Shown here piece by piece: positions 1 to 64,000 of a stretch of DNA of 64,000 bases; the first letter of the stretch is position 1; each line of letters begins with the position of its first letter. This stretch comes from Promethearchaeota archaeon (lineage in GTDB: Archaea; Asgardarchaeota; Lokiarchaeia; Sigyniarchaeales; SOKP01). The notes under the pieces were generated by a model. The model had not been told where the DNA came from, did no database searches, and saw only the letters and a list, made by a program, of their open reading frames with translations. Where the stretch lies: the NCBI GenBank assembly GCA_016839555.1, contig JAEOUA010000003.1, forward strand, positions 416,001 to 480,000, read 5' to 3'. The position numbers and the translations under genes were made by a program.

Positions 1-348
1 GATAGCAAATAGAAAATATTTCAGGAATTCAAAAGATGTTTCTTTCAATTTTATTTCCTTTTTTTGAAACACAATGAATTTGTCAAGAATATATTTCACG
101 AGGTAGGTTATCCCTACAGCTATAACTGAGCCAATTAATTCGGGCATATTATAGGGATAAATAGAGCAATAAAAATTATAAACAAAATTGATATGATCTA
201 GACTTTCACAAATTAATGGTGCAAAAAATAATTGATTAGATTTTTGTATTAGATAATTTAGTAAAATCATGCAAATAGCGAATAAAAAATACAGAAAAAT
301 TTGTTTTCTAATATCATTATCTTTCTGGATATCATTGTTTTTTTCCAT
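1..348 (-). CDS. GtrA-like membrane protein (partial, runs off window)
   Basis: Not in ORF track; my translation from ATG at 348: MEKNNDIQKDNDIRKQIFLYFLFAICMILLNY...GSVIAVGITYLVKYILDKFIVFQKK...EFLKYFLFAI; the YxLDKxxVF and FxxYxxF patterns are GtrA-like. Confidence 0.65.
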   Translation of the reverse strand, partial: MEKNNDIQKDNDIRKQIFLYFLFAICMILLNYLIQKSNQLFFAPLICESLDHINFVYNFYCSIYPYNMPELIGSVIAVGITYLVKYILDKFIVFQKKEIKLKETSFEFLKYFLFAI

Positions 349-357
349 AATAATTAC

Positions 358-669
358 CTATTTCTCGAATTTATACCCGCAAATAGGGCAAAAATTATAA
401 TTTTCATCAATTATTTCTGCTCTACAGTTAGGACAATACAGTATTTTTTTTTCTTGCTGATTTTGATAGTTTTTAATTTTTGATCTGAGATTACTTTCAT
501 TAGATTCCTCAGATTGATCCCTTCGTTCTGAGGTATCTCTTAGACTATAAGTCATTGGAAGAATACAAAATAGGGGAAATAAAAAGAATCCATTAATGAA
601 TATAGTTAAAAGAAGAGAGATAATTGTAATGATAATTGCAATAATAAGACAGAGTATATTTAATCTCAT
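358..669 (-). CDS. Membrane protein with C-terminal zinc ribbon
   Basis: Hydrophobic N-terminus; CPNC...FCPICG. Confidence 0.75.
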   Translation of the reverse strand: MRLNILCLIIAIIITIISLLLTIFINGFFLFPLFCILPMTYSLRDTSERRDQSEESNESNLRSKIKNYQNQQEKKILYCPNCRAEIIDENYNFCPICGYKFEK

Positions 670-740
670 AATAAAAAGTAATTAATATTGTTAAGTAAAA
701 TAGATATTAGTTAATATATAAAGATTAGTTTTGAGAGTAT

Positions 741-1373
741 TTAATCTAATCTCTCTTTCCATGCATCGGTTTTATTATTTTCTAATTCTTGACTACTTCT
801 TGTTTCTGATTCAGCTTTTTCCATTTCTGAATTTTTAGACTTTATTATATCATCATATTGTATTATTCCCTCTCCAGAAGTTTCTTGTGAGGCAGGAGAA
901 AGCATTTCCATCATTTCTTTCGTCATACTTGCTTTTTGTTTTCCTGTGATTTTTTTGTAAATAAATGTAATAAGATAAAAAATTAGAGAAAATGCAAGCG
1001 AAAAAAGAAAATAAAGAACAAACCAACCGCTTCCAAAAAGAGGTATCTCAAAAGGCAATAATCCCGAACTATAATCAGAGTATACAAAACTTAATCCTAT
1101 AAATATACCAATAAATATAAAACAACGAATACACATTGGAATAAATTGTCGTTTCATCATATCTTTTGTAAGCGCCATTGCTTCCATCTGAACTTCCTGC
1201 ATCATCCGAGGGTCTCCAATCATCTGAGCATTCTTTAATCTCTCTTGTAAATTTTTAGCTTTCATTCTCCTTTCCTTCATTTTGCTTCCTGTTAAACCAA
1301 AGATATAATTAAAAGCTAAACCAAGGGCTACCATACCCAAGCTTATTAGCATAATTTGAATCCATACTTCCAT
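741..1373 (-). CDS. DUF106 / EMC3-TMCO1 (Oxa1 superfamily) membrane insertase-like protein
   Basis: TM1, Met/Gln-rich coiled coil, then TM2-TM3 with the GWFVLYFLFS motif. Confidence 0.8.
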   Translation of the reverse strand: MEVWIQIMLISLGMVALGLAFNYIFGLTGSKMKERRMKAKNLQERLKNAQMIGDPRMMQEVQMEAMALTKDMMKRQFIPMCIRCFIFIGIFIGLSFVYSDYSSGLLPFEIPLFGSGWFVLYFLFSLAFSLIFYLITFIYKKITGKQKASMTKEMMEMLSPASQETSGEGIIQYDDIIKSKNSEMEKAESETRSSQELENNKTDAWKERLD

Positions 1374-1452
1374 TTTTATACACCTTTACATAGATATATG
1401 TACTAAATAATTTAAACATCTTTGTTTAATTTTAAATGAATTATAATTATAG

Positions 1453-2541
1453 CTATAAATTTCCACGAATAATATTTCTAATATACTTTTCAAAAAGAGT
1501 GGGCCATTTAGCACTAAGGCTTGAACTAATTGCACATCCAAGGCGACAACCGTCACAAAAAGTGAAATTATCATGCCTTTTCATAATTGTTTTCACTTTC
1601 TTTGAATTAAATACTGATTGTAAGGATTTAGTTAGAGCATTGAAATTAATAATTGGATGAATTTTGCAAGGAAAACTAATAGTACCATCATGTCGTATAA
1701 AAAGGTATGTTTCTGCCACATGACAGCGCATGATTTCTTGGTTTTTAGGAACGCCTCCAAATCCACCGCCTTCAATAACTTGAATGCTATATCTATCTGT
1801 GAGTATATTTTTATACTTTTTTTGTAAAAAGCTAACAAATTTTGCCCAAAGATGTAAATCAGGAATAAGATTATTCAGATTTTCTGCCTGAAATTTATTT
1901 CCATTGTAAGTTCTAATAATATTTTCACAAGGATACATCTCAATCGAACAATTAAAATTTTTAGCTAGATCGCATATTTTTGGAAGAAATTTTATATTTG
2001 ATCTCATCACATTTGTACTGATGATTATCTTAATATTTTTTTTATTTGCTAACTTAATTGATTCGAGAACTTTATTGAAAACAGATATTCCACGAATTTT
2101 ATCATGTTGCTCAGCAAAAGGGAAATCTAGTGAAATAAGGATATAATTTAATCCTTTTAAAAGATTATTCTTAAATAAGTAAGGTAAATGATAACCATTT
2201 GTAGCTAAACCTGTTATTAAATTTTTATGTATTCCCGCATATCTAATTAATTCTGGTAAATCTTCTCTAAGAGTTGGCTCTCCACCCGTAAAAGAAAGAG
2301 AAATAATTCCTAATTCAGCAATTTGATTAATAATATATTTAATTTGATCTGTTGTCATTTCATGTTGCTTTAGCCCTTCAGGAATGGTGGGAATATAGCA
2401 AAATTGACAATTCGCATTACAGCGCAGAGTTATTTCGATTTGTGCAGAATAAGGAATTTTTCTCTCTGTAAAAGTATTAAGTAGAAAATTTCTAAAATAA
2501 ATAAGAAATTTCTTTTTTATATTTATCAAGGGAAATACCAC
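1453..2541 (-). CDS. Radical SAM protein with SPASM/twitch domain
   Basis: CNANCQFC, FTGGEP, C-terminal C...PC...CDGC. Confidence 0.9.
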   Translation of the reverse strand: MVFPLINIKKKFLIYFRNFLLNTFTERKIPYSAQIEITLRCNANCQFCYIPTIPEGLKQHEMTTDQIKYIINQIAELGIISLSFTGGEPTLREDLPELIRYAGIHKNLITGLATNGYHLPYLFKNNLLKGLNYILISLDFPFAEQHDKIRGISVFNKVLESIKLANKKNIKIIISTNVMRSNIKFLPKICDLAKNFNCSIEMYPCENIIRTYNGNKFQAENLNNLIPDLHLWAKFVSFLQKKYKNILTDRYSIQVIEGGGFGGVPKNQEIMRCHVAETYLFIRHDGTISFPCKIHPIINFNALTKSLQSVFNSKKVKTIMKRHDNFTFCDGCRLGCAISSSLSAKWPTLFEKYIRNIIRGNL

Positions 2542-2764
2542 CAGAAAAACTTATATACATAATAAAATCATCCTTAAAAATTATTAAATTTAACTTTTCA
2601 ATTTATAAAAATAAAGAAAAAAAGAAAAGAAAATGGATTTTTAAATAAATTATTATTTAAAATTTAGCTCAGGAACCATAATTAAGCCATTAAATAATTC
2701 AGAAACAATTTATTCAATACTTTTTATGGTTTAAAATTTTATGAAAAGAATCATTAAAATCAAT

Positions 2765-3118
2765 TTAACGAACTTCTGTGCCGCATCTTTTGCAAACATA
2801 TTTTTTCGCATAAATTTTCAATCCGCCTTGTTGATGAAGCACCCGAGATTTATCTGATTCTTCCTTAAAATCTGTTCCGCCACAATTTGGACAAACTCGC
2901 CTTCCTTCTATTTTTATTAGCCCACTCTCTACTTCTTCCTTCTCCTTTTCTTTTTTAGCAACTTCAGAAGGTTTTTTTGTTGAAATTGATTCGATTTTTA
3001 TCGAAGATTCTTCAGATTTAATTGAGGCCGAAGATTGACCAGATCCAAGCAAAGAATCTAATTTCTCATTCATTGTTTCAAGAAGATTTATAACTTTTTT
3101 TTCAAATTCCTCAGACAT
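2765..3118 (-). CDS. Hypothetical protein with C-terminal zinc ribbon
   Basis: CPNCG...KIYAKKYVCKRCG after a low-complexity linker. Confidence 0.75.
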   Translation of the reverse strand: MSEEFEKKVINLLETMNEKLDSLLGSGQSSASIKSEESSIKIESISTKKPSEVAKKEKEKEEVESGLIKIEGRRVCPNCGGTDFKEESDKSRVLHQQGGLKIYAKKYVCKRCGTEVR

Positions 3119-3196
3119 TTTAATATCTCCTTAATTTCAATTTACATATAATATCTAAGAAATGTCTTTTATATTTATGTTATTTTTAAAATTTTA

Positions 3197-3529
3197 TTAA
3201 AAGCTAACTTTAGAGAAAAATTTTTTTCCTTGAGCTTCTATTAAACACTTTTTTCCTTTTGGACTTATTTTAAGAATAGCCTTATCGATAACTTTAATGG
3301 GGATTCCTTCTTTCAAGAGAACTTCATGAAACCATTTTATAATTGATTTATAATATCTCTCTACATCATCACCTCTCAAATCTGGGGTAAAAATACCAGA
3401 TATTAAATCAATTGTAATCTTATTTTCCGGAGTATAATGATAGAAAGGATCTACCATATATCCCTTGTCATCTCCTGAGGATTCCCTCATTATTTGATTT
3501 ACCACCGAATTTAAACGATTTAACTTCAT
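3197..3529 (-). CDS. Hypothetical protein
   Basis: 110-aa ORF with normal composition. Confidence 0.6.
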   Translation of the reverse strand: MKLNRLNSVVNQIMRESSGDDKGYMVDPFYHYTPENKITIDLISGIFTPDLRGDDVERYYKSIIKWFHEVLLKEGIPIKVIDKAILKISPKGKKCLIEAQGKKFFSKVSF

Positions 3530-3667
3530 CTAACTCATTTTATAAAAGAAATAAATAATATATGGAATCAATAAAAGATATAAATATAATTTTTTTTTAT
3601 TAAATCCAAAAAATTTGCTTGTTTTTCTAAATTAAATATTTAAATTATTTTTTTTAATTGAATATTA

Positions 3668-4114
3668 TTATCTTCTTTTACCTTCTACTTTTTCTAAGTA
3701 ATCCAAAATAGCTTCTTTAATTTCCTTAGCGGGATAAATTTTACGATATTGATAGACATAATTTAGGGCATCTTCCCATGTCCATTCAGGATGCTCTTTT
3801 AATAACCAGGCAATTATAATAGCGCCACTCCTAGATATACCCATCGAACAATGAACTAGTACTTTTCCATTTTTTATATGTACATCAATGAAATCTAAAA
3901 TTTCAGCTAAAAATTCATGAGGCGGATAAGTATCATCTGGGAATCCCTTAAATAGGTAAGCAAAATTATTTGGGGGTTCATAAAGCTCATCTTCCATTAA
4001 ATTAACTATAGCAGTAATCTTTTTTTTATTCAACTTCTCAAAATTAATTTGAGGCCAATATGCACCAATATACAGTCTTTCGGTAATTTGATAGATATCA
4101 TCCAGATCCGGCAT
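3668..4114 (-). CDS. Dual-specificity protein phosphatase
   Basis: LYIG, general-acid loop FPDD, P-loop VHCSMGISRS. Confidence 0.92.
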   Translation of the reverse strand: MPDLDDIYQITERLYIGAYWPQINFEKLNKKKITAIVNLMEDELYEPPNNFAYLFKGFPDDTYPPHEFLAEILDFIDVHIKNGKVLVHCSMGISRSGAIIIAWLLKEHPEWTWEDALNYVYQYRKIYPAKEIKEAILDYLEKVEGKRR

Positions 4115-4194
4115 GGCTTATAATGTAAATTTAATCTATGATAAATAGTTTATATAATCTCTCTAAAAAAAGTTAAGTTGAATAAAATATTGAA

Positions 4195-4617
4195 TTAATC
4201 TTCTACCTTTGGTAAATCGCGACTGGCAATAATATTACAATTTTCTCCAGCAACATGCTCGATCAAAATGTCTCCCATTTTAATAGGGGCATCTACCTCT
4301 GTTAATGCTATTTCTTGAAAAGCTTCATCCAGTTTTTCCTTTAGTATTGGTTTATCAACGCGAACAGGTATTAATGGCAACAAGCCATTTCTTACCCTTA
4401 TTGTGGTTGTGAGCACTCTTTTTGGAGCAAAGAATTCTTGTTTAGCATATTCTAAACCTCGGTTACACGTATATCCCTCAAAAGTGACTTCTCCATCGGG
4501 CATTTCTTTGACTTCTATTTCGCAACCTGTAGGGCACACAATACACCTTATTGTTTCTATTACTCCCCTATCTTCGCATTGTTCTTCCATTTGGTTATTC
4601 ACCATCCTCCTCATCAA
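4195..4617 (-). CDS. DUF1667 family CxxC protein (third gene of GlpA-type trio)
   Basis: CIVCPTGC, GYTCNRG, R-x-LTTT; true start may be somewhat downstream. Confidence 0.85.
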   Translation of the reverse strand: MMRRMVNNQMEEQCEDRGVIETIRCIVCPTGCEIEVKEMPDGEVTFEGYTCNRGLEYAKQEFFAPKRVLTTTIRVRNGLLPLIPVRVDKPILKEKLDEAFQEIALTEVDAPIKMGDILIEHVAGENCNIIASRDLPKVED

Positions 4618-5902
4618 TTAAAGGTTCAGGTTGAGGTACCACGTCAATAATTAAATCACTACATGTGGGATTAATTTCTAAACTTTGGAGATTAAGTTTT
4701 AATTCCACCATTTCACTAGGGATTACATAACGTTTTCTACGCTTATAAAGAACCCGATTAGTTTCATCCTTGATTTGTATTTGAACTCTTCTATCTGGTT
4801 GTTTAACTCTAAAAGTGAATATGATTTCTTTATTTAAATCTGAGCTATTTATATAATCTGGTTTGACATAATTTACGTTTTCTCCCGAGTTACAATGGAT
4901 TTTTGTAACTTTTCCCAATTCTTTCTTAAAACGTATTTTTATATATTCTACTGCATTATTTCCTGCCCGTTTAGATTCTGCACTTACTAGATCAACAAGA
5001 TCATGGACTTGCAGTACATTACCACAAGCAAATACCCCCTCGATCGAAGTCTCCAAGTTATTATCGACGGCAGGACCGCCCATGCGAGTCATTTCTGCCC
5101 CCATTTGTCGTGTTAATTCATTCTCAGGGATTAACCCAACAGATAACAATAATGCGTCGCATTCGAAAAACTTATCTGATCCTACTATGCGGTCAAAATT
5201 CCTATCGACTTTACTTACCGTAACTCCTTTGAGCCTATCCTTTCCGTGGATTTTAGTTACGGTAAATCCGGTGATTAGAGGTATATTATAGTCCTCGAGG
5301 CATTGAACTTGATTTCTTATTAGTCCGCTCACATAGGGTAATATTTCCACCACAGCATTCACTTTACATCCTTCCCATGTTAATCTCCTTGCCATTATCA
5401 TTCCAATATCACCACTGCCAAGAATTACTATACTTTTTCCAGGTAAATAACCCTCTATATTTACAAATCTTTGAGCCTGCCCGGCAGTAAAGACACCTGC
5501 AGGTCGAAATCCAGGAATATTTATATTACCTCGTGTACGTTCTCGACATCCCATTGCTAAAATAATTGCTTTAGCTGAGATTTGAATGACCCCTTCTTTT
5601 TTATTTACAGCATAGATTATCTTATTGGGTGTGATTTCAAGCACCATAGTATCGGTTTTGTAAGAAATACCTAACTCTTTCACTTCATTAATAAATCTTT
5701 GAGCATATTCGGGTCCTGCTAATTCTTCTTTAAATTCTGTAAGCCCAAATCCTGCATGTATACACTGTAATAAAATACCTCCTAATTCACGAGCTCTCTC
5801 AATAATCAATGGTTCATAATTTGCTTTTTTTACTTCAATAGCAGCAGCTAATCCTGCAGCACCACCTCCAATTATTGCCACATCAGTATCATATTTTTTC
5901 AA
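4595..5902 (-). CDS. NAD(P)/FAD-dependent oxidoreductase
   Basis: GGGAAG, GGILLQCIHAGFG, AMGCRER, GNVLQVHDLVD. Confidence 0.9.
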   Translation of the reverse strand: MKKYDTDVAIIGGGAAGLAAAIEVKKANYEPLIIERARELGGILLQCIHAGFGLTEFKEELAGPEYAQRFINEVKELGISYKTDTMVLEITPNKIIYAVNKKEGVIQISAKAIILAMGCRERTRGNINIPGFRPAGVFTAGQAQRFVNIEGYLPGKSIVILGSGDIGMIMARRLTWEGCKVNAVVEILPYVSGLIRNQVQCLEDYNIPLITGFTVTKIHGKDRLKGVTVSKVDRNFDRIVGSDKFFECDALLLSVGLIPENELTRQMGAEMTRMGGPAVDNNLETSIEGVFACGNVLQVHDLVDLVSAESKRAGNNAVEYIKIRFKKELGKVTKIHCNSGENVNYVKPDYINSSDLNKEIIFTFRVKQPDRRVQIQIKDETNRVLYKRRKRYVIPSEMVELKLNLQSLEINPTCSDLIIDVVPQPEPLIDEEDGE

Positions 5903-7407
5903 CCTTCTTCTACACCCTCCGCTATTTCTTTATGTTCCATTTTTTTAATTTTTTTCAATCTAATATCTTTTGTTTTGGCAATGAGATAATTCGAATCTTC
6001 TCCTTTTTTAGTTATTGCTTGAAATGGGCGATTTAGTTCACGTGCGAGGATTTCCATAACTTTTGGGCGACAAAATCCTCCTTGACAGCGTCCCATACCC
6101 GGTCTACAGCGAAATTTGATTCCATCAACCGTAGTTGCACCCACAGGGGCATGTATTGCATTGAGTATCTCTGCCTCTGGCACTGTTTCACATCGGCATA
6201 TAATTCTTCCCCACGCGGGATTTTCATATATTTTTTTGTCAAGCTCTTCCTTTGTAAAATCTGATAGTTGCTCTGGTTTAGGTCTAATGGGGTTGTAATT
6301 CTCTTTTTCTTTTAATTGAACTCCTAATAATTTAAGAAACTCCTCCACTCTTTCTGCTATAGCATAACAAGAGGTAAGTCCAGGTGATAAAATACCCCCA
6401 ACATTAATAAAACCATAAATATCGGTATTATCAATAATAAAATCTTCTTTTTGAGAAACCGCCCGAAGTCCCGCAAAATTTCGAATAGAGGCTCTTACTG
6501 GTAAATTCTTCACTAATTTTTGAGCCCCCTCTAATATCTCTTTTAATCCTGCTGTGGTTGTCGATATATCCTCCAAATCAAATATATTTTGAGCATTCGG
6601 TCCCGCAAATGAGTTGCCATGCATCGTAGGGCATACCAAAATTCCTTTCGATACTTTAGTAGGTATAGGAAATAAAACTTTCTGTAATTGGAGTTCATTA
6701 CGATCAAATAGAATATATTCCCCTTTTCTTGGTTCTATATTGAAATAATCTAATCCAAGCATTTTGGAGATATTTGCTGAATATACTCCTGCACAATTAA
6801 TTAGATTTTTGCTTTTGATTTCTTTTCTTTTTGTTGTAATAAAGAAGGTATACTCACTATGATTAATTTTAATAACTTCATGATTTCTAAAAAACTTCAC
6901 ACCATTCATCGCGGCATTTTCTGCCAAAGCGAAGGTCATTTCATAAGGGCTTACAATACCAGCAGAGGGAGCGTGTAATACTGCTTCTACATCATCAGTA
7001 AGATTTGGTTCCATCTCTAAAATTTTCTTTTTATCAAAAATAAGCTCGAGACCAAGCACACCATCTTCTATCCCTTTTTTTCGTTCTTCTTCTAACTTTT
7101 TTATTTGCTCTGGTTCAACAGCTATTACAAAAGAGCCAATCCGCTTAAAAGGAAAATTTAATTCTTTTGCTGCTTGGGTATATAATTTATTTCCACGGAT
7201 ACATAAATCTCTTTTTAAATATTTTCTTTCTGCAGCATATCCTGCATGAATCACTCCTGAATTTCCTTTAGTTGTCCCCATCGCGATATCTGCTTCCTTT
7301 TCTAAGAGGCAGATTTTTAAATCATATTTACTTAACGTACGGGCTATGCAGCATCCAATTACTCCTCCGCCAATTATGGCGATATCATATATATCTGAGG
7401 ATGACAC
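5899..7407 (-). CDS. glpA: Glycerol-3-phosphate dehydrogenase-like FAD oxidoreductase with BFD-like [2Fe-2S] domain
   Basis: GGGVIG, NSGVIHAG, ICRCE...GMGRCQGGFC; classic three-gene arrangement with the two downstream genes. Confidence 0.75.
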   Translation of the reverse strand: MSSSDIYDIAIIGGGVIGCCIARTLSKYDLKICLLEKEADIAMGTTKGNSGVIHAGYAAERKYLKRDLCIRGNKLYTQAAKELNFPFKRIGSFVIAVEPEQIKKLEEERKKGIEDGVLGLELIFDKKKILEMEPNLTDDVEAVLHAPSAGIVSPYEMTFALAENAAMNGVKFFRNHEVIKINHSEYTFFITTKRKEIKSKNLINCAGVYSANISKMLGLDYFNIEPRKGEYILFDRNELQLQKVLFPIPTKVSKGILVCPTMHGNSFAGPNAQNIFDLEDISTTTAGLKEILEGAQKLVKNLPVRASIRNFAGLRAVSQKEDFIIDNTDIYGFINVGGILSPGLTSCYAIAERVEEFLKLLGVQLKEKENYNPIRPKPEQLSDFTKEELDKKIYENPAWGRIICRCETVPEAEILNAIHAPVGATTVDGIKFRCRPGMGRCQGGFCRPKVMEILARELNRPFQAITKKGEDSNYLIAKTKDIRLKKIKKMEHKEIAEGVEEG

Positions 7408-7468
7408 TTAAATCAATTCCTAACTATTGATAAATTTATTAAATGAACTAATTAAGATCCATTTAAAG

Positions 7469-7542
7469 TTTAATGTATAGAATATTCAGAACTCTTTAAA
7501 TATTTATAATTTAATGTAAAAAATATTTAGGACTCTTTAAAT
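7469..7542. repeat. 33-bp imperfect direct repeat (two copies, 41-bp period) upstream of the glpA-like operon
   Basis: TTTAATGTAtagAATATTcAGaACTCTTTAAAT (7469-7501) vs TTTAATGTAaaaAATATTtAGgACTCTTTAAAT (7510-7542); 29/33 identical. Confidence 0.8.
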
Positions 7543-7611
7543 CCTTTTAGTAAAATAAGAAATCTTAACGTATCGTTTAGAAAAAGCTTATTATAATTTA
7601 GAATATATCAA

Positions 7612-7920
7612 TTATAGTATGTACACAAGTAATAACCAAAAAATATTGAATAAAACCGCTGCAATAATTAAAATTTTTGTAATAGGATTAAATATTGTAT
7701 TTTTTAATGATTTATTCGTCTCTAACTGAAGCTGATCTTTAAGGATATTATTAAATGAAGAATTTTTCGGATATAAGCTTCTATCTAAATGGTAGGAGCC
7801 TAAAAAACTAGGTTTCGATAAGGCTTCAATAGATCTCTCTAAATTATTAGAAGCAAGAATCTTTTTTCGATTTTCCTCTTTTTTTAATTCGAAATCTTTT
7901 TCCAATTCCTTCTTATCCAT
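7612..7920 (-). CDS. Hypothetical tail-anchored membrane protein
   Basis: Charged N-terminus, single C-terminal hydrophobic helix. Confidence 0.7.
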   Translation of the reverse strand: MDKKELEKDFELKKEENRKKILASNNLERSIEALSKPSFLGSYHLDRSLYPKNSSFNNILKDQLQLETNKSLKNTIFNPITKILIIAAVLFNIFWLLLVYIL

Positions 7921-8080
7921 AATGAAATGCTTGTTTATTTTAAAGTATCTTATTATTAAATAAGCAGCCTCTTCTTAAAATTTTTATCCTTTTATTAGAT
8001 AAAAATAAGAATTCTATAAAAATAACGAGTGAAAGTTAAGGTATTTGGAAATTTTTATTGAATATAGAATTTTTTTAATA

Positions 8081-8233
8081 TTAATGATAAGAAACGAGTT
8101 CTTTCATTTTTCCGTTTTCTTTAAGCTCTAAATCAACCTCTACTCTATAAGGATCGATATACCATATATAATCGTCTAATTCTACGATTTGTATTGGTTC
8201 ATCATCAACATATACAATGAAAGAATCTATCAT
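8081..8233 (-). CDS. Small acidic protein (50 aa), not in ORF track
   Basis: MIDSFIVYVDDEPIQIVELDDYIWYIDPYRVEVDLELKENGKMKELVSYH; AGGTG SD-like element upstream. Confidence 0.65.
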   Translation of the reverse strand: MIDSFIVYVDDEPIQIVELDDYIWYIDPYRVEVDLELKENGKMKELVSYH

Positions 8234-8259
8234 CTAAAATCAGCACCTTTATTTTTTTT

Positions 8260-8356
8260 AAAAAAAAGAAGGAGATGCTTTATTAATACCCCTTCTTTTC
8301 GAACTCCGCCGATACTTTGGTGACTAATTGCCTCCTTATATCTTTTTTGAGCTCAA
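8260..8356 (-). ncRNA. Putative structured leader or small RNA (two hairpins plus U8 tract)
   Basis: GC-rich island; hairpin 8299-8356 with several G-U pairs that work only on the minus strand; hairpin AAGAAGGGG/CUCCUUCUU running into a U8 tract. Confidence 0.5.
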
Positions 8357-8564
8357 TTAATCAATATTTATTTTTTTATTTAATCTTTTATTAAATAAAT
8401 TATAAATTTTTCAAAGGATTAGTTTAAATTTGTAAACCTTAACAAGAAAAAATCCTAAAATTTAAAGATATTTAAAAATCAATCATATAACAACTTTTTT
8501 ATAGATTTAAAATAATATTAATAATATTAAAAAGACTTAAAATAAAAAAATAAAAGGGAATAAA

Positions 8565-8930
8565 TTGGCAACAAATTGTAGATGCTATATGATTTTCTTT
8601 GTTTGGATAATTGCATTAGTTGCATTAGCTAATATTATTAATACGAAATATTCTACTACCACAGAATATATTATTGCTGGTGTAATAACTCTTCCAATAC
8701 TTTTCATTGAACCAATAATACGTTTTATAATAAAAAAAGGAGCTAATTTTCAGCAATCAAATGTTCGAAAAGAAGAAGAGGAGGCATATGAAGAAATTTT
8801 AAAAAGAAGTCTGAATGGATCCAATATAAAAGGTGAATCTGATTTTATTCTTTGCCCCAATTGTGGAGAAAAAAATATTAAAGCAGCAGATTTTTGTAAA
8901 GCTTGTGGAAAAGATTTAAGAAAACTCTAA
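8565..8930 (+). CDS. Membrane protein with C-terminal zinc ribbon
   Basis: 2 TM helices; CPNCG...FCKACGKDL. Confidence 0.75.
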   Translation: MATNCRCYMIFFVWIIALVALANIINTKYSTTTEYIIAGVITLPILFIEPIIRFIIKKGANFQQSNVRKEEEEAYEEILKRSLNGSNIKGESDFILCPNCGEKNIKAADFCKACGKDLRKL

Positions 8931-9018
8931 AATTTATTTTAAATACTAAAATATTTTTATTTTTTTCATTCAAAAATAAAAAAATGAAGAGGGAGTAAAT
9001 ATTAACCCAAATTTTTTT

Positions 9019-9519
9019 GTGTCTATAAACGCTTCAGACTTGAAAAAAATAATTCCTTTAGGACAAGATATTATTTATAGTACTTTAATGAAAGGAAAAA
9101 AAGTCAATCCTTATGATAAAAAAAATTATTATAGCTTTTATACTCATATATTATGTACACCAAAAGGTATTGCTTGGAAATTTACTGATTGGAAAAATGA
9201 TGAGATAAATTTTTTTACCAACTGGATAGATATTCCCGCACTTAAACGCAAGTTTATTAAGCTTAACAGATACATAAATTTAAAATTATTTCAACTCGAA
9301 AAAGAAATTAGTCATATTTTTCATAGGCGTACTTATCATTTCCTATTATCAATCTTACCCCATGCAATTAATTATGCTAATTTTGAACTTGAGAATCTTC
9401 CTAAGGATCAAGATCGCAAGAGGAGGAAAAAACTAAAAAAATTAAAAAACTTTATTTATAAATCTTCAAAATTATTTGAGAAAATAGAAAAGATAGCACT
9501 AAATAAAGGTTATATTTAA
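9019..9519 (+). CDS. Hypothetical basic protein, possible PH-like fold; paralog of 10351-10800
   Basis: Shares P-x-G-x-x-I-x-YSTL, H-h-L-x-T and ILP...LEN-P with the 10351-10800 protein. Confidence 0.7.
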   Translation: MSINASDLKKIIPLGQDIIYSTLMKGKKVNPYDKKNYYSFYTHILCTPKGIAWKFTDWKNDEINFFTNWIDIPALKRKFIKLNRYINLKLFQLEKEISHIFHRRTYHFLLSILPHAINYANFELENLPKDQDRKRRKKLKKLKNFIYKSSKLFEKIEKIALNKGYI

Positions 9520-9578
9520 ATTTTATAAGATTATATTTTATAATATTAATATAAATTAGACAAAAAAAAGTATTTAAA

Positions 9579-10268
9579 ATGAGTATTGATAATTTACAAC
9601 CAAAAGATGTTTTCAAATTTGAATGTTTAAAATGTGGAGCTCCAGCAACAACATATTTCAAACATGTTGAACAAAAATCGAGAATGTTCTTTACATCTAA
9701 ATATGTCTCAGAAAAAAAATTTTTAAGATCATTAAGAGTTCCCGTTTGTTCCAATTGCGATTCAGATCTTAAAACTTGGACTAATAAATATTCAACAACA
9801 AGATCTTCCTATGTAGATGTTATTTGCGAGTTTGTTCTTGGAGTTGGTATTGGGGTTGTTTTGCTATTAATCAGAGATTTTTTTCCCCAAGATCTGAGAT
9901 GGATATCTATCTTGGTGCCAACGCTTTTATTTTTTTTAGTGGGAATCGGTATTATCTATAAGATTTATAAATCAGGAGTAATAAGGAAGAAACCAAATAG
10001 TCCTTTTAGGTATATTGATTTTAGATTAAATAAGCCTTATGTTAGACCAGGTGGTAAAGGCTCATGGATTAAATACACAGATTGGCTTAAAAAAACAGGA
10101 GAAATAGATATTAGCATAGTGGAACAAGCACAATTAGAAAGAGAAAAAAAAGAATTTGAATTGGAACACGATATTAATGTTTTCTATTGTCCAAATTGCG
10201 GAGCAAAATATAATATGGGAACTGATTTTTGTCCAAATTGTGGAAAAGATTTAAGACCATTATATTAA
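9579..10268 (+). CDS. Membrane protein with N-terminal Cys pairs and C-terminal zinc ribbon
   Basis: CLKC, CSNC, 2 TM helices, CPNCG...FCPNCGKDL. Confidence 0.8.
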   Translation: MSIDNLQPKDVFKFECLKCGAPATTYFKHVEQKSRMFFTSKYVSEKKFLRSLRVPVCSNCDSDLKTWTNKYSTTRSSYVDVICEFVLGVGIGVVLLLIRDFFPQDLRWISILVPTLLFFLVGIGIIYKIYKSGVIRKKPNSPFRYIDFRLNKPYVRPGGKGSWIKYTDWLKKTGEIDISIVEQAQLEREKKEFELEHDINVFYCPNCGAKYNMGTDFCPNCGKDLRPLY

Positions 10269-10350
10269 AATTAGTAAAAATAAAAAAAATTTTTTATTTT
10301 TTCTTGAGTTATTAATTTATTGATTTATTTCATTTTTTTAGTTCTAGGAA

Positions 10351-10800
10351 TTATGGTTGTTTATCTAAAGTGGATTTAAATTCATTTATTTTTTTATTTA
10401 TTTTTTTTACTTTTCTCTTTTTTAAATCAGGATTATTTTCAAGTTTTTGTTCCAAACTAGTTATTAAAATAGGTAATATTGTTTTTGGAAATTGACTTGC
10501 TCGTTTTTGAAAATCCTCCTCTGATTCATATTCTCTTGCTCTTTTTAGTTTAAATTTATATGCTGGACCTATCACTCGAAATTCATCTTTTTTTACCTTA
10601 CTGATTGTGTTATAACCAAAAAACATAGGTTTACTGCGCCCGAAGGATTTTCTCTCTTCAAATACTATATAATTATCGGTAAAAAGAACATGAGAATTAT
10701 ATTCTATACGTCCAACACGTTTACCCTTAGAATAAAATTGTGAAATTCTACATAATGTGCTATATTTAATATTTTCTCCTTCTGGAACGGTTTTAGTCAA
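10351..10800 (-). CDS. Hypothetical basic protein, possible PH-like fold; paralog of 9019-9519
   Basis: Similarity to the paralog extends upstream to about 10821 (VPINFSEL vs VSINASDL). Confidence 0.7.
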   Translation of the reverse strand: MTKTVPEGENIKYSTLCRISQFYSKGKRVGRIEYNSHVLFTDNYIVFEERKSFGRSKPMFFGYNTISKVKKDEFRVIGPAYKFKLKRAREYESEEDFQKRASQFPKTILPILITSLEQKLENNPDLKKRKVKKINKKINEFKSTLDKQP

Positions 10801-11018
10801 TTCACTAAAATTTATCGGTACATAAAAATTTGAAATAAAAAATTCACTTCTGGTAATGTTTAATTAAATATGTTCTTCTTTTTTATTTAAATGTTTGCTT
10901 TGATATTCCTTATCTATTTTGTTCTTATTATGATAAATATAGATATAAAAAAAGAAATTATAGTTTTCCATCAATCTAAAACAAAATTTTTAAAATTAAG
11001 GCTATTTGCAATTAAATG

Positions 11019-13409
11019 TTATTCATTAGTTGAATGATTATTTTTATAACTAAATCTACTAATTTTATAAATTTCCTGCGCTATTTTTCTTCCAATATTT
11101 TCTACTTTCATTAAATCTCCAATATCTGAATTAAAAATTTTTTGAAGAGTTTTCATTTCTTTCAGTAAGTTTTTTGCTCGTAAAGTATTAACTCCCGGCA
11201 CACCTGAAATAATGTATTCTAATAAATATGATAATTCAATTGGGGCTTTTTTAAACCTAGATTTTACGGGTTTTTTATATTCAGATTGTTCCCTTTTAGC
11301 CAATTGATATAAAAATTTGGCGGATTCATTTACATCGGAAGTTCTATAAACATTTACTCCTAAATCCAATATTATAGAAGTGATCGCTCCATATAGAGCA
11401 TTTTCACTTATGTTTGTATTTAAAAAAGGATTTTCCTCTAAAATTAGTATTGGTCTTTCAAAATTTTTAGTTAAGTCAATTAATTCTTTAAATAAACGTC
11501 CATCTTTAATGGAATTAGTAAAATCTTGGGAACTTTTTCTTTCTATTCCCACTCGTTCTGAGACTATATAATCTGCTACTTCAAGTTGCTCTAATTGGAT
11601 ATTAACTCCCATTAATGATAATTTTCTCACTACGGGAGATGCTGTCTCTCTATTATCACATAATATAGAGATTTTCTGTGCACCATTAATATCTTTACTT
11701 TCTTCATGATTATGTGAGGATTCTTCAATAGAAACTTTGCTGATTTTCTTATTATCCGATTGCTTAGAATTTTGGGGTTGATCACCTTTTTGTTTATTTA
11801 TGAAACTCAAGAGATCCTTTTGCTCCTTTGACTCCATTTTATTTTCTGATTTTTTCATTCTTTTTAAGGTTTGACGCATATTCGATTCTTTATTTTTTTC
11901 AGCCCAATAATATCCCTCATCTCTGGTTCCTTTTGCCATTAATATGTAAATTTTTCCCTCGTTTTTTCTTCCTGTTCTGCCTCTTCTCTGGATTGATCGG
12001 ATCGCACTTGGAACAACATCATAAAATATTACTAAATTACATTCTGCTATGTCTAAACCCTCCTCCGCTACGCTCGTACCCACTAGCGTATTAAATGTAC
12101 CATTTTTGAATTCCTCTAAAATCTCAATCTGTTTTTTTTGAGTTAACCCTTTGTCGGAACCTTTATTTGCTTGTCCAATGAATTTATGAGCTCTTATTTT
12201 AGAATTATTTTTTATAATATTTACAATATTGTTCACAGAATCCCTATAATGAGCAAACACTAAGACTCTGGAGTCTTGATTTTCTTGAAATTGATTCGTT
12301 AAAATTGCTTCTAATTTGTCAATTTTTGGATGTATAATTCCTTGTGATTGAATTTTTTGGATTAAATTTATAAGTTTTCTGATATCTGAATCTTTAAATA
12401 ATTCCTTCAATGACTTGTTTGCTTTATTTTTTTTTATTTTGTCTATATTTTTGTCAATATAATCCTTCAGCGCGTTTATACCTTGAGTTTCTATTAATTC
12501 CATCATATGAGAAAGTCTAATCGAATTAGCTTGCAATTTCTTAGCATAGAAAAGATTATATTTTTCATCATCAGAAGGAGCAGAGGCAATTTTTCGATTA
12601 ATGATTTGATTTAGTTTTAACAAATCCCTTCTCGTTACATTATTAATATCATAAGAATTAAGGAGATCCATCTTTTTTAGATGCATGTAATGCTGTTTAA
12701 GTTTTTCTTGCAAGATTTTCAATATTTCCGAAAACTCATTTGGTAATTCTATTTTAATCCAATTCTGATCTACATTATGGATGTATGGTTTAACATCAAG
12801 ATCCTTTTCGGTTCTTATCTCAATATGATTAATATATAAATTCTGCTTGATTTCGTTAATCTTTTCCTCGGTGGACCCTGGACTGGCTGTTAATCCTAGA
12901 ATTTGAGGATGTTTAGAATTTCTTATATATTTTTTCGCGATAAAGCAATATGCATAATCACCTATAGCTCGATGACATTCATCAAAAATAATTAGCGATA
13001 CATCGCTTAATGAATATTGATTTGATATAATATCGTTTTGGAGCACTTGGGGAGTCATAAACGCAATTTTTAGATCCTTCCAAATTTCTTTTCTTACATC
13101 TGGTGATATAGTTCCCGTTATTGATTGCAATGCCCTCGATTCTAATAAAATTGATTCCTTGAAGGAGTTATAATGTTGATTTACTAATGGTTTCGTGGGA
13201 GCAAGAAAAATTACTCGTGAATCAGGATATTCCGTAAGTCTATGAACCGCCATCATTAGACCGATAATTGTTTTCCCTAAACCTGTTGGAATAACTACTA
13301 AAGAATTATGATTTAAACAATTAATAAAAATTGTTTCTTGATAAGAGCGTCTCACTATTAAATTCTCTTGAATTAAAGGATGGGAAAGAAATTCATCTTC
13401 AGATGCCAT
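11019..13409 (-). CDS. hef: Hef helicase/nuclease (FANCM-like SF2 helicase plus ERCC4 nuclease and HhH)
   Basis: PTGLGKT, DECH, LTASPG, QRRGRTGR; nuclease DNRE and ERKSSQD; PIP-like QKDLLSFI in the linker. Confidence 0.95.
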   Translation of the reverse strand: MASEDEFLSHPLIQENLIVRRSYQETIFINCLNHNSLVVIPTGLGKTIIGLMMAVHRLTEYPDSRVIFLAPTKPLVNQHYNSFKESILLESRALQSITGTISPDVRKEIWKDLKIAFMTPQVLQNDIISNQYSLSDVSLIIFDECHRAIGDYAYCFIAKKYIRNSKHPQILGLTASPGSTEEKINEIKQNLYINHIEIRTEKDLDVKPYIHNVDQNWIKIELPNEFSEILKILQEKLKQHYMHLKKMDLLNSYDINNVTRRDLLKLNQIINRKIASAPSDDEKYNLFYAKKLQANSIRLSHMMELIETQGINALKDYIDKNIDKIKKNKANKSLKELFKDSDIRKLINLIQKIQSQGIIHPKIDKLEAILTNQFQENQDSRVLVFAHYRDSVNNIVNIIKNNSKIRAHKFIGQANKGSDKGLTQKKQIEILEEFKNGTFNTLVGTSVAEEGLDIAECNLVIFYDVVPSAIRSIQRRGRTGRKNEGKIYILMAKGTRDEGYYWAEKNKESNMRQTLKRMKKSENKMESKEQKDLLSFINKQKGDQPQNSKQSDNKKISKVSIEESSHNHEESKDINGAQKISILCDNRETASPVVRKLSLMGVNIQLEQLEVADYIVSERVGIERKSSQDFTNSIKDGRLFKELIDLTKNFERPILILEENPFLNTNISENALYGAITSIILDLGVNVYRTSDVNESAKFLYQLAKREQSEYKKPVKSRFKKAPIELSYLLEYIISGVPGVNTLRAKNLLKEMKTLQKIFNSDIGDLMKVENIGRKIAQEIYKISRFSYKNNHSTNE

Positions 13410-13604
13410 ATTAATCGAGGCTATTATTTGTTTTATTACTCTTCTATAAAATATTTATTTATCAATATATTTAAAATAAGAGAGACCAAGATTAATTATT
13501 AAATTAATAATATTTTAATAAAATTATAAACAAGTTAATTTACACTCTTTTCATCAATAAAAAGAAAATTTTAATTCGTATACTTGATTTTTATTCATAT
13601 CATT

Positions 13605-13679
13605 GCGCGGATAGTTTAGCCCGGCTATAACGACACGTTCACACCGTGTAGATCGGGGGTTCGAATCCCTCTCCGCGCA
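13605..13679 (+). tRNA. tRNA-Val (anticodon CAC), no intron, CCA not encoded
   Basis: Acceptor GCGCGGA/TCCGCGC plus A; anticodon arm ACACG-TTCACAC-CGTGT; T arm GGGGG-TTCGAAT-CCCTC. Confidence 0.95.
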
Positions 13680-13739
13680 TTTTATCACGACTTTAATTTA
13701 ATTAAAATAAAATTGTTAATATTAACGAATATAAATTAA

Positions 13740-14927
13740 ATGGAGTGTTATATTATGGGACATAATTATGCTCTAATTGGAGCTGGACGGCAAGGGACAG
13801 CAGCTGCATATGATATGGCGAAAAATGGGGATGCGGATAAAGTTTTAATAGGAGATCTTAAAATTAAAAATGCCAAACAATCAGCCCAAAGAATTAATAA
13901 GCTTCTGAATAGAGAAATTGTTGAAGCTGCAGAAGTTAATGTAGAAAATAGGAGAACTATTATTAATTTTTTAACTGATGTAGATGCTTTTCTCAGTGCA
14001 GTGCCATATTACTTTAACTTAGATATTTCAAAAGCGGCAATAGAAGCTGGGGCAAGTATGTGTGATCTGGGAGGGAACACAGAGCTTGTAAAACAACAAT
14101 TAAAGCTTGATAAAGAAGCAAAAAAAGCGGGAATCACGATAGTACCTGATTGTGGGCAAGTTCCAGGTATGGGCACTATTTTATGCGCCTATGCAATGGA
14201 ATTACTTGATAATCCACTTGAAATTTATATGTGGGATGGTGGATTACCACAAAATCCTCGCCCTCCATTTAATTATTTACTTACTTTTAATATAGAAGGG
14301 CTTACGAATGAATATGCTGAACCTACATATTTTTTGAGGGATTATAAATTGATGGAAATTAATCCTTTAGAAGAGTTAGAATCCATATCCTTTCCAGACC
14401 CGATTGGTACCTTAGAAGCATTTACTACAGGGGGAGGTACATCTACTGCACCATGGACTTTTGAGGGTAAATTAAAGGTATATCAGAACAAAACTGTACG
14501 TTATCCTGGACATTTTGATCAACTCAGAGCTTTTTTTGACCTAGGATTATTTGATTTAAAACCACTAGAACTTAATGGAAAAAAAATAATCCCACGAGAA
14601 GTATTTCATACTCTCTTTGAACCAAAAGTTACATTCAAAAAAGATAAAGATCTTGTAGTCATCAGGGTGAAATGTGTTGGAGAAAAGAATGGAAAAAATG
14701 CTGAAGCAATTGTCGAATTAATTGATTATTATGATGAAAAAACTGGATTTACAGCGATGGAGCGAACTACGGGATGGGATGCTTCTATTACAGCTATCAT
14801 GATGACGCATGAGATAATATCTAAAGGTGCAATACCAGTAGAATTAGCAGTACCAAGTGAATTATTTATATCCGAATTATCAAAACGAGGAATAATGGTC
14901 TCTAATGAAATAAATTATCTTAAATAA
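13740..14927 (+). CDS. Saccharopine dehydrogenase / lysine 6-dehydrogenase family
   Basis: GAGRQG, DLGGN, DCGQVPG, GGLPQ, KTVRYPGH, AMERTTG. Confidence 0.88.
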   Translation: MECYIMGHNYALIGAGRQGTAAAYDMAKNGDADKVLIGDLKIKNAKQSAQRINKLLNREIVEAAEVNVENRRTIINFLTDVDAFLSAVPYYFNLDISKAAIEAGASMCDLGGNTELVKQQLKLDKEAKKAGITIVPDCGQVPGMGTILCAYAMELLDNPLEIYMWDGGLPQNPRPPFNYLLTFNIEGLTNEYAEPTYFLRDYKLMEINPLEELESISFPDPIGTLEAFTTGGGTSTAPWTFEGKLKVYQNKTVRYPGHFDQLRAFFDLGLFDLKPLELNGKKIIPREVFHTLFEPKVTFKKDKDLVVIRVKCVGEKNGKNAEAIVELIDYYDEKTGFTAMERTTGWDASITAIMMTHEIISKGAIPVELAVPSELFISELSKRGIMVSNEINYLK

Positions 14928-15069
14928 TCCTTTAAATATATTTCTACCTCATTCTTTTGTAAAATAAAGAGAGCCCTAATTAAGTAATATCAAATATATA
15001 ATAAAAAACCATAAAAATTAAATGAAAAGCTATATTTACCACAATAATTACTTTTTCTGATTTGATAAA

Positions 15070-15378
15070 ATGAGCTCATTTTTAGAATCTCAAGAATTGA
15101 GAAAAAAATATAAGGAAGTAAGAGAATATGTTAAGGTTGGCCCTATTTTCTTAACGAGGTATGAGAAAGCAAGAATCGTCGGCGCTCGAGCTTTGCAAAT
15201 TAGCTTTGGAGCTCCAATTTTAGTTGAAAAACCCAAGGATATGATAGATCCTATTAAGATCGCTCAATTAGAATTAAAATCGCAAATACTTCCTTTAACA
15301 ATTAGACGGGAGCATCCCACTGATCCTGAAAAATTTCAAGATATTCCTATCAATAAATTAATCTTAAAAAAAGAATAG
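15070..15378 (+). CDS. rpo6: DNA-directed RNA polymerase subunit Rpo6 (RpoK)
   Basis: LTRYEKARIVGARALQISFGAP...PLTIRR. Confidence 0.95.
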   Translation: MSSFLESQELRKKYKEVREYVKVGPIFLTRYEKARIVGARALQISFGAPILVEKPKDMIDPIKIAQLELKSQILPLTIRREHPTDPEKFQDIPINKLILKKE

Positions 15379-15407
15379 ATTTTCTTATTTCTTAACCATA
15401 TTTATTT

Positions 15408-15596
15408 TTATCTTAGTTTATTTTTATAATGCCAAATCGGATAAGTCTTGCCTTCTGGATTCCCCAAAATAATGCATCTCACTATAGAGCGACCAAAATT
15501 ACCTTTAATATCAAACCAACCCTCCTTAGCTTGACTAAGAACAAACTCATAATTACATGAGAAGCATCTAAAGAAAAAAACATAATATATTTTTAC
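15408..15596 (-). CDS. Possible small CxxC protein without a canonical start codon
   Basis: Open frame VKIYYVFFFRCFSCNYEFVLSQAKEGWFDIKGNFGRSIVRCIILGNPEGKTYPIWHYKNKLR; GC content above intergenic level. Confidence 0.35.
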   Translation of the reverse strand, partial: VKIYYVFFFRCFSCNYEFVLSQAKEGWFDIKGNFGRSIVRCIILGNPEGKTYPIWHYKNKLR

Positions 15597-15663
15597 TCAA
15601 AACTCGTAAGAAGATTATAATAATATCTTAAAAATAGTTTAATAGCCGACTTTTATAAAAACT

Positions 15664-16068
15664 TTATAAAATTTTATCTTTTCCACGTTCACTTAAAAAA
15701 TAGACTCTTTTATCACCAACTATTTGCGTTTCTACATATCCTTTTGAAATAAGTTTATCCAAGATATCTTCTAATTCTGCTTTTTTATAGGGCTCTTTTC
15801 CTAAAGGTATTCTACTCTGATTAGCGATTATCGCAATTCTGGTCAAAAACATTCGTTTATTTTGTATAGATTCTATAATGGTTTTTTCATCACTAGATAA
15901 TTTTTCGTAGCTATCGTGAGGTACTATTCTTTCTTTTATATTTTTTGCTATATTAATTGATTCAGGATCAAGAGTTCGCTTTTTAGTTTCTACATGGGTT
16001 AATTTGACTTTATCCTTTGCTACCTCTTTTTTTTTATCGTTTTGAGCTTCTTGTTCCTTATCATTCAT
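15664..16068 (-). CDS. Winged-helix domain protein
   Basis: ILDKLISKGYV...RVYFLSERG wing motif. Confidence 0.7.
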   Translation of the reverse strand: MNDKEQEAQNDKKKEVAKDKVKLTHVETKKRTLDPESINIAKNIKERIVPHDSYEKLSSDEKTIIESIQNKRMFLTRIAIIANQSRIPLGKEPYKKAELEDILDKLISKGYVETQIVGDKRVYFLSERGKDKIL

Positions 16069-16123
16069 AATATTTTTAAAGCAATTTAATTATAAAAATT
16101 TATAGAAAAATCGCTTTAAAAAA

Positions 16124-16684
16124 ATGAAAGAAGTCTTTAAAATCTCAACGGGAGAAGAAATATATCTTCGATATATCAAAAGATCAGATTTAAATGCTGT
16201 GTGGAGAAATTTTAATGAAGTTGTTGAGGAAGATATCTATCCCGTGTTTTTTCCCGTCGAAACTCAATTTGAAAAAGAGTCATGGTATGATAGTCTTAAA
16301 AGGGAAAAAAATATTTGCATTATTGCTGATAATCTTGACTTAAAAGTACCATTTAATGTAGTGGGCCAATGTGAAATTTCTAATATCGAATGGGACGCTA
16401 GTAAACACGTGGGAAGCTTAGGTGTTATCGTACAAAAGAATTATCGTGATATGGGCATTGGCAAACGACTGATAGATATGGCCATTCGGGAATCCCAAAA
16501 GTTAAACAATAAAGAAAAAATTATATTAAGTTGCTTTACTAATAATGAAAGAGCAATTCATTTATATAAAGAATTAGGCTTTAAAGAGGTTGGGATCCGA
16601 AAAGCGCAATTTAAAATCGAAGGAAGATATTACGACGAATTATTAATGGAATTATTAATTGAAGATTATCTTAAAGGTCAGTAA
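16124..16684 (+). CDS. GNAT family N-acetyltransferase
   Basis: VQKNYRDMGIG, NERAIHLYKELGF. Confidence 0.9.
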   Translation: MKEVFKISTGEEIYLRYIKRSDLNAVWRNFNEVVEEDIYPVFFPVETQFEKESWYDSLKREKNICIIADNLDLKVPFNVVGQCEISNIEWDASKHVGSLGVIVQKNYRDMGIGKRLIDMAIRESQKLNNKEKIILSCFTNNERAIHLYKELGFKEVGIRKAQFKIEGRYYDELLMELLIEDYLKGQ

Positions 16685-16716
16685 TTTTTTCAGATTAGTT
16701 TTTTAAAATCAGTTTA

Positions 16717-17952
16717 TTAAGACATTCTTGTTTTTTTATAATAAGACAATCTAGATTCCGAAGTGAGGGGATTATTATTTAATGAAAGGAAGTTTAAGCT
16801 GCTTAAGGAATCAAGATCATTAAAATAGAAATTTTTGATATTATTATTATCTAAGAATAAAATAATTAAATTTTTTAAGAATTTAATTCCTTGAATTTCA
16901 TTGATTGAATTATTATTTAAATATAATTCCTTTAATTCTGATAAATTTTGTAATCCTTCGATTTTTTTAATTTTATTATTATTAAGAAGAAGAATATTTA
17001 GCTTTGGTAAATTTTTTAATCCTGTAATTTTTTCTATTTTGTTAAATGAAAGATTTAATTTCTTCAATTGAGTTAATTTCTCTAAGTGAGTTATAATATT
17101 TATATTATTTGATGCAAGAGAAAGTGTTTCTAAATGAGTCACGTAATCTAAATTCTCAATATTTTCTATTTTATTATTTGATAAATTTAATACTTCTAAA
17201 TTTTTTAGTTCATATAAATTTTCTATCTTCATAATCTCATTACTAGATAAATCTAAGCATTTTAACCTTTTTAAATGGCTAATGTCTGATATACTCGAGA
17301 TTTGATTATTGTTTAGTATTAAAGTTTCTAAGTAAATGAGCTTATCAAATCCAGCTATTTCATTTATTCGAGTTAAATTTGAGCCTTCGCAATTTAAGGA
17401 TATTATCAATTTATTTTGAAGGTTCACTTTATATCCACATTTATTAGTATAATAATCATAGAGAAGAAGATTTATCCCAATCTCAATATAATCTGAAAAT
17501 AGAGGTGAATTATTATTAATATGAAAAGATGATTCAATTATTTTTTTCTCAATTTTGAATATTCTAAAGATGGAACTAAAGTAATTGAATAAAATCCCTC
17601 GTGCTTCATTAGTTTCTAAATTTTTTAATATATCAATTGCGAACAATTTTTTCTCAATTGATTCAACATTTTTTATTGTATATTGTAAAAGGGATAAAAA
17701 AGAATCATGTAAACGATAGTTGTTATTTAAAATTCTCCCTGAACTTAAGGATAATTGAATATTTTCATCAGATAAGAACAAAGCTTCAAAAAATTCATAT
17801 TGAGTTCCATTATCGATTTCTCCTAAAAATTCTAAGGCTTTTTGCCTCAAATGTTGATTATTTGAATAATTAATCCATTCTTTTAACAACTGAACACTTT
17901 CGTTGTAACCAAGTTCATTAAAATGTTTCTTAATATATTCGGGTTTTTTCAT
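16717..17952 (-). CDS. Leucine-rich repeat protein (SDS22-like repeats) with HEAT-like N-terminus
   Basis: About 9 LxxLxLxxNxIxxIxxL repeats. Confidence 0.9.
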   Translation of the reverse strand: MKKPEYIKKHFNELGYNESVQLLKEWINYSNNQHLRQKALEFLGEIDNGTQYEFFEALFLSDENIQLSLSSGRILNNNYRLHDSFLSLLQYTIKNVESIEKKLFAIDILKNLETNEARGILFNYFSSIFRIFKIEKKIIESSFHINNNSPLFSDYIEIGINLLLYDYYTNKCGYKVNLQNKLIISLNCEGSNLTRINEIAGFDKLIYLETLILNNNQISSISDISHLKRLKCLDLSSNEIMKIENLYELKNLEVLNLSNNKIENIENLDYVTHLETLSLASNNINIITHLEKLTQLKKLNLSFNKIEKITGLKNLPKLNILLLNNNKIKKIEGLQNLSELKELYLNNNSINEIQGIKFLKNLIILFLDNNNIKNFYFNDLDSLSSLNFLSLNNNPLTSESRLSYYKKTRMS

Positions 17953-18105
17953 TATTTAAGAAAAATTTGTTAAATTTACATCTTTCAATAAAAAATATAT
18001 CCTAATAAAGTTTGCATAATGCAATACTAAATTCCATTAGATTAAACGGAGAATATGGAAATACTATATTACACTGAATGAATTTAAAAATACGATTATA
18101 AAACT

Positions 18106-19227
18106 CTATGAATATATATAGTCTTTCACTGCGTGTTCTTTATCTAACATTTCTGTAAGTGCACTATTGAAATGTCTTTGAGTAATTTCTTTTGCCTTTT
18201 CTCTTAAAGCCTTTATTCCTGCTTCTGTCACTAAAGCTTTTATCTGAGCGCCACTAAACTCTTCAGTTTTTCTTGCAAGTTCCTTAAAATTAACATTGTT
18301 TAAAGTCATTTTTCTTGAATGAATTTTTAGAATCATTTCACGAGCTTCTTCTTCCGGTAAGGAAAATCGAATAATACGGTCGAACCTTCCGGGGCGAAGT
18401 ATAGCAGGATCGAGCACATCTTCTCTATTTGTAGCAGCCATAAATATTATATCGTCATATTTTGCAAAACCATCTAATTCTGAAAGTAATTGCATAAAAG
18501 TTCTTTGGACTTCGCGATCACCTTTATAGACTTCACTTGTTCTTTTTATTGCGATAGCATCGATTTCATCAATAAAAATAATAGCGGGAGTGTTCTCTTG
18601 TGCTAATGTAAATACTTCTCTCACCATTCTTGAACCCTCTCCAATAAATTTTTGGACTAAATCAGAACCTACTAAATGAATGAAGCGTGCTTTGGTAGAA
18701 TTTGCAATGGCTTTGGCTAATAATGTTTTTCCAGTGCCGGGAGGGCCAGAAAGTAGCGCTCCACTTGGGGGCTCGATTCCGAGATCCCTAAATAATTGTG
18801 GATGAAGCAAAGGTAATTCTACAACCTCCCGTATTGCTTGAATTTGCGCATCTAACCCGCCAATATCTTGAAAAGTGACATCTGGGGTTTCTATAAGTTC
18901 CATCCCCGCAACATGACCTCGAATCTTTCGATGTAAAATTTCCAGTATCTGTAAATTATTTGGATGAAGAGTTACTTGATCTCCTGCTTGAGGATTTAAT
19001 GCTTTATTTGGAGGAAGAACAATTCTATTACCCGGAGCATGTGAGACTATAACTCTTCCATCCTCCAAGACTCTTTCTACTGAGCCGATTCTTAAAGGCT
19101 TCTCCTTCATATTATTAATAATTTCCTTAAAGGAACTTAACTCTCTGCGAAGTTGCTGATTTTCTTTGATTAAATTGCTCATTTTTTTTTTTAAATCTTT
19201 TACGTCCGACTCAGTCATCCTATTCAT
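18106..19227 (-). CDS. pan: Proteasome-activating nucleotidase (AAA+)
   Basis: N-terminal coiled coil and OB domain, DIGGL, GPPGTGKT, KFIGEG, DEID, RPGRFDR, C-terminal HbYX (IYS). Confidence 0.9.
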   Translation of the reverse strand: MNRMTESDVKDLKKKMSNLIKENQQLRRELSSFKEIINNMKEKPLRIGSVERVLEDGRVIVSHAPGNRIVLPPNKALNPQAGDQVTLHPNNLQILEILHRKIRGHVAGMELIETPDVTFQDIGGLDAQIQAIREVVELPLLHPQLFRDLGIEPPSGALLSGPPGTGKTLLAKAIANSTKARFIHLVGSDLVQKFIGEGSRMVREVFTLAQENTPAIIFIDEIDAIAIKRTSEVYKGDREVQRTFMQLLSELDGFAKYDDIIFMAATNREDVLDPAILRPGRFDRIIRFSLPEEEAREMILKIHSRKMTLNNVNFKELARKTEEFSGAQIKALVTEAGIKALREKAKEITQRHFNSALTEMLDKEHAVKDYIYS

Positions 19228-19280
19228 AAAAGTAATATAAATTATGCCAAAAATATTTAATTGTTTTTATTTTTCATTTA

Positions 19281-19305
19281 GAATTTTCCCCTTATATGAA
19301 AATTC
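19281..19305. promoter_or_regulatory. Inverted repeat GAATTTTC-N9-GAAAATTC in the pan/actin divergent region
   Basis: Perfect 8-bp arms, about 55-80 bp upstream of pan. Confidence 0.35.
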
Positions 19306-19577
19306 CTATAAGATGCCCTTTAAAATAAGTTTGGAATTACATAATATCTACTATTTTCAACAAACCAAATATATCCTAATTTTTTTTCCCCTTTTTTCTC
19401 ACAGCATTCGAAAATAACTCAATTTTTTAATAAATTAAAATTATTGATTAAGAATATTTAATGGAATTGTTTAAATAAAACCATATATTTAAATTTTAAA
19501 AATGTTATTAATAAAACATAATTATTATTAATAATATAACTAGCAATTAATAAACAAAAATATAAAGGCTGAAAAAT

Positions 19578-20723
19578 ATGGCAGAAGATGAATCTTTTCT
19601 TAATGCTAAAGCGTTAGTGGTTGATAATGGTACTGGTATTACGAAGAATGGGTTTGCCGGAGAAGATCAACCCCGATCGGTATTTCCCACTCTCATAGGT
19701 TATCCTAAATACGAGTCCATCATGACTGATGTGGAGCATTATACACGAGAATATTACATCGGCGAAGAAGCAATGCAATTAAAAGGTGTTCTTAAATTAA
19801 TGTTTCCAGTAGAGCATGGTATTATTGAAGACTGGACAGCAATGGAGAAAATCTGGCATTATACCTTTTATACGGACTTAAGAGTGGATCCTTCGGAGCA
19901 TCCATGTCTCCTCACGGAAGCACCCTTAAATCCAAGACCAAACCGCGAGAAGATGGCCGAAATTATGTTTGAGACGTTCAATGTGCCGGCTATGTACGTT
20001 GCGATGCAGGCAGTATTATCATTATATGCATCTGGTCGTACAACTGGCTGTGTTATTGATATTGGCGATGGTGTATCCCACGTAGTCCCAATATTCGAAG
20101 GTTTCGCATTAAGCCATGCAATCCAGCGGGTTGATCTGGCAGGAAGAGACATTACTACCTATTTACAACGATTATTACGACAAAAGGGTTATTCCTTTAC
20201 AACCTCCGCAGAGAAGGAGATTGTACGGGACATCAAGGAAAAACTCTGTTATGTAGCTATCGATCCCGAAAAGGAGATGATGCTTTCCAAGAAAGTAGCT
20301 GGAATGGAAAAGAGCTACATGCTTCCTGATGGTGAGACCATTAATGTAGGTGTTGAGAGATTCTTAGCACCCGAATGTTTCTTTAATCCATCAGTGATTG
20401 GAAAAGAATTAGAACCCTTAGATGATATCATTGTAAATGCAATTTCTGCTTGTGATGTGGATCTAAGACGAGATCTCTACAGTAATATCGTGTTATCTGG
20501 AGGCTCTACCATGTTCCCTGGTATTAAAGAGAGATTAACCAAGGAAATTAAGGAACAAATTCCAGAATCCGTTGACGTAAAAATTATCGCCCCTCCAGAA
20601 AGAATGTATTCTGTCTGGATCGGAGGCTCTATTTTGAGCTCATTAAAGACTTTCCACCGAATGTGGATTACCAGGCGTGAATATAAAGAAATGGGACCAC
20701 AAGTTATTCACAGATGCTTCTAA
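19578..20723 (+). CDS. Actin (Lokiactin)
   Basis: [84 protein letters not shown][11 protein letters not shown], C-terminal HRCF. Confidence 0.98.
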
Positions 20724-20827
20724 GCGACGAATTGACATAAATTAATATTTTCATTCGATTTTTTTATTTTTCTTTTTATTCTATTTTTTCTGAATTTTAA
20801 ATCAGATAGATATTTTTTGAGTTTTGG

Positions 20828-21628
20828 TTAATTATTCTTATCCTTTCTACTTAAACTTTTTATTCCGAAATAGTATAAAATAGGGACGATGACAAGAATA
20901 TTTAATGCAAAAAATGTCCATCTTCCTAATCCACTTACCCAATATGGAAAAACAGCTCCAGCCATATTCCCAGAAAGATGAAATAACATAGCAATTAAAA
21001 CGCTCCCTCCGGTATTATTATGTAGCCATGTATAGAATATTGATGAAAGCGTTATTATTACAATATGTTGGTATATTGGAATAACTTCTTGAGTAGTGCC
21101 GCTTATAAAATGCAAAGGTAAATGCCAGAGGGCCCAAATTAGGCCAAGTATTATACTAGAAATTAGAGCATTCCATTTATTTTGTAATCTATCTAAAGCG
21201 TACCCTCGCCAGCCATATTCTTCTGCTAATGGGCCGCCAGTTACAAAAATAATTGCCATAACAGGAAAAAACATTTGCCAGTTAAGTCCGTATTCTAAAA
21301 TCCAATTTCCTTCAAATAATAGTACTATTACAAGAGCAATGAAAGATAAAAAGGGACTTAAAAGCAAGGTGGGAATTAACCATTTCTTCTGAAAATTAAT
21401 ATCTATTCCTCTCTTTAAGAGTTTTATAAATCCTTCCTTTCCATAATTTTTTAACGTTAAAGAAAAAGCTGAAATAAAAGGACCAAATATGGCAAAATTT
21501 CCAAAAAATAATAAAAAACCAGGAATATTAAATCCAAAATAATTTAAAACTTGAGGAAGCCATAGAAGCCAAGACCATAAAAATGCAATTACAAAAAACT
21601 GAATTAAATAGTTCTTTTTATTTTCCAT
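20828..21628 (-). CDS. CPBP / type II CAAX intramembrane protease
   Basis: EEYGWRG, WALWHLP, H-x-x-x-N; multi-TM. Confidence 0.9.
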   Translation of the reverse strand: MENKKNYLIQFFVIAFLWSWLLWLPQVLNYFGFNIPGFLLFFGNFAIFGPFISAFSLTLKNYGKEGFIKLLKRGIDINFQKKWLIPTLLLSPFLSFIALVIVLLFEGNWILEYGLNWQMFFPVMAIIFVTGGPLAEEYGWRGYALDRLQNKWNALISSIILGLIWALWHLPLHFISGTTQEVIPIYQHIVIITLSSIFYTWLHNNTGGSVLIAMLFHLSGNMAGAVFPYWVSGLGRWTFFALNILVIVPILYYFGIKSLSRKDKNN

Positions 21629-21738
21629 TTTAATCGAATAAAAGTTGTGTTTAAATTTAATTAATTATAGTGAATTTTTAATTTAAGATTTGTTTAATAA
21701 GTACAAACTTGCATTAGATATATTTATTTTTATCAATA

Positions 21739-22998
21739 TTATATTAGTAATTGAATACTAGTTGGAAATAACGCAACTCTTGGAGTTTCAGGGAGCTTTT
21801 GCCTAATCTCACTATTAGCAATTAATTCGGAAAATGATTTACTAAATAGCATATCTTCAGACCAATAATGAGTCACATCAGAGCGAGTCAGATTAGGAGA
21901 ATATAGGGCAAATGTCTTATCTTCACAAAATTCCATGAAAATTTCTTCGGTCTCCTTCCATTGTTCATATAATTGTGCCCCAGATTCACCGAGTAAGGAA
22001 TGGTACCCTCTACCTTCTGGAGAGGCGGTTGAAAAGATAACGACCGCTTCTTCCTTCAGAGTACTTTCAGCTTGCATAAAGATATTAGTTCCTTTACTGC
22101 TTTGAGAAAGTTCAGTATCTTCTGGAAATAAATTAAAAATCCCCATATCAAACTTATTTGCTTCGTCTTTTAATTTTGGGATTTCCGTTTGATATACTTT
22201 TTTACCTAATTCAATTGCTTTTCGATGAGCATCAATAAAATGTCCGGTAAAAATTCCCGCAATTTCACGATTCTCTTTTGCAATAATATTAATGCTAAAA
22301 TCTAATCCTACTCTCTGACATACTTCTTCAATATCCTTTCGTAAATCTGTTATAAATCCCACACCAACGCCCTTCCCTTCAAGAGCAGCTTTATGATTAG
22401 CAGCAAGCGTTTCAATTCCACAAATGCCGGGTAATATAATTTTGGCACCGCCTCCAAATCCTGCCAATGGATGAGGGATTACAGTACTGATTGCTATCTT
22501 AATATCTGCTTCATAGTATGTTTTATTAAGGGATATAGGGGTCCCTCGATTAGATTCCCCTAATTCTACCAAATTTTCATATGGATGATGATTTTCAATA
22601 TTAAATTTATCAACCATGCTCTTTCCTATTTTTTTAATAAAATCTAACCTATTCATTGGTCTATGGGAACCAATTGCGGCGATCAGAGTAATATTTTCAT
22701 CCTTAATTCCTGCAGAATTTAATTCTTTAACTAGTATCTCACAAATCGGCTCACATTTAGTAGGACGAGAAATATCTTCAAATACGATCACAGCGTTTTT
22801 TTTACCTTCTGCGATTTCTTGGATTGTTGGAGAGCCGATGGGATTTTTTATTGCATTTATAATATTTTCTCTAGTTATAATTTTATCTGATCCATTCATA
22901 TTAAATATTTCAATGTCCCATGAATCTGGAAACTCTAATTTATGAATTTCTTCTTCCTGATACCACGCAGCCCAAGGAATTTGTACAGATTTAACCAT
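21739..22998 (-). CDS. LarA-like (nickel-pincer) racemase/epimerase
   Basis: EDISRPT, GSHR, PHPLAGFGGGAKIILPG. Confidence 0.85.
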   Translation of the reverse strand: MVKSVQIPWAAWYQEEEIHKLEFPDSWDIEIFNMNGSDKIITRENIINAIKNPIGSPTIQEIAEGKKNAVIVFEDISRPTKCEPICEILVKELNSAGIKDENITLIAAIGSHRPMNRLDFIKKIGKSMVDKFNIENHHPYENLVELGESNRGTPISLNKTYYEADIKIAISTVIPHPLAGFGGGAKIILPGICGIETLAANHKAALEGKGVGVGFITDLRKDIEEVCQRVGLDFSINIIAKENREIAGIFTGHFIDAHRKAIELGKKVYQTEIPKLKDEANKFDMGIFNLFPEDTELSQSSKGTNIFMQAESTLKEEAVVIFSTASPEGRGYHSLLGESGAQLYEQWKETEEIFMEFCEDKTFALYSPNLTRSDVTHYWSEDMLFSKSFSELIANSEIRQKLPETPRVALFPTSIQLLI

Positions 22999-23198
22999 TT
23001 AGAATCAATTTTAAATTTCAAATTTAAATTTATTATAAAGTGAAGAATTTATTAATATTTTGTTTTTTCTTCGTTAAATACCTTTATATGGAATTAATAC
23101 AATCTAACGAAGGAAATTTATGAATTTATAGAAAATAATTTTGATTTTTTAATTTTTAGATAAAGTAATAAATATGTGATTATATAATTATATTCTAT

Positions 23199-24704
23199 AT
23201 GTCTGAAAGACCTAATATAATTTTTTTATTAAATGACCATCAAACATATTATGGACATGAAGGAAGAGAGTCTGGTCCCAAAATTCAGCGTCCTAATTTT
23301 CATAAATTAGCTAAAAAAGGAGTGAATTTCACACAAGCTTATACTGCTTGTCCTTTATGTGGTCCAACAAGAAGAACTTTTCTTAGCGGGCTGTATCCCC
23401 ATAATCATCTTGAATTATTAAATGAAGTAAACCATCCTTTTGATAAGCCAACCTATTTAGAACAGCTAAACGAAGCGGGATACCGATGTTATTATTTTGG
23501 AAAATGGCATGCAGGTCCGGGAACTCCAATTACTAAATTTAATTGCGAAGGATTTTCATTACCAGAATATGGCAATCCCTATACCACTATAGAATATAAA
23601 AACTATGTGAAAGAATTGGGTCTCTCAGCTTTTCAAGTCAGAATAGTTCATAGTTTTTTAGATCCACAATGGCCCAAAACTAAAGAATTGGGAATAATAG
23701 AAGGAGAAGTTCATCAACCACCCGATCCTAAGTTATTAAGCGAGCATGCCACGGGAATAATGACCAGTCCAAAAGAAACTCATGAAGCCTTTTTTTTAGC
23801 AACTCTTGCATGTAAAAAGTTGGAAGAATTGGCAGAAAAGGAACAATATGAGCCGTTTCATTTAAGAGTTGATTTTTGGGGACCTCATCAGCCATATTAT
23901 GTTCCTCAAGAATATCGGGATTTATATAATACTGAAGAGATTTCAGAATATCCTAATTTTAATGATGATTTAGAAGACAAACCAGAAATATATAGATTTG
24001 ATTTAAATTATCCGATCAGCAAAAATGGAAAATTAATATATCCTAATCCTTTACCATGGTCCACATGGAGAGAGGTTTTGGCATTTCATTATGCACATAT
24101 CAGTTTAGTTGATGATGCTGGAGGATTGATATTAAATAAAGTAAAAGAACTTGGTCTGGAAAACAATACCATGATTATCTGGACAACCGATCATGGAGAT
24201 GCTGTTGCTTGTCCCGGCGGTCATTTCGATAAGGATTGCTATATGCCGCAAGAAATGATTCGAGTGCCATTAACGATTTCTTTTCCCGAAATAATTGCTG
24301 CTAATCAAAAAAATGACTGCCTTGTGAGTAGTATTGATATAGCACCAACCATTTTGGATGCTGCGGGACTTTCTTTTGATAATCCTATTGATGGAACCAG
24401 TTTGCTCCCGTTATTGAAAAAAGAAGAGACTGAATGGCGAGAGGATTTAATGATTGAAACGCATGGACACTTCCATCTTCATTTAGGTCGTTCGATCGTA
24501 ACATATAAATACAAATATACGTATAATGAAGGATATAAGGATGAATTTTATGATATAATCAAGGATCCATATGAATTGAATAATCTTATAGATGATGAGA
24601 AATATTTTAAAGAAATAGTGAATATGAAGAACCGTCTTGAAAATTGGAGAGAAAAGACTGGAGATACTATGACTAAGAGAATGATACGGAAAAAGACAAG
24701 ATAA
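23199..24704 (+). CDS. Cys-type sulfatase
   Basis: PNIIFLLND, CGPTR (CxPxR), GKWH, PH, TDHG. Confidence 0.9.
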   Translation: MSERPNIIFLLNDHQTYYGHEGRESGPKIQRPNFHKLAKKGVNFTQAYTACPLCGPTRRTFLSGLYPHNHLELLNEVNHPFDKPTYLEQLNEAGYRCYYFGKWHAGPGTPITKFNCEGFSLPEYGNPYTTIEYKNYVKELGLSAFQVRIVHSFLDPQWPKTKELGIIEGEVHQPPDPKLLSEHATGIMTSPKETHEAFFLATLACKKLEELAEKEQYEPFHLRVDFWGPHQPYYVPQEYRDLYNTEEISEYPNFNDDLEDKPEIYRFDLNYPISKNGKLIYPNPLPWSTWREVLAFHYAHISLVDDAGGLILNKVKELGLENNTMIIWTTDHGDAVACPGGHFDKDCYMPQEMIRVPLTISFPEIIAANQKNDCLVSSIDIAPTILDAAGLSFDNPIDGTSLLPLLKKEETEWREDLMIETHGHFHLHLGRSIVTYKYKYTYNEGYKDEFYDIIKDPYELNNLIDDEKYFKEIVNMKNRLENWREKTGDTMTKRMIRKKTR

Positions 24705-24802
24705 AGATTGTTTGAAATATTATTTTCTAACTTTTTATTTTCTAATGAAAAATAGATTTAGAAAAATCAAAGAAGGAAAAGATAATTTTATTCTATCTTT
24801 AA

Positions 24803-25267
24803 TTAATCAACATCAACTGCAATCCCACATTTATTACATCTTTTAGCGCCGCGAAATAAAGAATTTCCACACTCGGGACAATGATAACGCTTCTCTTCTT
24901 CTTCAACAAATTTTTGATCTCCAAATTTTCTCCATGTGGGGATCGTTCTATATATCACTTTTTTAGCAACTTGAATGGGAAAATTCTCAATAAATTTGCA
25001 TGGCCACTCATCGCATTGATGGCACCCCTCAATACCTTTTTGATTGACACATTCTTTAATGGGACATTTTCTACAAACGGGGAATACAACACCATCTGAT
25101 AAGCAGCCAGTACATGCAATATCGTCCACAGTTTTAGCAAATGCTTTATATACAGGTAATAAGGCCTTTTTAAATTTCAAATTATTATCTCTATGCGCGA
25201 TATAGATGGCACATACTCCACAATAGAGTCCACATGGAGCCATTAATTCTTTTTTCACTTTATTCAT
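24803..25267 (-). CDS. DUF3795 Cys-rich protein with C-terminal zinc ribbon
   Basis: APCGLYCGVC, CTGC, C-x-x-C-x-I-x-x-C, CHQCDEWPC, CPECG...CNKCG. Confidence 0.85.
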   Translation of the reverse strand: MNKVKKELMAPCGLYCGVCAIYIAHRDNNLKFKKALLPVYKAFAKTVDDIACTGCLSDGVVFPVCRKCPIKECVNQKGIEGCHQCDEWPCKFIENFPIQVAKKVIYRTIPTWRKFGDQKFVEEEEKRYHCPECGNSLFRGAKRCNKCGIAVDVD

Positions 25268-25345
25268 TCTTAAATATCACATTTTTTGGTAATTTTTATA
25301 AAGAATTTTAAGTATATAAAAGTATAATAAGAATTTTTTCAATTT

Positions 25346-26329
25346 TTAATACTTAAATCTGAATTGATTATTTTTAAAAACTATATTAGGTATTTCTTCT
25401 ATAATTTCCATATCTAAATCTTTTCCTGATAGTTTTAAAGGATTTTCATAGCCAACTTTCATTAATCCCTCTAACTCAAGTTCTCCAATAGAAGCTAAAT
25501 GATTCATGCAATCCATAAATGTTGAAGTCGAGCCAGCTAATTGAGTAGCTCCCTTTCTATGTAAGTATCCAGAAGATTCTAAAACCACTTTAGTATCTTT
25601 AAAAACATAATTTCCGGGACGCATTCCCGCTAAGTGTACCACATCACTCGTCACGATAAACCTTGAAACTCCCTTTGCTCGAATACATATTTTTATCATA
25701 TCATCGGGAAAATGGAACCCATCGGTTATAAAAAAGCCAAATAGGCGATCTTCTGCTAAAATAGGCCATAAGGGATTATTAAATCTGTGAATTGTTTTAC
25801 TTAATCCATTTCCAACATGAGTAGCCGCTTTAGCCCCTAGATCTACAGCTTTTTTAATTGTTTCTCTATTAGCATTGTGATGCCCTAATGAAATAACGGT
25901 ATTTGCGTGGCTAACGACGTAATCAATTAACTTCAGTGCTCCTGGTCGATCAGGAGCAAGAGTTAAAATAGAAATATTATCATTAGACCATTTTTGAAAC
26001 CTTTTAAAAATTTTTATAGAAGGCGGGATAATATTTTTTTTTGGGTGGATACCCCGAAATCCATTCTCTGGATTTAAAAAAGGTCCTTCTATATGAATGC
26101 CTAAAATCTTCGCTCCTTTTTCTGAACTCATCGCCTTAGAAATAATGGGCAAATTATGTTTATAAATATCTAAGGAGGAGGAAATAATAGTTGGACAATA
26201 CCCTACCGTGCCTTGTTTAAGTAATTCAATACTAACTTGAATGATATCATCAACGGTTAAATTTTTTCCAGAGAAGTCAATTCCCTTAAAACCATTTATT
26301 TGGAGATCTATAAATCCGGGGATACTCAT
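25346..26329 (-). CDS. nagA: N-acetylglucosamine-6-phosphate deacetylase
   Basis: PGFIDLQING, HIEGPF, LGH, THVGN, DGFH, LAGS. Confidence 0.85.
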   Translation of the reverse strand: MSIPGFIDLQINGFKGIDFSGKNLTVDDIIQVSIELLKQGTVGYCPTIISSSLDIYKHNLPIISKAMSSEKGAKILGIHIEGPFLNPENGFRGIHPKKNIIPPSIKIFKRFQKWSNDNISILTLAPDRPGALKLIDYVVSHANTVISLGHHNANRETIKKAVDLGAKAATHVGNGLSKTIHRFNNPLWPILAEDRLFGFFITDGFHFPDDMIKICIRAKGVSRFIVTSDVVHLAGMRPGNYVFKDTKVVLESSGYLHRKGATQLAGSTSTFMDCMNHLASIGELELEGLMKVGYENPLKLSGKDLDMEIIEEIPNIVFKNNQFRFKY

Positions 26330-26421
26330 AATTTTAAGTAAATTTATAACTATAGAATTAAATTATTTATAATTATTTTAATTTGTATTACATCGAATAT
26401 AAGGAAAACAGTGAAGAAATT

Positions 26422-27219
26422 ATGAATGAATATAAATATTGGAAAGTAAAACTAGAAAACCAGATCTTTTGGGTTTTATTAGATAGATCCGAAAAGAAAA
26501 ATGCCTTTAGTGATAAGGTGGGTAATGAATTATATCAGATCTTAGAAGAAGAGGTGGAAGGAAATTTAGATAAGATATGAGTGGTCGTATATGGAACAAC
26601 CCAAGATAATACGTTCTGTTCAGGTGCGGATTTTGCTTGGTTTAATAAATTGAATGAAGCAAAAGGGAGACAAGCATCAATAAATTCTCAATTAGTATTT
26701 GAGAAGTTTGAAAATTTTCCCGTACCTGTTATTGTGGCAGTAAAGGGTTTAAATTTAACTGCGGGATTTGAATTAATGATGTGTGCAGATATTATTATTG
26801 CTGCAGATAATGCAAAGTTTGGGCAAATCGAAACAAAGTATGGACTAACACCTTGTGGTGGAGGTGCTCATAGATTGATCAGGATTGTAGGTCCTCTAAA
26901 GGCAAAAGAATTAATATACACTTCACGAATATTTGACGCTCAAGAAGCAAAAGAAATGGGGCTGGTAAATTATATTGTACCCCTTAATAAATTAGAGGAG
27001 AAAGTAAAAGAAATTTCAAATATGATTATCAAAAATTCAGGAAGAGCTATTAAATTAGCCAAAAGATTGATTCAGATGGGTATTTATGTAAATCAGAATG
27101 GCTTTCGAGCTGAAGGAGATGCTTTTGCTGATTATTTTGCTTCTGGTGAACCTTTCAAAATCTTCCTGGAGTTCTTTAAAAGAATTAGAGATAAAAAAAA
27201 AATAATAATTGTAATTTAA
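26422..27219 (+). pseudogene. Enoyl-CoA hydratase/isomerase interrupted by one in-frame TGA (26578-26580)
   Basis: ORFs 26383-26580 and 26581-27219 are in one frame: LDR-x-EKKNA...DKI*VVVYG...FCSGAD...GFEL...QIETKYGL. Confidence 0.8.
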
Positions 27220-27398
27220 AAGAATTTATTTTTTAATATATATTCAATTGATTTATAAACCAGTAAATTCTGAGAAAATCAAAATTTATTCGAAAAATAT
27301 ATAATAGTTTATTATAATATATGCTATAGAATGAATTTGTATAATCTTAATAAAATTTCAAAATGGCAAAAAGAAATACTTAAAAGATAAAAAAAACA

Positions 27399-28910
27399 AT
27401 GAATAATGTGGAATATAATAGTGAAAAAATAAGAGAGAAGTATAAGAATTTATTTAAATATTCATTAGATTATATTTTTGTTCATGATATGCAAGGAAAT
27501 TTTGTTGATGCCAATAAGATTGCGTTAGATGGTTTTGGCTATACTAGAGACGAATTAAGCAACTTAAATTTTAATAATATCTTGGCGAATAGAAAAGAAT
27601 TAGCAAAAGCCATAAAAAATATGATAGAAATCAAAGAAAAAGGAAGACATTTTCATAGAACAGAATATAAGTGTAAAACAAAAGAGGGGAAAATAGTATA
27701 TATAGAAACCTATAGTATTCCTTTAAAACAAAATGGTGAGACATATGCGGTTTTAGGCTTTGGAATTCCTATAACTGAGAGGAAATTAGCTCAAAAGAGG
27801 TTGAAAGAGTCAGAAATGCGGTATCGTAATTTATTCGAAGAAAGCCCCTTTAGCATCGTTATCTTAAATTCTAAAGGAATTATTATTGATGCTAATCCGA
27901 CATTAGAGGAATTAATAGGATACAAAAGAGAATTCATTATTGGAAAGCCTTTTTATACCCTTCCTATGATTCATTCAGAGGATCTTTCAATGGTTCAAGA
28001 ACGTTTTAAGGATTTATTAAATGGACGGGAAGTACATAGGACTGAGTTAGAATTAAAGAGGAAAGATGGAAGTTTAATATGGACACAGCTCCAAGGTTCA
28101 TTATTAAAATTTAAAAATGAAACCCATGTTCAAATTTTAATGAATGATATATCTCAACGAAAGGCGGCTGAATCCCTTATTAACAAACAATTAAAAAAGC
28201 TAAGGGAGCTTGATCAAATTAGAAAAGATTTAATGATTCGTGTCTCACATGAATTAAAAACTCCTTTAACATTAATTCATACAGGGGTTGAATATCTTAT
28301 AGAATCAGACAGAGTAAAAATGAATGAAAATGATAAAGAAATCATTAGCATGATCGAAAGAGCTAGTAGTAGGTTAGAAAAATTGATTGAAAATCTGATC
28401 GATGCTACTAAAATTGATTATAAAAAGCTTAGATTGAATAAACAAAAAGTGGATCTCGTAAGCTTAATAGAAGAAGCTATTGAAGATCTGAATTATTTAA
28501 TTAAGAAACAAAATTTAGATTTAATTACTCGCTTTCCAAATGAATTAATTACACATCTTGACGAATTAAGAATTATACAAGTAATTACAAATTTATTATT
28601 AAATGCTATAAAAAACACTCTTCCTAACGGAACCATTGAACTTTCCTTGGAAAAAAAAGAGGATTATATCGATTTTTCAGTAAGAGATACAGGGATTGGG
28701 TTTACAACAGAAGAAATAAAACAATTATTTATCCCATTTGGAAAAATTGAAAGGAAAGGGGCTGAATTAGAAGGAATCGATATACAAGGGTCTGGTTTAG
28801 GGTTATATATTTCCAAATCAATCGTTCAGTTACATGGAGGAGATATAAAAGTCCTATCAGAAGGACGAAATAAAGGGAGTAAATTTACAGTACGACTTCC
28901 TAACAATTAA
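27399..28910 (+). CDS. Cytoplasmic PAS-PAS sensor histidine kinase
   Basis: Two PAS domains, SHELKTPL, NLLLNAIK, DTGIG, GSGLGL; no TM. Confidence 0.93.
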   Translation: MNNVEYNSEKIREKYKNLFKYSLDYIFVHDMQGNFVDANKIALDGFGYTRDELSNLNFNNILANRKELAKAIKNMIEIKEKGRHFHRTEYKCKTKEGKIVYIETYSIPLKQNGETYAVLGFGIPITERKLAQKRLKESEMRYRNLFEESPFSIVILNSKGIIIDANPTLEELIGYKREFIIGKPFYTLPMIHSEDLSMVQERFKDLLNGREVHRTELELKRKDGSLIWTQLQGSLLKFKNETHVQILMNDISQRKAAESLINKQLKKLRELDQIRKDLMIRVSHELKTPLTLIHTGVEYLIESDRVKMNENDKEIISMIERASSRLEKLIENLIDATKIDYKKLRLNKQKVDLVSLIEEAIEDLNYLIKKQNLDLITRFPNELITHLDELRIIQVITNLLLNAIKNTLPNGTIELSLEKKEDYIDFSVRDTGIGFTTEEIKQLFIPFGKIERKGAELEGIDIQGSGLGLYISKSIVQLHGGDIKVLSEGRNKGSKFTVRLPNN

Positions 28911-29071
28911 TACCTAATTCTTTTTCAAAAATATAATAAAAAAAAAAAATTCAGAATAGAATTAAATTTTATCAAAAAATATAAATAATAAGCTAAAACT
29001 CTCTATATATAAAATCTTTTTAAGTTCCTAATAAAATCCATAACTAGTCATAATTATTTTCAATCTTGGAT

Positions 29072-29686
29072 TTATTTTTTCTTCTTTTGGCGTTGATTCA
29101 TAACAAGATTGACACAAGATATTATTATTATTATAATTTGAGTTATTAAAATCAAATAAAAGCCAAACCCATAAGAAACTTCTCTTTTTCTTGGAACAAT
29201 TATAATTAAATCTTCCAGATATGCTATAAATATTGATTTATTAAAAGAGATATAGTAATTGGGATGATTTATTTCTTTACTTATTCCTACTCTCCTAAAT
29301 ATAGAATAGTTTAAAGTAAGTAAAATTAATAATATCACTACTATAAAGATGGTAGCTATGGGTAAAATAATAGATTCACTTCTTTTAATTTCTATAATTC
29401 CGAATAAAATGATTAAAACACTCAATAAAAGCATTATAAATCCCATCATAGTGAGAATAACATTTGGGGGTGGAATAAGATCAAAGATATCACTAATAAT
29501 ATTTACAATAGGAGTCAGTAATCCGAGCGATTCTCTATGAATTCCAAATAAGGGAATAAAAACTAGTTTCCACCCTGCTAAGCCCATCATATCTATTATG
29601 CCAATATAAAGAGGTAAAAATAGACCAATTATTGTCAATATTTCAAGAATTATTGAGAATATTCCTGTATATTTATTAAAAGCCAA
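29072..29686 (-). CDS. 4-TM membrane protein, paralog of 30035-30655
   Basis: MAFNKY-x-GIF...FLP...GFYLI. Confidence 0.75.
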   Translation of the reverse strand: MAFNKYTGIFSIILEILTIIGLFLPLYIGIIDMMGLAGWKLVFIPLFGIHRESLGLLTPIVNIISDIFDLIPPPNVILTMMGFIMLLLSVLIILFGIIEIKRSESIILPIATIFIVVILLILLTLNYSIFRRVGISKEINHPNYYISFNKSIFIAYLEDLIIIVPRKREVSYGFGFYLILITQIIIIIISCVNLVMNQRQKKKK

Positions 29687-30034
29687 TAGTTTATCACCTA
29701 CACCTTTGAATTTCTAATAAGAAGAATTACAAAATAGAATTTAAATATTATGGTTAAAAAATTATTTGCAATTCATATATTTACATTTGAATCTTTAATG
29801 AAAAAATATGAAAATATTGTTTGAAAAATATAAAAATCTAATTCAATAGTATAAGTAATTAGTTGGTACTATGCAGCATTAATCTATATGAAATCTAAAA
29901 AGATAATGAATTTGTTTTAAAAAAAAATTTGAATTTCATTATAAAATAAAAAAAAAAATGAAGATAAAAGTTTTAGATTTAAGATATATGAATTGTTGTA
30001 TACATTCTAAAGCTTATTATGTATTTTTATACCC

Positions 30035-30655
30035 TTATTTTCTTTTTTTCTTATTAATCGCATTTATTATTAGAGCAGCAATTGATATATTGGTCACGAC
30101 TATTTGAGAAATAAAGATCAAATAGAATCCAATTGCGGGAAATTCTTCAGGTAGAGCTAGAAGTAAAGGAAGAGAGGGGAATGCTATTTTTAACAAACTC
30201 TGCGTCGTGTTAATTGATGTAAGATATTTTAGAACTAAATTATTGTCAAATGTGATGTGAGCATATATAGGTAAAAGGAACAATATACTTGAGAAAATAA
30301 TGTTAATTATGGGAAAAGCAAGAGACTCACTCTTTATTAGTTCTAAAATTCCAAAAATAATGATTAAGAAACTAAGTAGTACCATTGCATATGTCATCAC
30401 TGTTAAAAGGATATTAGAAGTTAAAGAGGGATACAAAATATTTAGAAAAGTATCATAAATAGGTGCAGCAATAGGAGCAAGAATGCCTATTGAATCACGC
30501 TCAATTATTCCTAAGGGAGAGCAATTTAATTTTATTTCCCAGCCAAATACACCCATTAAATCAATTCTAAATATAGCAATTGGTAAAAATATTCCAATTA
30601 CCGCCAAAATTCCAAGAATTATCGTAAATATACCTGCATATTTATTAAAAGCCAT
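30035..30655 (-). CDS. 4-TM membrane protein, paralog of 29072-29686
   Basis: Same N-terminus and motifs as the neighbour. Confidence 0.75.
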   Translation of the reverse strand: MAFNKYAGIFTIILGILAVIGIFLPIAIFRIDLMGVFGWEIKLNCSPLGIIERDSIGILAPIAAPIYDTFLNILYPSLTSNILLTVMTYAMVLLSFLIIIFGILELIKSESLAFPIINIIFSSILFLLPIYAHITFDNNLVLKYLTSINTTQSLLKIAFPSLPLLLALPEEFPAIGFYLIFISQIVVTNISIAALIINAINKKKRK

Positions 30656-30963
30656 AATTTTATCACTAATTAAATTAAACTTATATTAAGAAAATAGTGA
30701 ATTAAGATTTAAATATTGGGATTAAGGAATAAATAATTAGGTAAAATATTTTTCTTTAAAGATTCAATAAAAAATAAATAAATCTTATTTATAAAAGAAG
30801 AGAAATACATAGTTATCAACTTTTCTCTCTCATTAATTAATAACAATTGTTATAAAAGCTAGAATTTCATCTTTATTTTAAGAGAAATTCATAAGGATCA
30901 AATTTTTTTAGTATTGGAATTTTAAAAAATAAAGATCATATTCATAAAATTAAATGATTTAAA

Positions 30964-32910
30964 TTGCCGAATAAAGATAATCGTTTTATAAATCAGGAAG
31001 GAAAAGTATTAATGCTTGGAAATGAAGCCGTAGTGAGGGGATGCTTAGAAGCTGGCATAGGATATGTAGCGCAATATCCAGGCACGCCGACTAGTGATAT
31101 TGGTGAGACTTTTCAAAAAATTTTGAGAGAACAACCGGATTTAAGAGAATATTTGGTACACCATTGGGCAATTAACGAGGCAGTAGCCTCATCTGAGTGC
31201 GCAGGAGCTGCTTGGACGGGTTGTAGGGCCTTAAATCCTATGAAACATGTCGGTCTTAATGTGGCAAGCGATGCACTTAGCGTAATTGCTCTTAATGGTC
31301 CAAATCCTGGTGCTATGGTTATCGTGGTAGGTGCTGACCCCGGAAGCTTGGGATCTCATCAAGAACAGAATGAGCGATTTTATACTTGGATGCTTCATTT
31401 TCCCTGTTTTGAACCGCATACTCCGCAAGAATGTAAGGATTTTACCAAATTAGCTTTTGAATTATCTGAAAAGTATGATACAGTCTTTGAAATTCGTACA
31501 TCCACAAGAAGTGCTCATTCTAGAGGTTTTGTAGAATTAGAACCAATTAAAAAGGGAAAGGTAAAAGGACAATTTGAGAGAAATATTCCTAAATATAATT
31601 CATTGCCCCCTTATGCGATTAATAATCATATCAGATTGTATGAGAGGATTGAAAAAATCCGAGAAAATATTCCAGAATTAGGAATTAATAGAATTATTTC
31701 AGGGTCAAATAAAATTGGAATAATTACCAGCGGAATGCCTTTTGGCTATACAATGGAAGCGCTTAATCAACTAAATTTAAATGATGTACCTGTTTTAAAG
31801 CTTGGTATGATTTATCCACTAAACTACGGAGAAATTACTAATTTTATTAAGAATTTAGATACTGTTGTTATCATTGAAGAATTAGAACCTTTTTTAGAGG
31901 TTAAGATCGGAGAGATAGCTCAAAAAGAAGGAATTCAAACAAAAATTATTGGCAAGAAGTATTTTCCAAAACATAATGAATTTTCAACCGGTTTAATAGC
32001 AACTAATTTAGCAAAAATCTTTGATAAAACACCTCGCATTGAAATGAATAATGCTATTGAGTACTTTAATTCTTATAAGGAAATTATTCCTAGTCGATTT
32101 CCCACCTTTTGTGCGGGATGTCCTGAACGCGCCACCCTTTATGCAATTTTAAAAGCTACAAATCATTTGGAAAACACAGTGGTCTGCGGCGATATTGGCT
32201 GTTTTGTAATGTCATTCTTTCCTCCGCAAGAATCTTCTGACTTAATCATATGTATGTCTGGAGGCCTTAGTGCTGCAATTGGAATGTCAACAAAAACGGA
32301 TCAAAAAGTAGTTGCATTTATTGGTGATTCAACTTTTCTTCATACGGGGATGGCTCCTTTAGCTGAAGCAGTGGGCTATAATTCAAATGTACTCCTATTT
32401 ATATTCGAGAATTCATGGACTGCCATGACTGGCCATCAAGATGATGTTCTACGCTTCTTAATAAATCAAGGGTTTTCAATTGAAAAAATCTGTAAATCCA
32501 TTGGTGTCCCTTGGCTACATGTAGAAGATTCTTATAATCCCAAGCATCTTATTTCCAGTATTGAAGAAGCTTTAGAAGAAAAAGGATTAAAAGTAATTAT
32601 TATCCGAAGAGAATGCGCTCTGCAAGCTCACCGATGGCGAATGCAGCAAATTAGAAAGATTGAGGTAGAAGGGAAAAAAGTTCAAAGAACTTATTATCAC
32701 ATTACTGGTTGCCAGATGTGCTATGAATGCGCACGGATTCTAAGCTGTCCAGCAATTCGAAAAACAGAAGAAGATGGGTATGAAACTATGAAAATCGATG
32801 ATGATAGATGTGTAAGATGCGGCGTTTGCTATGAGATCTGCCCTAACACCGCAATCCATAAATCAATAATAGATGCTTTAGAAGTAGAGGTGCCATTCCG
32901 TGAAATTTAG
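30964..32910 (+). CDS. iorA: Indolepyruvate:ferredoxin oxidoreductase alpha subunit
   Basis: LGNEA, YPGTP, MKHVGLNVA, FCAGCP, GDIGC, GDSTF-x-HTG, C-terminal ferredoxin motifs. Confidence 0.93.
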   Translation: MPNKDNRFINQEGKVLMLGNEAVVRGCLEAGIGYVAQYPGTPTSDIGETFQKILREQPDLREYLVHHWAINEAVASSECAGAAWTGCRALNPMKHVGLNVASDALSVIALNGPNPGAMVIVVGADPGSLGSHQEQNERFYTWMLHFPCFEPHTPQECKDFTKLAFELSEKYDTVFEIRTSTRSAHSRGFVELEPIKKGKVKGQFERNIPKYNSLPPYAINNHIRLYERIEKIRENIPELGINRIISGSNKIGIITSGMPFGYTMEALNQLNLNDVPVLKLGMIYPLNYGEITNFIKNLDTVVIIEELEPFLEVKIGEIAQKEGIQTKIIGKKYFPKHNEFSTGLIATNLAKIFDKTPRIEMNNAIEYFNSYKEIIPSRFPTFCAGCPERATLYAILKATNHLENTVVCGDIGCFVMSFFPPQESSDLIICMSGGLSAAIGMSTKTDQKVVAFIGDSTFLHTGMAPLAEAVGYNSNVLLFIFENSWTAMTGHQDDVLRFLINQGFSIEKICKSIGVPWLHVEDSYNPKHLISSIEEALEEKGLKVIIIRRECALQAHRWRMQQIRKIEVEGKKVQRTYYHITGCQMCYECARILSCPAIRKTEEDGYETMKIDDDRCVRCGVCYEICPNTAIHKSIIDALEVEVPFREI

Positions 32911-33550
32911 TGAAACGGACATAATTAATACTGTTATAGCCGGTACAGCAGGACAAGGGGTTATAACTCTTAAAAGATTGATTGAATTTGCCGCTCAAAA
33001 GGCTAATGTTGATATTATTTTGGGATCCGAAATGCACGGGCTAGCTCAACGTGAGGGAGCTATAACTAGCCATACGCGTTATCAAAAAAAAGCTTTTAAT
33101 GACCCTAGAAAAAATTTACAATCCCCCCTCATATGTTATGGTGATGCTGATCTTTTCATTTGTCTAGAGCCCGTCGAAACTTTAAGAAGAGGTGTTTTTG
33201 CATCTCATAAAACCTCATTTGTCATAAATAAACGAACCATTCCTGGAGTTATGATTACAGCTGATTTAGAAGAATATCCTTCTTTAGAAAAGATTAAAGA
33301 AATTTTACATGGGTATTCTGAGCAAGTTTATATGATGAATGCTACGGAATTATCCTTGAACCATTTCAATCAAAATCAACAAGTAAATTTAATAATGCTG
33401 GGTTTTGCAATTGCTACGGGCAAACTTCCTTTCATTGAGTTAGAACATTACGAAGAAGTTATTAAAGAATGGTTAAGAAATCCAGATTATAACATTAAAG
33501 CATTACATATTGGATTAGAGGAAGGGCAAAAAATAATTAAAAATAGTTAA
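32900..33550 (+). CDS. iorB: Indolepyruvate:ferredoxin oxidoreductase beta subunit
   Basis: GTAGQG, SEMHGLAQREG; overlaps iorA. Confidence 0.92.
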   Translation: MKFSETDIINTVIAGTAGQGVITLKRLIEFAAQKANVDIILGSEMHGLAQREGAITSHTRYQKKAFNDPRKNLQSPLICYGDADLFICLEPVETLRRGVFASHKTSFVINKRTIPGVMITADLEEYPSLEKIKEILHGYSEQVYMMNATELSLNHFNQNQQVNLIMLGFAIATGKLPFIELEHYEEVIKEWLRNPDYNIKALHIGLEEGQKIIKNS

Positions 33551-33579
33551 AGCCCGCATCTTTTATTGAAATTTCTTAT

Positions 33580-34533
33580 TTAATTGGAATATATACTTAG
33601 ATTTTGGATCGAATTTACCCTAAAAGAAAATTGATTTATTTTATAGGGGAGTATCTTTATACAGGGCAAAAAATTTGCAAGAAAGAAAGATATACCCCGA
33701 ATTTCTTCATTATTTAAAAATATTTTTATATGTTCACAATCAAAAAAAGCTAGATTTTCTCTTATGCTTTTTACATTCCCAATGTAATTACTATCAATAA
33801 ATACTGAATTATCTTTTAATTTTTTAATTTTTCTGGAGAAAATAGCAATACCATTTTTATATTGAGGGATACCTCCGTCAATAAGACATTTTTTATTATC
33901 AACAGAACCTAAAACCCCAAAAATCGGTTTTATCTGTCCATAAAACGATTTAAGCAACTTACATAAAATAAATTCGGGAAAAATTGCCTTAATTTTTATG
34001 GGGATTTCTTTATTTGTTGGATTTTTTTCATCCTTCTTTTTAGTCTCTAAATTTTTATTTATTGCGAGGGTGAATTTTTTTGCACCTTTTGCTCTTAAAG
34101 GATTCTCAAGTGATCTTAGTTCTAAATGAATATGTGGACTGGACCAATAGGCAAAATATCCATTTCTAATTGTTGTTCCAAGAGGATCTCCCACTTTAAT
34201 ATGTTGTCCTATTTTTACATTTGGCTTCACATGGAGAATTTTATATAGAGAATCCTCATTGAACTTATTTTCAATTAAAATGAGATATTCCTTAGCAATT
34301 CCTTTTTGAAATTTTGGTTTTGGAGCCGATAATTGTTTTATATTGATTATTTTTCCGGCAACAGGACTTATAACAGGATAATTATCGATTGAAATTTGAT
34401 GATAAATGTCCAGAGCAAGCCCATGTTGATGAGCATAATAAGGAGAGGTTGCTATGCTGAAATGGCTTTTTCGAGGTATTGAAATTTCAAACTTATTATT
34501 CTCAATGATTTCAATAAATTCAGAGTATACCAT
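33580..34533 (-). CDS. M23 peptidase-like (barrel-sandwich hybrid) protein
   Basis: H...ALDIY, SPVAG, LHV-x-P-x-V-x-x-G-x-x-x-x-VGD-x-LG, SPHIHLE. Confidence 0.75.
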   Translation of the reverse strand: MVYSEFIEIIENNKFEISIPRKSHFSIATSPYYAHQHGLALDIYHQISIDNYPVISPVAGKIINIKQLSAPKPKFQKGIAKEYLILIENKFNEDSLYKILHVKPNVKIGQHIKVGDPLGTTIRNGYFAYWSSPHIHLELRSLENPLRAKGAKKFTLAINKNLETKKKDEKNPTNKEIPIKIKAIFPEFILCKLLKSFYGQIKPIFGVLGSVDNKKCLIDGGIPQYKNGIAIFSRKIKKLKDNSVFIDSNYIGNVKSIRENLAFFDCEHIKIFLNNEEIRGISFFLANFLPCIKILPYKINQFSFRVNSIQNLSIYSN

Positions 34534-34628
34534 ATATTTTAAAATAGAATATTAAAAATATGGTTAATGAAAGAAATTGTTATCTAAAAATAAAGTATTA
34601 AATTAATGAAAGATATTTTCAATTCTTT

Positions 34629-35159
34629 TTATGTTCTTCTTATAACTTTTACTAAACCCTTATCTCTCAATTGTTCCATCATTTCTTCTATTTCATCCAC
34701 GCTTTTCTGGGCGATTTCTGCTACTTGCTCTAAAGTGTTCATCCCATCACAGATTTTTAACACTTTATATTGTTCTTGAGTAATCATTCCTAAATGAACA
34801 CTCATTTCTGGTACGTCCTTCACTACAATTGGGATTCTTACTTCAGCTCCTTCTACTTTCTGTCCCAATGTCTGAATAGTCGGAGAATCACCAAAAAAGC
34901 TTTTTACTCCCGTTACATTGTATTTATCATCAATATATACATAGATGGTATGTTCTTCTACACTTCTATCGTCAGGATCATCGGAATCTGGATAGGGATT
35001 TATATGTTTCAATTCTTTCGTGTATATCCCCAGTTCTAAACCATTTTGTATTTCTTCTTTATCCAACTTCATTTGAATCATTTCTTTACAGATATCACAC
35101 CAAGCCCAGCATTCTACTTCCCTAAAATAACGTTTCACGATTGACCTATGTTCTGACAT
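34629..35159 (-). CDS. CxxC/His putative Zn-binding domain plus C-terminal winged helix
   Basis: CDIC...KH...HTIYVYID; CDGMNTLEQVA...LRDKGLV. Confidence 0.7.
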   Translation of the reverse strand: MSEHRSIVKRYFREVECWAWCDICKEMIQMKLDKEEIQNGLELGIYTKELKHINPYPDSDDPDDRSVEEHTIYVYIDDKYNVTGVKSFFGDSPTIQTLGQKVEGAEVRIPIVVKDVPEMSVHLGMITQEQYKVLKICDGMNTLEQVAEIAQKSVDEIEEMMEQLRDKGLVKVIRRT

Positions 35160-35394
35160 TTTAGATCATATAATTATTTAATTATAGATAAAATAAAGCA
35201 ATTCAAATATAAATATATTATATAAAAATTTGTGCTTAAATATAAAATTTGATGCTATGATGGGATGGTTTCTTCATAACATATTTAAATTGAACTATAA
35301 TAAAGACAAGAATAGGGCAGATTTAAAAAGAAAATAATTAAAGTTATGTTTAATTTTAGATATTAAATTTATAATAAGCATATTTGTTTAGTTT

Positions 35395-35568
35395 ATGTCT
35401 GTAAAACGAAATATCTGTTCATGTTGTGGCAGACCTATAACGCCTTTTGAATCAGCAGTTCATTTTCCATGTCCAAACTGCGGAGATATAACAATATGGC
35501 GTTGTGAACGATGTAGAATGTTTGGAACGGAATATAGATGCTTAAAATGTGACTTTAAAGGTCCCTAA
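35395..35568 (+). CDS. DUF1610 / HVO_2753-type zinc-finger protein (57 aa, not in ORF track)
   Basis: MSVKRNICSCCG...FPCPNCG..IWRCERCR..YRCLKCDFKGP; usual position upstream of aEF-1beta. Confidence 0.92.
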   Translation: MSVKRNICSCCGRPITPFESAVHFPCPNCGDITIWRCERCRMFGTEYRCLKCDFKGP

Positions 35569-35659
35569 TGTAATTAAATTATTTTATTTTATCTATTGTT
35601 AGAATATAAAAAAAATAAAATAAATAATTATAATTAATAAATTTGGGTTGAGATTTTAA

Positions 35660-35926
35660 ATGGGTGATTATATAGCCTTAATTGACATTATTCCAGAAGA
35701 AATGGATGTTGATTTTGATGAGTTGGTGGAAAAATTAAAAAGTGTGCTTCCGGAGACATCTAAGATCGAACATTTTGATATTTTACCAGTGGCATTTGGC
35801 TTGGAAAAGGTAAGATTAAGGGTTAGATATCCCGAACAATGGGGAGGCACTGATAGACTCGAAGAGCTTTTTTCCAAAGTGAAAGGAATTCAGGGAATAG
35901 AAGCGTTGGCATTTTCTAAGGCATAA
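35660..35926 (+). CDS. ef1b: Translation elongation factor aEF-1beta
   Basis: I-x-PE...PVAFGL...GGTD-x-LEE. Confidence 0.9.
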   Translation: MGDYIALIDIIPEEMDVDFDELVEKLKSVLPETSKIEHFDILPVAFGLEKVRLRVRYPEQWGGTDRLEELFSKVKGIQGIEALAFSKA

Positions 35927-36082
35927 TTTTAAAAATATTAAGAATCTTTAATAAGAATCTATTTTTCTTTTCCTATTGTTTATAAAATAAATTATAAAAA
36001 AAATCAATAAATTTGGTTTCGGCTTAATAAAAAAATAAAAATATAGATATAACTTAATTTTTTGATTTTCTAATTAGAGATT

Positions 36083-36877
36083 TTACCCCTTAAATCGTTT
36101 TTGTAAAGTTTTTCCGTGTAAGAAGAACGCTAAAAATAGAAATAAGAATCCAAAGAGTAAGAGGAATATAAAATCTATTAAAAGCCCATATTCACCAAAA
36201 CCACTTGATATTCCCAATCCTATATTAATCAAATCAATAAAATATGATAAGGGTGAAATTAAAACTATTGGATCTGAGCTTATAGGCATAAATAAGGGAC
36301 TAATGAATATCAACGGGAATTTAATTAAAATAGTTAAAATCATTGTATTTGCTGGAGTATCTGTTGGAGGGACTGAAAGAATTAAGCTAAAAGATGAGAA
36401 TGCAAAAGATGCTATAAATATAGCTGGAATAATGATTAAGATATTTATAGAAGTCCATAATCCATAAACAACTATCCCTAAAATTAAAGGGACAATAGAA
36501 AAAAGGGAACCAAAAAGAAAGGAACTCCATACGTTTCCTAATAAGATCGTTTTAATAGAAATTGGACAAGTTATAAGCCTTTCTAAAGTTTTTTGACGAG
36601 TTTCCCAAGGAAATACCACGGGTCCAATTGATGTTGATGTGAGAAAAAGTACCATACACATTAATCCAGAAACAATATAAACAGGAATGATATCTCTACC
36701 AACTGTAAATGCTAAAAATAGCACAATTGGAAATAAGATTCCTTGAATCACTACTGGTCCCTTATTGTAATATATTCTTAAATCCTTTTTAGCGATAGCA
36801 AAGGAGCGTCTAAGTTGATCAATTAAACGTTCAATTTTGGATTTTTCATAAATAAATTCTTCTTTAATTATTCTCAC
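36083..36877 (-). CDS. ABC-2 type exporter permease
   Basis: 6 TM helices, E-x-x-x-x-TLERLITCPIS. Confidence 0.88.
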   Translation of the reverse strand: MRIIKEEFIYEKSKIERLIDQLRRSFAIAKKDLRIYYNKGPVVIQGILFPIVLFLAFTVGRDIIPVYIVSGLMCMVLFLTSTSIGPVVFPWETRQKTLERLITCPISIKTILLGNVWSSFLFGSLFSIVPLILGIVVYGLWTSINILIIIPAIFIASFAFSSFSLILSVPPTDTPANTMILTILIKFPLIFISPLFMPISSDPIVLISPLSYFIDLINIGLGISSGFGEYGLLIDFIFLLLFGFLFLFLAFFLHGKTLQKRFKG

Positions 36878-37802
36878 CTCGATTAATGATTTTTACAAAA
36901 ACCTCTTCTAGAGTTGGCTCCGGTGTGTTTAACTTTTTTATTTTAATATTTTTCAATTTGGTATAGTTTATTATTTGAGACATCGCTTCATGTAAATCAT
37001 CGACAATGATATGATAATAGTTTTTAATTTGCTTTACTTTATCAATTCCAGCTAATTTCTCTAGCTCAGATATATTAAGTTGTTCCGAAGGATATAAATC
37101 GATTGCTTGATATTTTTTCTCAATTGCTCGTAAATTTTCTGGCGTATCCAATCGAATAAGATTGCCTTTATTAATGATAGCAATTCTATCGCATAATTCA
37201 TTCGCGACATCCATATTATGAGTGGTTAAGAATATGGTCATTCCTTCTTGATTGTATTGTTTAATTAGATTTTTAATAATAATACTTGATTGAACATCTA
37301 ATCCAGATGTTGGTTCATCTAAAAATAAAATTTTAGGATTACTCATTAAAGCCATACATAATAAGAGTCTCTGTTTCATCCCTTTGGAATATTTTTTCGC
37401 AAGATCATCTTTTCTTTTAAATAGTTCAAATTTTTTCAAGAGTTCAAAAGCCCTTTTTTTTCTTTCACTCTTAGAAACTCCATAGATTTCTCCTATAAAG
37501 GTTAAATTTTGAAAGCCAGTTAAATCCATATATGCATTAGACATCTCCGGAACATTTCCCATTATTTGTTTAATTGCAATCTGGTTTTTCCATGCATCCT
37601 TCCCATAGATAAAAATTTTTCCGGCTGTAGGTTTTAAAACCCCCGTTAACATTCGGATAGTGGTGGTTTTTCCTGCTCCATTTGGGCCAAGAAACCCAAA
37701 TATCTCCCTTTCTTTTACTGAAAATGTAATATCATCGACTGCTTTCACAAGGTCGAAGTGTTTTGAGAGATTTTGAACTTCTATTATATTTTGTTGGGAC
37801 AT
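36864..37802 (-). CDS. ABC exporter ATP-binding subunit (DrrA-like)
   Basis: GPNGAGKTT, YSKGM, LDEPTSGLD, PTLEEVF. Confidence 0.93.
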   Translation of the reverse strand: MSQQNIIEVQNLSKHFDLVKAVDDITFSVKEREIFGFLGPNGAGKTTTIRMLTGVLKPTAGKIFIYGKDAWKNQIAIKQIMGNVPEMSNAYMDLTGFQNLTFIGEIYGVSKSERKKRAFELLKKFELFKRKDDLAKKYSKGMKQRLLLCMALMSNPKILFLDEPTSGLDVQSSIIIKNLIKQYNQEGMTIFLTTHNMDVANELCDRIAIINKGNLIRLDTPENLRAIEKKYQAIDLYPSEQLNISELEKLAGIDKVKQIKNYYHIIVDDLHEAMSQIINYTKLKNIKIKKLNTPEPTLEEVFVKIINRGENN

Positions 37803-37883
37803 TTTTTTTTAAAAAATACTCCTTTTTTATTAATTCTATTGATTGAGTTTTTTAAAAATTTTAAAAAAAAATTTGATTTTTTA

Positions 37884-38039
37884 TTATTTTTCCTCTTCTA
37901 ATTGAATATGCTTAAGCAACTCATTAATTGATTGATCACCATGACATTTAATTATTTGATTCAATGAGCATCCTTCAGGAAAATTTTCTTTAATCTCCGG
38001 TTTATCACAAGCGCATTCCTCAGGCTTTTTTAATTTCAT
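37884..38039 (-). CDS. Small Cys/His-rich protein (51 aa, not in ORF track)
   Basis: MKLKKPEECACDKPEIKENFPEGCSLNQIIKCHGDQSINELLKHIQLEEEK; strong AGGAGG SD upstream. Confidence 0.8.
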   Translation of the reverse strand: MKLKKPEECACDKPEIKENFPEGCSLNQIIKCHGDQSINELLKHIQLEEEK

Positions 38040-38216
38040 ATTAGTTTCCTCCTTTTATGTTTAGTTTTAAATTTTATATAGGTTTTTTAATTAACTTTTT
38101 TATTAAAATATCTATTCTCTTTTTGATTTTTCAACTTCTTCATTGTTAGAGCATACATTTTTAGTTTTATTATAATAGCATTATTTAAAACCTAAAATGA
38201 ACTATAATAATACCAG

Positions 38217-38257
38217 TTAAGTCTAATATTCACTTAAGCCTATGACTTAATTAAGTC
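38217..38257. promoter_or_regulatory. Candidate ArsR operator
   Basis: Perfect palindrome GACTTAATTAAGTC (38244-38257) plus further TTAAG/CTTAA half-sites from 38217. Confidence 0.6.
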
Positions 38258-38324
38258 TTATATTTAATTATATTTAAATATTTCTTTTTTTTTAATTATT
38301 TATAAGATTATTCAAAATTATATC

Positions 38325-38693
38325 ATGACCAAAGAAATCGATTTAGATGATATAGGGGATTACATTAAAGCACTTCATTGTCCTATTAGATGGGATATAA
38401 TTAAAATCCTAAAAGAGAAGCCAAAAACATCAGATCAAATCTTTTTTACTTTAAAAAAAGCTAATAAGTTAGAAAAAGCTTCAACCATACAAAACGAAAC
38501 AAAAAGGTTTAGAGGATTATGTTTTCATGCTAATCATAGAAATCTTAAGAAACCAACATTATATTATCATTTAAGGGAATTAGAAAATGCTGGAATAATT
38601 AAGGGAAAAAAATTAATTGATGAGGAAGGAAATAAATTGAAGGAGAAGGAATGGAAATTAACTGTAAAAACTCTTACCATTAACCTTAAATAA
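38325..38693 (+). CDS. ArsR/SmtB family regulator
   Basis: KALHCPIRWDII...TLYYHLRELENAGII; insertion containing CFHANH. Confidence 0.85.
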   Translation: MTKEIDLDDIGDYIKALHCPIRWDIIKILKEKPKTSDQIFFTLKKANKLEKASTIQNETKRFRGLCFHANHRNLKKPTLYYHLRELENAGIIKGKKLIDEEGNKLKEKEWKLTVKTLTINLK

Positions 38694-38783
38694 ATCTACC
38701 ATGATATAATAAGTAATTTTTAAATTGAGAATTCATATATAAAAAGTTTGTTTATTTATATTGAATCTATTTTATAATGATTT

Positions 38784-39443
38784 TTAATTCTTTGAAAGAT
38801 TTTCTTTTGGATTAATTTTTTGTTGTTCGGCTAAAGAACCAATATTTTGTGGATCTGGAACATTTTTTGCTAATTCGATTGCGCGATCAAAAAATTCATT
38901 AGCTTTTTTTTTGTTTCCAATTCTGCGATTTATTTCTCCTCTAAGATAAATAAATAGTAATATTTCTTTTTCTGGAATTTGTTTTTTCTTAAATGCTTCA
39001 GCAAAATATCCAAGCACAATTTTTCCAAACTTTTTTTGACTTTCTAGAGGTTTTGCCCACCAAAATGCATTAATCCAATTATTTGCTAGCTCAAACTCAT
39101 TTATATTTATAATATTGTATTCATTCATTGCTTCTAAACAACGCATTGCTCTTTCTATTCTGGATGATATTTCTTTATCATAAGAATCATACTTCAAAGG
39201 TTCCATATTATTTATTTTTTCCTTAAAGTCCATATTATCTATTTTACTTTTAAAAAAGGGTGATGTAGAGCAAAAACCACAATTTGGACAACTATGATAA
39301 AAAAAGGGTACAGGATTGAGTCCCCAATAATTAGGACGGAAATCTGTCCGTTTTGATGCATATCCACAGCTTGCTATGCTCGTACTTTCAAATTTTGTTT
39401 CACATACCGGACAAGATAATTGGATCGGAGAAGTAGTTGTCAT
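38784..39443 (-). CDS. DUF2225 family (Zn ribbon plus TPR-like)
   Basis: CPVC, TDFRP-x-Y, CPNCGF, YLRGEINRRIG. Confidence 0.85.
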   Translation of the reverse strand: MTTTSPIQLSCPVCETKFESTSIASCGYASKRTDFRPNYWGLNPVPFFYHSCPNCGFCSTSPFFKSKIDNMDFKEKINNMEPLKYDSYDKEISSRIERAMRCLEAMNEYNIININEFELANNWINAFWWAKPLESQKKFGKIVLGYFAEAFKKKQIPEKEILLFIYLRGEINRRIGNKKKANEFFDRAIELAKNVPDPQNIGSLAEQQKINPKENLSKN

Positions 39444-39590
39444 TAGAATCTATGCTTTTTATATAGTTCTAGATACTTTAACATTTATTAAAAAAGTTGA
39501 GTATAAATATTTAATTCTTTACTTCTTAATTTATTTTATTGGATTTAATAACTTATTTTAATTTTAAATATCATCAAGTATTCAGAATCT

Positions 39591-40541
39591 ATGAATCTGA
39601 CTAAATATGCGCCGAATTTAAGTATAATTGAGAATATACAAAAAGGACTGGAGATTGGTAATAGAATGGCTAATGTAATAATTAAAAAAAGACCTTTTGC
39701 AGTTAATTATGATATTACTTGGCAATGTAACTTAAGGTGTAATCATTGTTATTTTTATTCATCTGCCGCAGAATTGGAATTAGGTGAAATAAATACTAGA
39801 AAGGAATTATCTGATGAGCAATGGATAAATGTTTTTAGGTACCATAGAAGTCTTGGAGTTTATAGTGCTTCAATAACTGGAGGGGAGCCCACATTACGGA
39901 TGTATCTTTTACATGAAGCAGTAAATATTTTTCCTTCAGTGCAAATTGCAACAAATGGTACGATAAAGATTCCTTATTTTAAAGCGAAAAAACAACCTAT
40001 TCTTTGGGTAAGTTTGGATGGTCCAAAGGATCTGCATAATAAAATCCGCGGAGCTTCTATCTTTGATAAAGTAATCAAAAATATTCAAGATGATAAGCGT
40101 GTATTTATTTCATGTACGGTGAGTTCTCAAAATTATAAAGAAATTGAAAAAGTCGTAGAAATTGCTTATGATGCTGACGTTTCGGGAATATTTTTTTTAT
40201 GGTATACTGGATATGATAATGATCCTCTCTTACTGAAAGGAGAAAAATCTAAAATAGCAGTTGGAAAAATATTAAATGTTATGAAAGAGTATGAAGATTT
40301 TATTATTTTTTCAAAAAAAATGCTTGAGCTTTATATATCTAAAGAATTTGTACCTCACTGTTTTTTCAGGAAAAAAAACCGAATTCATAGTTATTATCCT
40401 AATGGGCAACAAAAATTCTGTGTTATGGGGAATTCTCCTAAATTATGTAAAAATTGTGGGTGTATTGTACCTGTAGCTGTGTATGCTTTAAGAAAATTTG
40501 ATAGAGAAACAATTAATAAGCTGAGAAGATTTCCTTTTTAG
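39591..40541 (+). CDS. Radical SAM protein (copy 1)
   Basis: CNLRCNHC, ITGGEP, SLDG, C-terminal C...FC...CKNCGC. Confidence 0.9.
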   Translation: MNLTKYAPNLSIIENIQKGLEIGNRMANVIIKKRPFAVNYDITWQCNLRCNHCYFYSSAAELELGEINTRKELSDEQWINVFRYHRSLGVYSASITGGEPTLRMYLLHEAVNIFPSVQIATNGTIKIPYFKAKKQPILWVSLDGPKDLHNKIRGASIFDKVIKNIQDDKRVFISCTVSSQNYKEIEKVVEIAYDADVSGIFFLWYTGYDNDPLLLKGEKSKIAVGKILNVMKEYEDFIIFSKKMLELYISKEFVPHCFFRKKNRIHSYYPNGQQKFCVMGNSPKLCKNCGCIVPVAVYALRKFDRETINKLRRFPF

Positions 40542-40560
40542 GTTTTATCAATATTTTATT

Positions 40561-40608
40561 TTAACAAGTTCGTTTAAATAGTTTATCTAATTCTTTAAAT
40601 GAGATAAA
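40561..40608 (-). pseudogene. Remnant of a mutL 3' end
   Basis: Encodes FISFKELDKLFKRTC* vs mutL FISFNELDKLFKRTG*; 42/48 nt identical to 41901-41948. Confidence 0.85.
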
Positions 40609-40929
40609 TTCTAACTATTAGTTTTACATAAATACTATTAACCTTACATAAATATACTATGTTATAGTAATTTTCAAATTAATTTTTTTATGCAGACTTT
40701 AAATTCGAGCTGAAAGCAACGCATATTTTAAACTAATTAGAATATGAATTCGTAGCATCAGTCCAATATTCATATGCAAACTCCTTATGGGATATTCATT
40801 TAATTATTGTGAGATTTGAATCTTATTTTTCTAATAATTCATTTTTCAAACTAAAATCTGAATATTAATTAAATAACTTAGATTTAGTAGATATATTTTC
40901 TCATAAAAAATATCGATGTCATTTAAAAT

Positions 40930-41880
40930 ATGAAATTACCTAAAATTAGTTTAAATCTAATTAAATTTGAAAATATATTAGGAGCAGTAGGTGTAGCTAA
41001 GAGATTATTTAATATACAATTCAAAAAAGTGCCTTTTGCGGTTAACTATGACATTACGTGGGAATGTAATTTAAGATGTAAGCATTGTTATTTTTTTTCT
41101 TCTGCGGCAGAATTGGAATTTGGTGGGAAAAATACTAGAAAAGAATTATCAGATCAAGAATGGATAAATATTTTTAGATATCATAGAGAACTTGGGATTT
41201 CTAGTGCTACGATTACAGGAGGGGAACCAACCTTACGTATGAATCTTCTACATAAAGCAGTAAAAATCTTTCCCTCTGTGCAAATTGTTACAAATGGTAT
41301 AATCAAAATTCCATATTTCAAAGTGAAAAATCAACCAATACTTTGGGTAAGTTTAGATGGAAATAAGGAAATGCATAATAATATAAGAGGTGCTCCTATT
41401 TTTGATAAAGTAATTAAAAATATCCAAAATGACAAACGAGTTTATATTTCTTGCACAATAAGCTCTCAAAATTATAACCAAATTGAAAATATAGTTGAAA
41501 TTGCATATAATAACGGGGTTTCTGGGATCTTTTTTTTATGGTACACGGGATATGATAATGATCCTCTTTTATTGAAAGGAGACCCCTCCAAAACTGCGAT
41601 TCAAAAGATATTAAAGGTCATGAAGGAATATGGGGACTTTATTATTTTTTCAAAAAAAATGCTTGAATATTATATAACTAAAGAATTTGTGCCTCATTGT
41701 TGTTTTAGGAAAAAGAATAGGATTTTTAGTTATTATCCAAATGGAGAACTAAAATTTTGTGTCATGGGAAATTCCCCAAAATTATGTGAAAATTGTGGGT
41801 GTATTGTACCTGTTGCTGTGTATGCTTTAAGAAATTTTGATTCAGAAACAATTGATAAGCTAAAAAAATTTCCTTTTTAG
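40930..41880 (+). CDS. Radical SAM protein (copy 2)
   Basis: Same length as copy 1 (316 aa); about 80% identical over an 89-aa stretch I counted. Confidence 0.9.
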   Translation: MKLPKISLNLIKFENILGAVGVAKRLFNIQFKKVPFAVNYDITWECNLRCKHCYFFSSAAELEFGGKNTRKELSDQEWINIFRYHRELGISSATITGGEPTLRMNLLHKAVKIFPSVQIVTNGIIKIPYFKVKNQPILWVSLDGNKEMHNNIRGAPIFDKVIKNIQNDKRVYISCTISSQNYNQIENIVEIAYNNGVSGIFFLWYTGYDNDPLLLKGDPSKTAIQKILKVMKEYGDFIIFSKKMLEYYITKEFVPHCCFRKKNRIFSYYPNGELKFCVMGNSPKLCENCGCIVPVAVYALRNFDSETIDKLKKFPF

Positions 41881-41900
41881 ATCTTTCTGAGTTACAAACT

Positions 41901-43808
41901 TTAACCGGTCCGTTTAAATAGTTTATCTAACTCATTAAAGGAGATAAATCGAATTGTGGGTCGTCCATGAGCGCAATGAAAAGGGTCTTTGCACTGTGCT
42001 AATTCTATTAATAACTTTCGTATATCTTTTAATGATAAATCATCTCCGCCTCGAATACTTTTGTGGCAGGCGAGATAATTAATGATTTCTTCTTCAACTT
42101 CTGAGAAGCTTTTATCCTTTCCAATTTCCGTGATATCTGATATAATATCTTTAATTGACTCAATATTAATTGCTTTATTGAATATAGTTGGAATTTCTCT
42201 TAAGACAAATGTATTTCCTCCAAATGATTCAAAGGTAAACCCTAATTCTTTGATTTTATCTAAATTCTCCTCTAGATATGATTTTTCACTGGGAGATAGT
42301 TCAATTTTCAATGGAGAAATGAGTTTTTGTTTTATTTTTTTTGATGATCTATAAATCTCATACAAAAATTCTTTATTGATTCTCTCAGATGCCGCATGTT
42401 GATCCAAAATAAATAATCCTTGCTCATTTTCTTGGTTTATCCCTTCAAGCACTATGTAAATATTATTACTTAATTGTCCCGTATAGGAAATTAAGCGTAG
42501 CTTCGGAAAGTTTTCAGCAATTAAATATTTTTTTCTTAGAAATGTGTCTGAAACTTTTGCTTTTTGGCTTTTAATCATATTATCTTCCAGGTTTAATTGA
42601 ACTGAATTAATATCAATTTGAGCTTCATTATCTAAATTTCGTGTCATATTGTTTAAATCTTGTGAGAAATTTTGGATTTCTTGTGTTTGACTGCTTAATT
42701 CTTGTTGTCTATCTTCTGATAATCTATACTTATCGCTTACTTCCACATTGTTTATTTGACTTGAAGCATAATTTTGCAGATCTGTTTCAAGATATTTTGT
42801 TTCTCCTTTAACAAAGGAATCTTCTAAAAAACTCCTGATAACGTGATAAATTTTGTTATAGACAAAATCTTCATCTTCAAAACGTATTTCCAACTTTTTA
42901 GGATGAACATTAAAATCAATGACAGAAGGATCCAGTTCAAAATGAATTATGAAAAAAGGAACTCTATTGATCATCAATATTCCTTTGTATGCTTCAGAAA
43001 TTGCATCAAAAAGCAGATTACTCTTTATATAACGATTATTTAGAAAAATACTTGAACCACTTCTTCCTTTTTTGGAAATTTGGGGGTGTCCTAACAAACC
43101 ATACACATTAAATAAATAATCTTGTTCTTGGTAAGAAATTTCAGCCATGTATTTAGCTATACTTTTTCCATAAATATGAAAAGTGGTGGTTTTCAAATCA
43201 TTATTGGCAGGACAATTAAGTAATATTAGATCATTGTGTCTATAAATAAAATGTAATTCGGGATAGCACAAAGCATGTCTTTGTATAATGTCTGAGATGT
43301 GTCCCAGTTCAGTTGCATCTGATTTAAGGAATTTTTTACGAGCTGGAATATTGTAAAAAAGATTTTTTACGGTAATATTAGTTCCTATAGGAGCAGAAAC
43401 TTCTTTTTTTTCGATGATTTTTCCCCCCTCAATAATTAGCTGTGTTCCAAAAGTCTCTTCTTCTGCCCTGGAAACAATATTTATCTTGCTGATTGCTGCT
43501 ATACTAGCTAATGCTTCCCCTCGAAATCCCAGCGTATGAAGCTGTTCTAAATCTTTTATGCTTCGTATTTTATTACTAGTATGTCTCTGAAAGGCAAGTT
43601 CTAATTCCTCAGATAGGATTCCAACCCCATCATCAATAACTTGGATATAAATTTTCCCCGCTTTTTTCACAATAATCTTTATCTCTTTTGCGCCTGCATC
43701 AATGCTGTTTTCAATTAATTCTTTCACAATATTTGCAGGCCGTTCAATTACCTCACCAGCAGCGATCTTATCAGGATTTAAAATTTTTTTAATCTTTTTT
43801 CGTTTCAT
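41901..43808 (-). CDS. mutL: DNA mismatch repair endonuclease MutL
   Basis: IAAGEVIERP, GFRGEAL, DFNVHP, DQHAASE, ACH, CAHGRP. Confidence 0.97.
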   Translation of the reverse strand: MKRKKIKKILNPDKIAAGEVIERPANIVKELIENSIDAGAKEIKIIVKKAGKIYIQVIDDGVGILSEELELAFQRHTSNKIRSIKDLEQLHTLGFRGEALASIAAISKINIVSRAEEETFGTQLIIEGGKIIEKKEVSAPIGTNITVKNLFYNIPARKKFLKSDATELGHISDIIQRHALCYPELHFIYRHNDLILLNCPANNDLKTTTFHIYGKSIAKYMAEISYQEQDYLFNVYGLLGHPQISKKGRSGSSIFLNNRYIKSNLLFDAISEAYKGILMINRVPFFIIHFELDPSVIDFNVHPKKLEIRFEDEDFVYNKIYHVIRSFLEDSFVKGETKYLETDLQNYASSQINNVEVSDKYRLSEDRQQELSSQTQEIQNFSQDLNNMTRNLDNEAQIDINSVQLNLEDNMIKSQKAKVSDTFLRKKYLIAENFPKLRLISYTGQLSNNIYIVLEGINQENEQGLFILDQHAASERINKEFLYEIYRSSKKIKQKLISPLKIELSPSEKSYLEENLDKIKELGFTFESFGGNTFVLREIPTIFNKAINIESIKDIISDITEIGKDKSFSEVEEEIINYLACHKSIRGGDDLSLKDIRKLLIELAQCKDPFHCAHGRPTIRFISFNELDKLFKRTG

Positions 43809-43997
43809 TATACTTTAAGAATAACTAAACCATTCTTAGATTGATTAAATTCCATAACAATTAAATGGATACACCTTTAAAATTTAATTATTTGTACAAA
43901 AATATCTTCTTCTATAATAGAATAGAAGTTAAGTATAAAGATTAAAGTTCTTGTTAAATCTAACAAATATTTAAAAAGAAAAAATTTTGATTATAAG

Positions 43998-45086
43998 TTA
44001 TTTTCTAAATTTAATCAGAAAAAAGATAAATAATATAATTCCTATAAACGGCATACTTAAAAATAAACCTATATAGATTAAATAACCAACAAAAATAAGT
44101 AGAAAGCAAATCATAGAAAGAATAATTGATAATCCCCATGTTAAATAAATAAATTTTGGCCTTATTATTATATCAGAAAAATCTTGCTCAATCTGCTTAT
44201 TAAGTTTAATATCATTTTTATTATCTTTTTCTTCTGAATTCGTTATGTACAAGACTAATAGAAAGAAAACAATGAATAGGAAATAAATTATCAGCCCTAA
44301 CCAATTTCCGAACCTATCTGGAAAAATGAACAAAGAGGTTTTGGTATAAAGGATTATTAAATAGAAAATTATTATAAAAAATCCAATATAATTAAAATTA
44401 AGTAGCCTTATATTGAGAGTATTTCTTTTATTAACGTTTTTCAATATTAATACCACAAGTAATATTAGAGCTACTGACCCCCCAATACAAAGAGGAGCAA
44501 TTAAAGGATTAAATTCAGTTGATGCCGAAATATTTAAAGAGCCCCAAATTGTTAGAAAAATTAAAACTATTTTAGGTCCTTTTGAATTTTTTAACATTGG
44601 GAGGTGGGATAATTCTATGGATTCTTTCGATCCAGTAAATGAAAAGATAAAAATTTCAGTTATTAGGACCGGGAGCATAAAAGAAAAAATCGGATGCCAG
44701 AAAAATACTAACGTTAGAAATTCATATATAGCAAGTATTCCATTAAATCCAAACATAGCCCCTTCAGAGTCAAGATAACCATACCATAACACTTTTGTTA
44801 TAGGCCCCTCATATAAGGCAAATAAACAACCCCATAAATATAAATGTAATAATGATATTCGTTTCCATTTAAAGGCACAATTAAGATAAAAAAGGCTATG
44901 GAACATATAAAGAGGAAACGTTAATAATAAACCCCATAATTCGAGAAACCATAATTGAGAGGCGCCCGAAAAGACTTCGGCATAAAACATGCTGAGCAAT
45001 CCTAATAAAAGACTCAATCCAATTTTGGATAAAATGTCATCATTTTTTTCAGCAGCATAATCTGTTTCTTTATTATTTTTAATCAT
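43998..45086 (-). CDS. Polytopic membrane protein of unknown function
   Basis: About 10 hydrophobic segments. Confidence 0.75.
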   Translation of the reverse strand: MIKNNKETDYAAEKNDDILSKIGLSLLLGLLSMFYAEVFSGASQLWFLELWGLLLTFPLYMFHSLFYLNCAFKWKRISLLHLYLWGCLFALYEGPITKVLWYGYLDSEGAMFGFNGILAIYEFLTLVFFWHPIFSFMLPVLITEIFIFSFTGSKESIELSHLPMLKNSKGPKIVLIFLTIWGSLNISASTEFNPLIAPLCIGGSVALILLVVLILKNVNKRNTLNIRLLNFNYIGFFIIIFYLIILYTKTSLFIFPDRFGNWLGLIIYFLFIVFFLLVLYITNSEEKDNKNDIKLNKQIEQDFSDIIIRPKFIYLTWGLSIILSMICFLLIFVGYLIYIGLFLSMPFIGIILFIFFLIKFRK

Positions 45087-45345
45087 TATAAGTCTGAAAA
45101 ATAATTTTTTTGAATATATTCATAATTAAATTAATTATATATATATTTTTCATAAAAAATTCCAGTATTATTATAAAAATCTGAGTAGGATTTAATGAAT
45201 TTTTGAGTACTTTTCTCCTAAATGAGCAAAAAATCTACCCGCTTTTTACTTATAATCTACAAATTAATATTTTTCTTTTAAAATTTTTGAATGATGAAAA
45301 TTAAAGGATAAATCACTAACTTAATAGCCATCAAATTATTAGCTT

Positions 45346-46251
45346 TTAATCAAGTTTTTGATTTATTGCTTCTAAATATTGAATTGATTTTACAATTTCC
45401 TCATCCAAATCATATTGAGGGGGTAAATTTCCTATATCAATAGCAATATATCCACTAAATTTATGTTTTTTTAATGCTTTCAATGTTCCATCCCAATCAA
45501 TAGTACCTCTTCCAACTCCTAAATGTTGATTATCCCTTCCATCGTTATCAGAAGCATGGACAAAAAAAATCTTCTCTGCTAATTTTTCGACTGATAAAGG
45601 TATTAATTCTTTTTGAGCATGGAGGTGGCCGCAATCTAATACCGCTCCAAAATTGTCTGAGTTCACCCAATCAAATAATCTTAATATAGCATCAGTATTT
45701 GGGATTGATTCATGAACTCTTGGCTCTAAGCACAGCTTTAAACCTCTATTATACGCTATTTCATCACATTCTTTAATACTCTCAACCATTATGATCCAAT
45801 GGCGAGTCCAATCAAAGCTCTCTTCGACCCTAATTTTTATGGGGACATTGAATTTAATAGTATCCTCATACGGTTTTTCTGAAATATAATGTAGAGGTGG
45901 CATATGAGAGTCTAATTGAATAGTTTCGCACCCAAGAAAGTTTGCTAAATCAGCAGATTGTTCGAAAAGGTCTAAATATTTCTTCCAATCTCTACTCATT
46001 AGCTCGGGAAACACCACACACAAATTATTTACTTTTAGATCGAGTGAATTTAGGGTTTCTTTAATTAAATGTTTATTTTCTAATTCCTCTATTAAATTCT
46101 TTTTTCTCATCGCTTCCAGCTCCGTTGTATCAAATCCAAGCTTTTTAATCTGCTTTAATGCTTCTAAAATATTTTTAATATCGAAACTCTCGCCATATTT
46201 TTGAAACTTTGAGATCGCATAGAGCCAGGCGCAACAAAATTTTAGTTCCAT
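45346..46251 (-). CDS. Sugar phosphate isomerase/epimerase (xylose-isomerase-like TIM barrel)
   Basis: LEP, LDCGH, HASD, GRGTIDW. Confidence 0.85.
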   Translation of the reverse strand: MELKFCCAWLYAISKFQKYGESFDIKNILEALKQIKKLGFDTTELEAMRKKNLIEELENKHLIKETLNSLDLKVNNLCVVFPELMSRDWKKYLDLFEQSADLANFLGCETIQLDSHMPPLHYISEKPYEDTIKFNVPIKIRVEESFDWTRHWIIMVESIKECDEIAYNRGLKLCLEPRVHESIPNTDAILRLFDWVNSDNFGAVLDCGHLHAQKELIPLSVEKLAEKIFFVHASDNDGRDNQHLGVGRGTIDWDGTLKALKKHKFSGYIAIDIGNLPPQYDLDEEIVKSIQYLEAINQKLD

Positions 46252-46429
46252 ATTAATTCACATTGATTTTGTTTCTAGTGATCTGAATTGAATTAGAAAT
46301 ATAAGATTTTTTTCAAATATTAAAATTCAAGGTTTTCTTTTTTATTTTGTAAATGGATTAAATTTTATCATATATTTCATTTATAAATTCAAGAAAAAAT
46401 CTTTTGAATCAAAATAGAAGTGAGTAAAA

Positions 46430-46867
46430 ATGGCAGAAGAAATAATTGATTTAACCGAGGAGGAATTCAAATCACTCTCTGAAAAAGATAAATGGGAATT
46501 GCTAAAGTCGATCAAAAAAATTGTTCAAGATTTAAAAATTAGGGCAGATAAAAATTGTGAAGAATGCGAGAAGACCTTTTTAACTCCAGAGGATATCAAT
46601 ATTGATTTATTCTTTCAGGATTGGAGGGAATGCGCTGAGCGTTGCGATGAATGTGGCGAAGAAGAGAAAAGAAATATGTGCCAACTCCAGTTCGAGCTAA
46701 TGAATCATATTGCTAATAGTCTTTTAGATGTACAGAAGCGTCAGAATTTACTCACCCAGCTCGTGCTCAAAAGAGATCAAGTGGGTTCAAAGTTATTAAA
46801 AGAATTTATGAAAAAAACAGAAGAACTCAAAAAGAAGGATAAAAGTGTTGACGATATGTATCGTTAA
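46430..46867 (+). CDS. Cys-rich helical protein with C-terminal HbYX-like motif
   Basis: CEEC, CAERCDEC, further Cys; ends DDMYR. Confidence 0.75.
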   Translation: MAEEIIDLTEEEFKSLSEKDKWELLKSIKKIVQDLKIRADKNCEECEKTFLTPEDINIDLFFQDWRECAERCDECGEEEKRNMCQLQFELMNHIANSLLDVQKRQNLLTQLVLKRDQVGSKLLKEFMKKTEELKKKDKSVDDMYR

Positions 46868-46924
46868 CTGGTAATCGAAACTAATTTATTAACTAATGCT
46901 TACTAATTGCTGCATACATTCATA

Positions 46925-49834
46925 TTAATTCTCAAGTTCCTCTTTAAGTGTTATTAACTTTTTCATTGCTTCTACGGGAGTGATAGAATTTATATCTATA
47001 TCTTTAATAAGATTTAGAATCTCTTTTATTTTATCATCAACAACTCGTTCTTTTTTCACAATCGGTTTAAAAAAAGTGGTTTGTACCATTTTTGTTTCCT
47101 TTTCTCCTTTTTTTGAAGGAATAACAGAGGTTTTTTGAGCTTTTAATTCATCAATTTTAGCCTCTAATTGCTTAATCTGATTTTGTGTTACTTTTAAGTG
47201 TTTTTGTTTGTCTTCTAATGTTTCCACGCTCTTTCTCAATTCCTTTTGTTTGGCTTCTAACTCATCGGTAATATTTTCTAATTGTTTCTTCTTAGTATTA
47301 ATTATTTTTTCATGAAATTTTCCTGGTTCCCCATGATTTTTATGATTATTCTTTTTAATGGTTGCTTTTAGAGGATCTTCTTCTTCAATCTGTTCTAAGA
47401 TTTGGAAAGCCTTAATAATGACATCATCAGGTATTCCTGCTAACCGTGCTACGTGAATTCCATATGATTTATCTGTGCTTCCCAGTTTTAATGTGCGAAC
47501 GAAATTGATGGAGCCATCTTCATTTTCGATAATATCAAGATGATAATTTTTCACGCGTGGTAAATCAATTTCAGTAAGCTGGTGATAATGTGTACTGAAT
47601 AAAGTCTTCACCCTAATTTCATGGAGTTTTTCCAAAGTTGCGATCGCTATACTCTGCCCATCGCTGGTACTTGTGCCCCTTCCCAATTCATCAATTATGA
47701 CGAGACTTTTGGGAGTAGCATAATTTAAAATTTTAGCTGTTTCCGTCATCTCAATCATAAATGTCGATAACTTTCTCGCTAAATCATCGGAAGCACCTAT
47801 TCGTGTAAAAATTTGATCAATGATACCCAAGGTTGCGGATTTAGCGGGCACAAAACATCCCATCTGGGCAATCAAACATATCAATGCAACTTGCCTTAGA
47901 AATGTTGATTTTCCAGACATATTTGGTCCAGTAATTATAAGAATCTGCTCATTTTCTGTATCTATATAGCAATCATTTGGAATAAAACATTCAGTAATAT
48001 ACATCTGTTCAATTACCGGATGTCTCCCCTCTTTTATTACGATTTTATCGTCGTCTGTAATCTGAGGTCTGCAGTAATTATATTGTTCCGCTATTTCTGC
48101 AAAACAAGAATACACATCTATGTATGCAATATTTTTTGCTGTTTCTAAGATATATTGCACTTCCTCTTCTACTTTTGCTCTGATTTCACGAAATAGCTCA
48201 TATTCTAAATCATAAATCTTTTCTTCAGCAGAGACTATTTTTTGCTCCAATTCTTTCAATTCTTTGGTAGTATATCGCTTGGAATTCTTAAGAGTCTGAC
48301 GTTCCACATAACTGCTTGGGAGTTCCTTTATGGATTTCAAAGTATTTTTTGTGATTTGAATATAATACCCTAGAATATTGTTATGCCCCACTTTTAGTCC
48401 AGAAGTCGAATTAAATTGTGATTTTTGGGCTTGTTCGTATTCTAAGATATATTTTCTCCCATTTCTAAGGATATCTCTTAACTCATCTATTTTAGGGCTA
48501 TATCCATCCTTAATAATATTCCCTTCTTTAATGGTAGTGGGGGGATCTTCCTTTATAGAATCTGAGATAAGTGCTCTTATAGAGCTAAAATCATTGATTT
48601 GTTCTAAATATTTGGATATTTCGGGAATATCTGCTTTTGTCAATAATTCTCTAATTTTCGGAATCTTTTCAAGGGAATTTCTAATATTAATCAAATCTCT
48701 AGCATTTGTTCGATTTTCATAGGTAATACGATTGACATATCTTTCTAAATCCCCAATAATCCCTAATTTTTCTCTTAAATCAGACCTTAGAAAAATATCA
48801 TCTTTAAATTTCTGAACAATATTTAATCTATGGTTGATTTCTTCAATATCAGTAAGAGGCTGCAGAATTAATTTTTTTAATAGACGTGCCCCCATTGGAG
48901 TTCCCGTATGATTAAACACAGAATATAATGTGGCGTCCTTACCTTTTCCCCATAATGATGATATTAATTCTAAATTTCTCTGTGTAGTAAAATCTAAATG
49001 CAAAACACCCTCTTCTTTAAGCAGATTAATTTTGAATATATTGGGAATTACGTCTCGCTGAGTCTCTTTTAAAAAGGCAAGTAATCCTCCTGCTGCTTGA
49101 GTGGCCATTTTCGAACCTTCTAACCCAAATCCTTTTAAGTTTGAGATATTAAAATGTCTTTTAATAATGGTATAGGCTTCATCATAATCAAAATAATAGT
49201 CATCATAAGTTTTAATTAGTGCTTGGGTAATATCTGTAAGAAAAATAAATAATCTCTCATTTTGTTTTAACTCTGAAGGAACGATCAACTCAACCGGACT
49301 ATATCTCGCAAAGAGACTTAATAATTTCTCCATTGGATCTTTTTGATTTTCATAATATTCCGCTACGACAAATTCTCCCGTAGAAATGTCGGTAAAAGCA
49401 CATCCATATCCCTTGTTCTCCTTAACTAAAGAAGCTATATAGTTATTTTCATTTGATTTCAACATATCTGATTCTATTATGGTTCCAGGAGATAAGATTC
49501 TAACAACTCCTCGTTTCACTATTCTCCCTTTTACATCTGAAGGGTCTTCTAATTGTTCGACAATTACCACCGTCTCCCCTTTTTTTACCAGATTTTTCAA
49601 ATAGTTCCCAGAATGATGTGGTATTCCTGCTAAAGGATATTCATCATCTCCTACTTTTCTCTTGGTTAAGGTTATACCTAAAACTTTAGATACTTTTATC
49701 GCATCATCATAGAAGAATTCATAAAAATCCCCCATTCTATAGGCAACGAGATGATCTGTGTATTTCTTTTTTACACTATACCAATGTCGCATCATTGGGG
49801 TTAAATCTTTTATATTAATCTGCTCTAAAGACAT
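46925..49834 (-). CDS. mutS: DNA mismatch repair protein MutS (MutS1)
   Basis: TPMM, GDFYEFF, GPNMSGKST, STFMIEM, DELGRGT, SYGIHVARLAG. Confidence 0.97.
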   Translation of the reverse strand: MSLEQINIKDLTPMMRHWYSVKKKYTDHLVAYRMGDFYEFFYDDAIKVSKVLGITLTKRKVGDDEYPLAGIPHHSGNYLKNLVKKGETVVIVEQLEDPSDVKGRIVKRGVVRILSPGTIIESDMLKSNENNYIASLVKENKGYGCAFTDISTGEFVVAEYYENQKDPMEKLLSLFARYSPVELIVPSELKQNERLFIFLTDITQALIKTYDDYYFDYDEAYTIIKRHFNISNLKGFGLEGSKMATQAAGGLLAFLKETQRDVIPNIFKINLLKEEGVLHLDFTTQRNLELISSLWGKGKDATLYSVFNHTGTPMGARLLKKLILQPLTDIEEINHRLNIVQKFKDDIFLRSDLREKLGIIGDLERYVNRITYENRTNARDLINIRNSLEKIPKIRELLTKADIPEISKYLEQINDFSSIRALISDSIKEDPPTTIKEGNIIKDGYSPKIDELRDILRNGRKYILEYEQAQKSQFNSTSGLKVGHNNILGYYIQITKNTLKSIKELPSSYVERQTLKNSKRYTTKELKELEQKIVSAEEKIYDLEYELFREIRAKVEEEVQYILETAKNIAYIDVYSCFAEIAEQYNYCRPQITDDDKIVIKEGRHPVIEQMYITECFIPNDCYIDTENEQILIITGPNMSGKSTFLRQVALICLIAQMGCFVPAKSATLGIIDQIFTRIGASDDLARKLSTFMIEMTETAKILNYATPKSLVIIDELGRGTSTSDGQSIAIATLEKLHEIRVKTLFSTHYHQLTEIDLPRVKNYHLDIIENEDGSINFVRTLKLGSTDKSYGIHVARLAGIPDDVIIKAFQILEQIEEEDPLKATIKKNNHKNHGEPGKFHEKIINTKKKQLENITDELEAKQKELRKSVETLEDKQKHLKVTQNQIKQLEAKIDELKAQKTSVIPSKKGEKETKMVQTTFFKPIVKKERVVDDKIKEILNLIKDIDINSITPVEAMKKLITLKEELEN

Positions 49835-50008
49835 TATTCAATACATTAATAATTTCTATAGCTATTTAAAATTCTTTAATAAAGCTATAACAAATTAGTA
49901 TTTATAAATAAAAAGACTGAAAGAAATTTTAATTTTCATTAATGTTTGAAGATCTTATGAGTAAAAATGATATTTTATATGAAAATAAAGGAAGAATTAA
50001 TTTTATCT

Positions 50009-52183
50009 TTAAGGATTTCTAATTGGTTCGAAAATATATATATATGGTATTCTTGAATTTATGATTAAGGAAATTAAATTAATATTAAGATGTACATATC
50101 TGATTTGAAAAATTTTTTTGAAATGAATTGTATCATTAAGCATTAAATTACATAACTTTGGATTTGCAAAATTATCAATTATTATATAATCCACGCGTTT
50201 AGTATAGCGTAAATAATTATACTTATACGTTGCTTGTTTATAGTAAATGATTTTTGTCGTATTATACACAAAATCTAAAAAATCTTGATATCCTGAGTTA
50301 TTCACTTTATATCTGAAATCATCATAATAAGGAGTTATTTGATTTAAATCAATACACCTCAATTTATATAAATATGTATGAGTTATCTTCCACGAGAAAG
50401 ATGGATCAATCATATAAGTCTGATAATCTATTGCATAAGTATTTAATAAACTTAAAGTAATATAATATGATTTATATGCTAAATCTTCAAAAGAATCACG
50501 ATAATATCTTTCTTGATAATTAGGTATTGCTCTGATTACACAATAAAATAATAATATTAAAATAATAATCGCATTAGCGAGTTTTGAAAAAGTAATATAA
50601 TTGTGTAATTCTATCCTTTTTCTTTTTAAAAAATGATTTATTTTTTTATAAAAACTTAAGACGTTTAAATCAAAACGCTTTAGATAATTATTAATAAATA
50701 ATAATTTCTTTTTTGCATAGAATTCTTTTTTATTGAGAAACTTAGTTTTCTTGAAAATTATCGAGAATAAGACTGGTACTAAAATTAATAAGCTTATATC
50801 TAAATATACAATTAATCGAAATTCACAATAGAAAGTATTTATAATATTATACCAGAATTCATAATCCATTAGATAGATGGTAAGATATAAATTTAAGATG
50901 AAAAAGAATAAGACTAAATATTTTACTCTCTTAATTTTTTTGCTCTTAAATAAATAAAAAATTCCAATTAAAATACCAATATTAAAGACAAGACCAATAG
51001 TTAATTTTTGCCAGACATATAATGTGGGTAAAAATGAAACATCATATGAATTAGAAATATTACTATAGCTATTAATTGAATCTATAATATAGGAAGAGTT
51101 TAATATAATTAAAAATAAAGATGAGATTATTATAATTTCGATTCCAAAAAGGAATATCCATCGCTTTTTTTTGATATATATAATTATTTTATTTTTTTTT
51201 TCATAATAATTATGAAATAAACTAGTTGGATCAAATATCCAATTTAATAATAATGTTAAAATTAATGGGATTGAAAGAATAAACAAAATTGATGTGATAT
51301 GGATGAATATTATAAAGATAAAAAGCAATAACTCAATAAATAATGATTTATAGTTTTCATTAAATAAAAAAATCAATAAAATTAGAAATGGAACTATAGT
51401 AAAATTGGTAGGCAAAAAATAAGTGAAAAAGGAAGGAAACATCATAGTGGCAGCGCAGACGAAAAAAATAATAATTATATTAAATTTTGAATCAAATTTA
51501 TATAAAATAATAAAAATTAATGTAAAAATCATGTAAAATTGTAATTTTGTGAGAAGGATCCCTGAAATATATAACCATCCTGAGGGGGCTATTGAATAGA
51601 ACGGTATAAGAGTAAAGATAAATATTCTTGATGCATAAATTTCATCTACAACAAAAAGATCAAATAAGATATTAGATCCATAATAATACCAACCATGTTT
51701 TATATAATCTAACGCAAAACGCGAATGATTATAAAGGTCAACAAATTCTAATTCAATAACAAAACTGTTAATATATATATCAAGGAGGACAATTCCAATA
51801 AAAAAGAAGAAAAATTTTCTAAAATAGTGCCAAGATCTTTTTGATTTTTCTTTATTTCTAAGTCCTTTATACGCTCTCCAATAAAAAAATCCTTTGAAAG
51901 ATCCCTTATTTATAAGAAGAATCACAATTAAAAATATAAAATTACATAAAAGGAATAGGGTAAAATCGAAAGGACCGATATAAATAACTATAAAAGTGAA
52001 GAGCGTATTAATTATAAGCCCTAACATTAAACTAAAAACAAAATGTTCTAATAAATTGAACCGATCAATTCTTCTTTTAAAGATTATTCTGTCAAGTTGA
52101 AGTATAGAATCCCCAATTAGTTCATATAAAAGAAGAATTAAAAGAAATATGATGATCATTAATATTTTCTCAGTCTTTACCAA
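50009..52183 (-). CDS. Large polytopic membrane protein, possible GT-C fold glycosyltransferase
   Basis: About 13 TM helices, D-x-x-x-H in the first loop, soluble C-terminal domain with VDYIII; extremely AT-rich. Confidence 0.55.
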   Translation of the reverse strand: MVKTEKILMIIIFLLILLLYELIGDSILQLDRIIFKRRIDRFNLLEHFVFSLMLGLIINTLFTFIVIYIGPFDFTLFLLCNFIFLIVILLINKGSFKGFFYWRAYKGLRNKEKSKRSWHYFRKFFFFFIGIVLLDIYINSFVIELEFVDLYNHSRFALDYIKHGWYYYGSNILFDLFVVDEIYASRIFIFTLIPFYSIAPSGWLYISGILLTKLQFYMIFTLIFIILYKFDSKFNIIIIFFVCAATMMFPSFFTYFLPTNFTIVPFLILLIFLFNENYKSLFIELLLFIFIIFIHITSILFILSIPLILTLLLNWIFDPTSLFHNYYEKKNKIIIYIKKKRWIFLFGIEIIIISSLFLIILNSSYIIDSINSYSNISNSYDVSFLPTLYVWQKLTIGLVFNIGILIGIFYLFKSKKIKRVKYLVLFFFILNLYLTIYLMDYEFWYNIINTFYCEFRLIVYLDISLLILVPVLFSIIFKKTKFLNKKEFYAKKKLLFINNYLKRFDLNVLSFYKKINHFLKRKRIELHNYITFSKLANAIIILILLFYCVIRAIPNYQERYYRDSFEDLAYKSYYITLSLLNTYAIDYQTYMIDPSFSWKITHTYLYKLRCIDLNQITPYYDDFRYKVNNSGYQDFLDFVYNTTKIIYYKQATYKYNYLRYTKRVDYIIIDNFANPKLCNLMLNDTIHFKKIFQIRYVHLNINLISLIINSRIPYIYIFEPIRNP

Positions 52184-52620
52184 CTATTTATGAAGATTTA
52201 AAACGATTGATATAATATTAGAAAATTCCTTTATTAATTTTTATAAAATATAAATTCTTGAACGTATTAATCGCACATAAATTTTCTGTTCTTCTTAAAA
52301 CAATTTCTTAGTTATTTTTATCATCATATTTTTTTTAATTATCTTGGTTTTTTATCATCAAAATAAAATACAACTTCTATATTTTGGAGATCAAAATAAT
52401 CTTATGTAGTGAACCTACTATAAAGAAAGAGTCTAAAAAAAAAATATTTAAAATTAGGATTGGAATAAAATTAGAAGAATATTTTAAAAGTATAATATAT
52501 TATTTAGAAAAATACTCACTTTTTTTAAAAAAAATAATGTAAAATTTATATTTTTTAGTAAATTTGCTATAGAAACGAATAATTATTTAAACATATTTTT
52601 ATTTAAATTCTCAGTTCTTT

Positions 52621-53223
52621 ATGTCAGTTAGTCATAACCAAAACAGCGTAATTAATATTGCGATTCATGCTCGAGGCGGACAAGGGGCAGTCACGGCTTC
52701 ACAAATAATAGTAGAGGCGGCCTTCTTAGGCGGTAATATGGTTGATGCTCACGCATATCCATCATTTGGAGCTGAAAGAAGAGGTGCCCCAATTCAAGCC
52801 TATGCTAAATTATCAACCAAAGAAAAAATTTGGGATCGCTCCTTTATCGAACATCCCACTATTCTTTTAATTTTTGATGAAAGTGTTCTTAATCAAGATA
52901 TAGCTTCTTCCTTAAAAGAAAATGGTATTCTTATTATTAATTCTGATAAAGAGCCCGATTATTTTGTAAATAAATTTAATTTGAGCGATAAAATTGAAAT
53001 AATAGTAGCTAACATTACTAAATTAGCGATAGAAAATAATTTAGTAATTGATGGAAATCCAATTATCAATACTCCTATTTTAGGTCTATTAGCTAAAGCA
53101 TTACCAGAATTAACGCTTCAGAATTTGGAGAGAATAATAAAAAAACGGATGAATAAGGAGTTAAGTGAATTGAATATAAAACTCATAAAAGAAGGCTATG
53201 AGCTTGCAAAAATATTACATTAA
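52621..53223 (+). CDS. porC: Pyruvate/2-oxoacid:ferredoxin oxidoreductase gamma subunit
   Basis: HARGGQGAVT, FGAERRGAP. Confidence 0.92.
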   Translation: MSVSHNQNSVINIAIHARGGQGAVTASQIIVEAAFLGGNMVDAHAYPSFGAERRGAPIQAYAKLSTKEKIWDRSFIEHPTILLIFDESVLNQDIASSLKENGILIINSDKEPDYFVNKFNLSDKIEIIVANITKLAIENNLVIDGNPIINTPILGLLAKALPELTLQNLERIIKKRMNKELSELNIKLIKEGYELAKILH

Positions 53224-53291
53224 ATTCAATACTTATTATTCTAAAGTAAAAAATTTAATTTTAAAGAAAATTAGTTCATAATTAGCCAATA

Positions 53292-53639
53292 TTGGTTAAT
53301 TTATCAATTTATAAGAGAAATATAGAAAGGTTATATAAAATGCCCGATTCAAAAAAGGATTATCAAAAGATTTTGGCTTCAATTCAAACACCAGTAGAAG
53401 GAGAAGCTGGAGAAACTGGGACTTGGAGTAATATTAAACCCATAATCAACATAAATAAATGTACCCCTGCTAAATCCGGAAAATATACTTGCTTTAGATG
53501 CTGGTTATTTTGTCCCGAAGGAGTTATTTCCCGAACAATACCACCTGAAATAAATCTAAAATATTGCAAAGGATGTGGTATTTGTATGGAAGAATGCCCT
53601 GTTGAAGCGATCAGAATGGAAGTGATGAATCAAAAATGA
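53292..53639 (+). CDS. porD: POR delta subunit (ferredoxin); likely start at ATG 53340
   Basis: TGTW, C-x-x-CWLFCPE, YCKGCGICMEECP. Confidence 0.92.
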   Translation: MVNLSIYKRNIERLYKMPDSKKDYQKILASIQTPVEGEAGETGTWSNIKPIININKCTPAKSGKYTCFRCWLFCPEGVISRTIPPEINLKYCKGCGICMEECPVEAIRMEVMNQK

Positions 53640-54916
53640 CTCAACCATTGCAAAAGCATAAATATAACAATAAAAAAGTAAAAATATTAACGGGAAACCA
53701 TGCCGCTGCTCATGCATTCAGACAAGCTAAAGTAGGAGTGATTTCTGCTTATCCAATAACACCACAAAGCCCTGTGGTGGAGAAGATATCTCAATTTACC
53801 GAAGAAGGAAAAATGAATGCAAAATTTGTTAAAGTCGAATCCGAACATTCTGCCCTCGCAGTGTGTTGCGCTGCTTCCGCAACAGGATCTCGCGTGGGAA
53901 CTGCAACTTCGGCCCATGGGTTAGAATTTATGTATGAGATGCTCCCATGGGCATCGGGCAATAGGTTGCCTATTGTTATTAACCTTGCCACAAGAGCTCT
54001 TGGAGGGCCATGGTCCGTTTGGACAGATCATCAAGATTTTATAACCATTCGTGATGTTGGGTGGATCCAACTGTTTTGTGAAGATAATCAAGAAATTTAT
54101 GATACAAACTTACAAGCATTCAAAATTGCGGAGGATCCAAGAGTATTTTTACCCGCAATAGTAGGATATGACGGCTATATCTTATCACATACTATGATGC
54201 CTGTTTTATTGGAGGAACAGAAAGAGATTGATGAGTTTTTGCCTCCTATTCAACATCATATTAATTTATCGGATATCTCCCAAGTGAAGGGTGTAGATCC
54301 TGTGACAACCCCTAATGTCATTAAAAGGAAGGAAGGAACTGCACCAGGTTATTATGAATATAGATATGCATTACAAAAAGCCCTTGAAAATTCTATAGAT
54401 ATTGTAAAAGAGGTTCACGATGAATTTGCTAAAAAATTTGGAAGAAGCTATGGAAATGGAATATATAAAACCTTTCTCACAGAAGATGCCGAAACAATTA
54501 TTTTTGCGATGGGCTCCGTTGCTTCTCAAGCAAGACATGCAATCAATAAATTACGAAATGAGGGATTAAAAATAGGATTAGTCAGTTTAAAACTTTTTAG
54601 ACCGTTTCCTACCGATGATTTACGAGATTATATGAAGCAATTTAAAAATGTGATAGTATTTGATAGGGATATTGGCTATGGATATGAAGGTGTTTTATGT
54701 TATGAATTAAAATCAGCTCTCTATGGGGTGGATAATCCTCCATTTATTAAAGGTTTTATTGTAGGACTTGGAGGAAGAGATGTTACTGATAAGCATCTAA
54801 TAAAAGGAGTTAAAAAAGGGCTTGAATATTCTAAAAAAAAGGAATATTTAAATAGAACTGAATTTATAGGATTAAAATTAAAACAATTAGACTTTTTACA
54901 TGATGGTGAAGAGTAA
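53636..54916 (+). CDS. porA: POR alpha subunit
   Basis: AYPITPQ, VESEHSA, GLGGRD. Confidence 0.93.
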   Translation: MTQPLQKHKYNNKKVKILTGNHAAAHAFRQAKVGVISAYPITPQSPVVEKISQFTEEGKMNAKFVKVESEHSALAVCCAASATGSRVGTATSAHGLEFMYEMLPWASGNRLPIVINLATRALGGPWSVWTDHQDFITIRDVGWIQLFCEDNQEIYDTNLQAFKIAEDPRVFLPAIVGYDGYILSHTMMPVLLEEQKEIDEFLPPIQHHINLSDISQVKGVDPVTTPNVIKRKEGTAPGYYEYRYALQKALENSIDIVKEVHDEFAKKFGRSYGNGIYKTFLTEDAETIIFAMGSVASQARHAINKLRNEGLKIGLVSLKLFRPFPTDDLRDYMKQFKNVIVFDRDIGYGYEGVLCYELKSALYGVDNPPFIKGFIVGLGGRDVTDKHLIKGVKKGLEYSKKKEYLNRTEFIGLKLKQLDFLHDGEE

Positions 54917-55811
54917 AATGGTAAACGTAATGGATCTTCCAGAAGAGGAGCTTATTTACCCCGGCACGCGTGCATGTGCTGGTTGTGCGATGGCCTTAAT
55001 TTATCGAATAGCCTTAAAAGCTCTGGGTCCTAAAACAATTTCAACCGTCCCCGCTTCTTGCCTCACAGTCCTTCATGGAATGCAAGGGTTCTGTTCAACA
55101 AAAATTTCTGTACTTCATACTCCTTTCGCAACCACTGCAGCATCCGCTTCTGGTATCGTTGCTTCCTTAGAGGAAAAAGGATTAGCTGAGGATATTTGTG
55201 TAATTGCTTTTGCTGGAGATGGAGGTACCACCGATATTGGAATTCAGAGCTTAAGCGGTGCTGTAGAGAGAGGTACTAATTTCATCTATGCATGTTATGA
55301 TAATGAGGCTTATATGAATACAGGGGTTCAGAGAAGCGGTTCCACACCATTGGGAGCAAAAACAACTACAACTCCTTTTGGAAAGATTGGGCATAAGAAA
55401 AACATGCCAAAAATATTAGAAGCTCATGATATACCTTATGTGGCAACGGCAAATGCTTCATATCCATTCGATTTATATGAAAAATTTCAAAAAGCGAGAA
55501 AAATACAAGGTCCAAAATATATCCATATTTTAGCTCCATGCCCGCCGGGATGGGGATATGATCCAAAACACACTATCAAAATTGGAAGATTAGCTAACGA
55601 AACCGGATTCTGGCCATTATATGAAGTAATAGACGGAAAATTTAAATTATCTCAGAAAAGTAAAAAGTATTTAGATCCAAATAAACGAAAACCTATAGAG
55701 GAATATCTTGAGGTACAGAATAGATTTGATAGGATAACTCCTAATGAGATTAAATTATATAAAGATTACATAGAGAAAATTTGGAACGATATTAAAAAAA
55801 GAATGAATTAA
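54900..55811 (+). CDS. porB: POR beta subunit (TPP-binding)
   Basis: ACAGC, GDGGT-x-DIG, DNEAYMNTG, PCPPGW. Confidence 0.93.
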   Translation: MMVKSKMVNVMDLPEEELIYPGTRACAGCAMALIYRIALKALGPKTISTVPASCLTVLHGMQGFCSTKISVLHTPFATTAASASGIVASLEEKGLAEDICVIAFAGDGGTTDIGIQSLSGAVERGTNFIYACYDNEAYMNTGVQRSGSTPLGAKTTTTPFGKIGHKKNMPKILEAHDIPYVATANASYPFDLYEKFQKARKIQGPKYIHILAPCPPGWGYDPKHTIKIGRLANETGFWPLYEVIDGKFKLSQKSKKYLDPNKRKPIEEYLEVQNRFDRITPNEIKLYKDYIEKIWNDIKKRMN

Positions 55812-55880
55812 TTACTATTTTTTAATTACCTCTAAATAATAATTGCTAAATTATAATTAAACTTTATTTTAATCTATTTC

Positions 55881-56702
55881 ATGTTGAAAATTTTTATATA
55901 TGATCAAATAAAAGATACTTGGATTGAAGAAACTCAAATCCTCTTATTCCACGATTTAGCTGCGATATTTGACGAGGATTCTAAACAAATATTTGTATGG
56001 CAAGGTAATAACATAAAAAAATCGAAAATAAAGAACGGTTTGGAGTGTTTAGAGGATTTACTTTCAAAAACAAGTAATTACAATTGGAAAATCATTACAA
56101 AAGAAAATAATTTTCCCGATATAATTCATCAAACAATAGATTCAATGCTTAAAGCCACTAAAGAGCGAAAGCAAGAAGAAAAACTAAAATATAATCATTT
56201 CCTTACTATTAGGCTTTCTTTTATACTTTTAATTGGAATTTTAGTATTTATCGTTCTATCTTGTATTAATTTAATAATTCCTTTATTTAGTTCAGTTATT
56301 AATAAAGCGTATCAAATTTCAGCTTCTAAGTACAATTTATGGTTGAATCTTTATCAAATTTTTACGATATTTACATTAATTTTTTTAGCATGCAATTTTA
56401 TTATTAGCATCTATGAGCAAGAAATCGAAATGTTTATTTTTTCTCTAATTGGGATTATTATTGATATTGGAATATTACTTTACTTAAGGCAAGGAATTTT
56501 TTTATTTATCCATCAACCAGGCTCTACTTATTCCCTTTATTTGATTTCAATTGATGATCTTACAACTTTTATATTATTAAACTTGTCTTCAATTTTAATT
56601 ATTTTGTGTTCTACTTTCTATAAACTTTATAAATTTGCTTTAACATATTGGAAATATATCTTAATTTCAAGTAGAAATGATATAAATCTTGGAAGCCGCT
56701 AG
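55881..56702 (+). CDS. Gelsolin-like domain fused to four transmembrane helices
   Basis: N-terminal LL-x-HD-h-h-h-h-FDE-x-x-K-x-IFVWQG fits the gelsolin core; four hydrophobic helices in the C-terminal part. Confidence 0.6.
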   Translation: MLKIFIYDQIKDTWIEETQILLFHDLAAIFDEDSKQIFVWQGNNIKKSKIKNGLECLEDLLSKTSNYNWKIITKENNFPDIIHQTIDSMLKATKERKQEEKLKYNHFLTIRLSFILLIGILVFIVLSCINLIIPLFSSVINKAYQISASKYNLWLNLYQIFTIFTLIFLACNFIISIYEQEIEMFIFSLIGIIIDIGILLYLRQGIFLFIHQPGSTYSLYLISIDDLTTFILLNLSSILIILCSTFYKLYKFALTYWKYILISSRNDINLGSR

Positions 56703-57567
56703 ACTCTTAAAAAACCTTGAAAAAGAAGATCTCAGAATTTTAATGGCAATTGAAATTGGGATGAAAAGATCTGATTATGTAGCGATAGAAAACGTGCGTT
56801 TTTATTCACGATATCCAATGGAAGAGACTTTATATCGGCTTAAAAAAGTGCATAAATACGGATTAACGATTAGAAATTCTGCCGAATATCAAATTTCTTA
56901 TAAATTAAATTCTATTGGATATGATGTATTAGCACTCCACGCTCTAGTAGAGAAAAACGTAATTAGTCAATTAGGGCCAGCAATCGGGAAAGGAAAAGAA
57001 TCTGACGTTTATAGTTGTATGGATAATGAGGAGAATATCTATGCGTTAAAGATTTATCGGATGGGACGCACTTCCTTTAAAAATATTAAAAAATATAGAA
57101 GTCTTATTGGAAATCGAAGTCATTTATCTTGGCTTTATGTTAATCGCCTTGCCGCAAAAAAAGAATATAAAGCCTTAAAAAAGATATATCAACTTGATTT
57201 AAACATTCCAAAACCAATTGGATATAACAGACATATAATTGTTATGGAATATCTACGAGGAAAAGAATTGGCATATTATAAAGATATTAATATTCCTCAA
57301 TATATTTTTAATGAGATTATTGATCAAATGAAATTGGTCTATCAAAAAGTGGGATTAATACATGGTGATTTAGGAGAATGGAATGTGATATGTGATGAAT
57401 CTGGGAATATTTTAATTATAGATTGGTTGCAATCTGTTTCTGCAGATCATCCTAATGCTAAGATGCTTTTAAAAAGAGATATTCGAAATATCTGTTCTTA
57501 TTTTCGAAAAAAATATAGAATTGAGTGTAATACTAAAAAAATTTTGAAAGAATTTTTAGAAGAATAG
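56689..57567 (+). CDS. rio2: RIO2 kinase
   Basis: N-terminal wHTH, G-x-GKESDVY, GRTSF, HGDLGEWN, IIDWLQ. Confidence 0.93.
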   Translation: MEAARLLKNLEKEDLRILMAIEIGMKRSDYVAIENVRFYSRYPMEETLYRLKKVHKYGLTIRNSAEYQISYKLNSIGYDVLALHALVEKNVISQLGPAIGKGKESDVYSCMDNEENIYALKIYRMGRTSFKNIKKYRSLIGNRSHLSWLYVNRLAAKKEYKALKKIYQLDLNIPKPIGYNRHIIVMEYLRGKELAYYKDINIPQYIFNEIIDQMKLVYQKVGLIHGDLGEWNVICDESGNILIIDWLQSVSADHPNAKMLLKRDIRNICSYFRKKYRIECNTKKILKEFLEE

Positions 57568-57575
57568 AATATTTA

Positions 57576-58190
57576 TTATTTTATTAGATGTGCCTTAATA
57601 ATAAGATCCTCAAGTGTTTTTTCTTTATCTTCAATAAGCTCTACTCCTTGAAAGTACTTTTTCATATTCTTTAGAAAATTAATCTTATCTAACTTTTTTT
57701 TAAGTATAGATATGATAAAGGAGGCATGATTTCTTGCAACTCTTATGGTTTCATTTAAACCTTTTGTGAGATCTGGTAAATTTTGATAAGAAGTAACAGA
57801 TATTGCTATATTAAAAATATTAGATCTGAAGGGAAGATTTTCCAAATCAGCCATAATTAGATGAATATTCTGAAATATTTTAGAATTTTGATTTAGTAGC
57901 TTTTCTTTAAATTTTTCAATCATTTTTAAGGAAATATCTATTCCCACAAAAGAAAAAAAAGAGTAAGAAATTGTTTCCTTTTTGTTTTTTAATACATACT
58001 CAAAAAATAACCCAGTACCACATCCCGCGTCTAAAATAATTTTATTAGCTAATATCAAATCTTTTAATATTAAAGCAAATTTCTCATATTGTATTTTTTT
58101 ATATCTTTTATCATAAATATGGGACGAAGAATCATAGCTCTCCATAATCCTCTTTTTTTTAATAGGTGGAGAATTCTTCTTATTATTCAT
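57576..58190 (-). CDS. Class I SAM-dependent methyltransferase
   Basis: ILDAGCGTG, GIDIS, ADLENLPF. Confidence 0.88.
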   Translation of the reverse strand: MNNKKNSPPIKKKRIMESYDSSSHIYDKRYKKIQYEKFALILKDLILANKIILDAGCGTGLFFEYVLKNKKETISYSFFSFVGIDISLKMIEKFKEKLLNQNSKIFQNIHLIMADLENLPFRSNIFNIAISVTSYQNLPDLTKGLNETIRVARNHASFIISILKKKLDKINFLKNMKKYFQGVELIEDKEKTLEDLIIKAHLIK

Positions 58191-58308
58191 AATTTTAACC
58201 CATAAGTTTTAATTTCAGTAATTTTTACTTTTTGTAAATAGATTAAATTAAAATTTTACATTAAATTATTTCTATTTACTAATTAAATATTGAAGGTTAA
58301 TTTAATAT

Positions 58309-58557
58309 ATGTCGAATATAAAATCTAAGAATCCCTTGACGATTCTTCAAGATGCGCAAAATTCTGAAATTCTCTTACGATTAAAGGATGGGACTGAATA
58401 TAGGGGTTTACTAAAAGAAATTGATGCTTATATGAATATGATTCTTGAGGAAGCTACAGAAATTCTTGATGGAAGCCCTGTTGCTAAATATAGCGAAATC
58501 TTTATTAGAGGTAATAATCTCTTATTCATTAAGCCTGATGCATCAGAAATTTTATAA
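58309..58557 (+). CDS. Sm/Lsm RNA-binding protein
   Basis: LKDG-x-EYRG-x-L...D-x-YMNMIL, IFIRGNN. Confidence 0.93.
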   Translation: MSNIKSKNPLTILQDAQNSEILLRLKDGTEYRGLLKEIDAYMNMILEEATEILDGSPVAKYSEIFIRGNNLLFIKPDASEIL

Positions 58558-58663
58558 TTTAATTCAATCAGAATTATTGTTATTTCGTCTTTGTTGTTCC
58601 ACTATTTAGAGATATTCAAATAATTCTTAAATCCACAGATAATTTTATTTAGATTTCTTATTT

Positions 58664-59092
58664 ATGGCACAAAATAAATACAGCATAGTAGGATATGGAA
58701 CTTTTATCACGCGCGGATACTGGAAAAATAAATCTAATGTAAAAATATGTAAAGTTACTGGTTTTAGAAGAATATTACCGAAAGGGAATTGGTTTCCTTT
58801 CGTCCTCCCAGATGAAAATTCCTCTTTTTGGGCATTGAAATTTGATGTGAATGAGGAAGAATTAAACCAATTAGATTATTATGAGGGGGTAGCTGCGGGT
58901 TTATATAAAAGAATTAAAATTGATATTCAATTGAAAAATGGAATTAAAAAAGAAGCCTTTATTTATGTTCCTACTCAAAAAACGATTCAGCAACAAAATC
59001 TTTTATTGGAGATGGATAAAATAGATAAATGGAAAGAAGAAATAAGGAAAGATTCAAATTTACTTCGAAAATTTCCTGAACTTTTATATTAA
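58664..59092 (+). CDS. Gamma-glutamylcyclotransferase (AIG2-like) family
   Basis: GYGT, LDYYEG, Y-x-R, AFIYV. Confidence 0.85.
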   Translation: MAQNKYSIVGYGTFITRGYWKNKSNVKICKVTGFRRILPKGNWFPFVLPDENSSFWALKFDVNEEELNQLDYYEGVAAGLYKRIKIDIQLKNGIKKEAFIYVPTQKTIQQQNLLLEMDKIDKWKEEIRKDSNLLRKFPELLY

Positions 59093-59119
59093 AAAGAACT
59101 GTTTTTACCTTGGAATTTT

Positions 59120-60016
59120 TCACCCAATAAGTTCTCCAGAAACAGTTTTATTTTTAATAACTGCATATGAAGCGGGATTTGGATAATAATCCCCTCTATA
59201 ATTTTCTGAAGAGAAGATAGATAAAAGCTTATGATCAAAAAACCATCGATATCCTTCGGGAAAGACCTCATGGGCGCGTATACAATATTTTAAATTATAC
59301 TTTTCCATAAATTCATTAAACACTTCGTACCCGTAATATTTGATACCTGGGCCTCTAAAATTATCCATAAACCCGGTTAATCCTTCCTTTGGGTCATTCC
59401 ACATTATTTGAAATATTGCATATTCCACGGATTCTGGAATCGTCTCATCTAATTGTTTTTTATCCAAAGTCTTAAATTCGTTTAAAATTTCAAAATTTTC
59501 TGGGATACCCCCATGAAGGCATAAGATGGAATCATTAACAACTATACAAATCGGAAGCTTATTATAAAGAGAAATTATTTCATCAAATTGGCTATATTGA
59601 TTAAATTCCATCATATAAACATCATAAAAGCCATAATATTTATTCATCTCTAATGTTTCGTGATTCCCTTTTAAGATAAAATACTTATTAGGATATAGAA
59701 TTTTAAGCGATAATACAATAATGAGGCATTCTAACTGAAATTGACCTCGGTCCACAATATCTCCTAAAAATATTACATACTTAGGATCTTTCTTTTTGAT
59801 TAAATCATATATTTTTATTAATGATTCCAAATTTCCATGAATGTCGCCGATAACAAAGATTTCTTCGTCCTTATCTGCATTTAACTCTATCAAAAGTTTT
59901 TCCTCTTCGAAGATCTCTTGAGCTTGTGTAATTATATCAGATACCTCACTGAAATCTAAATTCGAAATTTTCTTAGGTTTATTTATTAAAGATTTTAAAA
60001 TGGAATCATTAATCAT
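59120..60016 (-). CDS. PPP family Ser/Thr protein phosphatase (PP1/PP2A/PP5-like)
   Basis: GDIHG, GDIVDRG, KGNHE, HGG, WNDP, RGPG, IRAHE, SIFSSENY. Confidence 0.93.
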   Translation of the reverse strand: MINDSILKSLINKPKKISNLDFSEVSDIITQAQEIFEEEKLLIELNADKDEEIFVIGDIHGNLESLIKIYDLIKKKDPKYVIFLGDIVDRGQFQLECLIIVLSLKILYPNKYFILKGNHETLEMNKYYGFYDVYMMEFNQYSQFDEIISLYNKLPICIVVNDSILCLHGGIPENFEILNEFKTLDKKQLDETIPESVEYAIFQIMWNDPKEGLTGFMDNFRGPGIKYYGYEVFNEFMEKYNLKYCIRAHEVFPEGYRWFFDHKLLSIFSSENYRGDYYPNPASYAVIKNKTVSGELIG

Positions 60017-60154
60017 ATTCTATTCTTTTTAATTTTTATATACACATATTAATTTATTTAATAGTGATTTATTTTTCTTATCTATTTCAGATTAGAAATA
60101 AAGCATTATATTAAAGTAAATTTACAATAAGAATTATAATTTTAGGAGATCAAA

Positions 60155-62224
60155 ATTAAACCAAAGAAAATTATAACTCAATTAAAATCTTACATTGAAC
60201 ATTTCGAATATAATAAGGTCAAAAATTCTTATAAAGGACAAGAATTTGGAATAACTTACACTCCAGACAAGATAGTTAATTATATGGTGAGAGATACATT
60301 CTCATTTTATTTCAGCAGCTTACTACAATCGAAAGAATTAGGGGAAATAATTTTTAATATTGATAAAATCGATACATTATTCTTAAAACATCCATATTTA
60401 GAACCATTTCTGAAAAAACATTTAGAAAATATATATATATTAGATCCGTGCTGTGGTTCGGGGAGGTTTTTGGTTGGTATTGCTGAATTTCTATTTGATT
60501 TATATAAAAAATTAAATATTAACTCTAATAATTATGAAATAAAAAAGAGGATCATTGAAAAAAATATTTATGGAATAGAGAGAGAAAAACAAGCATGTAT
60601 AGTCTCAAAATTAAAGTTATATCTCTGGCTTATATCTGGAAAGGAAAATTCTATTTTTTTAAATAAAGAATCATCAAATTTACAAGGATCTTTCAATCCA
60701 GATCTATTTTTAGAAAAAATAAAAGTGAAATTTAATATTATTAACAAAGAATTTCTTTTAGAATATACACCAGAGAAAAATTTTGATATTATCATTGGTA
60801 ATCCCCCCTATATTGAAAATAAGAAAATTAAAGACAGAGAATATAAAGAAAAGCTTTATAGTACATATGAGACTGCGTTTAAGCTATTTGATCTTTCGAT
60901 TTTATTCGTAGAAAAATCTCTTGCTATTTTAAGAAGAAATTATGGTTTTTTGTCTTTCATAATCACTAATAAATTTTTATCTGCTGATTTTGGGTTAAAA
61001 ATAAGAACTATGCTAATTCGTGATTCTAAAATAATGAAAATCCTCAATATTTCTTCTCTACCAATTTTTAAAAATAGATCCTCATATCCTATCATAATAT
61101 TTATAATAAATAAAAAGCCACCTGAATCACATCAAATTGAAATTAGAAAATATGACAGTATAAAGAATATATTGAACCAGATTAATGGTTATAAGGAATA
61201 TATTCCTCAGGATACATTGTTATCACTTCCTAAGCATGTTATTCCAATTAGAAAAGATATAACACTTCTTCAAAAGATTTTTAAATATTATAAGACCATG
61301 AAAGTAGCATTTAAAGATTTAAAAATCATTTATCGTCCATATTCTTTCACTAATTATACAAAATATTATGATTCCATAGTAACAGAAGCTGATAACGAAG
61401 AAAACCTTGGTTTATTAATTGGGACTGGAAATGTAGGGAAATTTCATATAAAATTTAATAAACGGATTAAAATTGCTAAAAGAAACTTAAATATATCCTA
61501 TTTTAATTTTCCATCCGATTCCGAGAAAAAAAGACAGATTAATGCAGAAAAGTTAATTTTTAGAGAAATTGCAAAAGAATTAACATGTGTGTATGACCCA
61601 GGCATCTTTACCAATATAACTGGTCTTTATTTCATACGAATTCCCTCTCTTTCCTCAGAAGAATTATTCAGCCTAATGACTATTTTGAACTCTAATTTTA
61701 TGGATATTATTTTTAAAAATTTATATGAAACACTTCATATGAGCGGAGGATATTTACGATTTAATGGAAGCTTTGTAGAGACATTGCCCATGCCCCAGAA
61801 ATTGCCTAGAACTCTATCTCAATTAGGAAAAATTTTGCAGTTTCTTACTCAATTTTATTATGATTATAATCATAATGAAGCGTTTGATAATATTAAATCG
61901 AAATGTTATTTTAAAGAAATTAAAAATTCTTTAATTTTTTTAAGATCCCTTTCCGAAGGGTTAACAAAATTACTATATTTATCTGGAATTAATAATCAAT
62001 ATCAAAGTGATTTTCATGAATTATATCAATTGTTTAACTCTAAAGATCTATATAATTTTAAAGAGTATAAGTATACTTTTCCTTATTTTAATTTTTCTAA
62101 ATTTAGACTGTTTTCTGAAAATGAAATTATTTCAAATTTAAAAAATATAGACTTGATTATGAATAAGTTTAAAAAAGATAAAGTCTTGCTACAACAAATA
62201 GATGAAATTTTGATAAAGATATAA
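60155..62224 (+). CDS. Orphan N6-adenine DNA methyltransferase (gamma class, Eco57I/TaqI-like); start extended upstream of ATG 60284
   Basis: GITYTP (upstream of the ATG), LDPCCGSG, IIGNPPY, C-terminal TRD-like region. Confidence 0.85.
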   Translation: MKPKKIITQLKSYIEHFEYNKVKNSYKGQEFGITYTPDKIVNYMVRDTFSFYFSSLLQSKELGEIIFNIDKIDTLFLKHPYLEPFLKKHLENIYILDPCCGSGRFLVGIAEFLFDLYKKLNINSNNYEIKKRIIEKNIYGIEREKQACIVSKLKLYLWLISGKENSIFLNKESSNLQGSFNPDLFLEKIKVKFNIINKEFLLEYTPEKNFDIIIGNPPYIENKKIKDREYKEKLYSTYETAFKLFDLSILFVEKSLAILRRNYGFLSFIITNKFLSADFGLKIRTMLIRDSKIMKILNISSLPIFKNRSSYPIIIFIINKKPPESHQIEIRKYDSIKNILNQINGYKEYIPQDTLLSLPKHVIPIRKDITLLQKIFKYYKTMKVAFKDLKIIYRPYSFTNYTKYYDSIVTEADNEENLGLLIGTGNVGKFHIKFNKRIKIAKRNLNISYFNFPSDSEKKRQINAEKLIFREIAKELTCVYDPGIFTNITGLYFIRIPSLSSEELFSLMTILNSNFMDIIFKNLYETLHMSGGYLRFNGSFVETLPMPQKLPRTLSQLGKILQFLTQFYYDYNHNEAFDNIKSKCYFKEIKNSLIFLRSLSEGLTKLLYLSGINNQYQSDFHELYQLFNSKDLYNFKEYKYTFPYFNFSKFRLFSENEIISNLKNIDLIMNKFKKDKVLLQQIDEILIKI

Positions 62225-62375
62225 TTTTTGATAAATATTAGACCTCTAGCATTCCAATTGATTATAATTAACTTTAAGAGAAATTATATTTTTTTGAATT
62301 AATTATATTAATTATATATTCTTTATTATACTATATTATAAAATAAATATATAAATTAGAGCTTTTATATTTAAA

Positions 62376-63335
62376 ATGACCCTCAAAAAAAAGTATAAAA
62401 GAAGTATAATAAAATTAGGAAATTCTAAAGCAATTACATTCCCGCAAGAATGGACTAAGGGGGCAGATTTACAAGAAAAGTCGGAAATAACCCTTTACCC
62501 GCTGGATAATAACACATTAATAATTCGGTCTCTGGAAAAAGGAAAGGAAAAAAGAGTATATCGTATGGATGGAATGAAAATTCCTATAAAATTAATCCGC
62601 CAAGCGATCATATCGGCTTTTAAATTAAATGTAGATGATATTTATTTAAAGTATAATTCCCAGAAAAAGGAAGAATTATACGAGCTGCTTATAGAATTAA
62701 GAAGGGAAATAATTGGTATAGATTTTAAGGATTTACCGGAAACAAATGAATTTTATATTAATTTCCTCTTAGATGCTTCAAAAACGAATTTTTATGAAGT
62801 TATCGAAGACTTAGTGACTGTTTTTAATGCAATTATGAAAAACATTCTTGATGGCAATCATAATAAAACAAGCGATTTGTTAATAGAAGAAATAGATAGA
62901 AAATATTCTTTAGGTACAAGAATTCTTATTACAGGCCTTGCTGAATATCCAATCTCTCAATATGAATTACCCATAATTAGGTTTTTGGGGGATAGGGTTA
63001 TTCTTCTCTATATTCGAGACTTTATTAATGAGACTCTTATTAATTTTGAAAATGTAGAAACAACTATTATTAGCAAATATTCTAATCTTCTAATAAAGAT
63101 ACCAAAGTTATTAGAAAACTTGATTAAAAATTATAATAAAATCAATATTGAAACTTTATCTCAATTTCAAGAATATTTATTCACGCTGGAAGAGGAATTA
63201 AATAAAATAGAGGATGTCTCAGATCAAAAGACTTGCAATGTTAGGAATGTTATAAAATATTATCTTAGAGGTTTCCAAGTATTTTTAGATATAGCTACGA
63301 CCAGAATGATTGAGAATGAAGTTGGATTAGTTTAA
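62376..63335 (+). CDS. AbrB-domain / PhoU-like archaeal phosphate uptake regulator
   Basis: RSIIKLGNSKAITFPQEW followed by helical PhoU-like region. Confidence 0.75.
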   Translation: MTLKKKYKRSIIKLGNSKAITFPQEWTKGADLQEKSEITLYPLDNNTLIIRSLEKGKEKRVYRMDGMKIPIKLIRQAIISAFKLNVDDIYLKYNSQKKEELYELLIELRREIIGIDFKDLPETNEFYINFLLDASKTNFYEVIEDLVTVFNAIMKNILDGNHNKTSDLLIEEIDRKYSLGTRILITGLAEYPISQYELPIIRFLGDRVILLYIRDFINETLINFENVETTIISKYSNLLIKIPKLLENLIKNYNKINIETLSQFQEYLFTLEEELNKIEDVSDQKTCNVRNVIKYYLRGFQVFLDIATTRMIENEVGLV

Positions 63336-63450
63336 TAGTTCCTGCTTTAATCTATTAATCAAGATTTTCTTGTAAGTTAAAAATTCATAATATGTATTCC
63401 AAGTATTTGTTAATTGATATTTTTTTAAATTATTACATATATAATTATTT

Positions 63451-64000
63451 ATGGAAAGGGAAGAGCCTTTATTATTCAAATTTTATCCAAAATTACAGAA
63501 TAAAGTACCTTGGATCCGCCTCCTAACCACAGTACCTACTCCTGTTCAAAAACTTGATGAATTAGAACGGAAATTTAATATTTCTTCTTCCGGAGGAATA
63601 TATATTAAGCGAGATGATTTAGATCATCAAATTTATGGAGGAAATAAGCTTAGAAAGTTTGAATTCATCTTTGGAAAAATATTGGCTAAAAAACGGAAAG
63701 GAGTAATGACATTTGGGGGCATTGGTACGAATCATGGATTAGCTTGTGCTATAGTAACACAAGAATTAGGATTAAAATGTGATTTATTTCTTGCTTATCA
63801 ACCTTTAACTTGGCATGTGCAGAGATCTTTACTTTTATATGATTATTTTAATGCAAATCTTCATTATGCTAAATCATATACAGCAATATTGCTAAAAGGA
63901 TTAGGTTTTCGGTTAATTCATCCTAATTATTATGTGATGCTTCCCGGAGGCTCTACATTGCTTGGGCTTGGATCATCAAATGGTACATTAGGATTTATTA
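63451..64000 (+). CDS. D-cysteine desulfhydrase / ACC deaminase family PLP enzyme (partial)
   Basis: My translation: PTPVQKL...IYIKRDDL...GGNKLRKFEF...TFGGIGTNHG. Confidence 0.9.
   Translation, partial: MEREEPLLFKFYPKLQNKVPWIRLLTTVPTPVQKLDELERKFNISSSGGIYIKRDDLDHQIYGGNKLRKFEFIFGKILAKKRKGVMTFGGIGTNHGLACAIVTQELGLKCDLFLAYQPLTWHVQRSLLLYDYFNANLHYAKSYTAILLKGLGFRLIHPNYYVMLPGGSTLLGLGSSNGTLGFI

Follow-up and report, generated by a model that had tools for sequence, protein, structure and literature searches.

The window, a stretch of 64,000 nucleotides, carries on its minus strand a gene for a Hef nuclease, a small unannotated ORF and, between them, a compact island with a G+C fraction of 0.37-0.42 across 8260-8349, against 0.08-0.23 in the flanking spacers. 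This GC-rich island in AT-rich DNA had been singled out in the initial annotation as two minus-strand hairpins followed by U8, AGGUG, an ATG and a 50-aa ORF. All of these elements are in place, and the minimum free energy (MFE) fold reproduces both hairpins. The features of the locus, including a predicted promoter, are as follows:

8081-8233, minus strand: unannotated acidic ORF of 50 aa with its ATG at 8233, a neighbouring orphan gene outside the RNA.
8248-8244, minus strand: AGGUG, a Shine-Dalgarno (SD) sequence before the ORF.
8260-8267, minus strand: U8 run, where the transcript likely ends; in every copy hairpin 2 is followed by a T-rich run.
8263-8300, minus strand: hairpin 2, terminator-like and backed by covariation (core AAGAAGGGG/CUCCUUCUU, 8297-8266); its 5' strand is rich in purines, its 3' strand in C and U.
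8301-8354, minus strand: hairpin 1 of the MFE fold (8299-8356 with the flanking U-G and U-A pairs). Tier P1 is GAGCUC/GAGUUC, or UUGAGCUC/GAGUUCGA when named from 8356 to 8299; P2 is GAUAU/GUAUC; P3 is GG-A-GGC/GUC-A-CC, closed by the loop AAUUA. It holds an SD-like GGAGG and the near-invariant 3' strand GUCACC-AAAGUAUC-GGYG-GAGUUC.
8355-8376, minus strand: AU-rich 5' leader of about 22 nt between the putative start and P1, with a mean majority fraction of 0.64.
8399-8406, minus strand: TATA box TTTATAAT, part of an extended conserved block TTTATAATYTATTTA that reaches 8392.
8422-8437, minus strand: palindrome GTTTACAAATTTAAAC in the promoter of the small RNA (sRNA), a candidate site for a regulator to bind.
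About 11040-13400, minus strand: Hef.

The MFE fold of 8360-8234 on the minus strand consists of exactly hairpins 1 and 2, at -27.9 kcal/mol. Dinucleotide shuffles of the same region average -19.6 kcal/mol with a standard deviation of 3.0; the native sequence thus lies at a z-score of -2.75, and 2 of 200 shuffles fold as well. The plus strand takes up a different fold, with a z-score of -1.16. The structure is therefore strand-specific, as had been proposed from its G-U pairs: these are numerous in the homologues too and, since their complements would be A-C mismatches, fix the strand as minus. That the element is more than a chance fold follows from its relatives, which keep it with compensatory changes.

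We refer to the window genome as G000, to related genomes as G001, G002 and so on, and to two metagenome contigs as L091 and L093. A DNA search recovered the RNA in four congeners, G005 and three more. The covariance model R1 finds it in 8 of 81 genomes of the family: six of seven in genus g1, the window genome included (five of the six other congeners sampled), and the single genome of each of g7 and g12. The one g1 genome that lacks it is only 61% complete. A pattern scan adds two metagenome lineages, which brings the total to 12 distinct copies, with one tandem pair in G001 and one in G012 (L054 1329-1445 and 1501-1617; L055 1232-1344 and 1501-1612). The two G001 copies have identical terminator hairpins and differ in the upper part of hairpin 1 (CACC vs CGCC).

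Covariance models applied to some 110 further genomes in the family and order return no credible copy, a model of hairpin 1 alone returns no credible match from 40 genomes, and the region behind Hef in 18 genomes from 10 other genera, searched with filters off, holds no diverged copy (best E-value 0.3). Weak covariance-model matches in G014, G047, G013 and G023 were rejected, as the fold was missing, the DNA was coding or synteny was lacking. The RNA is confined to three genera of one Promethearchaeia/Lokiarchaeia family, plus the two metagenome lineages. In G017 a syntenic degenerate copy (L056 1501-1621), with a mismatch in P1, no P3 and neither TATA box nor palindrome, is probably a decaying gene. 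Contig C12 of G005 bears a short hairpin (L114 1501-1547; E-value 0.035 with model R3) with a 3' strand, AAUAUUGGUGGAGUUUAA, similar to the conserved one in hairpin 1; it could be a relic or a coincidence.

Folded singly, the 11 strong copies all adopt the architecture of the window copy, each as its MFE structure and also as its centroid: a P1 of 6 bp, a junction, P2, an A-rich internal loop, P3 and a loop of 5-6 nt, then hairpin 2. The junction between P1 and P2 is open in the window copy and paired (AUC/GGU, CC/GG) in other copies. Across the alignment of 12 copies the paired share of cells is 85.3%, which falls to 46-54% when the partners are slid along each other. The initial annotation had suggested looking for covariation among homologues; the comparison reveals a conserved fold with two-sided, compensatory changes in 16 of 30 pairs, where shuffles give 6.0 +/- 1.8 and none of 500 reaches as high, although these statistics overstate the support because the sequences are close kin, spread over three genera with perhaps five or six lineages that count as independent. 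Even so, the evidence points clearly one way.

Eleven of the 16 compensatory pairs lie in hairpin 2 (11 of its 14 pairs, with 91.7% of its cells paired) and two in P1. Hairpin 1 by itself (alignment A7) is 86.7% paired, against 22-45% when slid, with compensatory changes in five of 16 pairs. All three tiers provide examples. In P1, GAACUC/GAGUUC becomes GAACUU/AAGUUC in G004; in P2, GAUAU/GUAUC is replaced by AUAAU/AUUAU in G012b and by CGG/CCG in G001; in P3, CACC changes to CGCC, facing GGCG or GGUG.

Conservation peaks in the 3' strand of hairpin 1, where the majority fraction is 0.86-0.91, and the GAGG core of the GGAGGYG box in its 5' strand is invariant. The rest of that 5' strand, the leader and both terminal loops are variable (0.39-0.73), the 5' side and the leader spanning 0.39-0.64. 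With all terminal loops and the leader varying, the aligned copies contain no conserved unpaired seed. Compared with the synonymous sites of the adjoining 50-aa ORF, whose dS is 1.7, the RNA is far better conserved. We also considered a coding reading of hairpin 1, in one frame of which the C/U and U/A differences look synonymous. It was rejected because no canonical start codon opens the conserved frame and a UGA stands directly upstream in G006 and G002.

The RNA comes with a predicted promoter of its own. The TATA box begins 30 nt upstream of position 1 of the covariance model in nine of 10 copies, a spacing of the order typical of archaeal promoters, and the block TTTATAAT(C/T)TATTTA is common to all strong copies. 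About 15 nt further upstream, at a fixed distance, stands an inverted repeat of the type GTTAA-N5-TTAAC in G005, in both G012 copies, in the first G001 copy and in G006 (alignment A4; L049, L054, L055). Archaeal TATA promoters with an upstream operator have a geometry like the one before the RNA. As a marker of a regulon the palindrome is not informative, with 47 loose matches in the genome. From this arrangement we infer a transcription start near 8376, about 22 nt before P1; the U-run around 8260 is the putative transcript end. Archaea use an oligo-U tract as their termination signal (PMC8716108).

Several observations establish this as a gene-like unit. In the window genome the genes upstream of the RNA lie on the other strand, so the RNA needs its own promoter. 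Each member of the tandem pairs in G001 and G012 comes with a separate palindrome, TATA box, RNA and terminator, so that what was duplicated is a complete gene. A count of terminator-like hairpins in this DNA shows no enrichment (6 found vs 8.2 expected); hence hairpin 2 is specific to the RNA and not the usual gene ending of the genome. At sequence level, then, the unit has the hallmarks of an sRNA gene: a predicted promoter, a 3' hairpin with a T-run in all copies, and a covarying non-coding structure.

The RNA always lies in the neighbourhood of Hef, a protein with ERCC4 and HhH domains, at 150-250 nt from it in the relatives. The window genome alone has an insertion between Hef and the RNA, a 2.6-kb block (8565-10800) made up of two membrane zinc-ribbon genes and two PH-like paralogues. 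Downstream, four contexts occur over 10 loci, which hold 11 copies. The 50-aa ORF follows the RNA in two of them, G000 and G005, and is absent from the other eight; a 102-aa membrane-protein gene follows in L091; a Ras-like GTPase gene in G004 and, further off, in G017; and in G006, G002, L093, G001 and G012 the next gene, of about 105 aa, is convergent, with its end 35-50 nt away from the 3' end of the RNA. The L091 locus reads Hef, RNA, the 102-aa gene (77% identical to that of the window genome) and GlpA, which the window genome has as well, with 144 nt between the RNA and the 102-aa gene and no trace of the ORF.

We take the ancestral arrangement of the RNA-bearing loci to be Hef, RNA, Ras-like GTPase; in the window genome the GTPase gene has been relocated 185 kb away. 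Of 18 genomes that represent other genera of the family, 12 have the GTPase gene directly behind Hef with no RNA between them, which marks the RNA gene as having arisen within a subclade. Where the RNA is lacking in a genus (L071, L078, L073, L067), a AAAGATTTTTAACCAA-like box stands before the TATA box of the GTPase promoter and resembles the one that precedes the sRNA; the promoter of the sRNA may have originated from the GTPase promoter or be co-regulated with it.

The 50-aa ORF has a history of its own. Its protein has one relative among 60 related genomes, in G005 of the same genus, with 62-64% identity, a dN/dS of 0.17 and the dS given above; no homologue beyond G005 was found in 5.8 billion clusters or 1.84 billion representatives, and a Pfam search gave no match. 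Its AF2 model is a meander of five beta strands (pLDDT 83), for which a fold search yields no PDB match at E <= 0.001. By these sequence measures the ORF appears to be a real orphan micro-protein gene under purifying selection. At the G005 locus the RNA upstream of it is much better conserved than the ORF itself, and neither the spacer nor AGGUG is conserved: from the U-run to the ATG there are 26 nt in G000 vs about 60 nt in G005. Both copies of the ORF have TATA-like A/T blocks some 25-35 nt ahead of their ATG and may thus have separate promoters, though in DNA so AT-rich this is weak evidence. In G000, the 26-nt gap with AGGUG inside means that read-through from the sRNA could still feed the ORF.

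On the Hef tree G000 and G005 are sisters (100/99), while the deep branches accommodate a single origin of the RNA or several. Together with the L091 locus this sisterhood indicates that a single sub-lineage gained or retained the ORF, and that L091 lost it while keeping the RNA. The ORF thus appears, from these comparisons, to be a separate and younger gene, an optional neighbour of the RNA and not its regulated target.

The initial annotation had left the choice between a new cis-regulatory leader and a stand-alone sRNA. The second half of that proposal agrees with the TATA box, the palindrome, the covarying 3' hairpin with its U-run and the duplication of the whole unit; the first half finds no support in the comparison of loci. 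As a leader, the element would be an attenuator or riboswitch in which hairpin 1 senses a signal, hairpin 2 and U8 terminate, and read-through expresses the ORF. The layout in the window invites this reading, with a hairpin, a terminator-like hairpin, U8, AGGUG and the ATG all in order and the last within 26 nt; G005 has the same order, and the GGAGG segment can pair with the 3' strand of hairpin 2. Yet a leader is expected to precede the same gene across species, and here the downstream gene varies, with the ORF at two of 10 loci. L091 even keeps the RNA and the genes that lie beyond the ORF in the window genome, without the ORF itself. The different spacers and the lack of conservation of AGGUG point the same way, as do, weakly, the TATA-like blocks before both ORFs, compatible with promoters of their own. 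The mutually exclusive fold that had been suggested, AAGGAG with CUCCUU, is real as a complementarity and can form in all copies, but at -8.0 kcal/mol it is weaker than the native hairpin 2 at -12.6 kcal/mol and has no covariation of its own; the deficit is 4-11 kcal/mol throughout, except in the degenerate G017 copy (3 kcal/mol). Besides, hairpin-dependent attenuation is not known as an established mechanism in archaea. We consider a leader of the ORF very improbable.

Two further readings dispense with the ORF. In one, the RNA is a conditional terminator, or orphan riboswitch, in which hairpin 1 toggles between P2/P3 and a pairing of CACC with the downstream GGYG, tuning read-through into sense genes or, antisense, across the convergent ~105-aa gene that lies so close to its 3' end at five loci. 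The CACC:GGYG pairing fits the alignment as well as P3 does: it is 85% paired over the 12 copies, shows A-U, G-C and G-U at its second pair and was the one picked by RNAalifold. Moreover, in 10 of 11 copies the 5' GGAGGYG and the 3' GGYG have the same base at Y. The two GGYG segments are, however, identical in sequence, which makes compatibility with both pairings automatic and no demonstration of switching. P2/P3 with hairpin 2 is the MFE and the centroid structure of every strong copy, the downstream context is inconsistent, and a Hef nuclease and a Ras-like GTPase suggest no class of ligand; a switch of this kind is accordingly a distinctly unlikely one, if less so than the leader. In the other reading the element is not an RNA at all, and either marks a DNA-level site of protein binding or recombination or is a chance fold in a slightly GC-richer spacer. 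In favour of this, the element occurs at every locus in the neighbourhood of Hef. Nevertheless, the compensatory changes include many G-U pairs, which read from the opposite strand are A-C mismatches, and the fold is significant on one strand only. A TATA box precedes and a T-run follows it in the same orientation in all strong copies, and its conservation far exceeds that of the synonymous sites of the ORF. We give hardly any credence to a DNA element or a chance fold.

We therefore turn to a stand-alone gene as the reading to develop. The element is probably an independent, lineage-restricted gene for a structured sRNA of about 118 nt (115-120) that would act in trans; both the trans action and the kind of partner are deduced from the pattern of conservation. 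Transcription would proceed from the TATA-box promoter, preceded by the palindromic operator-like box, and start about 22 nt before hairpin 1. The transcript would fold into the three-tier hairpin 1 and the stable hairpin 2 and end in the U-run. Hairpin 2 with its U-tail would serve both as terminator and as a protective, stabilising 3' end, possibly bound by an Sm-like protein. The functional surface would be hairpin 1, whose 3' strand and 5'-strand GGAGG are near constant while the other 5' bases change so as to keep pairing.

How such an RNA would work is a more tentative matter. The missing single-stranded seed makes recognition by a protein, or by structure, likelier than seed pairing. 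An RNA that functions in trans as part of an RNP, protein-bound or recognised through its structure, is to us a plausible candidate that falls short of an even bet. A classical antisense regulator that pairs through a seed is doubtful, and a search for an extended antisense match to the RNA elsewhere in the genome found none.

The GGAGG(UGA) box suggests yet another role. As a Shine-Dalgarno sequence it is fully complementary to GGAUCACCUCC, the 3' end of 16S rRNA in the genus, and within hairpin 1 it pairs with the anti-SD-like (G)UCACC; no start codon follows it in any aligned copy. The 16S gene of the window assembly (G000 contig C5 603237-603905, L100) is truncated by a contig end, with positions of about 4-658 present, and the 3' end was taken from congeners. 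Hairpin 1 might accordingly mimic an SD:anti-SD helix, with CACC pairing either the 5' GGAGGYG or the 3' GGYG, and act as a trans switch responsive to a ligand, to a protein or to the small ribosomal subunit. We consider such a mimic unlikely; if it existed, it would be the first class of riboregulators specific to Asgard archaea.

Asgard archaea are the closest prokaryotic relatives of eukaryotes, and their regulatory and structural RNAs are almost uncharted: in the literature we found no described sRNA of this group. The present candidate is modest in scope, occurring in three genera, and it is well delimited, with a predicted promoter, a covarying structure and, in an archaeon, a bacterial-looking 3' end of hairpin and U-run. 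It offers a concrete target for Northern blots, RNA-seq and pull-downs in cultured relatives, and its operator-like box could lead to its regulator. It also carries a caution. In a single genome, the succession of hairpin, terminator, SD and ORF resembled a riboswitch; comparison showed the ORF to be an add-on.

Among known RNA classes we find no direct relative. Rfam 15, searched at gathering and at permissive thresholds (E up to 5-10) with the window and six homologous loci, matches no family; this agrees with the initial opinion that the RNA is not a fluoride riboswitch. The best near-miss, PyrG_leader, scores 20.1 bits against a gathering score of 65, and a snoRNA near-miss, which is on the wrong strand, reaches 19 bits of the 50 required. 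A box H/ACA RNA was rejected: P1 is followed by GA, AA or UA and purines with no constant ANA, tandem G-A pairs are missing, and the internal loop, 6/4 nt in the window, shrinks to 1-2 nt in G001 and G006. For box C/D, the 12 copies conserve neither the C box RUGAUGA nor the D box CUGA. Readings as a K-turn, BHB, loop E or tRNA T-arm likewise failed against the alignment. A type I or type III toxin-antitoxin pair was set aside as well, the ORF being acidic, modelled as all-beta and soluble, and absent from most loci, and the RNA having no internal tandem repeats.

Some partial likenesses are instructive. Riboswitch and attenuator leaders share with the window the hairpin, the terminator-like hairpin, the U-run and the ORF, but here the downstream gene is not conserved and the PyrG_leader score stays far below its threshold. 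Hairpins that sequester an SD, as in RNA thermometers and the platforms of translational riboswitches, pair GGAGG(UGA) with an anti-SD-like (G)UCACC in the same way; in our RNA the SD-like box has no start codon after it, and a terminator follows instead of a coding region. CsrB and RsmZ, like this RNA, have purine-rich GGA/GGAGG motifs, a compact fold and conservation in structured motifs instead of a seed. In contrast, our RNA has only two such motifs per molecule, both largely paired, and CsrA is not known from archaea, so the likeness is functional speculation.

Closer parallels are found among sRNAs proper. With trans-acting bacterial sRNAs of the Hfq/ProQ type, which end in a Rho-independent terminator, the RNA shares a stand-alone gene of about 100 nt with a promoter, a 5' stem-loop, a 3' GC-rich hairpin with a U-tail, a narrow range and tandem duplication in some genomes; it differs in its archaeal host and in having no conserved single-stranded seed. 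In archaea termination needs only a U-tract, and Sm-like proteins stand in place of Hfq. The archaeal sRNAs of Methanosarcina mazei, Haloferax volcanii and Sulfolobus are also intergenic, independently transcribed (here a prediction) and end in a U-run, although the comparisons revealed no sequence or Rfam relation between them and this RNA, which is limited to three genera. Altogether, the RNA is a new, narrowly distributed sRNA candidate that belongs to a known kind of gene.
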